From IMG/VR virus record IMGVR_UViG_3300031867_000008, positions 1-64,000 of that record: DNA of 64,000 nucleotides; one strand, given 5' to 3'. The DNA is from a virus. Lineage: Duplodnaviria > Caudoviricetes. The translations under genes and the position numbers were made by a program. Below are positions 1-64,000 of this stretch, in pieces; positions within the stretch are counted from its first letter, which is position 1, and every line of letters begins with the position of its first letter. The notes under the pieces were generated by a model. That model worked only from the letters and a program-made list of their open reading frames with translations. It did not search any database and was not told the origin of the DNA.

Positions 1-330
1 TCATAGCCGCCTGTCTTACACGCCAATCGTCGTCTTTCAGACCTCTCTCGATGATGTCAAGGGGAACTTCACGTCCGTTGCAAGCGTTCATAGCCGCCTG
101 TCTTACACGCCAATCGCCGTCTTTCAGCCACTTTTCGATGATGTCAAGGGGAACTTCACGTCCGTTGCAAGCGTTCATAGCCGCCTGTCTTACACGCCAA
201 TCGCCGTCTTTCAGCCACTTTTCGATGATGTCAAGGGGAACTTCACGTCCGTTGCAAGCGTTCATAGCCGCCTGTCTTACATTGCAGTCCTCGTCTTTCA
301 GACCTCTCTCGATGATGTCAAGGGGAAGAT
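1..330. repeat. 87-bp tandem repeat, about 3.7 copies visible
   Basis: TCATAGCCGCCTGTCTTACA recurs at 1, 88, 175, 262. Confidence 0.95.
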
Positions 331-361
331 TCTTGATCTGTCTTAAAGTTTTCATTTTCAT
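1..361 (-). CDS. HEAT/LRV-like tandem-repeat protein (runs off window start)
   Basis: Minus-strand translation MKMKTLRQIKNLPLDIIERGLKDEDCNVRQAAMNACNGREVPLDIIEKWLKDGDWRVRQAAM...; 29-aa repeat with L-x-D-x-D-x-x-V-R-x-A-A HEAT pattern; GGAGGT RBS 8 nt upstream of ATG at 361. Confidence 0.8.
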   Translation of the reverse strand, partial: MKMKTLRQIKNLPLDIIERGLKDEDCNVRQAAMNACNGREVPLDIIEKWLKDGDWRVRQAAMNACNGREVPLDIIEKWLKDGDWRVRQAAMNACNGREVPLDIIERGLKDDDWRVRQAAM

Positions 362-401
362 TTATTTTTACCTCCGTTTATAAAAACTTGCTTTTATTCG
401 T

Positions 402-578
402 TCAGTTTGCCGTTAATGTTATTGTGTAATTATTCTCTTTTTTACATAAGTTGTTTAACTTTGATAGCAGTTCATCGAGACGTTTCTTGTCAACGTCTGT
501 TATAATATCATCAGCCTTGTAATCGAGCAGTGCTATTATTAAATACTGTATATCAAAGGTGTGCAATTTAAACTCCAT
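402..578 (-). CDS. small hypothetical early protein
   Basis: ORF track 402..602; AAGGA RBS favours the ATG at 578. Confidence 0.6.
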   Translation of the reverse strand: MEFKLHTFDIQYLIIALLDYKADDIITDVDKKRLDELLSKLNNLCKKENNYTITLTAN

Positions 579-628
579 AGCGTTATCCTTTCTCCCCGTC
601 ATGCCGTTAGGTCAGCTTATGTATAAAT

Positions 629-955
629 TTATCTAATAAGATGCATAATTTCTTTATCGGTACATATCCGTTTATACCAGCTATCATTGTTACAGCCATA
701 AATGCGAGCTTGAGTTACACCAAGAGCGGCACCAAACATACCAACCATAAAACTGAGACTACTTTTATTTGTCTCGTTGTTGAAAAACTTTTCCGTTCCT
801 GTTTCAGACTGAGAAACCAAAAAATAATAATGTAATTCACCTTTGCTCACTTTATAAGATGATAGCTTTTCAATAGCAGTCTGTTCATTTTTGGCATTGA
901 CTGTAATTGTTACGTCCTTTCCCTTGAATGTTTCACATTTGAAAGTATAGTACAT
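629..955 (-). CDS. hypothetical early protein
   Basis: ORF with GAGGTG RBS in the co-oriented leftward array. Confidence 0.65.
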   Translation of the reverse strand: MYYTFKCETFKGKDVTITVNAKNEQTAIEKLSSYKVSKGELHYYFLVSQSETGTEKFFNNETNKSSLSFMVGMFGAALGVTQARIYGCNNDSWYKRICTDKEIMHLIR

Positions 956-1013
956 CAAACCACCTCTAAAACTAATCTTTTATTTGGATTCCTACACTAT
1001 ATATAGTAGCGTA

Positions 1014-1739
1014 TTAAAATTCGTGATCGTAATAGTAGCGTTCATAATCCGCTTTAGCTTTAGCGTATGCCTTCTTGCGAACGTCATTCCAGCCCATTCC
1101 ATTAAGCACAGTGGCAGCAGCTTCATCGTATCTTCCACCATAGATACATTCATAGTTTGAAAATTCATAGCGAAAAGCTTTATACCAATAATCGAAGTTG
1201 TTCTCCATATCCTCTTTTGCCTTTTCTATCTGCTTTTCCAATTCAATACAGTGTTTGCAGAAGTCCTCCGATTCATAGTAGCCAAAGCAAACAGGATTGT
1301 AGAATAAGCCCTTGACTTTTTCTGCAAACGCTTCTCTTTCCGCATCACTATGAAAAATCTGAAATTGGCTCTCATGCGGTTCATGATCTCCATAGTAATT
1401 ATGCAAATAATACTGTCTACTCTGATAATCTCCGTAATCTTTCAGCGGTTCAGCGAGTTCCTTTTCTGTATAGAGCTTGTTTTTCAGGCACTTGATATAC
1501 CATTCTTTCAACTCATCGTGAGTTTTTCCGGAATGGTGCAGCTCATAGTCTCCTGCATAGCGAATCAGCTTGCCTTCCCAAAAGACTACGCACGAATAGC
1601 CGAAAGCATCCGAGAAGTCAATGAAGTAAACGTCATGACCTTTGATTATGGTGTGTTCGCTTGCCATTTCAAGAGCTTTGTTTTCCGTAATGTTTTCAAT
1701 GTCCTTGATCGTCCATTTCTTTTCGTTTGTGTTATTCAT
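1014..1739 (-). CDS. hypothetical early protein (241 aa)
   Basis: Long ORF with GGAGG RBS. Confidence 0.75.
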   Translation of the reverse strand: MNNTNEKKWTIKDIENITENKALEMASEHTIIKGHDVYFIDFSDAFGYSCVVFWEGKLIRYAGDYELHHSGKTHDELKEWYIKCLKNKLYTEKELAEPLKDYGDYQSRQYYLHNYYGDHEPHESQFQIFHSDAEREAFAEKVKGLFYNPVCFGYYESEDFCKHCIELEKQIEKAKEDMENNFDYWYKAFRYEFSNYECIYGGRYDEAAATVLNGMGWNDVRKKAYAKAKADYERYYYDHEF

Positions 1740-1759
1740 AGTTCATTCCTCCGTTTTAA

Positions 1760-1963
1760 TTACTTGTCAATAATGCACACCAGTTCTCCATTGATAAATA
1801 TATGTGATTCCTTGTGGCTTGCCGTCCATGACACTATTTTAAATTCGTATGTATCGCCATTATCCCAAACATATTTTGCATAGTTGTCCTCGTTATGTAC
1901 AAGTCTATGCGGCTTTGTTAAGCGTTTTATGCACCATACATCAACTTCCTTTTTCGTCATCAT
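1760..1963 (-). CDS. small hypothetical early protein
   Basis: GGAGGT RBS before ATG at 1963 (track ORF 1760..2023 over-extended). Confidence 0.6.
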   Translation of the reverse strand: MMTKKEVDVWCIKRLTKPHRLVHNEDNYAKYVWDNGDTYEFKIVSWTASHKESHIFINGELVCIIDK

Positions 1964-1977
1964 AGTTATACCTCCAT

Positions 1978-2211
1978 TCAAATACACACCAAACACTTGA
2001 CAGCGTTCAGATCGTTTCTCCATACGATGTTTTCACACCAATTTCCGCAAGGGAGCTTATAATCAAAACTCCACAAATAGCAACCGAGATCGTTGTGATA
2101 GATCGACTGATTAACAATCGTTTCCGTTATCTCTTTTCTGATTCTTTTTCTATCAGTGCATTTGTTCATCTGATAGTCCTTGAATGAAATAACTATTTTC
2201 AGTTTATCCAT
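1978..2211 (-). CDS. small hypothetical early protein
   Basis: AAGGAGTG RBS, packed in array. Confidence 0.65.
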   Translation of the reverse strand: MDKLKIVISFKDYQMNKCTDRKRIRKEITETIVNQSIYHNDLGCYLWSFDYKLPCGNWCENIVWRNDLNAVKCLVCI

Positions 2212-2227
2212 TGTTTAACACTCCTTT

Positions 2228-2548
2228 TCATTCCACTCTGTCATGTATCGGTAACGGATAGTCAAACGGAAAACGACTGTCCGAAGAATAAGCAAAGTTG
2301 CCGCCCATCATAGACCATTTTCCGCTGTTTACAAGATAGTGTGGTACCAACCTTGTATACTGTTTTCCGAATACTTCCCTTGTCTTTATTTCACAAAAGT
2401 TTTCAGGCAGATTTTCAGTATCAAGTGTGATATATCCGTCCTCACACTCTATGAGTACTTCATTATAGCGGCTTGATAAACCACCGTTTGTGCAGTCGCT
2501 GTAACGTTCCGTTTTAAAGACGTTTAATCCAATAGCTTTAATCTTCAT
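2228..2548 (-). CDS. hypothetical early protein (106 aa)
   Basis: AAGGAGTG RBS; C-terminal WSMMGGNFAYSSDSRF-x-PIHDR motif. Confidence 0.75.
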   Translation of the reverse strand: MKIKAIGLNVFKTERYSDCTNGGLSSRYNEVLIECEDGYITLDTENLPENFCEIKTREVFGKQYTRLVPHYLVNSGKWSMMGGNFAYSSDSRFPFDYPLPIHDRVE

Positions 2549-2553
2549 AGTTC

Positions 2554-2665
2554 AACACTCCTTTTCAATTCACTCTATCATGTATCGGTAACGGATAATC
2601 AAACGGAAAACGACTGTCCGAAGAATAGGCGAAGTTACCGCCCATCATATACCATTTTCCGCTGT
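2554..2665 (-). pseudogene. diverged second copy of the 3' end of the 2228..2548 gene plus downstream RBS
   Basis: Near-identical to about 2217-2330; encodes SGKWYMMGGNFAYSSDSRFPFDYPLPIHDRVN but is closed upstream by an in-frame TGA. Confidence 0.75.
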
Positions 2666-2753
2666 CTTTCAAATGGTCAGCACTTAATCCTCATGTGGAT
2701 TCATGCCGATATATGCGGATTTTTCGGCAATCCGCAAGCCGTGAATTGGAAGG

Positions 2754-3233
2754 TTAGTAGAAGTCAAACATTGTTTCATTGAGATATGATATTTCATTAT
2801 CGACAATATCATATATTTCATTTATGGCTTCCTCAAATGTTGGATTTGCATAAAAATCTATCTTGTTATTAACAAATGCAGCGGCTATTTCAGAGATAGT
2901 ATTATTTCCGTCTGCATTTCCATAGAAATGATGCCGATGAGGAATATTATCCTTATTCAAACTAACACCTATACCACCTTCATCATCATCAGCCCATGTG
3001 AAAAAATATAATGGCTGTTTTTCCATTTTCATGATATTGGTATCGGTAAAACCTTTTGTACATAAAATAGCAGAAATTTCCTCTTTACTTGAAGCTATCA
3101 CATAGAGCATAGATGTAGCGTTTACTACTTCCTCTCTAACAGGTGTCCTTCTATGAAGAATATCCCAAGAATTAACATATTTCTTTGAATGAGAAAATGT
3201 TACCTTATAGACTTTTTCGTTACCTTTAGGCAT
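2754..3233 (-). CDS. hypothetical early protein (159 aa)
   Basis: ORF with AAGGAGTG RBS. Confidence 0.7.
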   Translation of the reverse strand: MPKGNEKVYKVTFSHSKKYVNSWDILHRRTPVREEVVNATSMLYVIASSKEEISAILCTKGFTDTNIMKMEKQPLYFFTWADDDEGGIGVSLNKDNIPHRHHFYGNADGNNTISEIAAAFVNNKIDFYANPTFEEAINEIYDIVDNEISYLNETMFDFY

Positions 3234-3370
3234 TTGTCAACACTCCTTTTCAAATCAAAAAACCTTTTCCGTACATTATGTAAATATGGTTCACTCCGCA
3301 CAGCTCATGCACTGTTTAGAGTGATGACAGCGGATTGATTGAAGGCTCAATCCGTAAAGCCTTTATGTAA

Positions 3371-3562
3371 TCAATCTTCTATTCCGCAGAGTTCGTTATA
3401 TCTTTTCTCCGAAAGAAATTCCCATGAATGTATAACGTGATCGCTATGTACATTCTTTGTCAGCTTCCGCACATCGTCCCAGAACGTTTCTTTGTTTGTC
3501 AGTGCGTTCAGCTTGTCTATCCGCTTCATTTCTGATTTGTTTTCAGCAAGTCTGTAATCCAT
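3371..3562 (-). CDS. small hypothetical early protein
   Basis: ORF with GGAGTG RBS. Confidence 0.6.
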   Translation of the reverse strand: MDYRLAENKSEMKRIDKLNALTNKETFWDDVRKLTKNVHSDHVIHSWEFLSEKRYNELCGIED

Positions 3563-3568
3563 TTTCTT

Positions 3569-3772
3569 TCACTCCCTCCAAAAACTCTCTATTTCATCTT
3601 CCGTTATTTCATACGGCAAACAGCTATTTATTGCCGCAAGAGTTCTCTCTTTGTCTCCCTCAAACGTTTCTGTAAGAAACTGTAAAAGATTTTCAAACAG
3701 TTCCATTACAAACATATTGGTGAAAGCATATTCCGAGTGAATGTAGTTTATAAAGTTTTCCGATTCAAACAT
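3569..3772 (-). CDS. small acidic hypothetical protein
   Basis: ORF coupled (TAATG) to upstream gene, GGAGG RBS. Confidence 0.65.
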   Translation of the reverse strand: MFESENFINYIHSEYAFTNMFVMELFENLLQFLTETFEGDKERTLAAINSCLPYEITEDEIESFWRE

Positions 3773-4350
3773 TACAATTCCTCCTTCACACTATAAGACC
3801 CGATTGAAAATCCGACATTGTGAAATACGAAGTCAGGCTTTTCAACTCCACCAGCGACAAAATATTTACTTGACGTTTCCGATAGCAGATGATTTTTATT
3901 TCCGTCTCTGCAATAATTTCTTATTGAGCAATGCAGACCCGTTTCTTGAATGGTAGTTCTTTCTCTGTCAACCTCAATCACGGCATAGAACCAACCCTGA
4001 AAATGATCCGACTTTCTTACAAACTCAACATCAATTACATGATAAGGTTTAAGACCCTTTTCCGCAGCTACTTTGTTATCTTCTATTTCCATTTCACGAA
4101 GAATAGACACTATAGCATTTCTCCGAGAATAGAAACCTTCATAGATATTCACCTTATCTTCTAACTCTTTGTCGAAGTATTTCATTCCGTTTGATATGTA
4201 AAACTGATAACCATTATCGAATTTAACGGAATAGTCCGAAGTTCCCGCCCATTTACCAGAGCATGAAGAACCAACCTTTTCACCTTTGTGCGCTCCGAAA
4301 AGTGCCGCAAGGTGATTCATTCTTGTATGTCTCAGTTCCGTTTTATTCAT
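3772..4350 (-). CDS. hypothetical early protein (192 aa)
   Basis: Long ORF, AAGGAGTG RBS. Confidence 0.75.
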   Translation of the reverse strand: MNKTELRHTRMNHLAALFGAHKGEKVGSSCSGKWAGTSDYSVKFDNGYQFYISNGMKYFDKELEDKVNIYEGFYSRRNAIVSILREMEIEDNKVAAEKGLKPYHVIDVEFVRKSDHFQGWFYAVIEVDRERTTIQETGLHCSIRNYCRDGNKNHLLSETSSKYFVAGGVEKPDFVFHNVGFSIGSYSVKEEL

Positions 4351-4354
4351 AGTT

Positions 4355-4519
4355 TTACACTCCTTTTCCGTTTGTCAACAGATTGAGAACTGCCGTAAAG
4401 TCGGTAGTATCTTCAAATCCCTTGACGTATTTTCCGTATCTTCCACAGCATACACACCAATGATCGCCATTGAATTTGTATGCTGTCATTCCGTTCATAG
4501 ATATAACAGTTTTGTCTAT
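4355..4519 (-). CDS. small hypothetical protein, probable ATA start (first ATG at 4498)
   Basis: Below track threshold; GGAGG RBS 7 nt from in-frame ATA at 4519; stop overlaps RBS of next gene. Confidence 0.45.
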   Translation of the reverse strand: MDKTVISMNGMTAYKFNGDHWCVCCGRYGKYVKGFEDTTDFTAVLNLLTNGKGV

Positions 4520-4675
4520 GTTAAAACCTCCATTTCAATCATAGCCCCAGAACGTTCTATAATGCGTTCTATCGGCTTTCCGTCCGTTTACGTATAATTT
4601 CAAGAGCTTATCAAACAAGCCCTCACGCAAGCCCTCAGACACATTTATAAATGTTTCCGAAAGCCGCGTCAAGGT

Positions 4676-4873
4676 TTATTTATTATCCTTTACAGCCTTT
4701 TCCGCTTCATGCCATATGATATTGGCACGTTCTCCGCGAATACCGCAACAATGCCAGCCTCCACGCCAGCCGCCACACATGAGAGTGAAACAAGCGTTTG
4801 TGTATGCGATTTGTTCCCTGTTGTCCTCGAACCTTTTCTTAACATTTTGTATTGTTCCGTATGCTACTTTCAT
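4676..4873 (-). CDS. small hypothetical early protein
   Basis: ORF with AAGGAGTG RBS. Confidence 0.6.
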   Translation of the reverse strand: MKVAYGTIQNVKKRFEDNREQIAYTNACFTLMCGGWRGGWHCCGIRGERANIIWHEAEKAVKDNK

Positions 4874-5047
4874 TCAAATCACTCCTTCCAACACTTCATT
4901 GATATATTTTTTTGTCATTCTCCGAAACCCCGTGTAAAAGAGTTTTCCGCAGATTTCTTGATTGACAGCGTAGTGACCGCAGTTATAACGCTTGATAATC
5001 CACACTTTATGCGAATTATACTTATCTGTTATTCTCCTAATCGTCAT
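4874..5047 (-). CDS. small hypothetical protein (57 aa)
   Basis: Hand translation MTIRRITDKYNSHKVWIIKRYNCGHYAVNQEICGKLFYTGFRRMTKKYINEVLEGVI; AAGGTG RBS; abuts next gene. Confidence 0.6.
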   Translation of the reverse strand: MTIRRITDKYNSHKVWIIKRYNCGHYAVNQEICGKLFYTGFRRMTKKYINEVLEGVI

Positions 5048-5152
5048 TCAAATCACACCTTTTAATTATATTTCCGTTTTGTTGTCTCTTTTCTTTTGTC
5101 CTACACATTTCATTTTCAACAGTCATTCACGCATTTACGCCTTTATGTTTTC

Positions 5153-5180
5153 TATTATACCATTTTTGCGGTATAAGTCA
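5153..5180 (-). promoter_or_regulatory. sigma-A-type leftward promoter
   Basis: TTGACT-16 nt-TATAAT with TG extension on minus strand. Confidence 0.65.
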
Positions 5181-5286
5181 ATGAACATTCTGTAAATTTT
5201 CAACAGTCATTCAGGATTCAATGACACAGTTTGTTCATTGACTTTTTCCGCATAGTTTAGAAATTAGAATTGGTTGAGATCGTTTG

Positions 5287-5754
5287 TTATTCGTTATCTT
5301 CCGTTTCCATGTAGTCATCAACAAATAAACGTCTATATGCCCTATCCATTACCAGATGCCCGAGCATATACCCATTTACTTCATGCACTCCGTTAAAATA
5401 GTACAGATCAGCACTTTCAAGCATAGTGCTTACAGTGCCTTCAATTAGATAGCACATTCCGCTAATATATTGCCATGTGAATGCGTTATCCTTGATATAG
5501 TAGGCTATTTCTTTCAGTCCATTATACACCAAGGTGCAAACCATTTCAAAAATCGGCTTGAAACGATTATCACGCCAGTAAACACAACCGCAGTTTTCCT
5601 TGTTGATGATTTCCATGAATGCTTCCGAGGCTGTTGTGTTAGCAACGGATAAACACACCTGATTCCTTGCAGCGTTCCATTCGTCACAGTCCGCAGCTGT
5701 TCGGGTTTTGTCGGATCCCATGTAGATCTCATACAGTTTTTCATATTTTGTCAT
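5287..5754 (-). CDS. hypothetical early protein (155 aa)
   Basis: ORF with AGGAGG RBS. Confidence 0.7.
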   Translation of the reverse strand: MTKYEKLYEIYMGSDKTRTAADCDEWNAARNQVCLSVANTTASEAFMEIINKENCGCVYWRDNRFKPIFEMVCTLVYNGLKEIAYYIKDNAFTWQYISGMCYLIEGTVSTMLESADLYYFNGVHEVNGYMLGHLVMDRAYRRLFVDDYMETEDNE

Positions 5755-5799
5755 AGCTTTATCCTCCTGTTATGTTTTCTAAATCTTTTTTCGATGAAT

Positions 5800-5864
5800 G
5801 CTGTCATCGTCAGACACCGAACACAACTCCGGCATGACAGCAGAGCAAACTCCGCTGTTTCGAC
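5800..5864 (-). ncRNA. type II hammerhead ribozyme
   Basis: Minus strand GTC-GAAA-CAGCGGAG(tttg)CTCTGCTG-TC/ATGCCGGA(gttgtg)TTCGGTGT-CTGACGA-TGAC-AGC; core CUGANGA/GAAA/GUC with all three stems; loop I can pair with the 3' tail. Confidence 0.8.
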
Positions 5865-5870
5865 TTTTCA

Positions 5871-6422
5871 TCAAATCAAATATTCCACTTTGAGTTTACC
5901 GCCACAAGCACTATGAGTATATCTTGACGGATTTTTCGCTGCTCCGCTTAAACGTGCATACTTCTTGCAGATTTTTCCGCATTTTTCGCATACAAGAGCG
6001 TATTTTTTCGACACTCTCATTTCCGCTATTGATTCCGCACATACTCCTTCACTTTCAAAACTTGCAGTTCTTGTTATGTGATATTCAGGATAATGCTTTT
6101 CAATTATAGCTGCATAAGCCTTCCACTTCTTGCCGTGATTCATACAGCCGTCTATGGTGTGCAAAAGTTCATGAAGTATCGTATTCATGATTGTGTTATA
6201 CGGATTTTCTGCATTAAGCAACGCAGAATTGATCGTGATAAAAAAGTCAGCCTGTCCGATACAGTCACGCTTTACCTTGCAATAGCCATATTTTCCAGTC
6301 ATTTTCTTTTCAGAAATATGAATGTCAGCCCAGCAGCCTTCACCGAGATCGTTAAGGATTCCGCAATTTTCACAAATGTCAATAGCTTCTCCATAGAGTT
6401 CACCAAGATCATATTTTTTCAT
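5871..6422 (-). CDS. SprT-like zinc metalloprotease
   Basis: HELLH zincin motif, downstream HGKKW, C-terminal CxxC...C zinc ribbon. Confidence 0.85.
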   Translation of the reverse strand: MKKYDLGELYGEAIDICENCGILNDLGEGCWADIHISEKKMTGKYGYCKVKRDCIGQADFFITINSALLNAENPYNTIMNTILHELLHTIDGCMNHGKKWKAYAAIIEKHYPEYHITRTASFESEGVCAESIAEMRVSKKYALVCEKCGKICKKYARLSGAAKNPSRYTHSACGGKLKVEYLI

Positions 6423-6549
6423 TCTGAAATACCTCCTATTATTTTCTAAACCTTTTAAGCACCGACTTACTTTAGATATAGCCGAGTAGCTTTAACAGCC
6501 GCCCACGTTTCCGCAGGCGTGCTGCCTATCAGCGTTATGCTTTTTCCGT

Positions 6550-6738
6550 TTAGTCGTCAATATCACCTATGCAGCAGCCTTCCACATAGTCAAAATAATC
6601 ATCGTTTCCGAGTAAACCTCTTTTTGTTGCAGGCGCATATTTCGGGTAACCTCCATTGCAATCAAAGCAAATATCCATAAGCGCGCAGCCGTTTTCACCG
6701 TTGATTATCTCAACACCACACTTTGAACAACATTTCAT
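6550..6738 (-). CDS. small Cys-rich (zinc-binding) protein
   Basis: GGAGGT RBS before ATG at 6738; CSKC and CFDC motifs. Confidence 0.65.
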   Translation of the reverse strand: MKCCSKCGVEIINGENGCALMDICFDCNGGYPKYAPATKRGLLGNDDYFDYVEGCCIGDIDD

Positions 6739-6757
6739 GATTAAATACCTCCAATTA

Positions 6758-6961
6758 TTAGTAAACCATTTCGGCTGCTTCCACATCAAACCAATAGCCG
6801 TCATCGTCAAGGCAAAAGCCCTCAACACCATTTTCGTAGCCTTCACGACAATCAGCTTCATCGTTGACATCCCAACCAGCGCAATACATCGCTTCCGCAA
6901 TTGTCATGCTTCTGTTTGTGATGATGTTCGCAATTTCTTTACCGTTTACCATGATTTTCAT
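6758..6961 (-). CDS. small acidic hypothetical protein
   Basis: ORF with AAAGGTAG RBS. Confidence 0.65.
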   Translation of the reverse strand: MKIMVNGKEIANIITNRSMTIAEAMYCAGWDVNDEADCREGYENGVEGFCLDDDGYWFDVEAAEMVY

Positions 6962-7077
6962 AATAACACTACCTTTCGTTTTTCTAAACCTTTTCCGAGA
7001 TCGTTAAATAAATGACCTCAAATCAGCACAAAATCCGCAGATTTTCCGCTTTATGCAGATTTTGCACTGTTTTCGGA

Positions 7078-7413
7078 TCACTTCAAGGTGATAGTTACCT
7101 TTTTACCGATCATCTCCGCAGCAGATACCCTTTTCACGGGCTTGATTTTTTCAACTTGTGAAGTGCTGAAAAATGCAGCCGTTTTCATGAACATTCTTGT
7201 ATCTTCCGCAGTTTCGCCGTTTTCAAGCGTGATCTGTTTTGTGGTATGCTTCCAGATCGTCAGCTTTGTGACAGCTTTTTCACCACGCTTTACAGCATAG
7301 CCGAGGGACTTCCACTTCTGAAAAGTATGTATTTCCTCAGTTGGTGAGATCGTCCCAGCGTTGATAAGTTCCGCAGTCGCTAAAGCAACTATTTCAACAT
7401 TCTTAATTGTCAT
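7078..7413 (-). CDS. ArdC N-terminal-like ssDNA-binding protein
   Basis: IHTFQKWKSLGYAVKRGEKA...F-x-x-S-Q-V motif typical of ArdC-N domains. Confidence 0.7.
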   Translation of the reverse strand: MTIKNVEIVALATAELINAGTISPTEEIHTFQKWKSLGYAVKRGEKAVTKLTIWKHTTKQITLENGETAEDTRMFMKTAAFFSTSQVEKIKPVKRVSAAEMIGKKVTITLK

Positions 7414-7469
7414 AATATACACGTCCTTCCATTTCTAAACCTTTTTTACAGCTCATGAGAGCTTAAACC

Positions 7470-7512
7470 ACGTCCGGGGATCGAACCCGTTAAACCTTCC
7501 ACCAAGGAACGC
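7470..7512 (-). ncRNA. minimal tRNA-like element without anticodon arm
   Basis: GCGTTC/GGACGT acceptor-like stem, CTT-GGTGG-AAG D-like arm, CGGG-TTCGATC-CCCG T-arm. Confidence 0.5.
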
Positions 7513-7523
7513 AGTTAGAACAT

Positions 7524-7844
7524 TTACACAGCCTTGATATACAGATCGTTATATAAATTATATCTGCATACTTCATTGAGGAACATTTCAACGCCGTTTT
7601 CGCCCTCAAAATGACCGCGAGCAATTCCGTTTGAAAAATATGCTATGCGCCATTTATCACCGAACACAAAACCTATATATTTATAGGTAATATGTTTAAA
7701 GTGAATAGTGATCTGAAAGCCGTTGAAAGTATCGGCTATTTCAGAAATAGCATTTTTCAAGCATTCATCGGCTGCATCGGTATCAATGAAGAATAGAGCA
7801 TCACTATTTCCACAATATCCACGAGCTTTTATAACTTTTGTCAT
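7524..7844 (-). CDS. hypothetical early protein
   Basis: ORF with AGGTG RBS. Confidence 0.65.
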   Translation of the reverse strand: MTKVIKARGYCGNSDALFFIDTDAADECLKNAISEIADTFNGFQITIHFKHITYKYIGFVFGDKWRIAYFSNGIARGHFEGENGVEMFLNEVCRYNLYNDLYIKAV

Positions 7845-7913
7845 AATATACACCTATCCTTTACTTTACAATTTGAGATCGTATTTTTTACAATCCCGAC
7901 AAAGCGAGATTTG

Positions 7914-7974
7914 CAATCCCGACAGCCCCGAAGGGCTGTTTCGTCTTAATTCTCAAAGACTCATCAGGGGATTT
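7914..7974 (-). ncRNA. type I hammerhead ribozyme
   Basis: Minus strand AATCCC-CTGATGA-GTCTT(tgagaatt)AAGAC-GAAA-CAGCCC(ttcg)GGGCTG-TC/GGGATT; perfect core and stems; cleavage predicted between 7921 and 7920. Confidence 0.92.
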
Positions 7975-8060
7975 TGCTTTACTTTCCGGCGACTTCAAGG
8001 CATTTTTCAAGATCGTACAGACCGCCGAAAAACAGTTTGATAAGTAATTTTGTAAACATT

Positions 8061-8543
8061 TTAATATCCTTCCTTTACAAGATCGTTCGCAACTGTGAGT
8101 ATTTCGTCAACATCGAGATCGTCAAGAATGTTTTCGCGGATATACCATTTTTTGAAATCATCATTATCGGCTATTTTAGCCAGTAATCTTGTAGTGTTAT
8201 ATGATACAAGATTGTTATAGCCGTCATAGCAGTAATAATCATCATTCCATGAAAATTGCTCTTTTGAGCTATACCCCAGACGGAAAGTCTCAGCCGGATC
8301 CATGCCCTTAATCTCATCTTCAAGGTCAACGAGAGAACGTACTACATCACTATAATAACTATTGGTGAGAAGATATTCATTGTAATCGCTGATTATATCC
8401 TCAGTTACTTCAAACTCATCGCAGAGCATTTCAACGAGGTCAGCCTCAGACAGAGAACCGAAACGCTCATAAGCCGTTAAAAGCATAGCGAGATTGTCAG
8501 TTGACATTGCAGTGATCGAGTTTACATTTACAGTGTTTTTCAT
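8061..8543 (-). CDS. acidic hypothetical protein, first gene of the early array
   Basis: AGGAGG RBS; D/E/Y-rich 160 aa. Confidence 0.75.
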   Translation of the reverse strand: MKNTVNVNSITAMSTDNLAMLLTAYERFGSLSEADLVEMLCDEFEVTEDIISDYNEYLLTNSYYSDVVRSLVDLEDEIKGMDPAETFRLGYSSKEQFSWNDDYYCYDGYNNLVSYNTTRLLAKIADNDDFKKWYIRENILDDLDVDEILTVANDLVKEGY

Positions 8544-8660
8544 AGTTTTTTCCTCCTAAATTCTAATTCTAAACCATAGTACATTCGTATAATGTACCTA
8601 ATCTCAACACACTGATTTTGTACAATATGCTGAGATTAGATACATTTCAAGCCCGAAGTC

Positions 8661-8689
8661 TTGACAGATTAGGTATAAAATGGTATACT
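8661..8689 (+). promoter_or_regulatory. rightward consensus promoter, antisense to the early leader
   Basis: TTGACA-17 nt-TATACT with TG extension. Confidence 0.55.
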
Positions 8690-9630
8690 TGTAACTAAGT
8701 AATCGTGTTACTTTGGGGTACTTGATACCGCAGATTATGCACATTTTAGTCAAGAGATCAGGCTGAAATATACCTATTTTGGTTAGAAAAGTTAGAAAAA
8801 AAGATTGTTATGTAATTTCAGACCAATAATATTGAATACTATTTCACACCGCCGAATCCATTCGCCCCATTGGTAACGCCACGACTTATGCAGATACCGC
8901 CGTTAAAAACAGCCTTGAAAGTACAATTTCACAACTGGACTTTTTCAAACCACTGTTAAGAGGCGCAAAGACCCTATCTTTACGATGTTTCGCAGTCGGT
9001 TAATAACTTACACTTATGCTTCCAACTAGCACAAGATTTTACAAACCGTTGACAGTGCCAACTGCTAAAACAGTATTACTAATTTTCAAGATGCCCCGGA
9101 TACGTTCAACAGTTTTAACCGTTCAGACCGTCACAACGCCTATTTATATCCCGAAGGATGCCGCATAGATACAGCGATTCTAACATATGCTATCCGCGCA
9201 TATCGGAGTAAAAAGATTATACAGTAATTTACTATACTGTTGATCCGCTATCAATAACCGCGCTAACCGCGCCGACATGATACCCGCATTTATACCTTGA
9301 CGGCAGCCCCACGGGATAAGGGGCAATTTGCAGATCGGAAAGTACACATTTTGTATACCGCAGCCGGAACGACCGTTAAACCTTCCGAGATCGTCGCTAT
9401 CGTGAGCCGTTACCACACGATCTGGCTAATCTCAATTTTTGCGGTTGATTGTAAAAAACCTCGATCAAAACTGGATTTTCAACCCCCCCAAGCCTTGCGG
9501 CTCATATTTCGCTCGACCGTGTTTTTTTAATCTTGCTTGTTTCCTTGCAGATCATTTATTGTAAAGAGCCTTGACAACGATCTTTGTTTTGTGGTGTTTG
9601 TCGTTGGTCTTTATCTCTTTGACTATACTA

Positions 9631-9659
9631 ATTATAACAGATAGTGCGCACTAATACAA
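9631..9659 (-). promoter_or_regulatory. major leftward early promoter with palindromic operator
   Basis: TTGTAT-17 nt-TATAAT (TG extended); spacer contains perfect palindrome TAGTGCGCACTA (9642-9653). Confidence 0.65.
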
Positions 9660-9777
9660 TATATTTTTGTAAATCATTTATGAACTTTTTGTTATTTTTG
9701 TTGTGATTTCGCACAATGTTTGATACAGATTTTTGTGCAAAATTTTATACTATATAAAGGGAAAAGGAAGATCACAA

Positions 9778-9999
9778 ATGAAAGAAAACGAAACTAATAG
9801 CAAGGCAAAAAACGCCTATAATACAGCATATCAGAAGAAAAACTATAAAAAAATGAATGTATTGTGTAAGCCCGAAATATTTGATAAAATAGAATCATTT
9901 TGTAAAGACATGGAAATAAGCAAGGCAAAATTTGTACAACTTGCTTGCTTATATGTCATTAATAACGATTTGTTTAGTGAAATTGTACAAGAAAAATAA
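9778..9999 (+). CDS. ribbon-helix-helix (Arc/CopG-like) regulator
   Basis: YQKKNYKKMNVLCKPEIFDKIESFCKDMEISKAKFVQLA strand-helix-helix pattern; divergent from early promoter. Confidence 0.65.
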   Translation: MKENETNSKAKNAYNTAYQKKNYKKMNVLCKPEIFDKIESFCKDMEISKAKFVQLACLYVINNDLFSEIVQEK

Positions 10000-10083
10000 G
10001 TGATTCGGGGAGAGCGTGAGAGCGTGAGCAGGCAAGGAAGCAAGGCAAGGACGAGGACGGAAGCACCGAAGAACGCCCCCAAC

Positions 10084-10203
10084 ATCAGCCCCAAAGGCTG
10101 GAAGAGATCAGCCCCAAAGGCTGGAAGAGATCAGCCCCAAAGGCTGGAAGAGATCAGCCCCAAAGGCTGGAAGAGATCAGCCCCAAAGGCTGGAAGAGAT
10201 CAG
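10084..10203. repeat. 5.2 perfect copies of a 23-bp unit ATCAGCCCCAAAGGCTGGAAGAG
   Basis: Units start at 10084, 10107, 10130, 10153, 10176; no spacers. Confidence 0.95.
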
Positions 10204-12102
10204 AGACAGAGCACGGACAAACAGCACCAAGGACAACGAGGACAAGACTTGCAAAACCTCACGAGCCTTGACGGGTCCCGACCTCACAAGGATAAGCCCC
10301 CCGACCTGCTACAGCTCAGACAGCGACAACGAGGACAAAGCAAGATCAGGCACAAGACCTCAGACCCGAGGACGGCAAAGCAGGCAAAGCAAAACAAGAT
10401 CAGGACAAAGCGCATATAATGCACAGATACACCAAAATCAAAGCAAGCATAATAAACGCCCCAGAACAAAACAGGCGCATAAATTGCGCCTAAAATTAAA
10501 ACAGGTGCATATAATGCACCAAAACGCACGGAAAAGGGCATCAGAGGGCTTGCAGGCGGTTTATAGTATAGTTATACCCCTATTTGCTAGAGTGGCTAAA
10601 AAGGGCGTTATTTTTGCGTTATAGGGTGTATGTGTGGGGTGGACAGTTTGTGTGTGTGCAGAATACAATTGTGCGTGAGTGACGGACAAAAAGTTTAATT
10701 GACCTTAAAACGGTACAATTAAACGAGCCGAATTGTTATGTATAACATAGGGCTATTGCTATGTATAACCATAGTCACATCGCTACTCAGTCGCCCCACG
10801 GAGCAGGAGCAGCGGAAGCACGGAGCAGGCACACAGCGCCGACAACGCCCCACGGCTTGCAGTTCTCAGCCCTCAGCCGTTGCAGCTGCTGACATTTTCG
10901 GGGCTTGCTTCATACCGCTTTACCGCTGATTTAATGCGGTATTTTGGCATTTTACCGCACCAACTACACCCAGCAGGCAGGCACGCCCGACAACAGCACC
11001 GCCGACGGATTGACGGCAGACACCCAAAACCCACGTAAACATAGCATTTTTGACACATTCAAAAATCAAAAAATCGCTATCGCAAGGGACAAGCCCTTGC
11101 CTATATACCCTACATACTGCATACCCATTTCAATCGCCATGGGCGATCTTGTTGAGCTGTCATTGCTATCAAGAGCTACCCCCGGGGTAGTTCACATATT
11201 AAAATCTCATTTGTGTTCCCCTTGTCTCATTAAGTGACCTTTCAATCAACTCATTCAAAAATCCCAAATCCCAAACCCAAAATCCCTACATCTCCCCTCT
11301 CCACCCCTCACCAACCCACAATTTAATTCGACCACACCCATTTCCAAATTTTCGTAAAACCTACGTTATTATTAACTTTTTTTATATTTTTCAATAATTA
11401 TTTCTATACTAAAATCTACTAAAAACTCAAATAAATCATTATAAATCATTCCAATCAATTTAAAATCATTATATCACTACATATTGTCACCACCTTTTAA
11501 ATCCCCTTTTAAATCCCAATGATGTTTAATTTTTTACATCAATGGGATTTTTTTATTATGCCACATTTCATGTTATTTTGCTTTATTTCGCCCTATTTTA
11601 CAGCACTTTTGACTACAATACTGTCTATCTGACTGCAACATAGTCCAAACACAGTTCATCTTCTAAATGTAATACAATCTATCTTCTATACACATCTCAA
11701 TAAACATTCTTTACGATCATTATTCGTATAATACAAAAATTTTATTTTTTTTCATTTTTATTGCAATAAATAAATTTTACCGTAGTCCATTTTGCACTAT
11801 TCTGACATGACAGCAGTAAACTTCTGACACAACAGTAGTAAACAACTGACAACAATAACAACATCGGTAGACATTAACAATATCAACAACATTAGAAGCA
11901 ACATCTTACCAAAGAAACAAGCCATAAGCTTTACCTAAGATCACCTTGTTAAAATTGATACAGAAATTATCAATAAAAATCGTCCTAGAATCGCTTCCAG
12001 ACCTTTTGCCGATAAATTTACCCACCCTAATCATACAAACGATTTTAACTCATATTTTTTAATATAATAATAATAATTCTTAAACAACGCATCAGTATCA
12101 AC

Positions 12103-12230
12103 CTTGCACTTACTTGCACTTACTTGTGCTTACTTGCACTTATTTACACTTTCATACGCTACTTTCCTATTTACATTATCATCAATATAATTAAAATTAT
12201 ATTATCATCAATATAACTAAAATTATATTT
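12103..12230. repeat. 10-bp tandem repeats (CTTGCACTTA) followed by a duplicated AT-rich 26-mer
   Basis: Direct reading. Confidence 0.8.
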
Positions 12231-12288
12231 AAACTTTTGTCTAATCATACAAACATTTAATAATTGCGCCGATGACTGTTGAAAACTA

Positions 12289-12317
12289 TTGACTTTATTT
12301 TGTTAATATGTTATAAT
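12289..12317 (+). promoter_or_regulatory. sigma-A-type rightward promoter
   Basis: TTGACT-17 nt-TATAAT with TG extension; followed by two ATAGGGTACTATC repeats. Confidence 0.7.
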
Positions 12318-12458
12318 ATTAAATAGGGTACTATCTATTATTACATAGGGTACTATCATAAATTGTTATACGATGTTACAATGTTATATCGTTACAACGT
12401 CAATGACTGTTAAAAGTTTATCAAGCAATAATATAAAATAGAAAGGAAATGAAAAACA

Positions 12459-12704
12459 ATGTCTACCGACAATCAAAATAACAGACTTGATTATACAGAT
12501 AAGTCTATCTTTCCTGAATATATTTATCTTAATGAGATCAGACGTAAACAACCTGTTACAACTCAGGACAAGCAAAATACTTTGACATTATTAAGAGAAT
12601 TTCATATTTCACCTCCCTCAGACTTTGAAATCATCTGCTCAAAGTTTAAAACATATGCAGACTTAGAAAATTGGAGAAGATATTACATCACAAATTTTTT
12701 GTGA
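12459..12704 (+). CDS. hypothetical protein
   Basis: ORF with GAAAGG RBS. Confidence 0.65.
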   Translation: MSTDNQNNRLDYTDKSIFPEYIYLNEIRRKQPVTTQDKQNTLTLLREFHISPPSDFEIICSKFKTYADLENWRRYYITNFL

Positions 12705-12795
12705 AATTACATCACAATGAACTTGTGTACATCATAAGGAATTTGTGTACATCATAAGGAACTTATAAAGTTATACAAGAAAGGACTTATAGCAT

Positions 12796-13224
12796 ATGAC
12801 AAATCTAAATGCAACTAATACTAATGAGAGTAATGCTACTACTACTGACAGTAACATCAATGCTACTACTGACAGTAACCCAAACATTCAACGAGATAAC
12901 GTTGTTGTTCCACGAGATAACGTTGCTATTCAACGTTTCACCAAAGAAGAAAGAGAAACCATTCTTACTTACAATGAAGCTGATGGCTACTGGGAGATTT
13001 ACACAGGAGTACAATCCCACATAAGAAAATTCGATAAGCTAAACTATGAAGTCACTAATGTAGACTATTATGAAGATGGAACTGTTGCAGGAAAATTCTA
13101 TAAAGTTCCTAAGAAAGCTATTAGTTTCAGAGATCCCTCAAAGAAAAGAAATCTTACAGACGAACAACGACTTGCAATGGCTGAAAGAATTAAAAATGCA
13201 AGAGAAAAGAAAAATAAAGAATGA
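12796..13224 (+). CDS. hypothetical phage protein with repetitive N-terminus
   Basis: AAGGA RBS; ERETI...R-x-LTDEQR-x-AMAER C-terminal motif. Confidence 0.75.
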   Translation: MTNLNATNTNESNATTTDSNINATTDSNPNIQRDNVVVPRDNVAIQRFTKEERETILTYNEADGYWEIYTGVQSHIRKFDKLNYEVTNVDYYEDGTVAGKFYKVPKKAISFRDPSKKRNLTDEQRLAMAERIKNAREKKNKE

Positions 13225-13900
13225 TGTAGTTTTTGTTTTCTTTATAATTCATTAGAAAGTTTTCTTAATAACTTATTAGAAAAATCACTCTAAAATCGCC
13301 TTGACTATCTTTACCCTACAAGTTATACCCCTCAGAGTACAATGACAAAATAAACTTATTTTTCTAATGAATTTATCTATGTAACAAAAATTATAATAAT
13401 AAGAATACAATAATGACATAAGAAAGAAGATGATTTGTTATAGACAACACTATTGCTAACGACAACACTATTGATAACACCATTGTAGAACTCAGACAAC
13501 TATCAGATAAACACAATGTTCCATATTCTCGCTTACTACTATCTTATATCTCAGGATTGAAGAAAGGATTCTCACCCAAACTCATTCTTATAGGTTTAAG
13601 ATTTTCTTGTTCTCGATCATCTGGTATCACAGAATACTTTACCAAAGAAGATGTAGCGATCTTACTTGATTGTTCTCTTGAAGAAGCTGAACAAAGAATG
13701 ATTGATAGTGGTAATGCTTTGGAAATTACATGGATAGAGTGATACAACCTTAATAGAAAAAAATAGTTCTTCTATCTTATCTTATTTCTATTGGAGATTA
13801 AGTTATTTCTATTAGAAATCAAGTTTTTAATTTTTATGCTCAGAGAAATACTATTTATTTTTATTTATATATTTATTTATCTTTACTACAGTATGTTTTT

Positions 13901-14045
13901 TATACACTTAAATGTAACATAGGATGCGGTTTTTTGGCATACCCACGTTACAGTTAAGTGTAACATACCCCCTATTTTTGCATACCTATGTTACATTTAA
14001 GTGTAACATACCTTTAAACAGCCACGTCACAATTAAGTGTAACAT
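13901..14045. promoter_or_regulatory. four palindromic 20-bp boxes (GTTACAnTTAAGTGTAACAT), candidate origin iterons/operators
   Basis: Copies at 13901, 13947, 13990, 14026; AT-rich tract upstream; last box lies just upstream of TATAAT of next gene. Confidence 0.7.
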
Positions 14046-14077
14046 AGGGTATTATAATTATCACAAAGGAGATTTGT

Positions 14078-14863
14078 ATGAAAAAACAATATTACTATGC
14101 TATTCCCAAAGAAATTGTATATAGTGATCCTACATATACAGAATATGATTTATTAACATACATAACCATTTTAAGATGTAGATTATTACATGATAATCAC
14201 ATAGCTCACACGTCCATTTTTAATATTTGTGAATTATCAAATTATTCCACGTTAGATAGGAGAGAAGAAAGTTATTATTCATCTATTAAGTGGTCTTTAA
14301 AACTATTCAGAGACAATGACATGATTAAAATAAATGGAATAAAAGAAGTGGACGAATTAAGACCTCGTGCTTTTATTAAAATACAATTAACTGATAAGTT
14401 CGTACCATCATCAAATTTTATACAATTGACAGATGAGGAACTAAACGTTATTATCGGTTGCAAAGAGTATAAGGCAACCGCAGCACTCTTGAAGGTATAT
14501 CTATACATAAAGTCTTTAATGTTTATCGACTACAATAATCCCAATAGTTCGATCTCTGCCTACTATGTTACTGAGGACATCGCTTGTCAAGTATTATTCA
14601 TGTCTAAGCAAAAGTATGATATATGCGTTAATACTTTATGTGCATTGGATCTGCTTATATGTCACCAAACAGGTAGTTACTATGATTTCAATGGTATCAA
14701 GAATGCTCCAAACATTTATGTTTTAAACAATGATAATGTAGCAAGCAATATTAGAGGTGCGCTTAACAGATTGAAACATGACCTGTTAAAGCCTGAGTTT
14801 GGCAATAAAGACGATTTTATGCCGATAGTTTATACTGGCAAGAAAATAAGAAAGGCTGAATAA
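14078..14863 (+). CDS. putative DNA-binding/replication initiator protein
   Basis: AAGGAG RBS; repeated L-x-x-Y-x-Y-I winged-helix-like segments ending PNIYVL; adjacent iteron-like boxes. Confidence 0.55.
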   Translation: MKKQYYYAIPKEIVYSDPTYTEYDLLTYITILRCRLLHDNHIAHTSIFNICELSNYSTLDRREESYYSSIKWSLKLFRDNDMIKINGIKEVDELRPRAFIKIQLTDKFVPSSNFIQLTDEELNVIIGCKEYKATAALLKVYLYIKSLMFIDYNNPNSSISAYYVTEDIACQVLFMSKQKYDICVNTLCALDLLICHQTGSYYDFNGIKNAPNIYVLNNDNVASNIRGALNRLKHDLLKPEFGNKDDFMPIVYTGKKIRKAE

Positions 14864-14896
14864 AATTATAAAAATCAAAAATGGAGGATTTAAATT

Positions 14897-16030
14897 ATGA
14901 AAAATCAGAACGAAGTACAGGTACAGACATTTGAAAACTTACAGTTTGGAACACTGAGGACTATTGAAATTGATGGTGAACCTTGGTTTGTTGGAAAAGA
15001 TGTTTGTGACGCATTTGGTGACAAGAATAGTAACAGAAGTCTTTCTCGTGTAGACAATGAAGATAAGAGGGTAATTCCTATTCAAACAAAAGGTGGAATC
15101 CAAAAGGTTACTTTTGTTAATGAAAGTGGCTTGTATTCTTTGCTGTTTACCATGCAACCCCAAAAGGCACACAAGGGGGTGTCAGATGAGTACCCCCTTG
15201 AAACTAAAGAAAGAATAGAGAAGTTACATAAATATAAACGCTGGGTGACAAGCGTTATCTTACCATCTATTCGTAAGACTGGTGGTTATGTAGTAGAATG
15301 CAGAGAACAAGAGTTTTTGAATAATCCTGATACTAACATTGCAGGAGCAATAAAGGAATTAAAACTCTCTATTGAAGTTTTGCAAGAACAGATAAAAGCA
15401 CTTCCTGCGACAAACGTAAAAGAGTCTGATACATACACACAGAATATTTGGAAGAAGTACGTTGGTACTCCAAAGGCTTTAGAGGTTGCAGAAATATTTG
15501 GAATGGAATTAGATAACGCATATAAGGTAATCTACGATAGAATGAAAGAAGAATATGGATTCTTTACCGTGGTTGCTATAAGGGAATACAAAGCTAAGTA
15601 TCAACTTAATGAAAGTGATGTTGTTACTCCAATTACTGCTGTATCAGATAGTGAGATTTACAAGGAACAGTTTGTGACTGCTGCGAATGCTTACATAATT
15701 GACTATGAAAATGCAGTAAAGGATAATGCTATTCATAGTAATAAGACAGCCACAACTATAGTTGGAAAGAAAAAGTTTAAGAAATATTTCTGGTCAGATG
15801 ACAGTTATGATTTTGTTATCAACACTCTTCAAACCATACTTGGTTCAGAAGATAAAGCAGAATTACAGCGTACTATTTACATGGAGATGGCGTCAGAACA
15901 GGCTTGGAAAAACTCTATGACAAGATATAAGTGTTGTGACAAGGTTTCTTTGATTAACACAAATGTAAAGTACAAAAAGAAGTTCATCAACACTTGTAAT
16001 CGGATAGTAGATTCGATTTGCAAAGACTAA
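14897..16030 (+). CDS. BRO-N domain protein (antirepressor-like)
   Basis: FGTLRTIEIDGEPWFVGKDV...VNESGLYSL...RWVTSVILPSIRKTGGY. Confidence 0.9.
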   Translation: MKNQNEVQVQTFENLQFGTLRTIEIDGEPWFVGKDVCDAFGDKNSNRSLSRVDNEDKRVIPIQTKGGIQKVTFVNESGLYSLLFTMQPQKAHKGVSDEYPLETKERIEKLHKYKRWVTSVILPSIRKTGGYVVECREQEFLNNPDTNIAGAIKELKLSIEVLQEQIKALPATNVKESDTYTQNIWKKYVGTPKALEVAEIFGMELDNAYKVIYDRMKEEYGFFTVVAIREYKAKYQLNESDVVTPITAVSDSEIYKEQFVTAANAYIIDYENAVKDNAIHSNKTATTIVGKKKFKKYFWSDDSYDFVINTLQTILGSEDKAELQRTIYMEMASEQAWKNSMTRYKCCDKVSLINTNVKYKKKFINTCNRIVDSICKD

Positions 16031-16048
16031 GAAAAGGAGAATAAAGTT

Positions 16049-17023
16049 ATGTACCATCATGTGACACAGTTAGCACCAACAGTTCTTAAACCTCATCCTC
16101 GCAATAAGGAGTTCTTTGATGATATGTCGGGTGACAAATGGAAAGAATTTTTGGAGTCAGTAAAAACTTCGGGCATCATTGAACCTATAGTCATCACACA
16201 AGATAATGTAGTAGTGTCAGGACACCAGCGTTTAAGGGCTGCCAAAGAATTAAATCTTGAAACAGTTCCCACTATTATGAAAACATATTATTCAGAAGAT
16301 GAAATACTAAAAGACCTTCTTGAAACTAATGTTAGGCAGAGGGGTAGCATTAACACAAGTTCAGTAAAAAGTGCTGTTATTATAAGTACACTTGAAAAAA
16401 TTTACAAAGGGGATAAGAGTGGCACAACTCCCAATAATCAAAAAGAACTTGCTAATAAATTAGGAGTTAGTCTCAGAACATTACAGTACATAAAACAGCT
16501 TGACAAACTTCCCGATGAACTCAAACTTATTCTCGAAGATGGCAAGATCACAAGTAGTACAGGTTTAAAGATAATGGAAAAATTATCAGAAGATGAGCAA
16601 AAACTTGTTATCAACATGATTCAATCCTCAGATAAAGATAAAGTTACAAGTAAAGAAATAAGTAAGTATGTTGAAGAACTTAGACAGAAAGATTTAGAGA
16701 TAGCTAAACTCAATAACAAGCTGAATGAAGTTACTTCTAATGAAGGTAGCACAAATCAATCACAGAATACAAAGTCGATTGCAATAGTTACGGATGATGA
16801 TAGTTTACTGAAAAATAATTCACTGAAAAATTTTTCTCTATGGACTGAAAGATATTACAAAGTCTTATTACAAATGTTTGGAGAAGATGCTGAAAAGATC
16901 GGTGACACAATAAACGAGAATGCAGATGTAAAAGAATTAAAACGTCTAAGGTCAAATTTGAGAGAGATACAGGAAGTAATTCGTTCTGTGGTTACGTCAG
17001 CGAATGGTGTTATAAATGAATAA
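16049..17023 (+). CDS. ParB/Srx N-terminal domain protein with HTH
   Basis: LKPHPRN...GIIEPIVI...SGHQRLRAAKELNLETVP; QKELANKLGVS HTH. Confidence 0.85.
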   Translation: MYHHVTQLAPTVLKPHPRNKEFFDDMSGDKWKEFLESVKTSGIIEPIVITQDNVVVSGHQRLRAAKELNLETVPTIMKTYYSEDEILKDLLETNVRQRGSINTSSVKSAVIISTLEKIYKGDKSGTTPNNQKELANKLGVSLRTLQYIKQLDKLPDELKLILEDGKITSSTGLKIMEKLSEDEQKLVINMIQSSDKDKVTSKEISKYVEELRQKDLEIAKLNNKLNEVTSNEGSTNQSQNTKSIAIVTDDDSLLKNNSLKNFSLWTERYYKVLLQMFGEDAEKIGDTINENADVKELKRLRSNLREIQEVIRSVVTSANGVINE

Positions 17024-18818
17024 AGAAGATAAAATTTACGACAGTGGTAAGTTTGATTGGTGTATAGACATAGATTATCCAATCGCTGTTACAAATAGAT
17101 GTGTTTTCTTTTATAACATGGCAAACAAGTATCGCAAAGTCCTTAACGATGCGGAATATTTTTCTCAGGATAATAACATCTGCATTGTGTTTTTATATGG
17201 AAGTTGTAACGATGACTCTATTGAAAGAGAATTATCCAAAAAACTTGACAGTCATATTATAGTGATACACTATGATTCTAAGTTGTTTGATGATGGTATA
17301 AAAGTTATTTCTGAATGGCAGGAAGTTCTCGAAAAAGAAAAGATGATCGGTGGACTGAATGATACAGAAACTGATATGTCAGACCAGCGCATAAAAGAAA
17401 TACAAAAGCATTTGAGTGTACAAAGCGATTCAGAAGATATAAAATCTTTTCAGTTAATGGAACTAAAACGCTTGGATAAACGTAAAGAATATAAGCACAC
17501 AATTGAATTATTAGAGGTAGCGCAAAAGAACGATGTGTATACTTGGTTAGATACTGTTACAGTCTCAGGTTCAGTTTATCGCACCAAAGGTGTCTTTGAT
17601 AATTTTATAAAAAACCTTACTGGAAGTGTGTTGAGTTTATTTGCTTATGGAATTGAAGCGGAGACAGATGAACCTTATGCCTATAAAAGCATTGCTGTAA
17701 AAAGAATTGTAACCTCTATTGAATCAGGAAATTTTTCAAGTGGAAAGCTGAATATTGATTTGAACAATCTTGATAGTAGCTCATACAGGTTTGTTCAAGC
17801 TGGAACGCAGTTTATAAAGGATAAGCTGAATAGTGACGGGTTCTTTGAGTGGCAGGAACTTATACAATATTTGTCTAAACCACCTTATGGATTTCAGTAT
17901 GATAATAATTATTATGCTTACTTGCTTGCGATGGTGATTTATCCATACAAAGGTTTTTATTATCTGAGACTTAATGGCTGTTTGGAATATACGTCTTTGA
18001 ACTTATTGTATCTTGTGAAAGAATATCGGACTGATCTCGGTAAAAATGAAGAACAAAAATTCAGGAATAAGATAATGATTTACAAACCCTCAAAGAGATA
18101 TTTCACAGTAATAAAGATGATAAATGATTTGTCAGAAAACAAAGAACCTTGTGAAACAATCATGGAAGCTGTATCTCGATTATTTTATAGATTGCAACAA
18201 GAGAAGAAAAACAAAGTAAGAACACTTCCCTTTTGTATGGCTAATCCTGAATATGATTTGATAGTGCGTAATCAGTTTGATTGGTATGAACACAATTCAT
18301 TAACCGATTATGGTTGGTTCAGACCCGAACAGGTCAATGATGTTTACTTTTCGCTGAAAGAGAATGAGCAAAATAATCAACGTTATATAAACGAGGGAGA
18401 CTCATTTATAAAAGAAAAACTGTTAAGTCAATATTCGGAAGAACAAGTGGATTGGTTGGTTAAGTATTGGAGCGAGAATATGCCTGAGACATCGGTTTGG
18501 TGCTACAATCGAAAATTGTGTAAAGGAGAGATTGAAAATTTCATGAATGCTTATGACAGTGGAAAGGTGTGCAGAGAATGTGGAAAGTTTATAGTGAATA
18601 AGGACAGGGATGATTATATAGTAAAGGCAAATGATGGTGCGGCAATCCAGCGATTAACTTTTAAAGAAATTGTAGGATTAAACCAAAAACTCATAGACAG
18701 GAACATGACAAAGTTCTATTGTCTGTCTTGTCTTGCTGAACTAATAGAATGTACTGAATCAGATTTGTATGAGAAAGTACAAGAGTTTAAAGAAGAAGGC
18801 TGCGAGTTGTTTGGTTAA
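17016..18818 (+). CDS. 600-aa hypothetical protein with C-terminal zinc finger
   Basis: CRECG...FYCLSCLAE...FKEEGCELF; internal LSKPPYG motif. Confidence 0.75.
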   Translation: MNKEDKIYDSGKFDWCIDIDYPIAVTNRCVFFYNMANKYRKVLNDAEYFSQDNNICIVFLYGSCNDDSIERELSKKLDSHIIVIHYDSKLFDDGIKVISEWQEVLEKEKMIGGLNDTETDMSDQRIKEIQKHLSVQSDSEDIKSFQLMELKRLDKRKEYKHTIELLEVAQKNDVYTWLDTVTVSGSVYRTKGVFDNFIKNLTGSVLSLFAYGIEAETDEPYAYKSIAVKRIVTSIESGNFSSGKLNIDLNNLDSSSYRFVQAGTQFIKDKLNSDGFFEWQELIQYLSKPPYGFQYDNNYYAYLLAMVIYPYKGFYYLRLNGCLEYTSLNLLYLVKEYRTDLGKNEEQKFRNKIMIYKPSKRYFTVIKMINDLSENKEPCETIMEAVSRLFYRLQQEKKNKVRTLPFCMANPEYDLIVRNQFDWYEHNSLTDYGWFRPEQVNDVYFSLKENEQNNQRYINEGDSFIKEKLLSQYSEEQVDWLVKYWSENMPETSVWCYNRKLCKGEIENFMNAYDSGKVCRECGKFIVNKDRDDYIVKANDGAAIQRLTFKEIVGLNQKLIDRNMTKFYCLSCLAELIECTESDLYEKVQEFKEEGCELFG

Positions 18819-18854
18819 GCGGTTGAAAAATTTTATACAAGGGAGATTTGATAA

Positions 18855-20501
18855 ATGGCAAAACAGCAGATGTATCAAAGGTACATTTTTAAAATCCATA
18901 GTAAGGATATAATTCGTCAGCATTTTGATTACAACCTTACCACCAATGAGGCACGAAGAAACAACGATTTGATTACGCTTGCTGACAGTCAGGTTTTAAG
19001 GTTTATTGATGAGATCAATTGCGTAGATAGACAAGACAATCAATTGACTTACAAGAATCTTACTAAAGAATTAAAGAACATCAGAAAAGGAACTAAGACT
19101 ACCGAATCTAAAAAGAAAATTAAAGAAATCTATTTAGAACTTGAATCTATTCAGTTAGTTGAAGATTATATTGATGTTATTATGGACAAGCCCGATGACA
19201 TATTCAAACTTCAAAATGGCTTTACGTTTAATGGAAAGAAATTTAGGCGATTGGTTGGAACTTCCAATGGTGTAAAGAAATCAGTAGTAGTTTATACCTC
19301 TTTATGGGATGAACTTGATGAGCGATTGAATTGTGGCAGAGATGTTACAAAAAAACTTGTCCCAGCAAAATTTGAATCTTACAAAGGACTTACTTGTAGT
19401 GCTTCAATTCCTCTTTCCGAACCTAATGGTGTTATAGTAGTTCCTGATTTAGAATTAGAGTTTATGTCCCATGTTATTGAATTAAAGGATTCGGAAGATG
19501 GATTAGAACCTATCATGACTGAAAAAGATATGAAAGTTGGGCTGAATGCCAACGATGGTTATGGGTTAATGAGTCCAAAACTTGCACAGCAATGGAGTAA
19601 TGATCTGAACTTAGACTATCTTATGTCGGGCTGCTGTATCAGAAATGCTTTTGTGAAGGGAATGTCTTTTACATTTGATTTTCATAAGTTTGCCAAAGAT
19701 GTGGCTCATAATGACATAGTGGTTGATGTATGGGGGCAGCAACACAATATAAACGACATAAACTTAATTCTGACAGCTTCAATGTTTAAGTTGTGGGATT
19801 CTTATGGGAGCTATAATGATTATAGCGAAAAATATCATAAGTATCATTACACTTATGCCACAACCAAAGCTACACCAAAAGAACTGGACAATGAGAGAGC
19901 GTTGAACTATCAGTTTATTCAGAGCTATCAATTGACCGATGATGAAATTCATGAATTGATAAGTCCTACGATAAATGAAATAAAATCTGTATTACATACT
20001 GATGTGACTAAATCAATTCTGTTCCTGCGTGGAGAATCAGTAACTGAGGAAAACGTTTTAAGCGATTTACCAAACAATTATGTTAAAGCATTGATGATTG
20101 ATGATAGAATGATAAACGATCCTTATGTTATAGATAATATAAACGCTGCTATAAAGAAAAAGATAAATGATGCTAAGATAGGTGTAATAAGTGTCCATGG
20201 AAATTATCAGGTTCTTAGCGGAGATCCTTACGCGTTATGCGAACACATTTTTGGCATGATAAATGACACTTCTGAATGTGGACTATTAAAAGCTGGACAA
20301 GCCTACTCAAAATATTGGGTCAATGAAAGTGTGGATAAAGTAGTTTGCTTTCGTGCGCCTATGAGCTGCCATAACAATATTCGAGCTATGGAAATAGTAA
20401 ATAATAATGAAGTTGATGAGTGGTATAAATACATGAGAGAGGTATTTATTATAAATGCTCATGATACATTCACTCATGCACTTAACGGAGCTGACATGGA
20501 T
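18855..20501 (+). CDS. yonO: YonO-like single-subunit RNA polymerase, exon 1 (549 aa)
   Basis: PAKFESYKGL, NDGYGLMSP, CIRNAFVKGM, CFRAPM motifs; ends LNGADMD at intron. Confidence 0.85.
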
Positions 20502-21516
20502 TAACAACATAGTTCATGCAAAACTTGGTGAACCTGTACTTGCAGGGTGTCTTGTGATAACAAGGCTAACGGTGGAAATCTAAAGAGATTAAATATTTAT
20601 ATCCTTTCAATGTATTTAGAAAGGATTGACATAATGGTAGAAGAAATTTGGAAAGATATAAAAGGATATGAGGGATATTATCAGATAAGCAATTTGGGAA
20701 ATGTTAAAAGTCTTGAAAGAACTGTTTATCATTCAGATGGTCGAGTTCAAGTTAGGAAAGAAAGAATAATGAGTAAGCGTGAGAGTACCGATGGTTACTA
20801 TATTGCTAAATTAAATGTTGATAAACAATCAAAATCAATAGCTATACATCGGTTAGTAGCAGAAGCCTTTATTCCAAATCCTAACAATTTTCCAGAAGTA
20901 AATCATATTGATACAAACAGAAAAAATAACAAGGTTGAAAATTTAGAATGGTGTACTCGTATTGATAATATAATGCACAGTGTAAAACTTGGACATTATA
21001 AAGGCAAATCTGGTGAAAACAATCCTAATTACGGCAATCATGCTTTATCTGAAAAATATAAGAATAATCCTGAACTATCTATGTTGAAAAATTCTCGTAA
21101 AGGAAGTCAAAATGGAAAGGCTGTTCCGATAAAAGTTATTGGTGATAATTTTGAAAAACAGTTTACCTATATTAGAGAAGCAGCTCAATATTTAATTGAT
21201 AATAAAATGGTTCGTGCTAAAACAAAAGATGTAGTTGCAAATAATATTGCAAAATGTCTAAAAGAAAATACTACATATTGTAATTTAAGTTTTAGTAGGA
21301 TATAAATAATTTTAATCTCCATGATAATACCGTGCTAAACTTGACTGGTGACAGTCTTGGAAGTGTAACGACTAAAACATACCAACTCTTTGAGTTGATG
21401 AAGTTTGTACATTTACGGTGAAAACCCGTAGGTGGAAGTGCCAAGCCCTTGTAAAATACAAGGTGAAGAGATAGTCTATTCCCCTAAAAAATATCGGGAA
21501 ACCGAGGGTATCAAAG
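20502..21516 (+). mobile_element. group I intron with HNH homing endonuclease
   Basis: P1 CATGGAT/GTTCATG with U-G at 5' splice site; P4 ACGGTG/TACCGT; R GTAACGACTA, S AAGAGATAGTCT; terminal G at 21516; splicing restores DMD-GD. Confidence 0.93.
20634..21305 (+). CDS. NUMOD4-HNH homing endonuclease
   Basis: EEIWKDIKGYEGYYQISNLGNVKS (NUMOD4); HRLVAEAFIPNP...VNHID...NN...NLEW (HNH). Confidence 0.93.
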   Translation: MVEEIWKDIKGYEGYYQISNLGNVKSLERTVYHSDGRVQVRKERIMSKRESTDGYYIAKLNVDKQSKSIAIHRLVAEAFIPNPNNFPEVNHIDTNRKNNKVENLEWCTRIDNIMHSVKLGHYKGKSGENNPNYGNHALSEKYKNNPELSMLKNSRKGSQNGKAVPIKVIGDNFEKQFTYIREAAQYLIDNKMVRAKTKDVVANNIAKCLKENTTYCNLSFSRI

Positions 21517-22587
21517 GGTGACATAATATTTTCAACAAACAATTCAATTTTGCTCGATAATCTTAGAGATGTTCCTGCAATAGTTTGTGTTCAAAAGAAA
21601 GCTGAGAAGAAAGTCATAGACGATGAATCGCTTGCTGTATCTAATACTAATGGTTTTGGCAATGATATAGGAGCTATCACTAACAGGGTTACAGCTATGT
21701 ATGATTTGCAGGCTATTTTTGATAAAGATAGTAAAGAATACAAAACGCTTGATTATAGAATTAAATGTGGACAGCTTCTTCAACAAAATTGCATTGATAA
21801 AATCAAAGGAATTATTTCTAATCCAATGCCGAAGTATTGGTATCAGCAAAATAAAGACCTTTCTGAATTTAATAAAAGAATATGTGTAAACAAGAAACCT
21901 TATTTTATGATTTATATTTATCCCGAACAGATGACAAGATACAGAGCGTTTGTTAAGTGGACGAATATATGTGGGGTTTTCGATTATAAAAAGACTATTG
22001 AAGAATTGCAAAATAAATCATCGTTGACTAATGCAGAAAAAACATTTTTGGAAAAGCATTATAAATACTTTCCTGTTCTCGATAATTCAAGCACCATGAA
22101 TAGGCTTTGCCACATGGTCGAAGATGAATTTGATGGTTACACTTGTCATTTAAAGAAGAATGGAAATTTTGATTATACAATTCTTAAATCTGATGTTGAG
22201 TATAGTAGGCGGGATTATAATGCAATAAAGAGGTTATGGTTACAATGTCAACAAGAGTTAAGAAGTATAAAAATAGAATCAAATAATGCCGCTGGGCGAG
22301 AGGAATATCTAACAAAATGTGAATCTATTTATGATAGATATATTAAGACTTGTCGAGAAACTTGTATAAATGAGAAAGAACTTTGTAATATAATTCTTGA
22401 TCTTTGTTATAACTCTAATAAGTCTAAGCGTTTTGCATGGAATCTTTGTGGTGAAACAATCATAAGTAATTTGTTGTCAAGGAATGATAATCAAATAAGA
22501 TACTTGGAAAAAAGCGAAACTGGTGACGTTGAATATAAAGGACAAAGATTTGTTCAGAAAATGAAAAAGGTAGGTGTTGCAGATTGA
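21517..22587 (+). CDS. yonO: YonO-like RNA polymerase, exon 2 (356 aa; spliced product 905 aa)
   Basis: Begins GDIIFSTNNSILL; IGAITN, QQNCIDKIKG, KKPYFMIYIYP motifs. Confidence 0.85.
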   Translation, partial: GDIIFSTNNSILLDNLRDVPAIVCVQKKAEKKVIDDESLAVSNTNGFGNDIGAITNRVTAMYDLQAIFDKDSKEYKTLDYRIKCGQLLQQNCIDKIKGIISNPMPKYWYQQNKDLSEFNKRICVNKKPYFMIYIYPEQMTRYRAFVKWTNICGVFDYKKTIEELQNKSSLTNAEKTFLEKHYKYFPVLDNSSTMNRLCHMVEDEFDGYTCHLKKNGNFDYTILKSDVEYSRRDYNAIKRLWLQCQQELRSIKIESNNAAGREEYLTKCESIYDRYIKTCRETCINEKELCNIILDLCYNSNKSKRFAWNLCGETIISNLLSRNDNQIRYLEKSETGDVEYKGQRFVQKMKKVGVAD

Positions 22588-23459
22588 TTATTATGAAAGA
22601 ATCGGAAGCTGTACAAGAAATAATAAATAGGAAAAGCGTAAGTGAAAACACTTACGCAGACCTTATACTATTGATTAAATATTTTTATTCACAGGCAAAA
22701 AAAAATAATAAGAGATTGAAAATGAAGGAGGTGATTTCAGAGTTACAAGAATATTTAAAACCTCAATATGACAATTATCAATCTGTTGACTGGTATAATC
22801 GTTTAGAAAAACTAATAAAGAAATACAAGAACACTCCGTTGTACGATGTTGATAGCGTACCTATTACAGACAGTGAACTTACTACTATAAAGAGTATTAA
22901 AAACAAAAAGTTGGAAAAGATCGCTTTTGTGTCACTGGTTCTTGCTAAATATTACAACTTAAAGAATGAGAAAAATAATGGGTATGTAAATGTTGAGTAT
23001 AGTATTATTTTTGGTTTGGCGAGAGTTGCGGCTACAATTATGTATGAACAACCATTACTTCTTCATGAACTTAAAGAAAAAAATTTAGTTCAGCGATCTA
23101 ACAGAATAGACAATCCAAATTTTAGAGTATTGTTTATTGACGATGATAGTCCCGTGGTTTTACATATTACTGATCTTAGAGAGTTAGGTTATCAGTATCT
23201 TAAATACAAGGGCGAAAAATTTATTGAGTGCGCTGAATGTGGAATATTACTTCGGAAGAAAAACAACGCCACTAAATACTGTCCTGCCTGCCGAGGTTAT
23301 CAGCCCATACAGTTCAAGACCCTGACCTGCGTTGACTGCGGTAAGGAGTTTGTGGTGAATAGTAAGTCTAACAAATCTTGTAGGTGTGAAGATTGTTATA
23401 AGGAATATCGAAAGAAATATTATAGAGAGAATAAGAGAAAACAGCGACAAGCAACTTGA
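22584..23459 (+). CDS. RNAP-linked protein with tandem C-terminal zinc ribbons
   Basis: Overlaps RNAP stop; CAECG, CPAC, CVDCG, CEDC. Confidence 0.75.
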   Translation: MIIMKESEAVQEIINRKSVSENTYADLILLIKYFYSQAKKNNKRLKMKEVISELQEYLKPQYDNYQSVDWYNRLEKLIKKYKNTPLYDVDSVPITDSELTTIKSIKNKKLEKIAFVSLVLAKYYNLKNEKNNGYVNVEYSIIFGLARVAATIMYEQPLLLHELKEKNLVQRSNRIDNPNFRVLFIDDDSPVVLHITDLRELGYQYLKYKGEKFIECAECGILLRKKNNATKYCPACRGYQPIQFKTLTCVDCGKEFVVNSKSNKSCRCEDCYKEYRKKYYRENKRKQRQAT

Positions 23460-23672
23460 TTGTCCACAGTACAATTTAAAATCAAAATTTTAAAAACACC
23501 TCTCAAACGCCGATAAATCAAGGGTTTTTGAGGGGTGTAAAATTTTTTTCGATTTTCCCTTTAGTGGATAAGATATAATATCTCAATTATATCATATCAT
23601 ATTTACAAGTATGTTGCAATAGTTAGTTGCTATTGTTAAAAATAAATTTACAAACGAAAGGGTTGTTGAATT

Positions 23673-23852
23673 TTGATTCGCATTTCAAAAGAAGAAGCTA
23701 CGCAGCTCAGAAAGATGTTTAAGGACAAGTGCTATATTTACAGATTGAATAGACAGCGTTCTAAGAAACATCATTATTTAGTGAGCGAAGAACCTCATGT
23801 AATCAAGGCTCTTGAAAATATTCGGGGAGAAAAGGTTTATACTGAATGTTAA
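23673..23852 (+). CDS. small basic hypothetical protein (59 aa)
   Basis: Hand translation MIRISKEEATQLRKMF...; GAAAGG RBS. Confidence 0.55.
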   Translation: MIRISKEEATQLRKMFKDKCYIYRLNRQRSKKHHYLVSEEPHVIKALENIRGEKVYTEC

Positions 23853-23963
23853 GGGTAGACTACTAAAATTCTGTAAAATTACAGACGAATATCCTGCAAT
23901 AAATTTGCAGGGGCTTGTTGTATAGCGAGCTAACTTTATTATTGAAAAGGAATTTAAAAATTT

Positions 23964-24629
23964 ATGCACAAAACAAATAAGAATTTTGTAAGGAACGACA
24001 CCGATCTCGATGGAGCAATTAAAGTTTTGGACATTGTGATTCCCCCCGAAGCTGATGTTAAGCTGCCTGACCCATCGTTGCTTTCTTATTACAATGATAG
24101 ACAGGATAGAATTATTTATATTGATTCTGAAATAGATGATTGTACATATGAGATTACTAAACAAATTTATGAGTATAATCGTCAAGATAAAGACATTCCC
24201 ATTGAAAACAGAAAGCCCATTAAGATTTATATAAACAGTTTTGGTGGAGACTTATATCAATGTTTTGCTCTCATATCTGCTATTGGCGCAAGTAAAACGC
24301 CAGTGTACACCATTAACACAGGTGTGGCGATGAGTGCAGGAATGATAATTTTGCTTTCAGGTCATAAGCGATTTGCTGTTAAGTATAGTATAGCAATGTG
24401 TCATTCTGGAAGTGGATCAGTTGGGGGCGACTTTGAGCAAACACAATCAGCTATGGAAAATTATAAAAAAATGGTTGATACTATGAAAAGCTACATTCTC
24501 GAAAGAACTAAGATTGATTCTAAAACGCTTTCTCGCAAGTGGACTAAAGATTGGTATTTTTCAAGTTCAGAACAATTGGAATACAATATCGTCCAAGAGA
24601 TTGCAAATTCTCTTGATGACATAATCTAA
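23964..24629 (+). CDS. clpP: ClpP-like protease subunit
   Basis: PIKIYINSFGG, GVAMSAG (Ser), AMCH (His), DWYF (Asp). Confidence 0.88.
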   Translation: MHKTNKNFVRNDTDLDGAIKVLDIVIPPEADVKLPDPSLLSYYNDRQDRIIYIDSEIDDCTYEITKQIYEYNRQDKDIPIENRKPIKIYINSFGGDLYQCFALISAIGASKTPVYTINTGVAMSAGMIILLSGHKRFAVKYSIAMCHSGSGSVGGDFEQTQSAMENYKKMVDTMKSYILERTKIDSKTLSRKWTKDWYFSSSEQLEYNIVQEIANSLDDII

Positions 24630-24658
24630 ATAGGTGACTAATAAGGTGGTATTCTAAT

Positions 24659-25384
24659 ATGGCTAAAAAACAAAGAACAGTCAGTGATATGGCAAGCTAT
24701 TGTAGCGAAGTACCTGACACTTTAGAGAATCATTCTTTTTATGGTCTGAATCTTGATGAAGAACAGAAAGCGTTTAGGGATGCTATCTGGGACGAGAAAA
24801 AACTTATTGTGTTTTGTAATGCAAAAGCAGGATGTGGCAAATCAACGATTGCCACAGCTACCGCAAATCTATTGTGCCAATATGGAAGATATAATGGAAT
24901 TGTTTATATTGCCGCACCTGTTCAGGAACATACTCAGGGTCATATTCCGGGGACAATTGAAGAAAAAAGTTTTCCATATTTTTCCCCTTTCTTTCAGGCT
25001 CTTGATAAAATTGGAGTAAATTTAAATACATCAATGTATGATAATATCCTTAACGAAAAGAATGGAACTGCCTATATTGAATGTATGACACATACTTATC
25101 TTCGAGGTACTAATTTTGAAAATAAGGTAATTATAATTGACGAAGCTGAAAACTTTTATACAGATGAATTGAAAAAGGTTCTTACAAGAATACACGACAA
25201 CTGCAAGGTTATTGTGATCGGTCATGCTGGACAGTGTGATTTATATCACAACCCTGAAAGAAGTGGCTTTGTAAAATACTTGGAACATTTTGAATCTACA
25301 AATGATGACAGGGTAGCTATTTGTACATTGTCTAAAAATTATCGTGGTTGGATAAGTACATGGGCTGATGAATTAGAAAATTAA
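24659..25384 (+). CDS. phoH: PhoH-like ATPase
   Basis: AKAGCGKS Walker A, YLRG, IIIDEAEN, LTR, GHAGQCD. Confidence 0.9.
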   Translation: MAKKQRTVSDMASYCSEVPDTLENHSFYGLNLDEEQKAFRDAIWDEKKLIVFCNAKAGCGKSTIATATANLLCQYGRYNGIVYIAAPVQEHTQGHIPGTIEEKSFPYFSPFFQALDKIGVNLNTSMYDNILNEKNGTAYIECMTHTYLRGTNFENKVIIIDEAENFYTDELKKVLTRIHDNCKVIVIGHAGQCDLYHNPERSGFVKYLEHFESTNDDRVAICTLSKNYRGWISTWADELEN

Positions 25385-25409
25385 AATATAAATGAAATGA
25401 GGGTTTTAG

Positions 25410-25592
25410 ATGGCTAAAGCAAGTGTAACTACCAAGCAGAGTCTTACTGCAAAGGGTATACTTAATCTTGGTGACAACGATATTTTTTTAGAGATTGAAG
25501 ATGGTGAAGCTATCTCTTTGATTGATTTATTAAAGGATTTTGATGGCAAAGACGTAAGTATTTCTGTTGCTAATTCTAATGAAGTAATGTAA
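25410..25592 (+). CDS. YonK-like small protein
   Basis: KGIL...LLKDFDGKDVSISV pattern and SPbeta-like position. Confidence 0.65.
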   Translation: MAKASVTTKQSLTAKGILNLGDNDIFLEIEDGEAISLIDLLKDFDGKDVSISVANSNEVM

Positions 25593-25628
25593 TTCTAAAT
25601 AATTTTAAAAAGTTGGAGGAAATTGTAG

Positions 25629-26882
25629 ATGGATTTGACTGTTCATAAGGGCGAAACCGAAAGACAGTACATATGGCGAACATCACAGTATGTGAGAGAT
25701 GGTAAGATCACATGGAAAGGTCTTACCGATGAAATAAATAAAAATTGGAGAACTCCTAATGGTGAACCCCCTCGCGGTGAGTCAGCATACCGTAAAGGAA
25801 TCAATTCGGCTATTGCTTATTATGATGAAGTCTTTAGCAAGATGAATGGTAGCGATTTTTCAAATGATCTTGTTGAAAAGAAACGAGAACTTGAAAAAGA
25901 GCGTAAGAAATTACAGTCTGAAAAGATAGAGTATAATCGTTGGCTCAGAGAAAATGCAAGAGATGAACTTATTGTAGACAAGATTGTCGAAGCTGTTCGT
26001 AAACTTGAACCTCTTGAAACACCTGATACTAAGTTGATACTTACCTCAAATGAAAGTAAAGAGGGAGTTCTTGCATTTGGAGATTTGCATTATGGCGTTG
26101 AGTTTGAAATCAAAGGTTTGTTCGGTGAAACAATAAATGCTTATTCTCCTGAAATTTTTGAGAAGCGAATGTGGTATCTTTATAACAAGGTTTGTGAGAT
26201 AGTAGAGAAAGAACAGTTGTGTTCTATCTACATTGTTGACCTTGCGGATAATATTGATGGCATTCTAAGACTTACATCACAGCTTATGAAATTGCGTTAT
26301 GGTGTTATTGAATCGACCGTAAAGGTAGCTAACTTCCTTGCTGAATGGCTCAATAAATTAAGCAACATAGTACACATAAAGTTTTCTCTTGTTTTAGACG
26401 GAAATCACGATCAACTTAGATTATGTGGCGCACCTAAAAACGCTTTTAAAGATGAAAACATGAGTCTTATCATCAAGGAAATTATTAGAACAAGACTTGA
26501 AAACAATAGTAATGTTGAAATTTTGGATAATCCTACTGGTCACACATTTTTACAGATTTGTAATTACTATAACATTCTTGCTATTCATGGTGAAGTTAAA
26601 AATCTTGGAAAAGCAATAGATGATTTTGGTAGGTCTTATGGTGTACCTATTGATTATATTATTGCTGGACACAAGCATCATAAAGAAACTGTGGAAGTAG
26701 GCAGAGACATCGAAGCTATTTCTGTCGGTAGCGTTATTGGCATAGATTCATATGGGCTTTCGCTCAATAAGACTTCAAATTCAAGTGCTACATTCTTAGT
26801 GTTTCAGGAAGATTTAGGCAAAAGTGTTCAGTATGATATAAAATTGCCTGTGTGCAATGATGAAAGGAAAATGACAATATGA
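25629..26882 (+). CDS. calcineurin-like metallophosphoesterase (YonJ-like)
   Basis: GDLHYG, D-x-IDG, GNHD, HG, GHKH motifs. Confidence 0.85.
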   Translation: MDLTVHKGETERQYIWRTSQYVRDGKITWKGLTDEINKNWRTPNGEPPRGESAYRKGINSAIAYYDEVFSKMNGSDFSNDLVEKKRELEKERKKLQSEKIEYNRWLRENARDELIVDKIVEAVRKLEPLETPDTKLILTSNESKEGVLAFGDLHYGVEFEIKGLFGETINAYSPEIFEKRMWYLYNKVCEIVEKEQLCSIYIVDLADNIDGILRLTSQLMKLRYGVIESTVKVANFLAEWLNKLSNIVHIKFSLVLDGNHDQLRLCGAPKNAFKDENMSLIIKEIIRTRLENNSNVEILDNPTGHTFLQICNYYNILAIHGEVKNLGKAIDDFGRSYGVPIDYIIAGHKHHKETVEVGRDIEAISVGSVIGIDSYGLSLNKTSNSSATFLVFQEDLGKSVQYDIKLPVCNDERKMTI

Positions 26883-27058
26883 GTGAAAATCAAATTGGTA
26901 AATCTATATTTGCTCCCAATACCGCAAGGAGATTGCTTAAAATGGGAAATACGATTATAGATATTAAGCCTAACAAAGACAATCATGAAAAAACAATTTT
27001 TATTTTCAAGGACGATGAAAAACTGAGAAAGGATTTGTCTGCTATCAGTGGTAGATAA
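26879..27058 (+). CDS. small hypothetical protein (59 aa)
   Basis: MSENQIGKSIFAPNTARRLLKMGNTIIDIKPNK...TIFIF; ATGA overlap. Confidence 0.65.
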   Translation: MSENQIGKSIFAPNTARRLLKMGNTIIDIKPNKDNHEKTIFIFKDDEKLRKDLSAISGR

Positions 27059-27102
27059 GGTTTATAAAATTCAAAATAATGTAGAAAGGTCTGGTGTTTT
27101 TT

Positions 27103-27933
27103 ATGAACGAAATCATTAAGGTATTTGAAAGTGAAGAATTTGGCTCTGTTAGAACAGTTCTCATTGACGGAGAGATGTGGTTTGTCGGGAAGGATGTAGC
27201 TGAGATACTTGGTTACAGTAATACAAGAGATGCACTTGCAAGACACGTCGATAACGAGGATAAAACCACCGTCATGATTCCCGACACTGGTTCTAACTAC
27301 AAAAGTCAAGCGGTTATCATTAACGAAAGTGGATTGTATAGTCTGATACTTTTAAGCAAGCTCCCGAAAGCTAAAGAGTTTAAGCGCTGGGTGACATCAA
27401 CCATATTGCCTACAATTCGCAAAACTGGTGGTTATGTTGCAAATGAGGATTTGTTTATTAACACATATCTTCCTAATGTTGATGATAATGTTAAAGCGTT
27501 ATTCAAACTCAATCTTCAAGCTATAAATCAGTTAAATCAGATTGTTGATAATCAACGGATAACTATCTCAACACAGCAAAGAAAAATCGAAGAAGATAAG
27601 CCCAAAGTAGAATTTGCGGATCATGTAGCAGACACCAGTGATTGTATTGATATAGGCACTCTTTCTAAGATTGCAAAGAAAGAAAACATACCTATCGGAA
27701 GAAATAGATTGTTTGAGTGGCTTCGCAAGAAAGATTTTCTTATGTCTAAAGGTAAGCACAAGAACGAACCTTATCAGCGTTATATAGATAACGGTTGGTT
27801 TGTTGTAAGAGAATATGTCTATAATACCGCTTATGGCGAACAAATAGGAACAAAAACATATGTTACTGGTAAAGGACAAATGTGCATAATAGAAAAACTC
27901 AGAAACGCTTATGAAAATAATCAGATCGTATAA
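27103..27933 (+). CDS. phage antirepressor (BRO-N + KilA-C)
   Basis: BRO-N motifs plus KPKVEFAD...GRNRLFEWLR...PYQRY...VTGKGQ. Confidence 0.92.
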   Translation: MNEIIKVFESEEFGSVRTVLIDGEMWFVGKDVAEILGYSNTRDALARHVDNEDKTTVMIPDTGSNYKSQAVIINESGLYSLILLSKLPKAKEFKRWVTSTILPTIRKTGGYVANEDLFINTYLPNVDDNVKALFKLNLQAINQLNQIVDNQRITISTQQRKIEEDKPKVEFADHVADTSDCIDIGTLSKIAKKENIPIGRNRLFEWLRKKDFLMSKGKHKNEPYQRYIDNGWFVVREYVYNTAYGEQIGTKTYVTGKGQMCIIEKLRNAYENNQIV

Positions 27934-28421
27934 TGAAAGGAAAAATTGTTATGGTTTATAGATTTACAGATTTCATTCAAACTCATGACTTTAGTGATGT
28001 ACAACAGTTCTTTGAGGACTTAGAAGAAACATTTAACGCTAAAATTGCTTGTAATAGAAAAAATGGATTTAGAACGATGAAAATTGTTGCCCCCAAGGAC
28101 TTTATCAAAGATGTATTTTATTCGCTTATTGTAAGTCCTCATGTGCTTAAAGACGTGATAACAAGATTCTCGATGTTTGAAAATTACACAATTGAAGAGC
28201 TTAAAGAAATATTTGACGATGAGAAAAATGATGTTCTTACATTTACTATATGTGACGATCGAGTTTGTTTTATAGATCAAGTTAGATTTCTAGCTAACAC
28301 GATAGTTGATAAAGGGGACGATAGCTATAATTTCGTTTATCTTCATAATAGTGTGGCACATGATTTCATGAATGAACTTAGAAACAAGCGCATTCCTACA
28401 TTAGTGTTTGATTTTAAATAA
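27933..28421 (+). CDS. hypothetical protein
   Basis: Coupled ORF. Confidence 0.7.
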   Translation: MKGKIVMVYRFTDFIQTHDFSDVQQFFEDLEETFNAKIACNRKNGFRTMKIVAPKDFIKDVFYSLIVSPHVLKDVITRFSMFENYTIEELKEIFDDEKNDVLTFTICDDRVCFIDQVRFLANTIVDKGDDSYNFVYLHNSVAHDFMNELRNKRIPTLVFDFK

Positions 28422-28493
28422 AATTCAAGTACTTTTATAAATCCTCCTTGTAAAGAGTGACCGTGGTAATAGCTGCGGTCACTTTTACAATAT

Positions 28494-28567
28494 GCGATTG
28501 TAGCTCAGTCGGTTAGAGCGACACTCTGATAAGGTGTAGGTCACAGGTTCGATTCCTGTTAATCGCA
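28494..28567 (+). tRNA. tRNA-Ile(GAT), CCA not encoded
   Basis: Acceptor GCGATTG/TAATCGC, D arm GCTC/GAGC, anticodon loop CT-GAT-AA, T arm ACAGG-TTCGATT-CCTGT; followed by CTA. Confidence 0.92.
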
Positions 28568-28598
28568 CTATAAAGAAAATAAAGAAAGGAGAAAAAAG

Positions 28599-29720
28599 AT
28601 GCCAACAGCAACACCTCGTAAAAGAGGTCGTCCTAAAAAAGTCGAAGCAATAGACCAAACGCCAAATCCATGTATAAGGTGTGGCAAACAGTATAAACGA
28701 TATGCAAGCAACTTTTTTAAAAATGGAAAAAGTGACATTTATGTTCAAAATGATTCTCGTATTCCGATTTGTTCCAATTGCTTAAATGAATTGCAGGAGA
28801 ATCTTGAAAAGAAAATCAGAGATAAAAGAATTGTATACATGATTATGTGTGCATATTGTGATTTTTATTATTGTGATAAGGCTTATTACGATACTATCAA
28901 TAACAATGGAGATTTTGGAAAATATGCTCGTATTATTGGTGGACAGCAACAGTATAACAATAAAACGTTCAAGGATAGCATTATAGAGTTTAACGATAGA
29001 ATGATCGAATTACTCACTCCTGCAGATATGCCTGTGGCAAGAAAAATGAATGAGCAGGACAAAAAGAACATGACATATGTAATATCTTCTATTGGCTATG
29101 ATTGTTTTAATGATGATTCATGGACGGAAGATGACAAAAGATTTGCCTTTAATACTCTTGCTGATTATCTTACTGATGACACGTTGGAAGATCCTCATAA
29201 AATTCAATCAGTTATTTCAATGGTAAAAACTTATGTTCAGGTCGAGCAAATTGACAGAAGTCTCAATACAGAACTAAGAAAATCTTCTCCTGATACGGAT
29301 AATTTAAATAAACTAACAAACGTTAAAAAGAATTTGCTGTCTACCATAAATGCTACGGCTAAGGAAAATGGTATCTCAGCCATTGCAAGTGGCAAGAAAA
29401 CGCAAGGCGGTAATTCTCTTACGAGAATCATGAGAGAGATGGCTGATAATAATTTTGAAGAAATAAAAGCAAACGTGGTCAATTCCAGATTGGCTGAATC
29501 TTACAAAGAAGTTGCTACTGACAACATAAAAGCTATTCTTGCAGAACTTGCTTTAACTGGTGATGAATATGCTGAAATGCTTTCAAATCAAACAGAACTT
29601 GTCGCAAAGCAACAAGAAAAAATTGATATTCTTGAAGAAGATAAACGCAAATTAAGAATAGAAATCAAAGAACTTAACGAAGAAATTGGAAGGCTGGATG
29701 CTCGTAAGAAAAAGAAGTAG
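28599..29720 (+). CDS. terminase-associated protein (YonG-like, possible small subunit)
   Basis: PRKRGRPKK AT-hook-like motif, CxxC pairs, coiled-coil end; directly upstream of terminase. Confidence 0.6.
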   Translation: MPTATPRKRGRPKKVEAIDQTPNPCIRCGKQYKRYASNFFKNGKSDIYVQNDSRIPICSNCLNELQENLEKKIRDKRIVYMIMCAYCDFYYCDKAYYDTINNNGDFGKYARIIGGQQQYNNKTFKDSIIEFNDRMIELLTPADMPVARKMNEQDKKNMTYVISSIGYDCFNDDSWTEDDKRFAFNTLADYLTDDTLEDPHKIQSVISMVKTYVQVEQIDRSLNTELRKSSPDTDNLNKLTNVKKNLLSTINATAKENGISAIASGKKTQGGNSLTRIMREMADNNFEEIKANVVNSRLAESYKEVATDNIKAILAELALTGDEYAEMLSNQTELVAKQQEKIDILEEDKRKLRIEIKELNEEIGRLDARKKKK

Positions 29721-29730
29721 GTGATGTTTT

Positions 29731-31581
29731 GTGAGTTTGACAATTTTAAATAAAGAATCAGCCAAAGACATCTCTATGAGGAAAATGGAAACTTATGAGA
29801 AATATTTAAAAGTAATAATTTGGGGAAGGAACGATCCAGTTAGATTTATAGATAGATTTATGGGTGTATCTTTGCTCGATATGCAGAGTTACGCTATTGC
29901 TAATTCGTGGAATCGAGATTTTTTACTTTGGTTAGAATCCCGAAATGCGGGAAAAAGTTCTAAGCTCGCTATTTATACTATGGCAAAAAGTTTACTATTT
30001 CCTTTACACGCTACATATTTCTTAGGAAATACAGGTGAACAAGCAAAAGATACATTTAAGAAAATTGAGAAGCTTGCTAAAAAAGAGATTGAATCTTTTA
30101 TTGGCTGCACAGATGTTTTTTTTGAAGAACTAAAAAAATCAAATAATGGAGATGGATTTGTTCATAATCCAGCTTCTTTTACTTGTGAATTATTCAATGG
30201 CTCAACGATAAATACGCTAAACTCAGATGTTACAAATATTAAAGGTAAACGTGCTAATTTAGTTTGCTTTGATGAAGCTGGGTGGTTTAGTGATGAACTT
30301 TTTATACAAGCTGAAAACTTCGTAAACCAAGATGAAAACTTTAAACTTGGTGGCGGCATTGATTTGGCTCTTGAACCAAAAGGATTTCCACGACAATTAC
30401 TCTATGCTTCGTCAGCAAGTGATACATCTTCTGAATTTTATAAAAAATTCAAATCTTTTAGCAAAGAAATGTTGATAGGAAATCAGCATTATTTTGTTTG
30501 TGACTTCACAATTGATTCTGTACTAAAAGCTAAATTTAAAGGCGAACCTTATCCTCCACTGATTTCACAAGATAAAGTTGACAAAATGATGTCAGACAAT
30601 AGGGATAAGGCACTTCGAGAACTTTATAATAAGTTTTCTGCTGATTCATATGACGAGCAAATACTGAGTAGGCGTGATCTAAAACAATGTACAATAAATA
30701 GAATGCCTTTGCTTGAAAACGATACTGGCAATAGACTATTCGTAATGGCGTGGGACTCTGCGAGACTTAATGATAACTCGGTCATTGGTATCGCAGAACT
30801 TATATTTGACAAAGATAAAGGTTGGACTATGAATTTAGCCAACGTTGTTTCCCTTGTAGATATAGCCACACAAAATAAAACTCCTATGCGTATGCCTGAA
30901 CAGGTAGAAGAATTTAAACGATTACTCTTAAAATATAACGCAAACGATAAAATGAAACTTGATTATGAAAATATAAAAGCAGTAATATGTGATTCGGGTG
31001 CAGGCGGTAATATGATAGGTGGTATTACTGATTATCTGTTTGAAAGTTGGAAAGATGAACATGGTACAGAACATAAAGGTCTTATTGATAGAAGTCACAA
31101 ATCGAGTGAAACTGCAAAAATAAAATATCCTAACGCAGTCGATATAATAAAGTTGGTTGACCCTAAAGGAAATAGAAACGCCATTATGGAGTCATTGGAA
31201 CAAATGATAAAATTAGGAGTATTCACATTTCCAACTGAATATGATACTTCTAAAGAATATGTTTTTACAATAGATGACGAGGGTAATGAACAAAAAATAG
31301 AATTAAATTTTGACCAAAAATTATCATTGGCTCAAATTGAATTAACAAAGACTGAAATAATAACGATGTGTAAGTATGTAACGGGTGGTAATGTTAGATA
31401 TGATTATCCTCCCGAGAAGCGCAACACGCTTCATGACGATAAGCTATATACCGTAGGCTTATTATGTTATTATCTTGCACAATTAAGAAGAAATACAACA
31501 GTAACAAAACCAAAAGAGGCACCGAAATTCGATTGGAGTAGCTTGTCTCGCAGTCCATCAATTGTAAGTGCAGTATCATAA
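29731..31581 (+). CDS. terminase large subunit
   Basis: SRNAGKS Walker A, VCFDEAG Walker B, AWDSA and HDD nuclease residues. Confidence 0.9.
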   Translation: MSLTILNKESAKDISMRKMETYEKYLKVIIWGRNDPVRFIDRFMGVSLLDMQSYAIANSWNRDFLLWLESRNAGKSSKLAIYTMAKSLLFPLHATYFLGNTGEQAKDTFKKIEKLAKKEIESFIGCTDVFFEELKKSNNGDGFVHNPASFTCELFNGSTINTLNSDVTNIKGKRANLVCFDEAGWFSDELFIQAENFVNQDENFKLGGGIDLALEPKGFPRQLLYASSASDTSSEFYKKFKSFSKEMLIGNQHYFVCDFTIDSVLKAKFKGEPYPPLISQDKVDKMMSDNRDKALRELYNKFSADSYDEQILSRRDLKQCTINRMPLLENDTGNRLFVMAWDSARLNDNSVIGIAELIFDKDKGWTMNLANVVSLVDIATQNKTPMRMPEQVEEFKRLLLKYNANDKMKLDYENIKAVICDSGAGGNMIGGITDYLFESWKDEHGTEHKGLIDRSHKSSETAKIKYPNAVDIIKLVDPKGNRNAIMESLEQMIKLGVFTFPTEYDTSKEYVFTIDDEGNEQKIELNFDQKLSLAQIELTKTEIITMCKYVTGGNVRYDYPPEKRNTLHDDKLYTVGLLCYYLAQLRRNTTVTKPKEAPKFDWSSLSRSPSIVSAVS

Positions 31582-31608
31582 ATAGTTTAAAAGAAAGGTG
31601 GTGGCAGA

Positions 31609-33138
31609 GTGACAGAACAAATTGATAATGAAGGACTTGTCCAGTATGAAAAAGACAAAAAGGTTATTGATGATTTTTTGGATAACAAGACTTCAAAATT
31701 CGATTATGCTGCGTTTTCAAGATTGATGATCCACGAAATGCAAGTTAATGGACACTTTGAAGAAAACAAAATTTTAGGATTCAAAAGATGCGAAATTATC
31801 AGAATGATAGAATGTCCTGAAAGAAATCGAAAACGAATATTGAAACTCAGTGAGTATATGTATCTTAGGTCGGGGTATTATAAGCGACTGATAGATTATT
31901 TTGTAAATCAGGTCATAATCAATTACACGGTTGAGACAAAGATCAACTCTACAAAAGCATATGAAAAGCAAGATGTTATAAGAACCAATTTTATAAAATT
32001 TTCACATCAGGCAGATAAATTTAATTTGCGAAGTGTGACTCGGGAGATTTTTACACGATTGTATAAAAATGATGTGTGTTTTGCTTTTGTTGCGGAAGAT
32101 GATTTTTCATGCAAATATTTCTTTTTAGACCCTATGATTTGTGAAATTGAATCTGTGGTTGATGGCAAGGTTTTTCAATTTTATATAAAGTCAAGAAATC
32201 TGTCAAAAACAAAACTTGAATCATTTCCTGAACCTTTGAAAGAACTAATTGAAAACTACGCTGATCCGAAAGGTCGAGTGATGATCCCATACGGTAATTC
32301 GTTGTGTTTGAAATATAACAGTGACTTTGCGTTTGCTTATCCACCATTTCTTATGATGATAGCTGACATTTTATTGATTGATGATTTTAAGGATTTGGCA
32401 AAAACACAAAGCGTTAATGATGCTTATAAATTGTTGGCTATGAAAATACCAACTAAAGACGGAGAAATTACTCTCGATCAAGGTTTGATTGAACCTTTTG
32501 TAAGACAAGTTCTCAATGTCGTTAAAAATAACATTGGTGTTATTACTACTCCATTTGACACTAAGACAGAAGAATTTAGTTCAAGCAACGCTGATAACAG
32601 AGACAATGTTTCAAACTCTATAAGTTGGGCTTTCAAAGACGTTGGTGTTTCGGAAGCTCTTATGAGTGGTGCAACATCTGGAAGTGAATTAAAGCTATCA
32701 ATAATAAATGACAGTGGTGATAATTTTAGATTGTATAGACAGCTTGAAAACTGGATTGAATTTCAAATGAAACTGCGAAAGTTCTATTATAGTGGGAATC
32801 AATATGAGTTTGTTTATAAGATTTTAAACATGACTACATTCAATGAGTCTGAGGTCAGAGATAAAGCTCTTAAAGAGGCTCAGAGTGGTTTGCCAAATAA
32901 GTTTGAACTTGAAGCTACGAGGGGGAGAAGTCCTTGTATGGTTCTTGGCTGTTCCTTTGTTGAAAATAATATCTTTGCTGACGTGTTTAATAATTGGAAA
33001 CCGTTGCAGACCAGTTACACTCAATCGGGAGACAGCGAAGGTGGCAGACCTGAGATGGAAGATACTGAGATTACTGAACGAGGGCAAGATACAAGAGATC
33101 AGAATGCTAACGATTCAGAAAATAGGCTAAAGGTGTAG
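31609..33138 (+). CDS. portal protein
   Basis: Follows terminase; C-terminal PLQTSYTQSG...GGRP typical of SPbeta-type portals. Confidence 0.85.
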   Translation: MTEQIDNEGLVQYEKDKKVIDDFLDNKTSKFDYAAFSRLMIHEMQVNGHFEENKILGFKRCEIIRMIECPERNRKRILKLSEYMYLRSGYYKRLIDYFVNQVIINYTVETKINSTKAYEKQDVIRTNFIKFSHQADKFNLRSVTREIFTRLYKNDVCFAFVAEDDFSCKYFFLDPMICEIESVVDGKVFQFYIKSRNLSKTKLESFPEPLKELIENYADPKGRVMIPYGNSLCLKYNSDFAFAYPPFLMMIADILLIDDFKDLAKTQSVNDAYKLLAMKIPTKDGEITLDQGLIEPFVRQVLNVVKNNIGVITTPFDTKTEEFSSSNADNRDNVSNSISWAFKDVGVSEALMSGATSGSELKLSIINDSGDNFRLYRQLENWIEFQMKLRKFYYSGNQYEFVYKILNMTTFNESEVRDKALKEAQSGLPNKFELEATRGRSPCMVLGCSFVENNIFADVFNNWKPLQTSYTQSGDSEGGRPEMEDTEITERGQDTRDQNANDSENRLKV

Positions 33139-33147
33139 AAAAGTAAA

Positions 33148-33420
33148 ATGCAAAAAATAATATGTAATAAAATACAGTGTACTTTTTGTAAAGATATTAT
33201 AGAATCTCGCAACACGCATGATTATGTTGTATGCAAGTGTGGCAAGTGCGCCTGTTATGGTGGCTTACAGGAATTAAAGCGAGATTTTGTTTACTCTTAT
33301 GAGGACTATACGGAACTGAGTGTAGTTGAAGAAGTTGAAAATGACGAGGTGGTGATAGATGATGAATACTCAGAAACAAGGAAACATCGTAATAAACGTA
33401 ATAAGCGAAGAAAAGGCTGA
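33148..33420 (+). CDS. small zinc-binding protein
   Basis: C-x-x-C-x-DIIES...HD...CKCG...GG. Confidence 0.7.
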   Translation: MQKIICNKIQCTFCKDIIESRNTHDYVVCKCGKCACYGGLQELKRDFVYSYEDYTELSVVEEVENDEVVIDDEYSETRKHRNKRNKRRKG

Positions 33421-33574
33421 CGAACTAATAAAACTCGGCTTTCATTGCTCAAAACAAAAATTAAATGATAAAGATTTTGTTTATCAATTTGTATCATCAC
33501 CTGAACTTATGAAAATGCTTTCCAGTCGGTTTGAAAAAACCGACTTTTTTATTGGAAACACAATGTTTTTATGA
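33362..33574 (+). CDS. small hypothetical protein
   Basis: GAGGTGG RBS. Confidence 0.6.
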   Translation: MNTQKQGNIVINVISEEKADELIKLGFHCSKQKLNDKDFVYQFVSSPELMKMLSSRFEKTDFFIGNTMFL

Positions 33575-33588
33575 GGTGGTGATAAAAA

Positions 33589-35088
33589 ATGAGCCGAGAA
33601 ACAAACGAAAAACTTGACCCAAAGCGATCAATTTATTCTGCTGTTAAACTAACAGATTTTAAGATTTTAAATTCTGACTTTACACGTTGCAGATGTAGTG
33701 TTTTTTACACTGGAAAAAATAGAAACCATTCAAATATAACAGAATCAGCTCTACAAAAACTGATTGCTAGAAAAGGATATGCTAACGTTCCTGTGGTTGG
33801 ACATATCAAGAAAGTCGATAACAATTCCATCATGGGAGGTCATGACAGAAAAATTGAAATTGATGACACAGGTGTAAAGATAACAAACGAATGTGTTGCT
33901 TATGGTGTAATTCCCGAAGATTGTAACCCACAAATGGAAGTAATTACAGATATACATGGAATTGAAAAGGAATATTTCTGCGTTGATATTATTTTATGGA
34001 CTCATTATTTCCCCGAAATTTTAGAATCGGCAGGAGATGATGAGATTTTCTTTAATCAGTCTATGGAAATCGAAGTGACTGATGGAGAGTACGATGAAAA
34101 GTGGGACTATTTCAATATCAATGATTTTAATTTGCAGGCGCTTTGCCTTTTGGGGAGATACAGTGGAGAATTAAAAGATAATTCTGTAGAACCATGCTTT
34201 GCAGATTCTGTTGTAAAAAGATTTTCTATCAACGAAACTGCTTTTAAGCGCAACTTTGACTTGCTACTTGAAAAGTTACACAAGTATGAATCAGACAGCG
34301 AAAGCCAGTCTGTTTCACATATAAACGATAATTCTGAAAAGAAAGGAGAGATGTTGAAAATGGATTTTTCTAAGATTTTAGAAAAGCTGTCTGAAACAAA
34401 GATTGAAAATTCTGATACTGCTAAGTACGCTTTCATCAATGCAACCGAAACAACCATCGGAGTTCTCGATAGAGAGGATTATAAGGCTTATTCTATTGAT
34501 TATGCTATTGTCGATGAGAATGTAGTGATTGATTATGAGAGTAAGAAAGAGTGTAAATTTGCTGTTGCTGAAATTGCAGACTCTGAATCTACATTCGATC
34601 TTAAAGCAGAAATTGATTCTATCAAAGACGTAGTTAAGTGTGAGGTGGAGGCATCTATTTCCGCAACTTACGCTGAAAGCTATGATAAGAAGATTCAGTC
34701 TATTACCGAGCAATTTGACAAGTTGTCCGAGGAACACAAGACAGCTATGGTTGAACTTGAAAAGTTCAGAGCAGAAGATGCACGAGCAAAAGAGATTGCT
34801 AAGAAAAACGAGATTGATGCAATTGTTAATAAATTCGAGAGTCAGATGAATAAGTATGCAGCATTTATGATTTGGAAAGCAAATCTTGATTACAGCAAGA
34901 CTACTCCCGAAGATGTAAACAAGGAACTGACACTTATGCTCGGTAAGATGACTGTTGATGGCGGCAAGAAGGAAAGTTTTTCGTATAAGCCTATGGTTTC
35001 AGGCGTTGGCGGTACAAGCAACAAGAATATGTTTGTTGACACTGAACGCTATGGAAACTATTTCGATAGACTTATGAACAATGACTAA
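33589..35088 (+). CDS. prohead protease/scaffold (YonD-like)
   Basis: GKNRN, VPVVG, QSMEI, ALCLLG, EPCF; coiled-coil C-terminus. Confidence 0.8.
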   Translation: MSRETNEKLDPKRSIYSAVKLTDFKILNSDFTRCRCSVFYTGKNRNHSNITESALQKLIARKGYANVPVVGHIKKVDNNSIMGGHDRKIEIDDTGVKITNECVAYGVIPEDCNPQMEVITDIHGIEKEYFCVDIILWTHYFPEILESAGDDEIFFNQSMEIEVTDGEYDEKWDYFNINDFNLQALCLLGRYSGELKDNSVEPCFADSVVKRFSINETAFKRNFDLLLEKLHKYESDSESQSVSHINDNSEKKGEMLKMDFSKILEKLSETKIENSDTAKYAFINATETTIGVLDREDYKAYSIDYAIVDENVVIDYESKKECKFAVAEIADSESTFDLKAEIDSIKDVVKCEVEASISATYAESYDKKIQSITEQFDKLSEEHKTAMVELEKFRAEDARAKEIAKKNEIDAIVNKFESQMNKYAAFMIWKANLDYSKTTPEDVNKELTLMLGKMTVDGGKKESFSYKPMVSGVGGTSNKNMFVDTERYGNYFDRLMNND

Positions 35089-35114
35089 TTCAAAGGAAAG
35101 GAAAGTGAAGTAAT

Positions 35115-35690
35115 ATGGCTAATATGTATGGCGTAGTTGAAACTACTAAGATTACTGAAATCTGCTATGATTTTGTGAATAACACTACTGACATTGAAAA
35201 TGGTTGGGTAGTTAAAAAAGGTGACATTGTAACTGGTGAAAGAAACGTATATGCTGCGGAGATTCCTGCGGCAACTGATAAGGTTTATCTTGTTGCAAAT
35301 CCTGCATGGAGTTACACTGATATTCCTTCTGAGCAGGGTGAGGAAAATTTTATCAATGTTAAGAAAAAGGTATTTAGAGGTTATGGTCTTGCTCCTACAA
35401 ACAAGTTTGGTGTAACCGATTATACCATTACTGACGGTGACACTATTGCTGTTGGCAATTATGTTGGTGTTGATGGTACTACTATGAAACTGAAAAATCT
35501 TGGTTCTACTGAGCCTACTGGTGTAGGTTTCTATGGTAAGGTTACTGAAATCGAGAACACTGGTATTTATCCTTGCATAAATATTGCGACTGTAACTTCT
35601 CCTTCTGGTACACCTCCCACTGGTGGTGGCGAAATAGTTGCAGAGGGTAAAAAGGTAATTATCGAAGTAGTCAAGAACGAGACTGTTTAA
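35115..35690 (+). CDS. capsid decoration/cement protein
   Basis: Position between scaffold and capsid; beta-rich. Confidence 0.65.
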   Translation: MANMYGVVETTKITEICYDFVNNTTDIENGWVVKKGDIVTGERNVYAAEIPAATDKVYLVANPAWSYTDIPSEQGEENFINVKKKVFRGYGLAPTNKFGVTDYTITDGDTIAVGNYVGVDGTTMKLKNLGSTEPTGVGFYGKVTEIENTGIYPCINIATVTSPSGTPPTGGGEIVAEGKKVIIEVVKNETV

Positions 35691-35715
35691 TAATTAAGGA
35701 AGGAGTGAATGAATA

Positions 35716-36732
35716 ATGGAAACTAATTTAATGCAGATTGTTAATCTTATGAACGATGCTTATTCTAAGAGAATTAGCACTTTTGCTTCTCCCGAAGCAG
35801 TAAAATACACCGATGAGGCTATCAGACTTGCGCTGTTCGATATTCTTGGTGATAATAAGCTTACATATAGAGGTTGGAGAAATCACAAGAATGAAATATT
35901 CACTATAATTGAGGAAGTGCTTGACACTAACCTTCCTCTTGCTTGGGAGGACAGCCCCTTCTACAAGCAGTTTGTAGAGTCCAAGAATGGTGCGCTTGGT
36001 GATAAGAACGAGTTCGTTGTAAACGATGCTTCTGTTCTTGTTGCTACTACTTTTGCTGGTAATCACTGGAATACTGACCGCAAAAAGCTTTCTGGTCGTA
36101 GGACATTCTCTCTCGATACTGAGTGGATCTATATTCATGTATATGATGATTTTGAGAGATTCTTAAAGGGTCTGATTACAGTTGTTGACCTTATCAACGC
36201 TATGCAGGGTGCTTTACAGAGAGCAATTGACGAGAGAATTTATACTGCATTTAATGGCGCAGGCACATATCTTCCTGCTGCTTTCCAAGTAACAGGTACT
36301 TACGATGCTGGACAGATGAGAACTCTGATTCAGCGTGTACAGACTGCTGCTCAAAAGAATGTTATTCTTGCTGGTACTAAGACAGCCCTTGCTAATATTG
36401 CTACTGGTATGAATGCAGCTTGGATTTCCAACGCACAGAAAGAGGAAATGGCTACTAAGGGTGCAGTTCTTGAACTGACAGGTCTTGGCGTTTCTGCTGT
36501 TGAAATTCCTCAGACTTTTGTTAGAGGTACATACAACTTTAAGGTGGACGATACTTCCATCTTTGTTCTTCCTGACAATGAGAAGTTTATCAAACTTTAC
36601 TTTGAGGGTGACACTCGTGCAAGAGATCTGACTGAAAAGGACACTCACGACCAGACTATTGATTCTCAGGTACAGACCAAACTCGGCGTTGGACTTGCGT
36701 TCAGCTCTATCTTTGGTAAGTACACTATGTAA
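35716..36732 (+). CDS. major capsid protein
   Basis: 338 aa, strongly biased codons, F-x-IIEE and GDKNEF motifs, followed by terminator. Confidence 0.85.
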   Translation: METNLMQIVNLMNDAYSKRISTFASPEAVKYTDEAIRLALFDILGDNKLTYRGWRNHKNEIFTIIEEVLDTNLPLAWEDSPFYKQFVESKNGALGDKNEFVVNDASVLVATTFAGNHWNTDRKKLSGRRTFSLDTEWIYIHVYDDFERFLKGLITVVDLINAMQGALQRAIDERIYTAFNGAGTYLPAAFQVTGTYDAGQMRTLIQRVQTAAQKNVILAGTKTALANIATGMNAAWISNAQKEEMATKGAVLELTGLGVSAVEIPQTFVRGTYNFKVDDTSIFVLPDNEKFIKLYFEGDTRARDLTEKDTHDQTIDSQVQTKLGVGLAFSSIFGKYTM

Positions 36733-36768
36733 TCATAAACGTTTATACAAATTTAATACTTAAATTTA

Positions 36769-36801
36769 AGGGCTGATGGGAATAACTATCAGCCCTATTT
36801 A
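36769..36801 (+). terminator. rho-independent terminator
   Basis: AGGGCTGAT...ATCAGCCCT then T-rich tract. Confidence 0.7.
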
Positions 36802-36832
36802 TATTTTACACTATCGGAAAGGAAATTATTCA

Positions 36833-37543
36833 ATGAATTTTGAAGAAATGACTTTAGAAGAACTGAAAAGTTATGCCAAGAGCAAGGATATAAAGGTCGG
36901 AAATATCAGTCGTGAAAAGCTGATTGATAAAATTAAAGAAGTCGAAAGCGTAGCTACGGTATTATCTGCCGATGATGATTTGGTTCAAGAAAAAGTAGAA
37001 GTTGTAGTTGAAGAAAAGAAGTCCACTTCCCTGCTTGAAAACATAAATTCTGCACTTGACGATTTGGATAATGTTGATGAACAGGGTTATGAAGATGACT
37101 ATGAACCTTTGGCAGATAATGTTAAAATTCAGGTTCGCAGTATTACATTTGGTAGACTTATCTATCGTTCTCCTACAAACAATGCTCTGTTCATATGGAA
37201 CAACATAGGCGAAACAAAGACTATGAGTATTGCAGAGATTATTGAAATGAATAATTCTCGTCCTGATTTTCTGCAAGAACCGAGAGTCATACTTCTCAAT
37301 GAGACTGCAATCAAGCAATTTCATCTAACACAGATTTATGAAAACGTTGCTCAAATAAATAATCTTAAAACATTGTTTAAGAAAAGCGAAGCTGAAATTT
37401 CTAAAGTGATCGACAATGCTATTATGGCAAATATGAGAGATATTCTTATCTCAAAAGTCAGAACTATGTATGCAAATAAGAGTTTGACCGATATAAACAT
37501 TATTGGATTGCTTGAACGCAAGTTACAGTTTGACTTAACATAA
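36833..37543 (+). CDS. virion morphogenesis protein with Rho-N-like HeH N-terminus
   Basis: EEMTLEELKSYAK...REKLIDKI. Confidence 0.65.
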   Translation: MNFEEMTLEELKSYAKSKDIKVGNISREKLIDKIKEVESVATVLSADDDLVQEKVEVVVEEKKSTSLLENINSALDDLDNVDEQGYEDDYEPLADNVKIQVRSITFGRLIYRSPTNNALFIWNNIGETKTMSIAEIIEMNNSRPDFLQEPRVILLNETAIKQFHLTQIYENVAQINNLKTLFKKSEAEISKVIDNAIMANMRDILISKVRTMYANKSLTDINIIGLLERKLQFDLT

Positions 37544-37567
37544 TAATTATGAAAGGAAGGTGACAGC

Positions 37568-38149
37568 GTGGCTAATACAACATATAAAGAATTATGCGAT
37601 TCTGTTTATTCTAAAATCAAAGACTATGACTTCATAGAAATGACGGAAGAAGAAGCAGATGAAATTATCATTGATTATTTGCGACCAGCGATTGTCGCCT
37701 TTGAAGATTGTTCGCAGGATTTGTCTGACCGTGATCCTGTGAACAAAACTTTTAATATTGAATTGGACGATGTAAATTTTGAAATTCTAACACATTTTAT
37801 GGTGGTTTATTATCTTGATGCTACATATATTAAAACTCCGCTTGCGTTATCTGCTCACATGAGTACAAAAGATTTTCATAAATATGATAATGCTAATGTA
37901 CTGCCTAAAGCACAAGCTGTGAGAGAAATGTATTGGAAAGAAGCGCATCAGCTAATGATAAATTATTCCATTCGCCGTGGAGATTTACTGTCAAATACCT
38001 ACGAGGAACTTGGTGGTTACGGTTATACCGCTAATAAATATGCTAAAATGATAGGTCATCCAATAGGTTGTTGCTGTGGTTGTTGTTATCCTAAACATAC
38101 CAAACTGCGTTGGAAACCGCCTATTTGCGGTCAAGTTCATGGAGTGTGA
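37568..38149 (+). CDS. head-tail adaptor protein
   Basis: T-x-Y-x-x-x-x-D...KI-x-DY start, synteny; Cys-rich tail. Confidence 0.65.
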   Translation: MANTTYKELCDSVYSKIKDYDFIEMTEEEADEIIIDYLRPAIVAFEDCSQDLSDRDPVNKTFNIELDDVNFEILTHFMVVYYLDATYIKTPLALSAHMSTKDFHKYDNANVLPKAQAVREMYWKEAHQLMINYSIRRGDLLSNTYEELGGYGYTANKYAKMIGHPIGCCCGCCYPKHTKLRWKPPICGQVHGV

Positions 38150-38154
38150 TTTCA

Positions 38155-39144
38155 ATGAGTTATGCACATATGAAGTCATATATGACAAGTAATGGATTGA
38201 CTATGCGACAGGCTAAGATTATAGATGGACAGCGTTTGATGGTCGATCAGTTAATGAAAGACCCTTCTTACAAAGATACGTTTGTTCAATGGCGTTTTGG
38301 TGTTCCTGTTGAAGAACTTGAAACGATACCTATTAAAACTTTTGATGAAAAGTTAAGCAACAATTATGGTATTACGTTATCATTTAATGCTCTGTATGAT
38401 TTTCCTATTGTAATAGGTGATATGCTTTACAATACAAAAGAAAATACATATTGGCTTTGCGTAGAATCATATAACAGAGATGATATAAATGGTGCAGGCA
38501 AGTTGACAAGGTGTAACCAATTCTTAAAATGGCAGGATAAAAAAGGAAAGATTTACGAATATCCTGTTTATGACACCAATGCAACACAGTATAACTCTGG
38601 TGTCCAAAGCAATAATGTAATGACAGTCGGTTCAGCTCAACATTCAGTTTGGATAATGGCTGATGAAAATACGATCATACTTGACCATGATAAAAGGTTC
38701 TTCTTGGATAGAAACACAAAGAGTCCAACGGTTTATAAGCTAACACAGAATGACACTACTACATTCAGTTATGACAAGGGTTATCTCAAACTTATGATGA
38801 CTGAGCATCAATACAATCCTGAAACAGACTCTATTGAAAACTGGATATGCGATTATATCGAAGTCTCCGAAAATGATTTTGATATTCTTTTTGGCAGTAA
38901 ACCTACTTTACGGATAGGAGGAAAGAAAACATTTACTACGGATGTATCAGGCAATGTTACATGGAGTATATCAAATAATAATTTTGATAGTTCGGTATTA
39001 ACTATGGAAACTATTGGTAATCAAGTAACTATTTCTTGCAAATATGATGAACAGTTATTTGATAATTGTGAGTTTGTATTAAATGCTGTTAGTGATGGTG
39101 GACTAACCAGCAAAGTCAAAATTAAATTGGTGGGAGGTGTATGA
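38155..39144 (+). CDS. head closure/neck protein
   Basis: GD...YWL...CNQFLKW pattern; synteny. Confidence 0.6.
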   Translation: MSYAHMKSYMTSNGLTMRQAKIIDGQRLMVDQLMKDPSYKDTFVQWRFGVPVEELETIPIKTFDEKLSNNYGITLSFNALYDFPIVIGDMLYNTKENTYWLCVESYNRDDINGAGKLTRCNQFLKWQDKKGKIYEYPVYDTNATQYNSGVQSNNVMTVGSAQHSVWIMADENTIILDHDKRFFLDRNTKSPTVYKLTQNDTTTFSYDKGYLKLMMTEHQYNPETDSIENWICDYIEVSENDFDILFGSKPTLRIGGKKTFTTDVSGNVTWSISNNNFDSSVLTMETIGNQVTISCKYDEQLFDNCEFVLNAVSDGGLTSKVKIKLVGGV

Positions 39145-39685
39145 TATGGCAAACAATATCAATGAAGATTTAATAGAAGATTACAGAAATGTAATTACAA
39201 ATGAGATATTAAATAATGATATATTGGTTGATATACTTAGTCATGGTACACTCACTACTGATGATTCAGATGAATTAGTGTGGAAAAATGTATTCCCACA
39301 AGAGTTCAACCCTGAGACTATTACACAAACTGACAGTTATATTTTTTATGATCTGAATGAAACTACATCAAGTCAAGTTGGAAGAAATGGTACAGGCTAT
39401 GTCACTTTGACACTATTTTTTTGGATATTGACTCACCGAGACATTGCGCGTTATGAAGGAAAAATCGACACTAGCAAAAATAGGTTGCGAAATGATATTA
39501 TTGTCAGAGAGTTGAAGAAAATGTTTGCACCTAAAAGCAATTTAGGAATCAGTAAAAACCGATTGCTTTATAATAATTTATTTACGCAAACCAACTATAA
39601 ATATACTGGCAGATTGTTGGCATTCAAAATTACCGACTTTGCTGATAAGATCAGATATACGAATGGTGGTATGGAATGGCAATAA
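39137..39685 (+). CDS. tail terminator-like protein
   Basis: Synteny and size. Confidence 0.55.
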   Translation: MYDMANNINEDLIEDYRNVITNEILNNDILVDILSHGTLTTDDSDELVWKNVFPQEFNPETITQTDSYIFYDLNETTSSQVGRNGTGYVTLTLFFWILTHRDIARYEGKIDTSKNRLRNDIIVRELKKMFAPKSNLGISKNRLLYNNLFTQTNYKYTGRLLAFKITDFADKIRYTNGGMEWQ

Positions 39686-40428
39686 GTTTATTAAACAAAA
39701 CAGAGTATAAAATCAATGACAAGGTTACTGCTCTTATACCAACTCTCGGAGAGTATCGAAGTGACAAATTAAGGCGAGACTATGATGATTTGATAAGTTT
39801 ATTTTTGTCAACACCATCATCTTACATGGTTGAACTGTATGATATGGGGAGAGATTTCAGACAAATTAAAGAGTATAACTTTTTCATTGAATTGTTCTAT
39901 GGAAAGTATAAGTATAATGTCGAAAATGATAAACTGCCTGATAGTACAATTTTGCTAAAAGGGTTAGACTTGAATACGTTGGAAATACAAGAAACCGAAA
40001 ATGGCAACTTGGTCTTAGTTGATTCAAAGGGTGAAGTCATAATTGATGAATACGCATATATACAAATTGGACTGTTGTTATGTGAAATATTAAATACTAA
40101 GAAATATAAACGTAAGCCTGCCAATGATACAGCTTATGAATATTTTATAGAATTGGAAAAGGAACATAGGTTAAACGCAAAACGCAGAAAACGTCAAAGC
40201 GATAATGAATTTGATGAACTTATTATTGCGCTTGTGTGCGATGAGGGTTTCCCATATGATTTTGAAACAATAAATCAATTAACAATATATGACTTTTACT
40301 GTTGTGTGCAGCAAGTCGTAAAAAGAGTTAATTATCATAATTTAATGAGAGGTGTTTATTCTGGTTTTGGAACAGTTGACATTAAGAAGATAAAGAAATC
40401 AGAATTAAACTTTTTATCATTTAGATAA
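39676..40428 (+). CDS. tail assembly protein
   Basis: LTIYDF...GVYSG...D-x-KKI C-terminal motif; synteny. Confidence 0.55.
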   Translation: MAISLLNKTEYKINDKVTALIPTLGEYRSDKLRRDYDDLISLFLSTPSSYMVELYDMGRDFRQIKEYNFFIELFYGKYKYNVENDKLPDSTILLKGLDLNTLEIQETENGNLVLVDSKGEVIIDEYAYIQIGLLLCEILNTKKYKRKPANDTAYEYFIELEKEHRLNAKRRKRQSDNEFDELIIALVCDEGFPYDFETINQLTIYDFYCCVQQVVKRVNYHNLMRGVYSGFGTVDIKKIKKSELNFLSFR

Positions 40429-40430
40429 GC

Positions 40431-40458
40431 AGGCACCGTGAAAGGTGTCTTTTATTTT
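40431..40458 (+). terminator. rho-independent terminator
   Basis: AGGCACC-GTGAAA-GGTGTCT-TTTATTTT. Confidence 0.65.
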
Positions 40459-40496
40459 TATACTTATAACTGAAAAAGGAAAGGAAGGAAAGAAAT

Positions 40497-41321
40497 ATGG
40501 CTGGATTATTTACTATTGATAATTTTACTATTACTTCTCTTGATAGGATTCACGCTTATAACAGAACTAACCGCAAGGGCGAGTTTCTTGTAACCGAACT
40601 GCAATCCACTACTATTTCCAACAGTGAAGATACTGTTGATATTACTGGTAAGGGTGGCAGACTGTTAAAACAGATCAAGAGAAATAAGGCAGTTTCGGTA
40701 ACTGGCGAGTCTGCCCTTATCTCTGGCGACCTTATGGCTGCACAGACTGGTTCTGAGCAGACTTACGGTCAGTACAATGTTCGTTTTCCTGACATCATAG
40801 ATGTTACGGCAAGCATTGTATCGTCTAAGAAAGTTACAACTTCGTTCACGGCTGTCGGTACTGCTGGTGCAGAGATCGTTGACGTAAGAATACTTTCGGA
40901 TAATGGTGGTCTTATTAAGAACGAGTTTACTCAGGACACTACTGCTGGAGAGAATAAGTATGCTTATGACCCTGCAACTAAGGAACTTACTTTGCCTACA
41001 AATATTGAACTTACTGCGGGTCAAAAACTTGTAGTAATGTACGATTATAAGGCAAATGGTGCAAGAGTTGTAAATGAGTCTGATGTATTTGGTAAGACTC
41101 TGTATCTTGTTATCGACTGCACTGGTGTTGATGCTTGTGATAACGAGTACAAGTGTCAGTTTATTATTTATAGGGCGCAGTTTAGTGGCGAGTTTGATAT
41201 TGAACTTGGCGGCGATCAAGTCATCCAGAACTTTACCGCAAATTCGCTCGTTGATACTTGTGCTGCTACACAAACCAATGGTCTTTGGGAGTTCCTTGTA
41301 TATAACGACGAAGTTGTGTAA
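40497..41321 (+). CDS. major tail tube protein
   Basis: High-expression codon usage, ITGKGG motif, synteny. Confidence 0.75.
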   Translation: MAGLFTIDNFTITSLDRIHAYNRTNRKGEFLVTELQSTTISNSEDTVDITGKGGRLLKQIKRNKAVSVTGESALISGDLMAAQTGSEQTYGQYNVRFPDIIDVTASIVSSKKVTTSFTAVGTAGAEIVDVRILSDNGGLIKNEFTQDTTAGENKYAYDPATKELTLPTNIELTAGQKLVVMYDYKANGARVVNESDVFGKTLYLVIDCTGVDACDNEYKCQFIIYRAQFSGEFDIELGGDQVIQNFTANSLVDTCAATQTNGLWEFLVYNDEVV

Positions 41322-41475
41322 TATAATATCTTTTGTATGGTTACATACTACAATAATAATGATACAGGTGAGGGGTTGGAAACGACCCCTCAATTTGTGT
41401 CATTTATCCAGTTAATTTTTTTAAATGTTGGTTGGATAAATGACACAAACTAGAATACGCGAAAGGAATGATATA

Positions 41476-41904
41476 ATGAGTCAAAAACAGATGAGGCACT
41501 GTTTGGTATGTGGTGCTGAATATGAAGGTTGTTCATTTTGTGACAACCAAAATGAATTTTTGGCATGGCGTTCAGTTGTATGCAAGCCTGAACACTTTGC
41601 TTATCATATACCGATAATAGCTTATGTTCGTAAGCAAATGAGCAAAGCAGAAGCTAAGACTGAATTGCTCAAAGCTGAAAAGGAATATGGCAAAATTAAA
41701 TATGCCGATAACATTAAAGATGTTGTCGCAGAAATCAAAGCCAATTCTAAGAAAAAAGTAAGTCCCCAATTGGATGAAATTGTTGTACTTCATGATGAGT
41801 TAAAATCTATACGAGGTAAAAGGGCTGAAACGTCAGTACTTGATGAAGCTGCTGAAATTACTGCTGACGAAATAAAAGGATTTTTAACAGATTCGGTTGA
41901 ATGA
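41476..41904 (+). CDS. zinc-finger hypothetical protein
   Basis: CLVCG-x-x-Y-x-x-C-x-x-C...W...C. Confidence 0.65.
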   Translation: MSQKQMRHCLVCGAEYEGCSFCDNQNEFLAWRSVVCKPEHFAYHIPIIAYVRKQMSKAEAKTELLKAEKEYGKIKYADNIKDVVAEIKANSKKKVSPQLDEIVVLHDELKSIRGKRAETSVLDEAAEITADEIKGFLTDSVE

Positions 41905-42017
41905 TTGCAACAATTTGAAAGGGGACACAAGATATAATAAGATTTTGTGTTCCCTATTTTTTACATAACACATGATAAAATTTTCGTTTTATAATTTTAG
42001 TAAAAACGAGGTATAAA

Positions 42018-42554
42018 ATGAAGAATAAAGGAAAAATTTTTGAGGAAGATTGGAAAAGTTCTGTACCTGAGTATTGTCTTAATATAAGACTTCCAGACCC
42101 ACCTCAATCATTTACTCAACGGAGCGATACAAGATTCTCGCATAAAAACCCTTGTGACTTTGTGATGTTTAGTTCTAAGCATAGATTGTTCTTTCCGACA
42201 GAATTAAAAAGTACCAAACATAAAAGTATGTCTGTACAACTTACTAAAGAGGATAACCCTAACAGTATGATTAAATATCATCAAATCAAGGCTCTTACTG
42301 AGATGAGCAAATATGAATATGTTGAAGCTGGCTTTGTTCTGAATTTCAGAAATGAAGAAGAAAATAGTCAGATTACATACTGGCAGTCTATTGGCAACTT
42401 TAATAAAATGATGAAAGAAGTCAATAAGAAAAGTTTTAATGAAATTGATCTTCTTATGTATGGAGCAATAAATGTGATAGGACAGAAAAAAATAACTCAT
42501 TACACATGGAATGTGGACGAGCTTCTTGATACGATAAATAAATCTTATGAATAA
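42018..42554 (+). CDS. recU: RecU-like Holliday junction resolvase
   Basis: NKGKIFEED, PCDF, ELKST, HQIKAL. Confidence 0.8.
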   Translation: MKNKGKIFEEDWKSSVPEYCLNIRLPDPPQSFTQRSDTRFSHKNPCDFVMFSSKHRLFFPTELKSTKHKSMSVQLTKEDNPNSMIKYHQIKALTEMSKYEYVEAGFVLNFRNEEENSQITYWQSIGNFNKMMKEVNKKSFNEIDLLMYGAINVIGQKKITHYTWNVDELLDTINKSYE

Positions 42555-42575
42555 TTTTAATGGAGGAAATTGATT

Positions 42576-43190
42576 ATGGCAAACATTAAGAAAATTGATT
42601 GGTCTTTTGTAGATTATCTTACTTTTATAAATGCGGTTGTTAATGAAACTATAAAAAATGGGGTCGAATACAAACAATTCTATATCACTCTTACGGCTGC
42701 AAGTATGTTTTACAGTTATGAACCCGAAGTGGATGAAAATGGAAGTTTCAATATTAACGATGTATGGAACGATCTTCATGATTTTAAAGATATAAAAACT
42801 GAGGATAATATTAAAGTTTTTCCCGGTGGTTTAGATTTATATAAATTGTTTAGAAACACTATATTTCTTTCAAGCGAACAGATAAATGTTCTTGGTGCAA
42901 TACTTCCAATTGATATATCTATTTTTGAAGAAATGCTCGATGTAATAGATGAAAAAATAGAAATGTATAAAAACAAAGATGAAATCAAAGAGTCTGTTAC
43001 AAGGTTGATAAATTCTATTGCTGAGTTTGTTGATAATACCAAAGATACTTTTGAGGGTGTAGACCTTAAAGAAATTACGAATAAGATGGACACATTTTCT
43101 AAGACGATGAAAGAAAATGATTTTGGCGTAGTTGCGAATGAACTTGCGACAATTGTTCACAACGAAAATAAGACAAACGAAAAGGTGTGA
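42576..43190 (+). CDS. hypothetical protein (possible tail chaperone)
   Basis: GGAGG RBS; upstream of tape measure. Confidence 0.6.
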   Translation: MANIKKIDWSFVDYLTFINAVVNETIKNGVEYKQFYITLTAASMFYSYEPEVDENGSFNINDVWNDLHDFKDIKTEDNIKVFPGGLDLYKLFRNTIFLSSEQINVLGAILPIDISIFEEMLDVIDEKIEMYKNKDEIKESVTRLINSIAEFVDNTKDTFEGVDLKEITNKMDTFSKTMKENDFGVVANELATIVHNENKTNEKV

Positions 43191-43471
43191 TGGCAATGTG
43201 TTCCGTAGAAAATGCTATTATAAAAGGCAGAATAAATAGTCGCACAGTTCATTTGCTCGTTTATTATCTTCAAGGTTTTTGCAGCCAAATCTATTTTTCA
43301 AATCGAGGTCGAACGGTTAATGCAAAATCTATTCTTGGCATTTTGTCATTAGGACTTGTGTCGGGTGACGAAGTACAAATATCAATTGTTAATGATGATG
43401 TTGATACAGCAAACGAAGAATTAAAAAAGATCATTGGATATTTGCAAAGGATGGGTGAAACAAATGAGTAG
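43190..43471 (+). CDS. HPr/Crh-like phosphocarrier homolog lacking His15
   Basis: VNAKSILGILSLGL Ser46 signature; GLHARP replaced by RINSRT. Confidence 0.8.
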   Translation: MAMCSVENAIIKGRINSRTVHLLVYYLQGFCSQIYFSNRGRTVNAKSILGILSLGLVSGDEVQISIVNDDVDTANEELKKIIGYLQRMGETNE

Positions 43472-44156
43472 AAATCCAAATAGAAATCGTCATGCAAAGA
43501 ATAGCAAACTCATCAGAGCCAAAGATAATATTGACAGAGCTTTAGCAGAAATGCAATTGCATGGCGGTGTTTCACAGGTATACGAGACTTTAAATATGGA
43601 TTCATTTGATACAATATCTAAAGATAAACATTTTAATTCAATAGAGGAAGTAATTAAAGATATAAAAAAGCGTATGCACTTTGGTGTTTATTGGTCTACT
43701 CAAATCATCTTTACAGTTGCAGAAGTAGCGACTGAAAATTGGTATCGTGACTATGACCCTGAGAAATATAGAAGAACTGATTTGTTATATGATAACTTAG
43801 TGGTTTGGAACTCAGGTTCTTATGTTTCTGGCTATCATGGACAAGTTAGTGTCAATCCCGAATATTTAAGCTATGTTTATCCCAACAGTGATAATACTGG
43901 TAGAATGGTGTTACAATATGCAGAACAGGGGCTTCATGGTGCTGGCTATTCAAGACAAGGTAAAGAGGGTGTTGGCATATGGGGAGAGCTTGTCAATTTT
44001 TTGATAAATGATTCTTGGGGAGAAGCTGGTTCAACTGGAATAGGTAGTCTGACTGATGCCAAATATGGCGATTCCCTTTTAATTGATTCTGCTTTTGAAG
44101 CTGGAATGTACGTTGGAGAAAAGCCTGAGAAGAATTGGCGCAACAACAAAGTGTAA
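43464..44156 (+). CDS. hypothetical tail-completion-like protein
   Basis: Y-x-P-x-x-Y-x-RT motif; precedes tape measure. Confidence 0.55.
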   Translation: MSRNPNRNRHAKNSKLIRAKDNIDRALAEMQLHGGVSQVYETLNMDSFDTISKDKHFNSIEEVIKDIKKRMHFGVYWSTQIIFTVAEVATENWYRDYDPEKYRRTDLLYDNLVVWNSGSYVSGYHGQVSVNPEYLSYVYPNSDNTGRMVLQYAEQGLHGAGYSRQGKEGVGIWGELVNFLINDSWGEAGSTGIGSLTDAKYGDSLLIDSAFEAGMYVGEKPEKNWRNNKV

Positions 44157-44197
44157 AATAATGTTTTATAAGTGGCATTAAAGGGTGGTGATAATGT

Positions 44198-47100
44198 ATG
44201 AATTATATTATTGATGTAAAAGCGCAATTGTTAAATAATGGTGGTAATTTAAAAACTCAATATATGGCGGTCAAAAAGGATATTGAACGTCAAGTAATAA
44301 ATGTCAAGGCTGTATTAGACCCGAACGAGTTGTCTTTGAAAGCTATTCAAAAGCAATTGAACGATCAGAAATTGACTTTGAATATTGCGAACGTTGAGTT
44401 TAATCAGAGTGCGACAAGATCTTCAATAGACAAAACTGCATCGACTATATCCAACCAATTGTCAAAAGCCATGTCAACGATGAATGTTACTGGCTTTAAT
44501 AAAGGAAATTATTCAAGTTTGTTAAGGCAAATGGGTTTGGATGATGATTCTATTAAAAAAGCCACTGAGAGCGTTCAAAAACTTGGAATCACAATAACCA
44601 AAATATCGGGAACAGATTATGGTACAGATGCTAAAGGTAACAATACAATATCTGCGATAATACAAGGCGAAGATAAATTAGGTAGAGTTGTCACTCTAAG
44701 TCAAAAAATAAAAGTGGCAATGGATGAAAGCGGAAATGAGCTAATTGATTTTTCAAATAAGGTAATAAATGTTACTGACAACATTAAACAGCAAGCACAA
44801 GCACAAGAAAGGGCAAACAAGGCTTATGTTCGGCAAAAGAAGTTAATTGATGATGCTGCGGCTTCTGCAAAAGAAATGTGGGCTGCTCAGAACAGAAACA
44901 ACCCTATTAAAGATGTAACTAATAATTCTTTACCGATCAATGGAGTTTCTTCTTTATCCGCTGATTATGATAAGATAACACCTAAAACCAAAGAATTTGT
45001 TGAAGCTTATAACGAATGGGTCAAAATTATTCGTACAGCAAATGATGAACTCAAAACGCAAGGTAAAATTAGCTCAGAAACGGAACTTGCTCTTAGAAGT
45101 GCCGAAAAAGCGGCTATCACTCTTAGTCGAGATGTTACTAAGGAACGTTCTACACAAACCGATTTTAGAAGTAAAGATGTTTCTGCCGAGGTTGAAAAGG
45201 CTAAGACTCAACTTGTCACCTTTGAAAGAGAATTAGAACAAGTTGGAATGACATTAGATGACCTTAGAAATAAGAATGGACAAACATTAAGGGAAGTTCT
45301 TAACAATGTTTCTGATTCTAATAGTTTTTCTGAATACTTAAATCAGCTTGGCATTGCAAAGGCAAAACTTGAAGATGTAAAAAAGGAACAGCAATACTTA
45401 GCTAATCAAAAAGTTTTAGACACTAACTTTACAAACACAAGCGTTGAACTTGACAATCTTGTGAAAAAAATAAAAGAGTTGGATATAGATGAATCCAAAC
45501 TCACTTATTCTACTAAAGATTTGTATGAATCGTTCGACAGTATATCTGATACCAAAGGTTTGCAGGCGTTGAAGTCGATGATTTCTCAGACTACAAAAGA
45601 AGTCAACGAACAACAAAAAGCGTTTGAGGTCGAAAAGGCTAAAATCGGAGAACTTGTTAAGCTTCAAGAACAGATCACTTCTCAGCAAACTAAAATAGCT
45701 AATGCTGAATTGTCAGGCAAAAATCATAATGACATTGACATTATGAAGAATAAGCTTGAAGAATTGGAAGTAACTTATGAAAAGTTAGTTACTGAATTTG
45801 TAAGTAACCCTCTGTTTCTCAAATTAACAACTTCTGATTTAGAACCCTTGAATAATGCCAGTGGTAATAACGAATATGTAAACAACATTCTTAATGCTAA
45901 AAAGCTAGAAGAAGCATGGTATCAAGAATTATTATCAAAACGGAAAGAAATCAATTCCGAAGTACTTGAAGAACTTCGGTTAATGACGAACATTTCCCTA
46001 TACGACAAAGAAGAAGTACAACGTTTATCTGGTAGTATAATTCCTAAGCTTGTTGAGGAAGAAAGAGTTCTCCAAGAAATAGCAAAGAGTGAATTAACTG
46101 AAACTCAGTTTAAAGAAGTTGAGAATAGACTGCATAAAGATACTTTGGAGATGCTTAAAAAAAGACTTGGGTTAATGGATTCTATTCAAAAAACTCAGGC
46201 AAAAGAAGCAGATTCGATGCTTTCCGATGTTAATAAGAATACCAATAAAGCATCTAATTCATTAACAAATACTAAAGATATTGAGATTTTATCTTCTGAA
46301 TATTCTAAGCTTGTTGAGATCATAAAAAAATTTAAAAGCGAAGAAGATTTCTCTTTACTTGTTCCAAACCAAAGAGAAGCAACCGCAGCAATAGAAAATT
46401 ATAAAAATTTGATTTCAACTCTTTTAAACGCTGAAAGCAAATTTAAATCTGTTGGAAACAGTTTAGAACAGTTGGACAAACAAACTTCTGGCGGTGTGTT
46501 CTCAGCTAATTCTACCGATAAAGGTGTTATTGCTTTAAATGAAAAAATAGAAATATTGAAGAATAACTATCAAGGTTTAATGGCTGAGTTTAATGACGTT
46601 GGTGCAACAAATGAGGTTATTCAAGGATTTGACAATCTTGCAAAAGAGATTGATTCTACTTCACAAAAAGCGAATGAATTAAATAAAACTTTCAGAAGTA
46701 CCAGAACTGAAACAACTTTAATTAGTCAAAAACAATCCCTTAACAAAAGCATTGAAACTTGGTTAAAGAATAACACTAAGGCTTCGGAAGCTATGAAACA
46801 ATCCATGAAAGCCTTGCAAGTTCAAATCGAGTCTGCTGATAATCAAGGTTTAAAAAATCTGAGAAATGAGTTTAAGAGACTTAAAGATGTTGCTGATGCC
46901 ACGGGTCAGACTGGTATGAAGGCACTTGATAATTTTAAAGAAAAAATCGGAAAGTTTTCAAGTTGGTTTGGCGTATCTCAACTTATTATGGGAGCAGTCA
47001 ATGATACCAAAGAAGCTATCGTGACCCTTAAAGAAGTTGATTCAATACTGACTGAGATAAGCAAGACCTCAGATATGTCTGAGGAATCGTTGAAACGATT

Positions 47101-47647
47101 GGGAACTACCGCTTTTGAATCAGCTAATCAATATGGTGTTACTGTTCAATCTTTTTTAACTGGTGTACAAGAAATGTCAAGAGCTGGTTATCAAGATGCG
47201 GAAGGAATGGCTAATCTGTCTATTCTTGCACAAGCAGCAGGAGATATGACCGAAGAAGTTGCTGACAAATACTTGATCGCTACTGATGCAGCCTATAAGT
47301 TTAATGGCAGTATTGATGATTTAGGTAAAGTTCTCGGGGGACAGAACCAAATCACAAACCGATACGCAATTTCAATGACTGACATGGCTTCTGCTACACA
47401 AGAAGCTGCGAGTATGGCTGCTAATTATGGTGTGTCTATTGAACAATTATCAGCACTTATAACAACTGCTGTAGCTTCAACAAGACAAAGTGGTTCGGAA
47501 GTTGGTAATGCTCTTTCGACATTATTTGTAAACCTTTCTGATACAACAAACAAAGAAAGAATGAAAGCATTTGATACATTAGGTGTATCAGTTTACAAGT
47601 TCGTTGATGGTGCGCAAAAGCTGAAAACACCAATTGAATTACTCGAT
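44198..47647 (+). CDS. tail tape measure protein, exon 1 (1150 aa)
   Basis: Coiled-coil; TMP core motifs EMSRAG, AYK, RQSGSEVGNAL; breaks at TPIELLD. Confidence 0.9.
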
Positions 47648-48173
47648 TAGAATTTCGGCGCATACTCGTGACTTTAGTCGTGAGTTAGCCGAAACAATAG
47701 TTAGTGTATAGAGAAATCTGTACATAGTGGCGAGAAATCGTCCAATAAAGAAACTTAATTGCTGGAATACCGTAAAGCTATTTGTACTACAACGTAGCAC
47801 CGAAAAGGTACAAGCGTGAACGTTGCGAAAGCAGAAAGAAACAAATAGATGGCATAAGGTTAAATCCTAAGTGCTTCTACAAGAAATTGGTAATCAGCAG
47901 CGAAGCTCCGAATAGGAGAACGTTCAACGACTATCCCTCCTGAGGGGAGTACAACCAAGCGGTTGGAAATGGTTTCGCCGTAATGGGTAATGCCAACGGA
48001 TAAGATATAGTCTGTGCTTTGCCGAAAGGTAAAGAAGTTCATAAGAGAACTGCATAGGAATAGCGAACCTATGTGAACGACAACCTCTAAAACGGTTAAA
48101 TCGTAGGGTGATAGATATTAACCTATTGCTTTACATATGTTAGAAAAAAATAATAATTTTTGAAGGAAATACC

Positions 48174-48202
48174 TTGACTTTCTGAAATACATATGTTATA
48201 AT
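48174..48202 (+). promoter_or_regulatory. internal promoter for tnpA-tnpB
   Basis: TTGACT-17 nt-TATAAT with TG extension. Confidence 0.7.
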
Positions 48203-48221
48203 ATATATAGAGGTGAAAACT

Positions 48222-48623
48222 ATGAAATTAACATATGGCAGAGGTTATGTATATTCAATTCAGTATCATATTGTTTGGTGTGTAAAATACCGAAGAAAAG
48301 TTCTTGTTGGAGATGTTGAAAAGTCATTATATGAATTACTTAATAAAATAGCAGAAGAAAATGACTTTCAAATTATAGAATGTAATGGAGAAGCAGACCA
48401 TATTCATTTGCTCATAGACTGCTCACCACAACATTATATTCCTGATATGTTAAAAGCATTAAAGGGAGTTTCAGCAAGGCTACTTATGAAGCAGTATGGT
48501 GATGAATTGAAGTCAAAATTATGGGGCGGTCATTTATGGAATCCGAGTTATTATATAGCAACGGTTTCCGAGAATACCGAATCTCAAATAAGACAATACA
48601 TACAAAATCAGAAAGAGAGGTGA
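48222..48623 (+). CDS. tnpA: IS200/IS605 Y1 transposase
   Basis: YHIVWCVKYRR, DHIH (HUH), LWNPSYY, QYIQNQ catalytic Tyr. Confidence 0.95.
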   Translation: MKLTYGRGYVYSIQYHIVWCVKYRRKVLVGDVEKSLYELLNKIAEENDFQIIECNGEADHIHLLIDCSPQHYIPDMLKALKGVSARLLMKQYGDELKSKLWGGHLWNPSYYIATVSENTESQIRQYIQNQKER

Positions 48624-48627
48624 TATT

Positions 48628-49725
48628 ATGGAGAAAGCGTATAAGTTTAGGTTATATCCTAATAAGGAGCAACAGATTCTTTTGGCAAAGACTTTTGGTT
48701 GCACACGCTTTGTTTATAATTATTATCTCGACAAAAGGATAACTGCTTATAAAACTGATAAAACTACATTAAGTGCTTACGATTGTATAAGAGATTTGAC
48801 TTCTTTAAAGAAAGAGTATGAATGGCTTAAAGAACCTGATAAGTGTGCATTGCAGAATACGCTAAAAGATTTGGATAGTGCATACAAAGGATTCTTTAAG
48901 TCAAGCAAAGGCTTTCCCAAGTTTAAATCAAAGAAAACACATAGATATTCATATAGAACTTCTTATACAAATAACAATATACAATTCTTAGGTAACTCAA
49001 TCAAACTACCTAAACTTGGTAAGGTTAAAATCAGAGATAAGCAGATTCCACAGGGTAGGATTCTTAATGCTACAATATCTCAAACACCTTCTGGTAAATA
49101 CTATTGTTCATTATGTTGTACAGATGTAACAGTAGAACCTTTTGAAAAGACTGGAAGTGTAGTTGGTATTGACTTAGGTATTAAAGAATTTGTAATAACG
49201 TCTGATAATGAACACATTGAAAATCCTAAATATTTAGCAAAATCTTTAAAGAAACTCGCTCGGTTACAACGTCAACTTTCTCGAAAAACAAGAGGTAGTA
49301 ATCGTTGGAATAAGGCAAGAATAAAGGTTGCTAAGTGTCAGGAACAAATTGCAAATCAAAGAACAGATTTCTTACACAAACTATCTACAAGACTTGTAAA
49401 GGAATATGATGTTATTAGTCTTGAAGATTTAAATGTAAGCGGTATGCTTAAAAATCATAAACTTGCAAGAAGTGTTTCTGATGTGTCGTGGTCGCAGTTT
49501 ACTACTATGTTACAATACAAAGCTAATTGGTACGGCAAGGATATTATCAAAATAGATAGATTCTTTGCGAGTAGCCAGTTATGCAATGTGTGTGGCTATA
49601 AGAACACTGAGACTAAGGATTTAAGTGTTAGGTCGTGGGTGTGTCCCGTGTGTGGTACTTCTCACGACAGAGATGTTAATGCTTCAATAAATATATTGAA
49701 CGAAGGACTAAAACAAATAGTCTAA
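48628..49725 (+). CDS. tnpB: RNA-guided nuclease TnpB
   Basis: KAYKFRLYP, GIDLG, LEDL, CNVCG/CPVCG zinc finger, DRDVNA; RuvC D-E-D intact. Confidence 0.95.
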   Translation: MEKAYKFRLYPNKEQQILLAKTFGCTRFVYNYYLDKRITAYKTDKTTLSAYDCIRDLTSLKKEYEWLKEPDKCALQNTLKDLDSAYKGFFKSSKGFPKFKSKKTHRYSYRTSYTNNNIQFLGNSIKLPKLGKVKIRDKQIPQGRILNATISQTPSGKYYCSLCCTDVTVEPFEKTGSVVGIDLGIKEFVITSDNEHIENPKYLAKSLKKLARLQRQLSRKTRGSNRWNKARIKVAKCQEQIANQRTDFLHKLSTRLVKEYDVISLEDLNVSGMLKNHKLARSVSDVSWSQFTTMLQYKANWYGKDIIKIDRFFASSQLCNVCGYKNTETKDLSVRSWVCPVCGTSHDRDVNASINILNEGLKQIV

Positions 49726-49826
49726 CATATGTAAAGCGGTAGGAACTATCGTGTTAGCTCGTGGAGAAAGTAGGTTACGAAATCTATGAAACGAGAACCC
49801 TACGACTTTAGTCGTGGGAGGTTCAG

Positions 49827-50222
49827 GAATTGGCAACTGTATTCAATAGACTTGAAGAAGGCGATCCAAATAGAGCTTTACTCTTAAATGAAATTGGTGG
49901 CAAGCACCATGCGAACACACTTGCTGCTATCCTTTCCGATTGGCAGAAAATGGATTCAATAATGAATACATATTATAGCGGTTTTGGATCGGCTGAGATC
50001 GAAGCTGCCAAAAGTGCCAATAACCTACAAGGAAGTCTTAATAAACTAAACAACTCGTTCACCGATTTGGTTCAAAATGTTGTCAATACCGATTTTCTCA
50101 CAACACTTGTTCAAGGAGTTAATGACCTAACAAACGGAATAGATTTTCTTGTTGAAAAAATAGGTGTAATTCCAACAGTGTTAAGCGGAGTTGGAATAGG
50201 CGCATTAGTTAAAAACGGCGGT
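49827..50222 (+). CDS. tail tape measure protein, exon 2 (132 aa)
   Basis: ELATVF...IGGKHHANTLAAIL...SANNLQGSLNKL...LVKNGG. Confidence 0.85.
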
Positions 50223-50762
50223 AGGGTTAAATGTTTACCCTCAACAATATGCCGCCATCTGAATTGTTTCTTGCTGATAGGCAAGTTTTTATTTCAGACT
50301 TTAATGATACCTAAAACAAAGGCATACGTTAAAGTAAAACGGTAATTTTATTACCCTGTCTGTATGAGATTTGTACAAATCCAACTCATACAAGGCAGAG
50401 CCTCAATATGCGAGGAAGTTGGTACAACGTAACTACTCCCCTACTCTGGTGACAGTTTAGGGTCGTAAAAATGTTACGCTCCAATGGTTCGCAGGGATAG
50501 GACTTTTATGAATAAAAAGCCAAGCCCTCACGGTAGCGACAACAGGCGGTTATGGTTTAAGATGAAACGCTTACTATAATAATATGCGCTCGGAACGCTT
50601 CAATATAAGAAGTCAGATTTGTGGTATAGACTTATCCTATACCTTTATACAAGTGGAACTCTCACTGTAAGAGTTGATAAGAATACAGTTAACCAATCAA
50701 CAAACAGTTGACATTTCAGATTTTATCCTCTTTAGGCGGGGGGGGGGGGGGATGTCACGTAG

Positions 50763-51191
50763 TTATAATATTTGTTTTGTTATATACGTTGTTGCTACAG
50801 CTATGGCAATTTTTAGTATCGACTCACAGCTTTTGGTTTCAATATTATTACACTTCGTCTTAATCTTGTTCCATAGTTTTTGATTTTTAGCCGAATCAAT
50901 AAAAACATAACCATTTTGTGTAATTTGTCCAATAATAAAACAAAGAACATGATTGGTATTTTTGTTGTATTGATAGCGGTGGGTCACAATATACCCTGCT
51001 TCTTTGAGCTGTATTAGGGTATATTTAATTTCTTCTTGTGAATATTTTTCTAATAAAGATTCATCTGAATAAATAATTCTCCAACTCAATGGGCGAGGTA
51101 ACGCTTCTCTATCAGGTATGCAAAGATTTTTGTCAATACACAACATAATGTCTTTAATTTTTTCTTCATTCATTGAAGTAAAATTTGTCAT
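50763..51191 (-). CDS. DUF2513-like winged-helix protein (intron passenger)
   Basis: IKDIML...YSQEEIKY...QLKEAGY...ITQNGYVFID...W-x-K-x-K pattern. Confidence 0.65.
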   Translation of the reverse strand: MTNFTSMNEEKIKDIMLCIDKNLCIPDREALPRPLSWRIIYSDESLLEKYSQEEIKYTLIQLKEAGYIVTHRYQYNKNTNHVLCFIIGQITQNGYVFIDSAKNQKLWNKIKTKCNNIETKSCESILKIAIAVATTYITKQIL

Positions 51192-51231
51192 GTTATCATC
51201 CCCCTATATAAATAAACAGAAAGGAAGTATT

Positions 51232-51591
51232 ATGAATACCTTTTATGAAAATGCTAAGATAGCAACGGAAATCATGTACAATATGTTTTATTGTAACAAT
51301 TGTACTTCTGACGATATGTCTCAAATAATCAAGCTATTATCTACGTCAAATGTTGATTTGCTAAGACTTTTTATAGACGATATTTATTTGGGAGAAGTTT
51401 ATGATGAGTATGGTAATTACATGAATCAGGAAATTCTTAACAAAGGCGAAGTTGATTCTACATGGTTAAGAAAATGCTTACAGAATAAATACAAATGTTG
51501 CCAAGATGTTTTAAATGAAACAAAACAGTGTGAGATTGATGGTTTTGTTGAAAAGTCACATTCTATTTATAATAACGCTTTGAACGATTAG
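51232..51591 (+). CDS. hypothetical protein (intron passenger)
   Basis: GAAAGGA RBS before ATG at 51232. Confidence 0.6.
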   Translation: MNTFYENAKIATEIMYNMFYCNNCTSDDMSQIIKLLSTSNVDLLRLFIDDIYLGEVYDEYGNYMNQEILNKGEVDSTWLRKCLQNKYKCCQDVLNETKQCEIDGFVEKSHSIYNNALND

Positions 51592-51716
51592 AAGTGCTGT
51601 TCATTTAAAACCGCATTTAGAAAAAGTTTAGAAGCGAAACATGATTGCAGAGTGCTACTTTGTTTATTCGTATTGTTTAGTTGTTTTACTTAACATTTAA
51701 TTGGACTTATATTTTT

Positions 51717-52067
51717 TTATCTGATAAATTGTGAATAATGTGAATAAATAGCAGCAATCGTTGTTCCAAAAATTAAAACTAATATTACAATAGTTAATAC
51801 AGAAGATATGATGGATAAAAATAAACAATAGTCTCCAACACATTTCCTATACCAATCTTCTTTTGTAAAAAGAATGACAAAAGCTAATAATCCTACGGGA
51901 GGAAAAAGAAAACTAATAATGTACAATATTTTGTAATCTTTTTTGGATTTCTTAAACGCTTGGTTAGAATCAAGCAAGTCATTTACATAACACCCGCAAC
52001 AAGGACAAACGTAAGCATTTTCGGATAATGTTTCATAACCACATTCAGGACAATCAATTAAAGCCAT
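51717..52067 (-). CDS. zinc-ribbon membrane protein (intron passenger)
   Basis: MALIDCPECG...CPCCG then two hydrophobic helices; AGGGG RBS. Confidence 0.75.
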   Translation of the reverse strand: MALIDCPECGYETLSENAYVCPCCGCYVNDLLDSNQAFKKSKKDYKILYIISFLFPPVGLLAFVILFTKEDWYRKCVGDYCLFLSIISSVLTIVILVLIFGTTIAAIYSHYSQFIR

Positions 52068-52097
52068 ACAACAATCCCCTTTCAATTGTTTTATTTT

Positions 52098-52126
52098 ATT
52101 ATATCACATATTGGCTTCAAAGTCAA
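52098..52126 (-). promoter_or_regulatory. leftward promoter for passenger gene, inside the intron
   Basis: TTGACT-17 nt-TATAAT with TG extension. Confidence 0.7.
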
Positions 52127-52173
52127 GCGTTAGAAAAATCTATTTATAACTTTTCCACGAAGTTTATAGTTTG

Positions 52174-55100
52174 ATATTAGCTGATATAGGTTTTTCTTCT
52201 AAGGTATTAAAAGAAATACCCAAGGAATTTAAAAATTCCAGTGAATACGTTGATATTCTTGCAAATTCTGTAAAAGCATTGACTGCTCGTCAGCAAGCGT
52301 TAGTTTTATCAAGTAATGGAGTTTCTGATGTGATGATTAGAGAAGTGTTGGAAACTAATGAGGTCACTAAGTCAGAGATAGATGCTATTATGGCTAAACG
52401 TGCAATGACAGCCACTCAGGCTTCTCTAACCAAAAGTCAATTGGCAGAAATCATAACTGTTCAAACTGGAAATGCAGAAAAAACTACTGCTATTATGACA
52501 GAACTTGGATTAGCGGAGGCAAAAAATGAAGATGTGATAGCAACTGAAATGTTATCTGCCTCAACAGTTAAGGCTGCTTCGGCACAACAAGGATTAAATG
52601 CTGAACAAACACAAGCGATGTTACTAAACATGGGTTTGGCAAAAAAAACTGACAAAATATCAAATTTCTTTAGTGGTTTGGCGACAACTATTAGAGATGG
52701 AGCAAAGGCTTTGTTTAGTTTTGTTAAGGCACATCCTGTTGCAATAGCTGCTACCGCAGCAATAGCTGTATCGGTAGGTGTAATATCACATCAGATAAAA
52801 GAAAATGAGCAACAAATAAAACAAGCCATTGAAACCGCAGAAGAATTAAAAGAATCCGTACATACTGTTGACGAGTATGTTTCTAAAATAAAAGACCTTC
52901 GAGAGTCTTTAGATTCGGGGAGCAATAGTCTCGATGAGCAGAAAAATATTCGTGCTGAATTATTGTCCATACAAGAGGAAATGATCGGCAAGTATGGAGA
53001 TGAAATCAGACAACTTGATCTGATGACCGATTCGGTAATCAATTTAGAAAATGCTATCGAAGGATATTCTGCGAGAAAAGAAGCACAGGACTGGCTTATA
53101 AATAATGCCGAAGCGGTTGAAAAGGCTGATAATACAGTTCAGGCGTTTGGTGTTGATTATATTGACAATCTCAAAAATGAAATCGATGAAATTAAAGCGT
53201 TAAAAACACAATCTGTTGATGATTTTAATGTTGCTGTGTGGAATCTTGGAGTTCAATTAGGAAAAGATTTTTCTGAATATATTGTAAAAACAAAAGATGA
53301 AATAAAAACAAAACAAGATGAGTTAATAGATACATTGCAGACTAATTATAATGCCTTGACAGGAGAAAACTCAGGGTTAAAACTGATTCCTGAATGGATG
53401 GAGGAAGGCTCTAATTATTGGGCGAATCTTCTTGGTGATATGGATATTTTAGGTTCAGTTGACGAGGATATAGAAATATTTAAACAATCGGGTTATTACA
53501 AACTCATTACCGATATGCCTGAAATGTATGACCGATTAACAAATGCTGTTAAGAATTATAATGATGCCGTAACAAGCGGTGATACTTCCAAACAAAGAAC
53601 TGCCTTAGAAGAACTTGAAAATATATTCAATGATTCTAAGAACATTGATGATAATGCTATAAAATGGTACATTCAAAATGAACTGTCAAGCTATATAAAT
53701 GTAGCTGATAAATTAGACGAGGAATTGCAACAGCGACTTGCTCGTTTTAATACTTCTCTTAGCGTAGCGCAGTCTTTACATAAAAGAGACGAATATGGTG
53801 CTGGATTGTTCAAACTTAGCGAGGATGAACAAGGCGGGTATACATTTAAGCCCAATGACAGTTTTGTTGAAATTATTCCGAAACTTAATGACAACGAATT
53901 TGAAACATTGTTAAAGCTTGTACAAGGTGAAATCGGAGAAAATATTGATTGGTTGACTTATCAACCTGAATCTTTAACTTCTCTCGTCAAAGCAATGGCT
54001 TCGACTGCTGACGGTTTCGATGTTGCTTCGTGGTATGAAAGTAATGAGGTTAAAGACATCACTGATTCTTTGGGTAAATTGCAATCTGCTTATGCTTCGT
54101 TAGAAAAAGGCGATTCTATTGATTTGGACGATCTGATTGAAAGTTATCCCGAATTAGCAAAGTATACTGATAATGTTGAAGAACTCAAAAAACATATTCA
54201 AGAACTTGCTAATTCAAAAGTCACACCCTTGATTGAAAACCTACAATCTTTAATAAACGGTGCTATTGCGAATGGTGATAACGAAACAGCAAAAGTGATA
54301 CAGAATATCATTGATTTACTTTATAATGAAGCTGACGTAACAGCCAAAGTTAAAGACGAATCCTCTAAAACTAACGATGTTTATAAGGCACAAAAAGAAA
54401 CTCTTAAACAACAATTGTCTTATATCAAAAACAACATCAATAAAGAAGAAGAAAGAAAAGAAGCTGCACAGGAAACTCTTGACACTCTTGAAAAGCAAAA
54501 AGACAGTTTGGAGAAAACTCTTGACAAATATGACACGGCAGTAAGCACTATCACAAGCTACATTGATGAGCAAATTAACTCTCTCGAAGAACAGAAAACG
54601 GCAATCGAGGACACTTATTCGCAACAGATTGAGGCTCTTGAAAGTGAAGCCGAAGAACGTGAAAAAGTCAACGACTTGATTGAAAAACAAATCGCTCTTG
54701 AAAAGGCGAAAGAAACACAAGTCAGAGTATACGATAAAGAACGCGGCGGTTTCAGAATAGAAACTGATAAATCTGTTGTTGCACAAGCACAGAAGGAATA
54801 TGATGATGCTGTAAGAGAATCCGAAATTGATCGTCTTGAAAAAGAACGTGATAACGCCCTCAAACCTTACGATGATGAAATCAAGTCATTAGAGAGCTAT
54901 AAAAACTCTTGGGAGCAGGCGGCTAAATCGTATCAGAAAATGCAAGATGAAATGACTACTGCGGCTGTCTTTGGTTCTGATTGGCGAAGCATGGCTATAT
55001 CGCAAGACACTAACGCTATTCAAGGATTTGTCGATAATTATTCTGCCACAGCTAATAGACTTCATAATATTGTCGAACCTCAAATCGAACAGACTAAAAA

Positions 55101-55695
55101 TGAAATTGATACTATTGATAAGCAAATTTCTAAATGGAAAGAACTTCAAACTCAACAGCAATCGTACCTTGACTTTTTCAAAAATTATGGTACACAAATG
55201 TCTCAGGCTATTGGAGAACAAGCGAAAGCTGTTAAAGACTTTGTAAATGCTATAAACGGAATTGCTAAGAGTAATGGTATTGTTGCAGATAAGATTTGGG
55301 ACTTGGTGCAGAAATTTTACGTTCCAGATTATATTCCTGCGTTCGCCAATGGTGGTGTAAGCAGTTCAACAGGACTTGCTATGCTTCACGGAACAAAGCA
55401 GAAATCAGAAGTGACTTTTAACGCAGAAGATGCTAAGAAACTTTATGATATGATACACGGCAGAAGTTCCGCACAGCTAACTAACACCGTTGCAAGGAAT
55501 ATTGTGGATTCTGCGATTCAAACCACAAGAGAAAATGCAAGCATTGTAAATAATAATCGTCCAACAAACAACGAATATACTTGGGTTATAAACGAGCCTA
55601 AGTTTAGTAGTGCTGATGATTACAGGGCGTTCTCTGAACACATGGACAGATATGTAAGAGAAGCCAACATGAATCGTTTGGTTGGTAAGAAATAA
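52174..55695 (+). CDS. tail tape measure protein, exon 3 (1173 aa; spliced product about 2455 aa)
   Basis: Long coiled coil; C-terminal FANGG...AMLHGT...E motif of tape-measure ends. Confidence 0.88.
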   Translation: MLADIGFSSKVLKEIPKEFKNSSEYVDILANSVKALTARQQALVLSSNGVSDVMIREVLETNEVTKSEIDAIMAKRAMTATQASLTKSQLAEIITVQTGNAEKTTAIMTELGLAEAKNEDVIATEMLSASTVKAASAQQGLNAEQTQAMLLNMGLAKKTDKISNFFSGLATTIRDGAKALFSFVKAHPVAIAATAAIAVSVGVISHQIKENEQQIKQAIETAEELKESVHTVDEYVSKIKDLRESLDSGSNSLDEQKNIRAELLSIQEEMIGKYGDEIRQLDLMTDSVINLENAIEGYSARKEAQDWLINNAEAVEKADNTVQAFGVDYIDNLKNEIDEIKALKTQSVDDFNVAVWNLGVQLGKDFSEYIVKTKDEIKTKQDELIDTLQTNYNALTGENSGLKLIPEWMEEGSNYWANLLGDMDILGSVDEDIEIFKQSGYYKLITDMPEMYDRLTNAVKNYNDAVTSGDTSKQRTALEELENIFNDSKNIDDNAIKWYIQNELSSYINVADKLDEELQQRLARFNTSLSVAQSLHKRDEYGAGLFKLSEDEQGGYTFKPNDSFVEIIPKLNDNEFETLLKLVQGEIGENIDWLTYQPESLTSLVKAMASTADGFDVASWYESNEVKDITDSLGKLQSAYASLEKGDSIDLDDLIESYPELAKYTDNVEELKKHIQELANSKVTPLIENLQSLINGAIANGDNETAKVIQNIIDLLYNEADVTAKVKDESSKTNDVYKAQKETLKQQLSYIKNNINKEEERKEAAQETLDTLEKQKDSLEKTLDKYDTAVSTITSYIDEQINSLEEQKTAIEDTYSQQIEALESEAEEREKVNDLIEKQIALEKAKETQVRVYDKERGGFRIETDKSVVAQAQKEYDDAVRESEIDRLEKERDNALKPYDDEIKSLESYKNSWEQAAKSYQKMQDEMTTAAVFGSDWRSMAISQDTNAIQGFVDNYSATANRLHNIVEPQIEQTKNEIDTIDKQISKWKELQTQQQSYLDFFKNYGTQMSQAIGEQAKAVKDFVNAINGIAKSNGIVADKIWDLVQKFYVPDYIPAFANGGVSSSTGLAMLHGTKQKSEVTFNAEDAKKLYDMIHGRSSAQLTNTVARNIVDSAIQTTRENASIVNNNRPTNNEYTWVINEPKFSSADDYRAFSEHMDRYVREANMNRLVGKK

Positions 55696-55697
55696 AA

Positions 55698-55725
55698 AAG
55701 AGGGAGGCAAAACTCCCTCTCTTGT
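55698..55725 (+). terminator. terminator hairpin after tape measure
   Basis: AGAGGGAG-GCAAAA-CTCCCTCT. Confidence 0.6.
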
Positions 55726-55939
55726 ATAGTCTATAATGTTTACATAAAATTCATATTTCAAACACATAATAAACAAACGTGTATAATATAATAAATAGTA
55801 GTAAGGGACTGGTAGACGGTACACCTTAGATTGAATTACATTTGATATGTAACTCGCTTAATTGGTACTTAGGCGAGTTACTTTTTCTTTATTTCTACGA
55901 TAATAGCAAAAACAATGAGATAATGAGATACAGAAAATT

Positions 55940-55968
55940 TGACAAATTGCTACTCCTATGTTATAATT
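55940..55968 (+). promoter_or_regulatory. consensus promoter of moron cassette
   Basis: TTGACA-17 nt-TATAAT with TG extension. Confidence 0.75.
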
Positions 55969-55995
55969 ATACTATTATAACATAGGAGTGATTTC

Positions 55996-56160
55996 ATGTC
56001 AAAACAAAAAGAAGAATCGATAGGTTCAAAAGTTGGATTTTCACTGGGAATAAGAAAGAGCAATACGCCATTTCCAGCAACGAATAGTGACCCACTCAAA
56101 CAAATAACCGATAATCCAAGCAATTTAAATAATACGAAACAGGACGGTGAAGAAAAATAG
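55996..56160 (+). CDS. small hydrophilic protein (54 aa), moron gene 1
   Basis: AGGAGTG RBS; MSKQKEESIGSKVGFSLGIRK... Confidence 0.55.
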   Translation: MSKQKEESIGSKVGFSLGIRKSNTPFPATNSDPLKQITDNPSNLNNTKQDGEEK

Positions 56161-56786
56161 ACGACATTATTCAGATAATCAATAATCTACCTATGATTTT
56201 ATCATATGTGATTCCGGGATTTTGTGTAATTGCAACTTTCCTATTTGTAATAGGACAGGACTATAAAACAACAAAATCAAGGTTGTTACAAAGTGTAGTG
56301 GTTAGTTTTTTCTGCAAATCGACAATAGGAAATCTTATATCAAAAGTTGATTGTTTAAATGAGACAAAATATAGTACAAGATTTGTTATTGTATTATCAA
56401 TACTTTCTATGATTGTTGCGATACTTATGGGTATTGTTTGCAAAAGTAAAAAGGTTAATGATATTTTACTCAATTCTTTGATTGGCAGATCATTTAATCA
56501 AAATTTTTGGGTCGATGTAGTTCGGACAGGATTTTGGTATCGAGTACACATTAAAGACTCCAATGAAGTATATGAAGGTCAGATAACAAAAATTGAAGAA
56601 CAATGTAGAACACCATTTATCGAATTGTCAGATTACAGAGTTTTTAATTTGGAGCAAACGGAAGAATTAAAAAATTTCAATCACAATCATAAAAATTGCA
56701 CATTGCCTAAAAACGAAGAAAGGTCAATAATAATCAATGGTGAGTTGATTGATTATATAATATGTATAAATACAACTAAAAGTTAA
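56157..56786 (+). CDS. membrane protein, moron gene 2 (probable ATA start; first ATG 56193)
   Basis: Three hydrophobic helices, YVIPGF motif, soluble C-terminus; frame open from ATA overlapping upstream TAG. Confidence 0.65.
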   Translation: MDDIIQIINNLPMILSYVIPGFCVIATFLFVIGQDYKTTKSRLLQSVVVSFFCKSTIGNLISKVDCLNETKYSTRFVIVLSILSMIVAILMGIVCKSKKVNDILLNSLIGRSFNQNFWVDVVRTGFWYRVHIKDSNEVYEGQITKIEEQCRTPFIELSDYRVFNLEQTEELKNFNHNHKNCTLPKNEERSIIINGELIDYIICINTTKS

Positions 56787-56795
56787 ATCGTAATA

Positions 56796-56830
56796 GACCC
56801 TGAACTATAATGGTTTGGGGTCTTTTATTA
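56796..56830 (+). terminator. terminator closing moron
   Basis: AGACCCTGAAC...GTTTGGGGTCT-TTTT. Confidence 0.65.
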
Positions 56831-56867
56831 TTTTTACACGAATTTTTACACGAAAGGAGATGACCTC

Positions 56868-59003
56868 ATGGCAGGAAGAACAGCACTGGCAACGCCAACA
56901 GACGTAAATCTGAGGAATGGTAAAGTTGTGTCGATAGACTCGGACAATCAGATCGAGTTATCATTCACGAACTGGTGCGACACTCTATCATACTGTACTG
57001 TAAGTATTTTCAATTGTACCAACAATAAGCTAGTCAAAAAAACTGTTTACCGTTGGTTCAATGACGGAAAATACGCATGGCAAAAAGGCAGTGTGCCGAA
57101 GATATTTATAAATGCTTCGGGCGATGATGACGGCGCAGTATTGTACACAGGTAAGCATTATAAACTTAGTCTGACACTGTATGCAAATATGGCTGATATT
57201 ACAGGAGCATTTCAAAACATTCCAAACTGTTGTGTACCTTATGCTTCGGGTAAAATTGAGTGGGCGCAAAACTATCATCAATTTAAAATCGCAACAGGAA
57301 TACCCAAACTTGAAGCACCTTCTGAATGGGGTGACACGGGCGATATAATTGGGTGTACCAAAATGAGAATCGGTGACGAAGAACGCATGGTCGTTGATTA
57401 CAATTCTTCTACTGGAATGGTGACAGTTGAAGCAGATTTTTCGACAGACGTTGCCGACAACATAAACAATGCTCAGTATTTTCTCAACTGTAATTTTATA
57501 AGCACAAGCGGCTCGGAAACTGAGGGGTCTTATGATTTTTACATTCGAGATGAAATACAGACAGCAATAGAAACAATTCCTTGTCCTCTTGGATTGAGAG
57601 TGACTAATACTTACTTTCACCCAAACAGCGTGGGACTTGAAAACTATCGTATGAGACTTTATCAAACCGAGGGCAACACTACTATGAGTGGAACGATTCA
57701 GGCAAAAACTTCTGACACAGAAGCGTATGTCGATTCAAAAAATATTCTCATCGGAACAGAAATCGAGCAGAATATTATAGGTAAGAAAATCATTATAGAA
57801 AGAATCGTTGGTTCGCATTCGGGTACTGTTGACGAGGGATATAGTTCTACAATTATCAATTATAACAGCGAATACGGAATTGCAGCACTTGCCTACCCAT
57901 TGCCTGTTGTTCCCGAAACAGGAGCAAAATATTCGATTTATCTTGGCGAAGATACTTTGATCGGCGACAGCGGTGAAATATACAGTTATGACTTGGGATA
58001 TAACTTTCCTCAGTATGTTCTTGGAGAAGATATAAATGTTGAAACAACCCTAACAACCTATGAAAAGCAACAGTTGACAGTCACTAAGCATATTAGGGTT
58101 GATATGCCGACACAGGATTCTCCTATTACTGGACACAATATTATTGTTGACGGAGAGAATCAGAATGTTGTGATTGGACTTACCGGGCAAAGTAGCTTAG
58201 TACATTTTGACACTGACGGTTATAATGTTTTTAGGCGAGAAGTCGGAGATTATCTTTGGGGACGATTAGGATTTATACCGATTGGAACAGTAATGCAGTA
58301 TATTGATTATACCGCAGGGAACAATCGGGAATACGAATATCTGATTTCAAGAACCATCAAAGAAGTTCCGACTTATGTTCCAGAGGATAATTACAAACCT
58401 TATACAATAACTCCTGTTAAAACTGCATGGGATGGCTGGACGATAACTTCTATTCACCCCTACACGGGTTACCTTGAAAAGTATGGCAGGGCAGAAATGG
58501 CGTTCGGTAAGTATGTTAGACACTTATCAAAGGAAAAGGTCAGAACCGCTTCGGATATAAGCGCATACTCTTTTGTATTTGCCGAAGAACCCTATGTCGT
58601 TGGCGAAACATGGCACTTTATTTCTGAGATCGACTCGGGAGATATTGCTCACAATCTTGGGCTTAATATTCATGTGGGAACTTCTGCTTATCCTACGGTC
58701 ACTCGCACCAATAATATTTATCAGTCAGGAACTTTCAGAACAAGGCTTTTGTCGCTTGAATGTCCTTCGGGTGAGATATACGATGATATTGAAAAGGTTG
58801 ACAGGTGGAACAAGTTTATCACGGGTGACAATGCGTTTATTCTGCGTTCTGACAAGGGCGATGTTTGGATCGTTGCTATTTCAGATAATCCCTCACGTTC
58901 GTATGATGAAACATTTAACCCGATTCTGACAACAGCATCTTATTCGTGGACAGAAATCATGAAGCCCGAAGATATAGACATTATACAATATAAGATAAAA
59001 TAA
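56868..59003 (+). CDS. distal tail/baseplate protein
   Basis: Beta-rich; FN3-like YIDY-x-x-x-N-x-x-EYEY segment; follows tape measure. Confidence 0.7.
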   Translation: MAGRTALATPTDVNLRNGKVVSIDSDNQIELSFTNWCDTLSYCTVSIFNCTNNKLVKKTVYRWFNDGKYAWQKGSVPKIFINASGDDDGAVLYTGKHYKLSLTLYANMADITGAFQNIPNCCVPYASGKIEWAQNYHQFKIATGIPKLEAPSEWGDTGDIIGCTKMRIGDEERMVVDYNSSTGMVTVEADFSTDVADNINNAQYFLNCNFISTSGSETEGSYDFYIRDEIQTAIETIPCPLGLRVTNTYFHPNSVGLENYRMRLYQTEGNTTMSGTIQAKTSDTEAYVDSKNILIGTEIEQNIIGKKIIIERIVGSHSGTVDEGYSSTIINYNSEYGIAALAYPLPVVPETGAKYSIYLGEDTLIGDSGEIYSYDLGYNFPQYVLGEDINVETTLTTYEKQQLTVTKHIRVDMPTQDSPITGHNIIVDGENQNVVIGLTGQSSLVHFDTDGYNVFRREVGDYLWGRLGFIPIGTVMQYIDYTAGNNREYEYLISRTIKEVPTYVPEDNYKPYTITPVKTAWDGWTITSIHPYTGYLEKYGRAEMAFGKYVRHLSKEKVRTASDISAYSFVFAEEPYVVGETWHFISEIDSGDIAHNLGLNIHVGTSAYPTVTRTNNIYQSGTFRTRLLSLECPSGEIYDDIEKVDRWNKFITGDNAFILRSDKGDVWIVAISDNPSRSYDETFNPILTTASYSWTEIMKPEDIDIIQYKIK

Positions 59004-61850
59004 TTGAAAGGAAGTGGTCTGTTGGAATACTACGATACTACTAACGATGGTAATGTGAGTTACTACGATATAATTGAAAAGCCTGTGCGCTCAATGAGAA
59101 TGAAGATTGAATTGCTCGACCACTTCGAGAACTGTATTGATTCGATAGAGCAAGACATTGATTCTAGCAGCGCAGGCAGTATAGTTGTAAATAATGAGCA
59201 GGGTTGTCAGCGATCCTGCTCTTTTACTTTAATTAACGTTGACGAAAAATACACTATTGATGAAAATAATTTCTTTTGGTTCAACCGCAAATTCAAATTG
59301 TATCTTGGACTGACAGATTATACCAATACGTTTTGGTTTACAAAAGGTGTGTTCATTACTTCTTCTGCAAACTGTGACAGTGTGGCACACACAGTTGACA
59401 TAAGCGGAGTTGATAAATACGCACAGCTTAACGGTGACTTAAACGTATTACAGGCTGACGAAATGGACACGGTTTTTGAAATCGGTACAAACATAGAAGA
59501 ATGTGTTAAGAGTATTCTGATGCTTGACTTGGGGAATGGATTTGTTCTCGACCCGATTGAACCGCTTATTGACCCCGACATAGCGAAGCAGTGTCTGTAC
59601 AAAGAATTTACTATGAGCGCAGGAAGTTATTTCGGAGACTTCTTCACAGAAATCGCTACTTGCTTTGGCTGCGATATTTTCTATGATGCTCTTGGAAGAT
59701 TGGTTATCACAAGAGTGTTTAATGATGATATACCTTATTGGTATGCTTTTAAATCTCCTGCTCACAAATTTGACAGTAACATTCATGGTTACATTGCTCC
59801 TAGTCTATCGACAGACATGAAAGGTGTCAATAAAATAATTGTTTCAACGGATAACACAGAAACCGAAAACGCCCAATATACGGCAATAAATCACAATCCT
59901 CGTTCTCCGCTTTGTTATGACAAAATAGGCGCGAGAACACTTGCTGAGAATGGCGGTGTGATCACTATAAATGCAGGCGACCCCAGTGAGGGTTCGGTTG
60001 AAAAAAGGTGTAAGGATTACGCCGAATACAGAATGTTAAAAGAAACCTGTTTGGCTTTAAAGGTTCACTTCAACACTATTCCGTATCTACATCTCAACCG
60101 TGGTGATGTCATCGTGATTACTGATCCACAGTTTAATTTGGATGGTGACGGATTTATTATTGATTCTATAACTTATCCGCTGGACACTGGTGAGATAAGC
60201 ATAGAAGCAACCAACTTAAAATATCTGAATACTGATATTTACATAGATTCACTGTATACAGAAAAGAGGGAGATTGTGTATTCTGTAAGTTATGATACTA
60301 ACGGTGGAACTGGATTCGTACCCTCGACCCTAGTTTCTTCTAATGATGAAACCTTTGTGGTATCAAGAGGATATGACGAAGAAAACCGACTGGACGATTT
60401 TTCAAAAGAGGGTTACGAGTTCACTTATTGGACTGACAAAGATGATAATATTTATTATGCCAACTCTACACATGAGAATCCTCATAGTAATCTAAAATTA
60501 AAAGCTAATTGGGCGAGTACTGCAAACAGAGTTTTTAAAATGAGTATTAGGAATTGCCCGAGTAAAAGACTGTATTATGTGTATAGAATTATCCAAAACT
60601 ATTCACCATTGGCTGTTGATAAAACAGTAATTGATGGCAAAACATACTACACAATGGGGAAAGGTTACAACGCCGCTATGCTCAGTGTAAACCAGACTGT
60701 CGAGGGAGATTTTGAAGTAGAAAATTACACCACTGAGGGAACGTATTCTGCCTACTTAGACACTTACCTCACAAATGTTTATAGCGGATATGTTTATAGT
60801 TTAAGCTACCCGAATGTCATCAACGAAATAAATTTATACTATTCTGCTATGTCAAATAAAAATGGTCTTAATTATATTTACTATCCAAAGTATTTGGCTT
60901 CTTTTCTGACAAGAGTTGGAACGGGGAACAGTGCGAATGCGTTTTATAATCTTCCTGATTGTAAGCAAATTGTGTTCAGTGAAATTCCATTAACTGTAAG
61001 TGCGTATAGCCCATCGTCTAATAATGCGTCTAATCATGCGTACTTTATTTATCATTGTGAAAGTCTTGAAAAGGTTTGGTTTAAACATAATTTAACTATT
61101 AACAATACCGCTTCAAGTAATGGATATATGGTTATGAGTAATATTCACGCAAATATAATTATCAATGGTGATTTTACAATGAACAATTGTTATGTTTATT
61201 GTTCGTTTATAAATGAGAGCGAAGATGAAAACACGATTGATATTAGCGGAAAACTTACTACTCAGACGGCAAGAGACAGTTTTTATTGTGGCACAACTTC
61301 TCCCAATACAATTGTAAAAATTGGAAGTGTTGAAAATACTGGCGGTATGTTTTCTACCGGCTCCGCAAAATCTGTTGAGATCACAGGACAGACGGTCAAC
61401 GGCGTTGGAGCAAGTATGTTTAATGGTTCGTCCGTTGGTAGCGTTCTAAGAATCGGAACTCTCATCAACAGTGGCGGTTTCGGAGCAGGAATCAGTGGTA
61501 CTGAGGAAATTGTTATAAAAGGCTTCTTGGTTCATAACGCACAGGCATCTTATACAATTTGTGGCAATGCAGATTTAAGAATTTTAAGGGTTACAGATTT
61601 TGTATATATTGCTCCTACAAATAATACAAATTTTATATGCGGCAATACTTCTTTGACAGATATTTACTTTTATTCGGATAATATCACAATAAGCGATGAT
61701 ACCTATATTGATAAGTTATTTGTCGGAAATAATGCAAACTTAAAAATTCATGGTATTGCAGACGGAGCAGTTCAGGCTCTTGCTGAAAGATTGGGTATAC
61801 AGTTTGTTGCCCTTACAGAAGCGGAGATAGAGGAGGCTGGCGATTTATGA
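59004..61850 (+). CDS. baseplate hub/tail tip protein with C-terminal repeats
   Basis: DIFYDALGRL hub motif, VSYDTNGGTG...GYEFTYW InlB B-repeat-like segment. Confidence 0.7.
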   Translation: MKGSGLLEYYDTTNDGNVSYYDIIEKPVRSMRMKIELLDHFENCIDSIEQDIDSSSAGSIVVNNEQGCQRSCSFTLINVDEKYTIDENNFFWFNRKFKLYLGLTDYTNTFWFTKGVFITSSANCDSVAHTVDISGVDKYAQLNGDLNVLQADEMDTVFEIGTNIEECVKSILMLDLGNGFVLDPIEPLIDPDIAKQCLYKEFTMSAGSYFGDFFTEIATCFGCDIFYDALGRLVITRVFNDDIPYWYAFKSPAHKFDSNIHGYIAPSLSTDMKGVNKIIVSTDNTETENAQYTAINHNPRSPLCYDKIGARTLAENGGVITINAGDPSEGSVEKRCKDYAEYRMLKETCLALKVHFNTIPYLHLNRGDVIVITDPQFNLDGDGFIIDSITYPLDTGEISIEATNLKYLNTDIYIDSLYTEKREIVYSVSYDTNGGTGFVPSTLVSSNDETFVVSRGYDEENRLDDFSKEGYEFTYWTDKDDNIYYANSTHENPHSNLKLKANWASTANRVFKMSIRNCPSKRLYYVYRIIQNYSPLAVDKTVIDGKTYYTMGKGYNAAMLSVNQTVEGDFEVENYTTEGTYSAYLDTYLTNVYSGYVYSLSYPNVINEINLYYSAMSNKNGLNYIYYPKYLASFLTRVGTGNSANAFYNLPDCKQIVFSEIPLTVSAYSPSSNNASNHAYFIYHCESLEKVWFKHNLTINNTASSNGYMVMSNIHANIIINGDFTMNNCYVYCSFINESEDENTIDISGKLTTQTARDSFYCGTTSPNTIVKIGSVENTGGMFSTGSAKSVEITGQTVNGVGASMFNGSSVGSVLRIGTLINSGGFGAGISGTEEIVIKGFLVHNAQASYTICGNADLRILRVTDFVYIAPTNNTNFICGNTSLTDIYFYSDNITISDDTYIDKLFVGNNANLKIHGIADGAVQALAERLGIQFVALTEAEIEEAGDL

Positions 61851-62839
61851 GTGACATAAAAAATTTTACCGACTACCTATCTTCTATGATTGGCGACAAG
61901 ACTTCTGAAATAGATAGTCTCAAAAGATGCTCGGGTAAAGTAACGAGTGTGATCGGTGACGGAGGCAAAGCGGTTGTCGAGTGCATGGGGCGTTCACTTA
62001 CGCTTTTGAACAAAACTGGTGAGAACTTGTATGAGGGCGATTCTGTGTGGGTTCATTATTGGACGAATCTTGCTAACGGATATATCGCCATCAGGAATGG
62101 TTTGCCGAATGTTAAGAGAGGGCAGCTCAGTATAACTAATGCTGTTGCAATGCTTGAAAATCAAAGTGATATTTTTACGGTGTCCACAGAAGTGTTCGAT
62201 GTTGATGTTGAAAATAGCATTAAAGTAAAATATGGCGACCCTAAAAATATCATCATAGCAAGCGAGATTCCAATACTTGTTACGGCGTATGATAACACTT
62301 ATAGCATTTCTGATATTTATGATTGGGTAACAGCTATTCCTACTTCCCTGCTTAGTACAGAAAGAAGTTGGGGAGCGAAAAGTGTCTATACCGCTGTTGT
62401 TGGAACTTGTGATACAACTTATTCTCCAAGCGGTGTTACATGGAATTGGGGAGCAGACGTTTTGTTGTGTAACAAGGTAATAATGCAAGCAGATACTGAC
62501 CCAATACAGGGCAATGAAATATATAATATATGTTTAAGCGGCTCGACAAGTACGGATCAGTATACGTTGCGTAAGGCAAACGGTGACAAGGCGTATTTTA
62601 CTACTTTTGATGATTTGGGCGTTGCGCTTTTAACAAAGCAAATATGCGCTCCTACAACACTAGACCCATATGGATATGTTGTATGTAGAGCGGTAGGTGT
62701 GGCTCGAAATGACAATGAAAGCTCTCAGCCTGCGGTTTCTGTTATTTCACAGAAAACGTTCGACATACCATTTAAGAATGAAGCGGAATACAATTACGCG
62801 ATCACTACGTTGACGAAATCGGAATTAAATCCAACATGA
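61847..62839 (+). CDS. tail spike/fibre-like protein
   Basis: NKTGE-x-L-x-x-GD-x-VWV OB-fold-like N-terminus. Confidence 0.55.
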   Translation: MSDIKNFTDYLSSMIGDKTSEIDSLKRCSGKVTSVIGDGGKAVVECMGRSLTLLNKTGENLYEGDSVWVHYWTNLANGYIAIRNGLPNVKRGQLSITNAVAMLENQSDIFTVSTEVFDVDVENSIKVKYGDPKNIIIASEIPILVTAYDNTYSISDIYDWVTAIPTSLLSTERSWGAKSVYTAVVGTCDTTYSPSGVTWNWGADVLLCNKVIMQADTDPIQGNEIYNICLSGSTSTDQYTLRKANGDKAYFTTFDDLGVALLTKQICAPTTLDPYGYVVCRAVGVARNDNESSQPAVSVISQKTFDIPFKNEAEYNYAITTLTKSELNPT

Positions 62840-62855
62840 GATAGGAGCGATTTAT

Positions 62856-63581
62856 ATGAATTATTTACCGATAGACATTGAACGCTCCTATCTTTTAAAA
62901 GAGAATGAACATGAATATAAAATCAAATATACGTACTCTGTTGAAGATAATGCTGTTACAGCAGAAAGAAATGTATTGCCGAGTGTTTCGGGACACAGTG
63001 TTAAATTATACGATTTGGACAATTTATTGTATTATAATATCCCCCCTTATTATATTGAGGATGCGGGAGCATATCAGGAATTGGAGTTTAGGATATTTGA
63101 ACCATATGCGTGGAATTATCAGGATGATGTTGCCAGTAGCGGGGGGTATGCCACGGTTAAAATATCATTGGCGATTGACCCTTATCAAACAGGCGAATAT
63201 GGTATTTATTGGATTAAGCGCACCAGTTATGATGACGGACGTTCTAAGTATCAAGAGCAACCTGTTAATGACCCGCCACAGCAATTAGGGTTGAGTAATT
63301 TAGCATTACGAGTTTCAGGAACATCTATAATAACTCCTTATAGTAATGGTGCATCACTGGGGTTAATTGATATTTTTCAAGCTGAACCGCCACATTCGAC
63401 ATTGATTGCGAATGTTGTTCCAATATATAAACCACTCACATCAGGTTCACATTGGACTCACTTGGGTTTTAAACTTAGTAGCCCCTCCGAGCAAACCATA
63501 CTGATAGAGAATGACTCATTCGGGAAAACCAATAACAAAAAAATAGTCGCTCAAAATTTGGAAAGGAGCATTATTACATGA
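62856..63581 (+). CDS. hypothetical tail-associated protein
   Basis: AGGAG RBS; synteny. Confidence 0.6.
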   Translation: MNYLPIDIERSYLLKENEHEYKIKYTYSVEDNAVTAERNVLPSVSGHSVKLYDLDNLLYYNIPPYYIEDAGAYQELEFRIFEPYAWNYQDDVASSGGYATVKISLAIDPYQTGEYGIYWIKRTSYDDGRSKYQEQPVNDPPQQLGLSNLALRVSGTSIITPYSNGASLGLIDIFQAEPPHSTLIANVVPIYKPLTSGSHWTHLGFKLSSPSEQTILIENDSFGKTNNKKIVAQNLERSIIT

Positions 63582-63910
63582 AAGACATAATTATTGAAAT
63601 AGCAAAAGTTCTCGCACCATCGTTACTCAATTTCATGCTCGTAATTTGTATTGGTGTAATTACTTCTGCTATAAAGCGGAGTGTAAAAAATGATGAGATA
63701 AGAAAATTCGTAACAGACACTGTTAAGTTTGTCGAACAGACTTGCAAAGATATTCATGGAGATGATAAACTTGCAACAGCAGAATTACAGGTGTCAAAGA
63801 TTTTGGAAGAAAAAGGAATTTATCTTGATGCTGACGAATTGAGAACACTCATTGAATCGGCAGTTTACGAACTCAACAACGCCTTAAAGGATAAAGGCGG
63901 TGACGAGTAA
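63578..63910 (+). CDS. phage holin (LL-H family-like)
   Basis: N-terminal TM helix, V-x-FVEQ...G-x-x-K...LIESAV. Confidence 0.75.
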   Translation: MKDIIIEIAKVLAPSLLNFMLVICIGVITSAIKRSVKNDEIRKFVTDTVKFVEQTCKDIHGDDKLATAELQVSKILEEKGIYLDADELRTLIESAVYELNNALKDKGGDE

Positions 63911-64000
63911 TGGAAGAACAGTACGTACAGATGATTACAGAAGCTAGTGAGCGTTCAAAAAGTAATACCCACCAAATTGAAGAAATAAAAGAAGATATAA
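63910..64000 (+). CDS. XhlA-like lysis accessory protein (partial)
   Basis: MEEQYVQMITEASERSKSNTHQIEEIKEDI; RSKSNTH motif; truncated by window. Confidence 0.55.
   Translation, partial: MEEQYVQMITEASERSKSNTHQIEEIKEDI

Follow-up and report, generated by a model that had tools for sequence, protein, structure and literature searches.

Group I introns in phage tape-measure genes have been described in prophages of the Bacillus cereus group, in which TMP-IVS1-3 occupy three sites, at positions other than the one described here, and were classed as IA1 or IA2 (Tourasse and Kolsto, 2008; PMC2504315). Their P1 has adjusted to an exon site that is conserved, and some of these introns lack a complete endonuclease gene. 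The element described here resembles them in being a predicted group I intron of a phage tape-measure gene, in its P1, and in the missing endonuclease. According to a published survey, the bulge in the guanosine site of group I introns is A or C, C being found where the first pair is A:U or U:A, and in a set of over 22,000 introns a bulged U is highly unusual (PMC3511172). A lineage-specific break of the A/C rule, bulged U included, is found in variants of the Physarum L2449 intron (PMC3511172). A study of Bastillevirinae introns published in 2025 reported that phage introns are missed by the Rfam and GISSD models (PMC11878797).

The window analyzed here is a stretch of 64,000 nucleotides from a metagenomic phage record that is complete (140,956 bp, with terminal repeats); its sequence, read directly, agrees with the positions given in a first-pass annotation. 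The tape-measure gene lies in three pieces (44198-47647, 49830-50222, and 52174-55695), and the gap between the second and the third, 50223-52173, is 1951 nt long and splits the frame at KNGG|ILADIG. We estimate at about 0.82 the probability that this gap is a group I intron that would be removed from the late mRNA for a 2455-aa tape-measure protein, one of a family at a single site, with a tolerated second bulge in P7 and an antisense-rich cargo loop. Its boundaries (50223..52173, plus strand) are drawn from covariation in the family, covariation between P1 and the exon, and comparison of 3′ ends. Catalysis, cofactor, and splicing in vivo are what we infer from the sequence.

Exon 2 (49830..50222, plus strand) encodes 131 aa with the C-terminus K-N-G-G, and exon 3 (52174..55695, plus strand) opens with ATATT. 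The PHROG 4211 tape-measure profile runs on continuously from exon 1 (profile positions 162-816) to exon 2 (positions 831-943), and joining 49830-50222 to 52174-55695 keeps the frame (phase-0) of the 2455-aa protein. The tape-measure protein of Enterocloster phage PMBT24, which is uninterrupted and 1508 aa long, aligns to exons 1 and 2 and for 12 residues beyond the junction, and its C-terminal part matches exon 3 at 1e-22. The gene of Bacillus phage FADO is likewise uninterrupted at the equivalent point. When the first 400 residues encoded by exon 3 were compared with phages by tblastn, nothing matched, and exon 2 used as a query for related loci in viral contigs gave no confirmed match. Exons 2 and 3 thus appear to be parts of one tape-measure gene, not two, and the earlier statement that the frame resumes after 1951 nt is borne out by the alignment through the junction.

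The helices listed in the first-pass annotation were all found on the plus strand, in group I order, at the positions it gave. P1 would form between the final six bases of exon 2 (GGCGGT, 50217-22) and the internal guide (GCCGCC, 50251-56), with a U50222.G50251 wobble at the splice site. The P1-loop region (50223..50256) also contains a hairpin, AGGGT/ACCCT (50223-27/50237-41), and the element AATAT (50246-50), whose P10 partner is the ATATT of exon 3 (52174-78). A minimum free energy (MFE) fold recovered both P1 and P2; the P2 region (50257..50399) folds into three hairpins, of which the last (50355-50398) is common to the window and the relatives L001 and L057. The 5′ strand of P3 and the P4-P6 domain follow (50400..50527). 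P3 pairs GCCT with AGGC (50400-03/50544-47), P4 TGCGAG with TTCGCA (50409-14/50488-93), P5 GTTGG with CCAAT (50418-22/50481-85), P5a CGTAAC with GTTACG (50428-33/50473-78), and P6 GGG with CCC (50494-96/50525-27); the P5a/b/c extension carries a GUGA tetraloop (50449-52) and an A-rich strand (50463-72). The segment 50528..50543 consists of J6/7 (UCA), the 5′ strand of P7, read as C50531-[G50532]-G50533-[U50534]-A50535-G-C-G50538 with bulged bases in brackets, and J7/3 (ACAAC). Between 50544 and 50596 lie the 3′ strand of P3, P8 (TTATGGT/ACTATAA, 50550-56/50573-79, with a conserved loop), J8/7 (TAATATG), the 3′ strand of P7 (CGCTCG, 50587-92), and the 5′ strand of P9.0 (GAAC, 50593-96). The P9 hairpins occupy 50597..50689, and in this segment also lies GTGGAA (50653-58), the 5′ strand of the cargo-loop closing helix. 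The 3′ end (52153..52173) holds the partner of that strand (TTCCAC, 52153-58), the P9.0 partner GTTT (52169-72), and the terminal intron base G52173.

The element shares with the canonical core (Tetrahymena, Azoarcus, Twort type) the P1 U.G wobble, P10, P9.0 and terminal G, the order of P3 to P8 with the P3/P7 pseudoknot, and, in P7, a G:C binding pair followed by A:U and, on the 5′ side of its G, one bulged base. In all structural respects tested, the element agrees with a group I intron. The J6/7-P7 string UCA-C-N-G matches that of Tetrahymena, while J8/7, AAUAUG in the window intron, differs from the AAGAUA of Tetrahymena.

Covariation was examined in a core alignment of 42 related sequences, with slid partners and 500 shuffles as controls. 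Standard pairs filled 92.6% of cells, compared with 32-42% when partners were slid; double-sided changes occurred in 35 of the 49 pairs, and none of the 500 shuffles matched the observed covariation score. P3, P4, and P8 were 100% paired, with changes on both sides in 4/4, 4/6, and 6/7 of their pairs, respectively, and covariation was also detected in P5, P5a, P5b, and P5c. A pair in the P8 loop occurs as U-A or G-C. The P1-loop hairpin covaries (AGGGT/ACCCT versus AGGAC/GTCCT), as do the P9 hairpins when compared with L001 and L057, and the closing helix is TTGGA/TCCAA in L001 versus GTGGAA/TTCCAC in the window. These data bear on the proposal that the gap is no intron at all, in which case two neighboring tail genes would be separated by an accessory-gene cassette, and chance would account for the complementarities. 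The three ORFs on both strands and an internal promoter-like site would suit a cassette; however, chance is ruled out by the slid-partner and shuffle controls, the 5′ 470 nt contain no ORF of at least 40 aa wholly inside the intron and are conserved as structure, and the cargo differs between relatives. We regard such a cassette as scarcely credible.

Pairing between intron and exons also changes in concert. The P1 guide follows the exon codon in at least eight combinations: GGCGGT/GCCGCC in the window and L057, and elsewhere ATCGGT/GCCGAT, GTCGGT/GCCGAC, GTTGGT/GCCAAC, GATGGT/GCCATC, GCTGGT/GCCAGC, TTCGGT/GCCGAA, and GTCGGC/ACCGAC. In three relatives the exon ends in GGC and the guide has A, so that a C.A wobble takes the place of U.G. 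P9.0 covaries as GAAC/GTTT, GAAC/GTTC, ATAC/GTAT, and GTAC/GTAC. Among the relatives with a locatable 3′ end, most had a terminal G and an exon start of ATATT; the exon-start variants were ATGTT, in which pairing is kept via G.U, and ACATT, with one mismatch. The first-pass annotation had proposed looking for covariation of P1, P7, and P10 in tape-measure genes ending in KNxG. P1 and P7 do covary, whereas P10 (AAUAU/AUAUU) is kept as complementary but is nearly invariant, apart from these two variants.

Compensatory changes were seen in every helix, including the class of P7 with an extra bulge, and therefore point to continuing selection for the fold. They count against a relic dead for splicing, with the tape-measure protein made in separate pieces or the gene non-functional, as does a complete genome whose phase-0 frames stay intact over 2455 aa. 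A relic would be in keeping with the large cargo insertion and the unusual P7 of the window intron, and with relative L119, in which U-A replaces U.G at the splice site and the P5 extension is shortened. Taken together, we consider loss of splicing very improbable.

For the preferred reading, a functional group I intron, the standard course of events is proposed. The guide GCCGCC and the exon end GGCGGU would form P1, placing the U.G wobble at the splice site, and free guanosine held at the P7 pair G50533-C50591 would attack after U50222. AAUAU (50246-50) and the first bases of exon 3 would then form P10, P9.0 (GAAC/GUUU) would put G52173 in the same pocket, and the exons would be ligated. The guide would have co-evolved in place with the exon, and GUGGAA/UUCCAC would close the long P9 loop holding accessory genes, mostly antisense. 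A 1.5-kb loop and antisense transcription could hinder folding, which speaks against this scheme.

Relatives were collected by four pattern scans, two of which included P7 sequence and two of which were anchored on flanking elements alone. IMG/VR viral contigs, metagenome contigs, and Clostridia metagenome-assembled genomes (MAGs) served as sources, the flank-anchored scans covering viral and metagenome contigs. The first wide pattern, TCACNGTAGCGACAAC, matched genome contigs mostly by chance, and its matches were filtered with a second motif. The four scans combined yielded at least 109 distinct related sequences. Nearly all relatives checked are inserted after the same K-N-x-G codon of the tape-measure gene, downstream of the PF10145 domain. 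In more than 25 loci, whose tape-measure proteins are only 25-50% identical, tblastn placed the K-N-x-G end of exon 2 at 200-280 nt ahead of the P7 motif. In related contigs, tail genes of the SPbeta YomW/YomU type adjoin the tape-measure genes. A search with exon 2 gave twelve homologues that form part of longer proteins, nearly all of which pass from exon-1-like into exon-2-like sequence. The homologues P0001-P0011 end 2-21 unconserved residues past K-N-x-G, which is probably what read-through into the intron looks like; the contig of P0001 (L001) is 74% identical to window positions 50337-50689 directly after the K-N-x-G codon. Across relatives the intron is about 0.7-4 kb long and varies in cargo content, and the conserved parts are the initial 470 nt at its 5′ end and some 25 nt at its 3′ end.

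The MAG matches carry the host names Clostridia, Lachnospiraceae, Ruminococcus, and Acetatifactor, and the best explanation of the distribution is a family of introns in phages and prophages of gut Clostridia. No relative was found by blastn of the intron against INPHARED phages and PLSDB plasmids. The tape-measure intron of pBWB404 was considered as the same element and rejected: it is inserted upstream, inside the PF10145-like part at ...AQIFG, and has no blastn similarity to the window intron. A scan for intron-free alleles with the ligated-exon sequence AAAAAYNNYGGTATATTYAA gave 71 matches, none of them in a tape-measure gene; it covered the exact form only, from which intron-free genes may differ. 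In a comparison of vertical with horizontal spread, the correlation between exon and intron distances at 13 loci was rho 0.27, a value reached in 65 of 2000 permutations. A guide adjusted stepwise to the exon codon, together with the missing ligated-junction tape-measure gene, fits long residence rather than frequent homing.

The earlier claim that P7 departs from GACUA/UAGUC by an extra bulged base was upheld, and its pairing was correct: in an alignment of 20 sequences picked to span P7 variants, P7 was 100% paired with three covarying pairs. The outermost pair, 50531-50592, occurs as CG, GC, UA, and AU, the pair 50536-50589 as GC, GU, and CG, and 50537-50588 as CG and UA. The remaining three are invariant, 50533-50591 as GC, 50535-50590 as AU, and 50538-50587 as GC. 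A survey of P7 variants, anchored outside P7, covered 109 distinct sequences among the matches listed; G50533-C50591 and A50535-U50590 were invariant in the 20-sequence alignment and in every parsed variant of this larger set. An eight-base P7 5′ strand, with the extra base 3′ of the binding G, was present in about 84 of the 109 (~80%), and the extra base at 50534 was U in ~70, A in 7, and C in 3. The ordinary seven-base strand was found in ~22 of the 109, some of them reading G[A]GACUG/CAGUCC, the GACU/AGUC helix in its usual form. The extra base is absent in close relatives with the same P1, P10, and insertion site. Within the extra-bulge class the outer pair is CG, UA, AU, or GC, and the third pair changes from CG to UA in L461. 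Because position 50534 varies between U, A, and C or is absent within the family, U50534 is a real extra bulge, without fixed identity and dispensable within the family.

In sequences with a seven-base strand the 5′ bulge at 50532 is without exception A; among those with eight bases it is U in 38 (about a third of the family), A in 33, C in 6, and G in a single sequence, that of the window. The published rule for C is largely obeyed in the family and the restriction to A or C is not, and an isolated G:C pair between two bulges makes an unusual guanosine site. Compared with the canonical core, the window intron has an extra bulge 3′ of the binding G and the remainder of its P7 is AGCG/CGCU in place of ACU(A)/(U)AGU, and the 5′ bulge of the family can be any base. 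The Physarum L2449 variants likewise depart from the A/C rule, but they are nuclear rDNA introns without a second bulge, whereas the present family consists of phage introns and has a further base 3′ of the G. P7 is a true departure from the common pattern.

J6/7 (UCA) and the terminal G were invariant in the sequences examined. Since the residues that build the pocket are kept (J6/7 UCA, the first pair, the G:C and A:U pairs, and the terminal G), we read P7 as a standard guanosine pocket with a tolerated variation, probably with the normal guanosine mechanism, and not as the "rewired" helix of the first-pass annotation; the extra base varies or is missing within the family. It had also suggested altered cofactor use; nothing was found in favor of another cofactor, and the G:C binding pair, the A:U pair, and the terminal G are invariant. 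A pocket that is differently built, with the G:C pair isolated between two single-base bulges and the A/C rule lifted, and that has a distinct guanosine affinity, kinetics, or helper dependence, is a doubtful proposition. We likewise judge it unlikely that the site has been functionally remodeled, whether by altered affinity or kinetics, by a protein helper, or by another nucleophile (another nucleotide, or hydrolysis). The frequency of the extra base, the spread of 5′ bulge identities in the class that carries it as opposed to the constant A of the seven-base class, the rarity of a bulged U in the published survey, and the difference in J8/7 would all be consistent with remodeling; yet the invariant residues argue against it, and an extra base without fixed identity that is missing in close relatives is what is expected of a flipped-out, tolerated bulge.

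The first-pass annotation had expected standard models to miss the intron, and Rfam RF00028 indeed gave no match in it, at the gathering threshold or even at E<=10, nor in the relatives L001, L002, L006, L258, L264, and L301. The miss is caused by overall divergence and not by P7, because L301 and L264, which have an ordinary P7, are missed too. The divergence from RF00028 includes the P5abc-like extension, the lack of P7.1/P7.2, and long insertions. Rfam misses the whole family, and the intron is no lone oddity. It is a member of a large family without an Rfam model, specific to one tape-measure site, and not a new kind of ribozyme.

The first gap in the same tape-measure gene contains a group I core (47700-48034; 73.8 bits with Rfam) followed by an IS200-type TnpA and TnpB, and this element (47.7-49.8 kb) is an IStron. 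Its core and the other IA2 phage introns (T4 td type) are self-splicing group I introns of phage genes, as is predicted for the window intron, and the IStron core sits in the very same gene and window. IA2 introns have P7.1/P7.2 and GACUA/UAGUC, and the IStron core is detected by Rfam; the window intron differs in its J7/3 of 5 nt, its P5abc-like extension, and the absence of an Rfam match. IA2-type P7.1/P7.2 were absent between P7 and the 3′ strand of P3, and J7/3 is ACAAC in nearly all members of the family (GCAAC or ACAAT in a few). The window intron was also considered as an IStron, and this was rejected, as no tnpA or tnpB occurs among its internal ORFs, which are a DUF2513 gene, one without family, and a Cys-rich, membrane-like one.

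These three cargo ORFs lie in the P9 loop. The first (50763..51191, minus strand, antisense to the intron) encodes 142 aa and matches DUF2513 (Pfam PF10711) at 1.5e-14; the second (51232..51591, plus strand) encodes 119 aa with no family match; the third (51717..52085, minus strand, antisense) encodes 122 aa with a Cys-rich N-terminus followed by a hydrophobic segment. A promoter-like site (52126-52098, minus strand) reads TTGACT-17-TATAAT with TG, with 11/12 matches. No endonuclease family was found in the three ORFs with Pfam, PHROGs, NCBIfam, or PADLOC, in line with the first-pass annotation, and the window intron appears to have no recognisable homing endonuclease of the LAGLIDADG, GIY-YIG, HNH, His-Cys, PD-(D/E)XK, or a similar type. 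No nuclease family was detected in 19 cargo ORFs of 12 relatives either; these matched zinc-ribbon and DUF2513 families and, in L010, a ToxN toxin (1.4e-34). The only NUMOD ORF is that of L008, an intron that shares the insertion site but is divergent. DUF2513-like ORFs are also present in the related introns L057, L030, and L192, and antisense zinc-ribbon ORFs similar to 51717-52085 in L006, L030, L088, and L258. The majority of cargo ORFs are antisense to the intron.

The window intron is of interest to specialists in ribozymes and in phage annotation. The family is common in gut phages and invisible to Rfam, and gene callers often call the tape-measure genes truncated; P0001-P0011, all of which end in read-through junk, are an example, and a family-specific covariance model would repair such annotations. 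In the P7 series, in which the extra base is none, U, A, or C and the 5′ bulge any base, nature has in effect scanned mutations of the guanosine site of group I introns; a remodeled pocket, if true, would be a naturally occurring variant of their active site. The family may also illustrate how an intron persists over the long term in an essential structural gene: its guide has evolved together with a single codon, it lacks an endonuclease, and an intron-free junction in the form searched did not turn up. Its variable and mostly antisense cargo, with ToxN in one relative, suggests that the intron loop is a safe harbor for accessory genes.

The first interruption of the tape-measure gene in the window (47648-49850) is an IStron. 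Its group I core (47700-48034) was matched by Rfam with 73.8 bits and carries a td-like P7.1 together with GACUA/UAGUC. An IS200 TnpA gene (48213-48623) lies 3' of the core and is followed by a TnpB gene (48628-49725). The junction between residue 1149 of exon 1 and residue 1 of exon 2 is crossed without a break in homologues. The RNA-polymerase intron noted in the first-pass annotation (20502-21516 of the same window) indeed has GACTA at 21370 and TAGTC at 21472. At its gathering threshold, Rfam detects neither this intron nor the one at 50223-52173.

The K-N-x-G site of the tape-measure gene, at which the 50223-52173 intron resides, is also occupied by other intervening sequences in related contigs. 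One of these (L008, 10400-13500) retains the ATAT-GCC guide design and has a similar P5 extension, while its P6-P8 region is different; it encodes a 555-aa ORF with a NUMOD domain. In a second contig (L002, 10754-17047), unrelated genes (GmrSD_N, Bro-N/ANT, and PemK) follow over more than 6 kb, and exon 3 was absent up to the contig end. An additional tape-measure break of about 270 nt was observed at a different position, near the equivalent of residue 1050 of window exon 1, in the contig L001 (7734-8001). It had no Rfam match and may represent a third intron site.

Variation was also detected at the 5' splice site. At three loci (L192, L220, and L255) the exon ends in GGC, not GGT, and the guide base is A, not G; therefore, a C.A wobble takes the place of the splice-site U.G. 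This is a double change in which the wobble geometry is kept. At L119 a U-A pair is found at the splice site, along with a shortened P5 extension; this intron may be decaying. The P8 loop (window 50557-50572) carries the motif (A/G)(U/G)AUG(A/C)AACG(A/C)UG, nearly invariant across the family; a single pair within it covaries, as U-A or G-C. The motif may serve as a docking site for the P5c GNRA loop.

The cargo in the P9 loops of related introns (L006, L010, L030, L057, L088, L192, L256, and L258) is mostly antisense and its types recur, including DUF2513-like proteins and small zinc-ribbon proteins with hydrophobic segments. The L010 intron carries a ToxN-type toxin ORF in the sense direction (Pfam, 1.4e-34). 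In the window intron, a tract of about 14 G with a single C interruption (50736-50752) lies just past the point where the antisense DUF2513 ORF ends, and could be a slippage-prone stretch or an assembly artefact. A promoter-like site close to the consensus (TTGACT, 17 nt, TG-n-TATAAT; 11/12 matches) is present within the intron on the minus strand (52126-52098), directly upstream of the antisense Cys-rich ORF (52085-51717). Its presence suggests that the intron cargo is transcribed independently, opposite to the direction of the tail operon.

What the first reader, a model, noticed from the sequence alone, without database searches (positions are those of the whole stretch)
50690..52160. Intron used as a cargo bay: three passenger genes hidden in the P9 loop
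Seen: a DUF2513-like gene (-), a hypothetical gene (+) and a zinc-ribbon membrane gene (-) with its own consensus promoter (52098-52126); I recognise no HNH, GIY-YIG, LAGLIDADG or RT motifs in them. Known: group I introns normally carry only endonucleases or IS genes. Inference: splicing creates a neutral landing pad inside an essential gene for moron-type accessory genes (superinfection exclusion, defence, toxin-antitoxin), and their antisense transcription could damp tape-measure expression in the carrier state.
Basis: inference. Interest (0 to 1): 0.75.

Follow-up and report, generated by a model that had tools for sequence, protein, structure and literature searches.

The report
Phage intron carrying swappable accessory genes
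A self-splicing (group I type) intron in the tail tape-measure gene of a 141-kb phage carries three small non-nuclease genes, and related phages keep the same ribozyme with one or two genes, so the intron acts as a harmless slot for extra genes.

Summary
Observation confirmed; interpretation partly supported. Window 50223-52173 is a 1,951-nt group I-type intron between tape-measure exon 2 (49827-50222) and exon 3 (52174-55695).

Evidence for the intron:
- P1 has a U.G pair at the 5' splice site and covaries with the exon in four exon contexts.
- P10, P9.0 and a terminal G are present.
- The P3-P8 core shows 25 base pairs with compensatory changes.
- Joining the exons keeps the frame in six loci.
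- Rfam's group I model does not detect it, so it is a divergent subtype.

Cargo: DUF2513 (50763-51191, -), an unknown 119-aa ORF (51232-51591, +) and a zinc-ribbon two-TM protein (51717-52067, -). The last has an 11/12 sigma-70 promoter at 52098-52126. No nuclease, defence or transposase family matched.

Ribozyme and 3' tail are constant (86-92% identity), while the cargo varies: one gene in L007, two in L010, three here.
- The zinc-ribbon gene and its antisense promoter are a constant resident.
- DUF2513+ORF2 lies in a 1.09-kb segment present only here. The pair recurs at 95.6% identity next to other genes elsewhere.

The functions of the cargo and any antisense damping of the tape-measure gene remain untested. 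A G14 tract at the left junction leaves a small risk of an assembly artefact. Earlier notes of this scan report the same layout in at least seven other genomes. I found no paper describing it.

The parts
49827..50222 (+). Tape-measure exon 2 (132 codons), ending ...ALVKNGG
   Evidence: The intron-less site-1 allele in L007 fixes the start at 49827. The end is set by P1 and the frame. The product matches tape-measure proteins.
50223..52173 (+). Group I-type intron, 1,951 nt
   Evidence: P1, P10, P9.0 and a terminal G are present. The structure covaries. The junction is in frame. There is no Rfam hit.
50217..50256 (+). P1: exon GGCGGU (50217-22) pairs with guide GCCGCC (50251-56), with U.G at the splice site. 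A P1 extension hairpin lies at 50223-27/50237-41.
   Evidence: Seen in the fold. P1 covaries with the exon in L011/L016 (AUCGGU/GCCGAU), L012/L014 (GUCGGU/GCCGAC) and L013 (GAUGGU/GCCAUC).
50246..50250 (+). Guide segment AAUAU, which pairs with the first bases of exon 3 (AUAUU, 52174-78) to form P10
   Evidence: Read from the sequence. The same pairing is present in L007, L010 and L011, where it is 6 bp.
50259..50398 (+). Peripheral helices P2, P2.1 and two further hairpins. The window alone has a 15-nt tip in P2.1 (50308-50322).
   Evidence: Compensatory changes occur in L010. The P2.1 tip is absent in L005, L006, L007, L009 and L010.
50400..50592 (+). Catalytic core. P3 400-403/544-547; P4 410-414/488-492; P5 and extensions 418-485; P6 493-528; P7 531-538/587-592; P8 549-580.
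   Evidence: 94.3% of cells are paired, against 29-42% with slid partners. 25 pairs change on both sides and 0 of 500 shuffles reach this. P3 has 3 of 4 pairs compensatory. P7 is invariant, with C-G, a bulge, then G-C.
50593..50675 (+). 5' strand of P9.0 (GAAC, 50593-96), then hairpins P9 (50597-601/609-613), P9.1 (50623-29/37-43) and P9.2 (50657-62/70-75)
   Evidence: P9.0 pairs with GUUU at 52169-72. L007 has AAAC/GUUU and L012 has GAAC/GUUC. P9.1 has 3 compensatory pairs.
50727..51815 (.). Window-specific 1.09-kb segment, replaced by 112 nt in L007
   Evidence: blastn of the window against L007; alignment of the boundaries.
50738..50751 (+). G14 homopolymer tract at the left edge of the window-specific segment
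   Evidence: Read from the sequence. It is absent in L006, L007 and L010.
50763..51191 (-). DUF2513-family gene, 142 aa
   Evidence: Pfam E 1.5e-14; phrog_585 E 4e-18. dN/dS is about 0.13 against L017. Relatives lie in the early or lysogeny regions of temperate Strep and Staph phages.
51232..51591 (+). ORF2, 119 aa, no known family, predicted all-helical
   Evidence: No family matched. A 90% identical homologue, P0156, lies on L017/L018. dN/dS is about 0.32. The AF2 model has low confidence.
51717..52067 (-). Zinc-ribbon protein with two TM segments, 116 aa: the resident gene of this intron lineage
   Evidence: Homologues P0153 (69% identity) and P0154 (62%) occupy the same slot in L007-L009 and L010. 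Hydropathy and dN/dS of about 0.1.
52098..52126 (-). Near-consensus sigma-70 promoter (TTGACT-17-TATAAT, TG-extended) for the antisense unit, inside the intron's 3' tail
   Evidence: Conserved in L007 (11/12), L010 (12/12) and L011 (12/12).
52148..52173 (+). 3'-terminal element: a hairpin AACUU/AAGUU with loop UUCCACG, then UAUA, GUUU (3' strand of P9.0) and the terminal G at 52173
   Evidence: Conserved in L007. The stem covaries in L010 (GUUGCU/AGCAAC). The loop UUCCAC is complementary to GUGGAA at 50653-58, but both are invariant, so this pairing is untested.
52174..55695 (+). Tape-measure exon 3, starting ILADIGF...
   Evidence: ORF. The joined frame is open. The C-terminal region matches the PMBT24 tape-measure protein.

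Best explanation
Window 50223-52173 is a self-splicing group I-type intron of a divergent subtype. It sits at a conserved hotspot of the tape-measure gene (...KN.G|I...). Its ribozyme occupies the first ~500 nt.

The last ~90 nt carry four things: P9.0, the terminal G, a hairpin and, on the opposite strand, a near-consensus host-type promoter. Everything between is looped out and removed from the late mRNA by splicing. DNA inserted there therefore costs the tape-measure protein nothing.

This lineage permanently houses one antisense gene under that promoter, encoding a small zinc-ribbon protein with two membrane segments. In this phage a further 1.09-kb segment has been added or swapped in. 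It holds a two-gene module: DUF2513 (probably a winged-helix DNA binder, antisense) and a small unknown ORF (sense).

Shown here:
- intron anatomy and covariation
- frame restoration
- cargo turnover among relatives
- promoter conservation
- purifying selection on all three genes
- absence of any recognisable nuclease

Inferred:
- that the RNA really splices
- that the antisense unit is read by host RNA polymerase independently of late transcription (in a lysogen or early in infection)
- that the genes are accessory (moron-like) functions
For: Splice sites:
- P1 and P10 were read and the fold.
- P1 covaries with four different exon sequences.
- The joined exons are open at a codon boundary in the window, L007, L010, L011, L012 and L014.
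- L011's junction FKNIG|IFKTIEDE matches LKNNGFIKTETDD of the intact protein P0013.

Structure:
- Core: 94.3% paired against 29-42% for slid partners, 25 pairs with compensatory changes, 0 of 500 shuffles.
- Whole 5' domain: 96.2% paired against 34-42%, 22 compensatory pairs.

Cargo turnover:
- Intron length is 1,951 nt here, 959 in L007, 1,371 in L010, 909 in L011 and 765 in L012.
- The DUF2513+ORF2 module recurs at 95.6% identity with different right-hand neighbours on L017/L018.

Other points:
- The promoter scores 11-12 of 12 in four members.
- No nuclease or defence family matched.
- dN/dS is below 1 for all three genes.
- The phage has a large serine recombinase and tyrosine integrases, so a temperate life is plausible.
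Against: - Rfam RF00028 gives no hit here or in any family member, even at E<=10 or E<=1. It does find the neighbouring intron at 47700-48034.
- No transcript data exist. Splicing and promoter activity are inferred.
- No intron-less allele of this site was found among close relatives.
- P7 and P4 are invariant, so they carry no covariation evidence.
- No clear intrinsic terminator follows the antisense genes in the window.
- A G14 tract lies exactly at the left junction of the extra module, and the right-junction sequence was not found in any other viral contig. The three-gene arrangement therefore rests on one assembly.
- The functions of all three proteins are unknown. The AF2 models were unusable.
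Confidence: 0.75

Rival explanations
1. The antisense zinc-ribbon protein is not an accessory gene. It is the intron's own mobility or maintenance factor, for example a new kind of homing protein or a partner of a nuclease supplied in trans. That would explain why such genes always accompany introns at this tape-measure site.
For: - An antisense zinc-ribbon gene under a consensus promoter is present in every member examined that has an antisense cargo gene: window, L007-L010, L011, L012/L014, L013/L015, L022 and L027.
- A second family of such genes (C-end ...C.NCGYKW) is shared by introns with different ribozyme cores (L011 against L022, E 1e-9).
- The intron occupies the same site in tape-measure proteins only 30-50% identical. 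About 107 of the 150 best homologues end there. That pattern suggests past homing.
Against: - The window's protein is mostly two membrane segments.
- The other family keeps only its cysteines. No conserved His, Asp, Glu or Asn that could be catalytic is present.
- No nuclease family matched.
- L016 and L020 carry other, sense-strand cargo instead.
Confidence: 0.1
2. The intron and its zinc-ribbon gene are real. The DUF2513+ORF2 segment (about 50727-51815) is placed there by a metagenome mis-assembly seeded by the G14 tract. Poly-G is a known artefact of two-colour sequencers.
For: - G14 lies exactly at the left junction.
- The module occurs at 95.6% identity beside other genes on L017/L018.
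- No second contig with the window's right junction was found.
Against: - A false insertion needs two wrong joins, and the right side has no homopolymer.
- The genome closes with terminal repeats.
- Other first-reader notes list several G/C tracts elsewhere in this genome (unchecked).
- Relatives show that cargo in this slot really does vary (L010 has a different second gene).
Confidence: 0.1
3. The insert does not splice. The tape-measure function is supplied by separate polypeptides, and the conserved RNA structure serves another role.
For: There is no Rfam hit. There are no transcript data. Gene callers list the pieces as separate ORFs.
Against: - Exon 3 has no ribosome-binding site or ATG at the frame start.
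- The guide sequence tracks exon changes.
- P10, P9.0 and the terminal G are conserved.
- The junction is always at a codon boundary and in frame.
- The helices follow the group I order, with the P3/P7 pseudoknot.
Confidence: 0.04

Closest known systems
Group I introns in tape-measure genes of Bacillus cereus-group prophages (TMP-IVS1, IVS2, IVS3; Tourasse and Kolsto 2008, PMC2504315)
   Same: Self-splicing introns inside the tape-measure gene of temperate Firmicute phages. They sit at conserved sites, some lack a complete homing endonuclease gene, and P1/P10 are adapted to the site.
   Different: Those introns are IA1/IA2 types and are described as having an endonuclease gene or none. No self-promoted antisense non-nuclease genes or cargo turnover were reported there. 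The present ribozyme is not recognised by Rfam.
IStrons (group I intron fused to an IS200/605 element; CdISt1, BcISt1; bioRxiv 10.1101/2023.11.20.567912)
   Same: The ribozyme lies at the 5' end and a large non-ribozyme payload lies before a short 3' end that completes splicing. One sits 400 nt upstream in the same gene (47648-49826).
   Different: An IStron's payload is its own transposition machinery (TnpA/TnpB and guide RNA). Here there is no transposase, no subterminal IS hairpins and no TnpB. The payload is unrelated small genes, mostly antisense with their own promoter.
Phage group I introns with an ORF in a peripheral loop (T4 td, nrdB, nrdD/sunY; SPO1 DNA polymerase intron) - from my own knowledge
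   Same: The ORF is looped out of P6, P8 or P9 extensions. The intron lies in an essential phage gene and splices from the mRNA.
   Different: Those ORFs are homing endonucleases (GIY-YIG, HNH) on the sense strand. Here no nuclease is recognisable and two of the three genes are antisense.
Morons of temperate phages (extra genes with their own promoter set among late genes, e.g. lambda bor/lom, HK97) - from my own knowledge
   Same: Small accessory genes with a host-type promoter, present or absent among otherwise similar phages, embedded in the late structural region.
   Different: Classical morons sit between genes. Here they sit inside a gene and rely on RNA splicing to be harmless. A terminator was not found in the window.
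rps3 housed in the group I intron of fungal mitochondrial rnl, and antisense endonuclease genes in nuclear rDNA group I introns - from my own knowledge
   Same: These are precedents for a non-nuclease gene, and for an opposite-strand gene, inside a group I intron.
   Different: They are eukaryotic organelle or nuclear cases with a single fixed gene, no variable multi-gene payload and no bacterial promoter.

Membership tests
Group I intron | P1 helix between the end of the 5' exon and an internal guide sequence, with a U.G pair at the splice site | tested here: met
   GGCGGU/GCCGCC with U50222.G50251. It covaries with the exon in L011, L012, L013 and L016.
Group I intron | Terminal G at the 3' end, with P10 pairing to the 3' exon and P9.0 next to it | tested here: met
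   G52173. P10 is AUAUU/AAUAU, adjacent to P1. P9.0 is GAAC/GUUU, with A-U in L007 and G-C in L012.
Group I intron | Core helices in the order P3-P4-P5-P6-P7-P3'-P8-P7', with the P3/P7 pseudoknot | tested here: met
   59 pairs, 94.3% paired and 25 with compensatory changes. P3 (144 nt apart) has 3 of 4 pairs compensatory. P8 has 7 of 11.
Group I intron | Guanosine-binding G-C pair in P7 next to a bulged nucleotide | tested here: inconclusive
   The pattern C50531-G50592, bulge 50532, G50533-C50591 fits and is invariant in 8 sequences. An extra bulged U50534 is unusual. An invariant helix gives no covariation test.
Group I intron | Match to the curated family model (Rfam RF00028) | tested here: not met
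   No hit at E<=10 on 651 nt or on 5 kb, and none in seven related loci at E<=1. The model does find other introns in the same sequences.
Group I intron | Self-splicing with guanosine in vitro, or ligated exons in vivo | not testable with these tools
   No transcript data are available.
IStron | IS200/605 or IS607 transposase genes (tnpA and/or tnpB) in the 3' part of the intron | tested here: not met
   None of the three proteins matches a transposase or TnpB family.
Mobile intron with homing endonuclease | Intron ORF of the LAGLIDADG, GIY-YIG, HNH, His-Cys box or PD-(D/E)xK family | tested here: not met
   No such family matched at E<=0.1. There were no matches to solved structures. The fold models were too poor to test by structure.
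Moron | Own promoter | tested here: met
   An 11/12 consensus with TG extension, conserved in relatives. Activity was not measured.
Moron | Own terminator | tested here: inconclusive
   No intrinsic terminator was found after the antisense genes in the window. L011 has a clear 10-bp one.
Moron | Present or absent among otherwise similar phages | tested here: met
   The DUF2513+ORF2 segment is present here and absent in L007, L009, L010 and L006.
Known anti-phage defence or toxin-antitoxin system | Match to a described defence protein family | tested here: not met
   PADLOC returned 0 families for all three proteins.

The most novel reading that the evidence does not exclude
This intron lineage is a dedicated carrier of accessory genes. 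The group I ribozyme provides a fitness-neutral slot inside an essential late gene. A built-in antisense host-type promoter in the 3' tail drives whatever is placed in that slot, and the payload is exchanged by recombination among phages. The intron would then persist because of what it carries, not through a homing endonuclease.
Probability: 0.45. Interest if true: 0.75.

Novelty: new variant of a known kind. Interest (0 to 1): 0.6.

Why it matters
Group I introns in phages are usually seen as selfish elements that spread through their homing endonuclease. Here the ribozyme is kept, with dozens of compensatory changes, while the place of the endonuclease is taken by a self-promoted backwards gene and by genes that come and go.

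If splicing and expression are confirmed, three things follow:
- Introns in essential structural genes can serve as hotspots for accessory genes.
- There is a reason for introns without nucleases to persist.
- Many 'split' tape-measure genes in metagenomes would be explained. About 107 of the 150 best homologues end at this very site.

It also points to two small zinc-ribbon protein families of unknown function that are tied to this site. A practical point follows too: Rfam's model misses this ribozyme subtype, so such introns are under-annotated.

Tried and rejected
- Rfam scans of the window, of 47500-52500 and of 50150-50800 gave nothing for this intron. A scan of seven related loci gave nothing either.
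- blastn of 49800-52400 against 50,697 phage records found no match.
- The search for related loci with exon 2 and with the exon 3 N-terminus in IMG/VR found no relative.
- A word-indexed protein search with DUF2513 returned only the protein itself.
- I considered a group II intron and rejected it by eye. There is no GUGYG start, no domain V-like hairpin in the 3' 90 nt and no RT.
- An intein is excluded because the cargo is on the opposite strand and the frame contains stops.
- Single-sequence AF2 models of ORF2 (pLDDT 49.5) and DUF2513 (pLDDT 42.2) were too poor for fold searches, so I made no structure comparison.
- Sequence search of PDB chains gave nothing below E 0.07.
- My first P7 register (G50532-C50591) failed in 6 of 8 sequences. 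I replaced it with G50533-C50591.
- The MFE helix GUGG/UCAC (50653-56/62-65) is not kept in L006 and L010. I replaced it with AACUCU/AGAGUU.
- A pairing AGAUUUU (50719-25) with AAAAUCU in the tail is not kept in L007, so I dropped it.
- My P9 coordinates were off by one, so helix 16 there is meaningless.
- A search for the right-junction sequence in IMG/VR found none. The L017 right flank is not elsewhere in this genome.
- Literature searches for non-nuclease or antisense cargo in phage group I introns found no such description. A search for DUF2513 found no functional paper.
Full report
**Setting**

The window is the first 64 kb of a 140,956-bp viral contig with direct terminal repeats. Its tail genes resemble those of SPbeta-like and large Clostridia/Enterocloster phages. 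The genome encodes a large serine recombinase and tyrosine integrases, so a temperate life is plausible.

The tape-measure gene is in three pieces:
- 44198-47647
- 49827-50222
- 52174-55695

The first gap holds an Rfam-confirmed group I ribozyme (47700-48034, 73.8 bits) followed by IS200/605 tnpA and tnpB. That is an IStron and the subject of another note. The finding given to me concerns the second gap.

**Observation**

- The minus-strand ORF 50763-51191 matches DUF2513 (E 1.5e-14) and phrog_585.
- The plus-strand ORF 51232-51591 has a good ribosome-binding site and no family in four libraries.
- The minus-strand ORF 51717-52067 has an N-terminal CPxCG...CPxCG zinc ribbon and two hydrophobic segments.

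The promoter at 52126->52098 is TTGACT-17-TATAAT with a TG extension. It is the best of 15 promoter-like sites in 2.7 kb. None of the proteins matches a homing-endonuclease, reverse-transcriptase, transposase or defence family.

All three are under purifying selection against their nearest relatives (dN/dS about 0.1, 0.3 and 0.13). They are real genes.

**Is the gap an intron?**

Rfam finds nothing here, even at E<=10 on a 651-nt slice. I therefore tested the group I features directly.

Splice-site features, read from the sequence and the fold:
- Exon 2 ends GGCGGU. This pairs with GCCGCC 29 nt downstream, placing a U.G pair at 50222|50223.
- The five bases just 5' of that guide (AAUAU) pair with AUAUU at 52174-78.
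- AUAUU follows a G (52173).
- Of the four G-preceded positions in the open stretch, this is the only junction that keeps the frame.
- The four bases before that G (GUUU) pair with GAAC right after P7 (P9.0).

A protein search with exon 2, and then with the zinc-ribbon protein, led to related loci. Searching for a conserved core motif found more.
- L005, L006, L007, L008, L009 and L010 came from the protein searches.
- L011-L016 and L027 came from the motif search.

Across these loci the exon end and the guide change together:

| Loci | Exon end / guide |
|---|---|
| window, L007, L010 | GGCGGU/GCCGCC |
| L011, L016 | AUCGGU/GCCGAU |
| L012, L014 | GUCGGU/GCCGAC |
| L013 | GAUGGU/GCCAUC |

All of them end ...GUUYG.

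Joining the predicted exons gives an open frame at a codon boundary in all six loci tested. The junction peptide is conserved...KN(G/I/V)G|I(L/F).... L011's junction FKNIG|IFKTIEDE lines up with LKNNGFIKTETDD in an uninterrupted 2,736-aa homologue, P0013.

**Core structure**

An alignment of eight core sequences (A4) fits the group I order P3-P4-P5-P6-P7-P3'-P8-P7', with the P3/P7 pseudoknot. The pair counts are:
- 94.3% of cells paired, against 29-42% when partners are slid by 1-3 columns
- 25 pairs changed on both sides
- none of 500 shuffles reaching the observed values
- three of the four pairs of P3, whose strands are 144 nt apart, changing compensatorily
- seven of eleven pairs of P8 doing the same

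P4, P6 and P7 are invariant. P7 reads C-G, bulge, G-C, extra bulged U, A-U, G-C, C-G, G-C. That is close to the canonical guanosine-binding helix rather than 'rewired'.

The whole 5' domain in five close relatives gives 96.2% paired against 34-42%, with 22 compensatory pairs.

I conclude with about 90% confidence that this is a functional group I-type intron of a subtype that RF00028 does not cover. A covariance model built from the core (R1) finds one copy in this genome. It also finds a weak relative in L020/L021 (37.8 bits).

**The cargo compared across relatives**

| Locus | Identity to window | Intron length | Cargo |
|---|---|---|---|
| window | - | 1,951 nt | DUF2513, ORF2, zinc-ribbon membrane gene |
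| L007 | 92% (exon 2 + ribozyme), 87% (3' part) | 959 nt | zinc-ribbon membrane gene only |
| L010 | 69% | 1,371 nt | zinc-ribbon membrane gene plus a second zinc-ribbon/TM gene, both antisense |
| L006 | 86% | incomplete | runs from the ribozyme into the 3' end of a zinc-ribbon homologue within ~100 nt |

- In L007 the window's 50727-51815 is replaced by 112 nt.
- L008 and L009 have the same layout as L007.
- L010's cargo is, L006's.
- The antisense promoter in the 3' tail is kept at 11-12 of 12 in L007, L010 and L011.

One correction is needed: the zinc-ribbon gene and its promoter are fixtures of the lineage, not passengers.

The DUF2513+ORF2 pair recurs at 95.6% identity on two short contigs (L017, L018). 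There the sequence to the right of ORF2 is different. The pair therefore behaves as a movable two-gene module.

DUF2513 relatives in temperate streptococcal and staphylococcal phages lie in the early or lysogeny region. In Javan118 the gene is on the repressor/integrase strand, inside the oppositely oriented early operon. That is typical of prophage-expressed accessory genes.

**Wider family**

More distant members share only the P3-P7 core (76-80% identity). These are L011, L012/L014, L013/L015, L016 and L027.
- They sit at the same protein site.
- Except for L016, they carry an antisense gene of another small double zinc-ribbon family (C-end ...C.NCGYKW), again under a consensus promoter.
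- The same protein family also occurs in L022, whose ribozyme is different and more canonical.
- Its only invariant residues are the cysteines and a few others, so it does not look like an HNH-type nuclease.

Other members carry sense-strand cargo:
- L016: an unknown 206-aa ORF
- L020: a DUF3800 gene

About 107 of the 150 best exon-2 homologues in a 1.8-billion-protein library end within 100 residues (mostly within about 40) of this site. The interruption is therefore common.

**Where the cargo sits**

It lies after P9.2 (50675) and before the last ~90 nt, so it is between the two strands of P9.0.
- In L011 a perfect 15-bp helix (AAAACUAUUGACAAA / UUUGUCAAUAGUUUU) closes the cargo loop.
- In the window a 7-bp pairing of 50594-600 with 52125-31 is possible. 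It changes compensatorily in L010. It competes with P9.0 and with a local hairpin, so I treat it as tentative.
- The loop UUCCAC of the 3' hairpin is complementary to GUGGAA at 50653-58. Both are invariant, so this pairing is untested.

**Mechanism, and what is inferred**

Shown:
- the anatomy of the intron
- covariation
- frame restoration
- cargo turnover
- promoter conservation
- selection on the genes

Inferred:
- Splicing removes the whole 1,951 nt from the late mRNA.
- The antisense unit is read by host RNA polymerase independently of late transcription.
- ORF2, on the sense strand, would be translated from the precursor or from the excised intron.
- The genes serve accessory roles.

Nothing supports a specific role such as exclusion, defence or toxin-antitoxin. 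Nothing tests the idea that antisense transcription damps the tape-measure gene.

**Caveats**

- A G14 tract lies exactly at the left edge of the window-specific segment (50738-50751).
- Poly-G is a known artefact of two-colour sequencers, and the arrangement rests on one assembly.
- I found no second contig with the right junction.
- A false insertion would need two wrong joins, so I give this about 10%.

**Comparison with what is known**

- Group I introns in tape-measure genes are published for Bacillus cereus-group prophages, some without a complete endonuclease gene (PMC2504315).
- IStrons show that a large payload before a short 3' end is compatible with splicing (bioRxiv 10.1101/2023.11.20.567912).
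- I found no paper describing self-promoted antisense non-nuclease genes, or cargo turnover, in phage group I introns.
- Earlier notes of this scan report the same layout in at least seven other genomes. Those are unchecked AI notes, and my evidence here is independent of them.

**Verdict**

This is a new variant of a known kind and is of moderate to high interest. The decisive missing piece is experimental proof of splicing and of antisense expression.

Noticed in passing
window 47648-49826: The first interruption of the tape-measure gene is an IStron: group I ribozyme at 47700-48034, tnpA at 48213-48623, tnpB at 48628-49725. L007 is an intron-less allele (TPIELLD|ELATVFN). It fixes the boundaries exactly: the exon ends at T47647 and the intron ends at G49826.
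   Followed up: partly
window 50738-50751: A run of 14 G lies just downstream of the DUF2513 stop, at the left junction of the window-specific segment. It is absent in relatives. It could be a true variable tract or a sequencing or assembly artefact.
   Followed up: partly
L011 3225-3713 (-), L012 1238-1558 (+), L013 7306-7644 (+), L022 7043-7594 (-), L027 3971-4483 (-): A second family of small double zinc-ribbon proteins (C-end CP.C.ST...C.NCGYKW) is always antisense in introns at the same tape-measure site. It occurs with two different ribozyme cores. No Pfam family matches and no conserved catalytic residues are present.
   Followed up: partly
L020/L021 6344-6513 and 6867-7601: A distant relative of the same ribozyme core (37.8 bits with model R1) follows a truncated tape-measure ORF. 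After it comes a sense-strand DUF3800 gene with its own promoter-like site. The downstream tape-measure half was not seen within the locus.
   Followed up: no
window 50308-50322: The tip of helix P2.1 has 15 extra nucleotides in the window. They are missing in L005, L006, L007, L009 and L010. This is a small indel in a peripheral loop of the ribozyme.
   Followed up: partly
one search hit list (P0004-P0151): About 107 of the 150 best homologues of exon 2 end within 100 residues of the exon 2 end. This suggests that introns or insertions at this site are widespread and that gene callers routinely split these tape-measure genes.
   Followed up: partly
L013 9308-10240 (-) and L015 1839-2771 (-): At the first intron site of a related tape-measure gene there is a 311-aa sense-strand ORF with an N-terminal zinc-finger motif and no significant Pfam family. 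It may be a homing endonuclease of an unrecognised type.
   Followed up: no
L010 4487-4726: L010 has about 550 nt between its exon 1 and exon 2 equivalents. A short blastn match links it to the window's first ribozyme (47825-47875), there are no IS genes, and Rfam gives no hit. It may be an IS-free version of the site-1 intron.
   Followed up: no
window 28494-28567: A tRNA gene (Rfam tRNA, 72.9 bits) lies among the phage genes.
   Followed up: no
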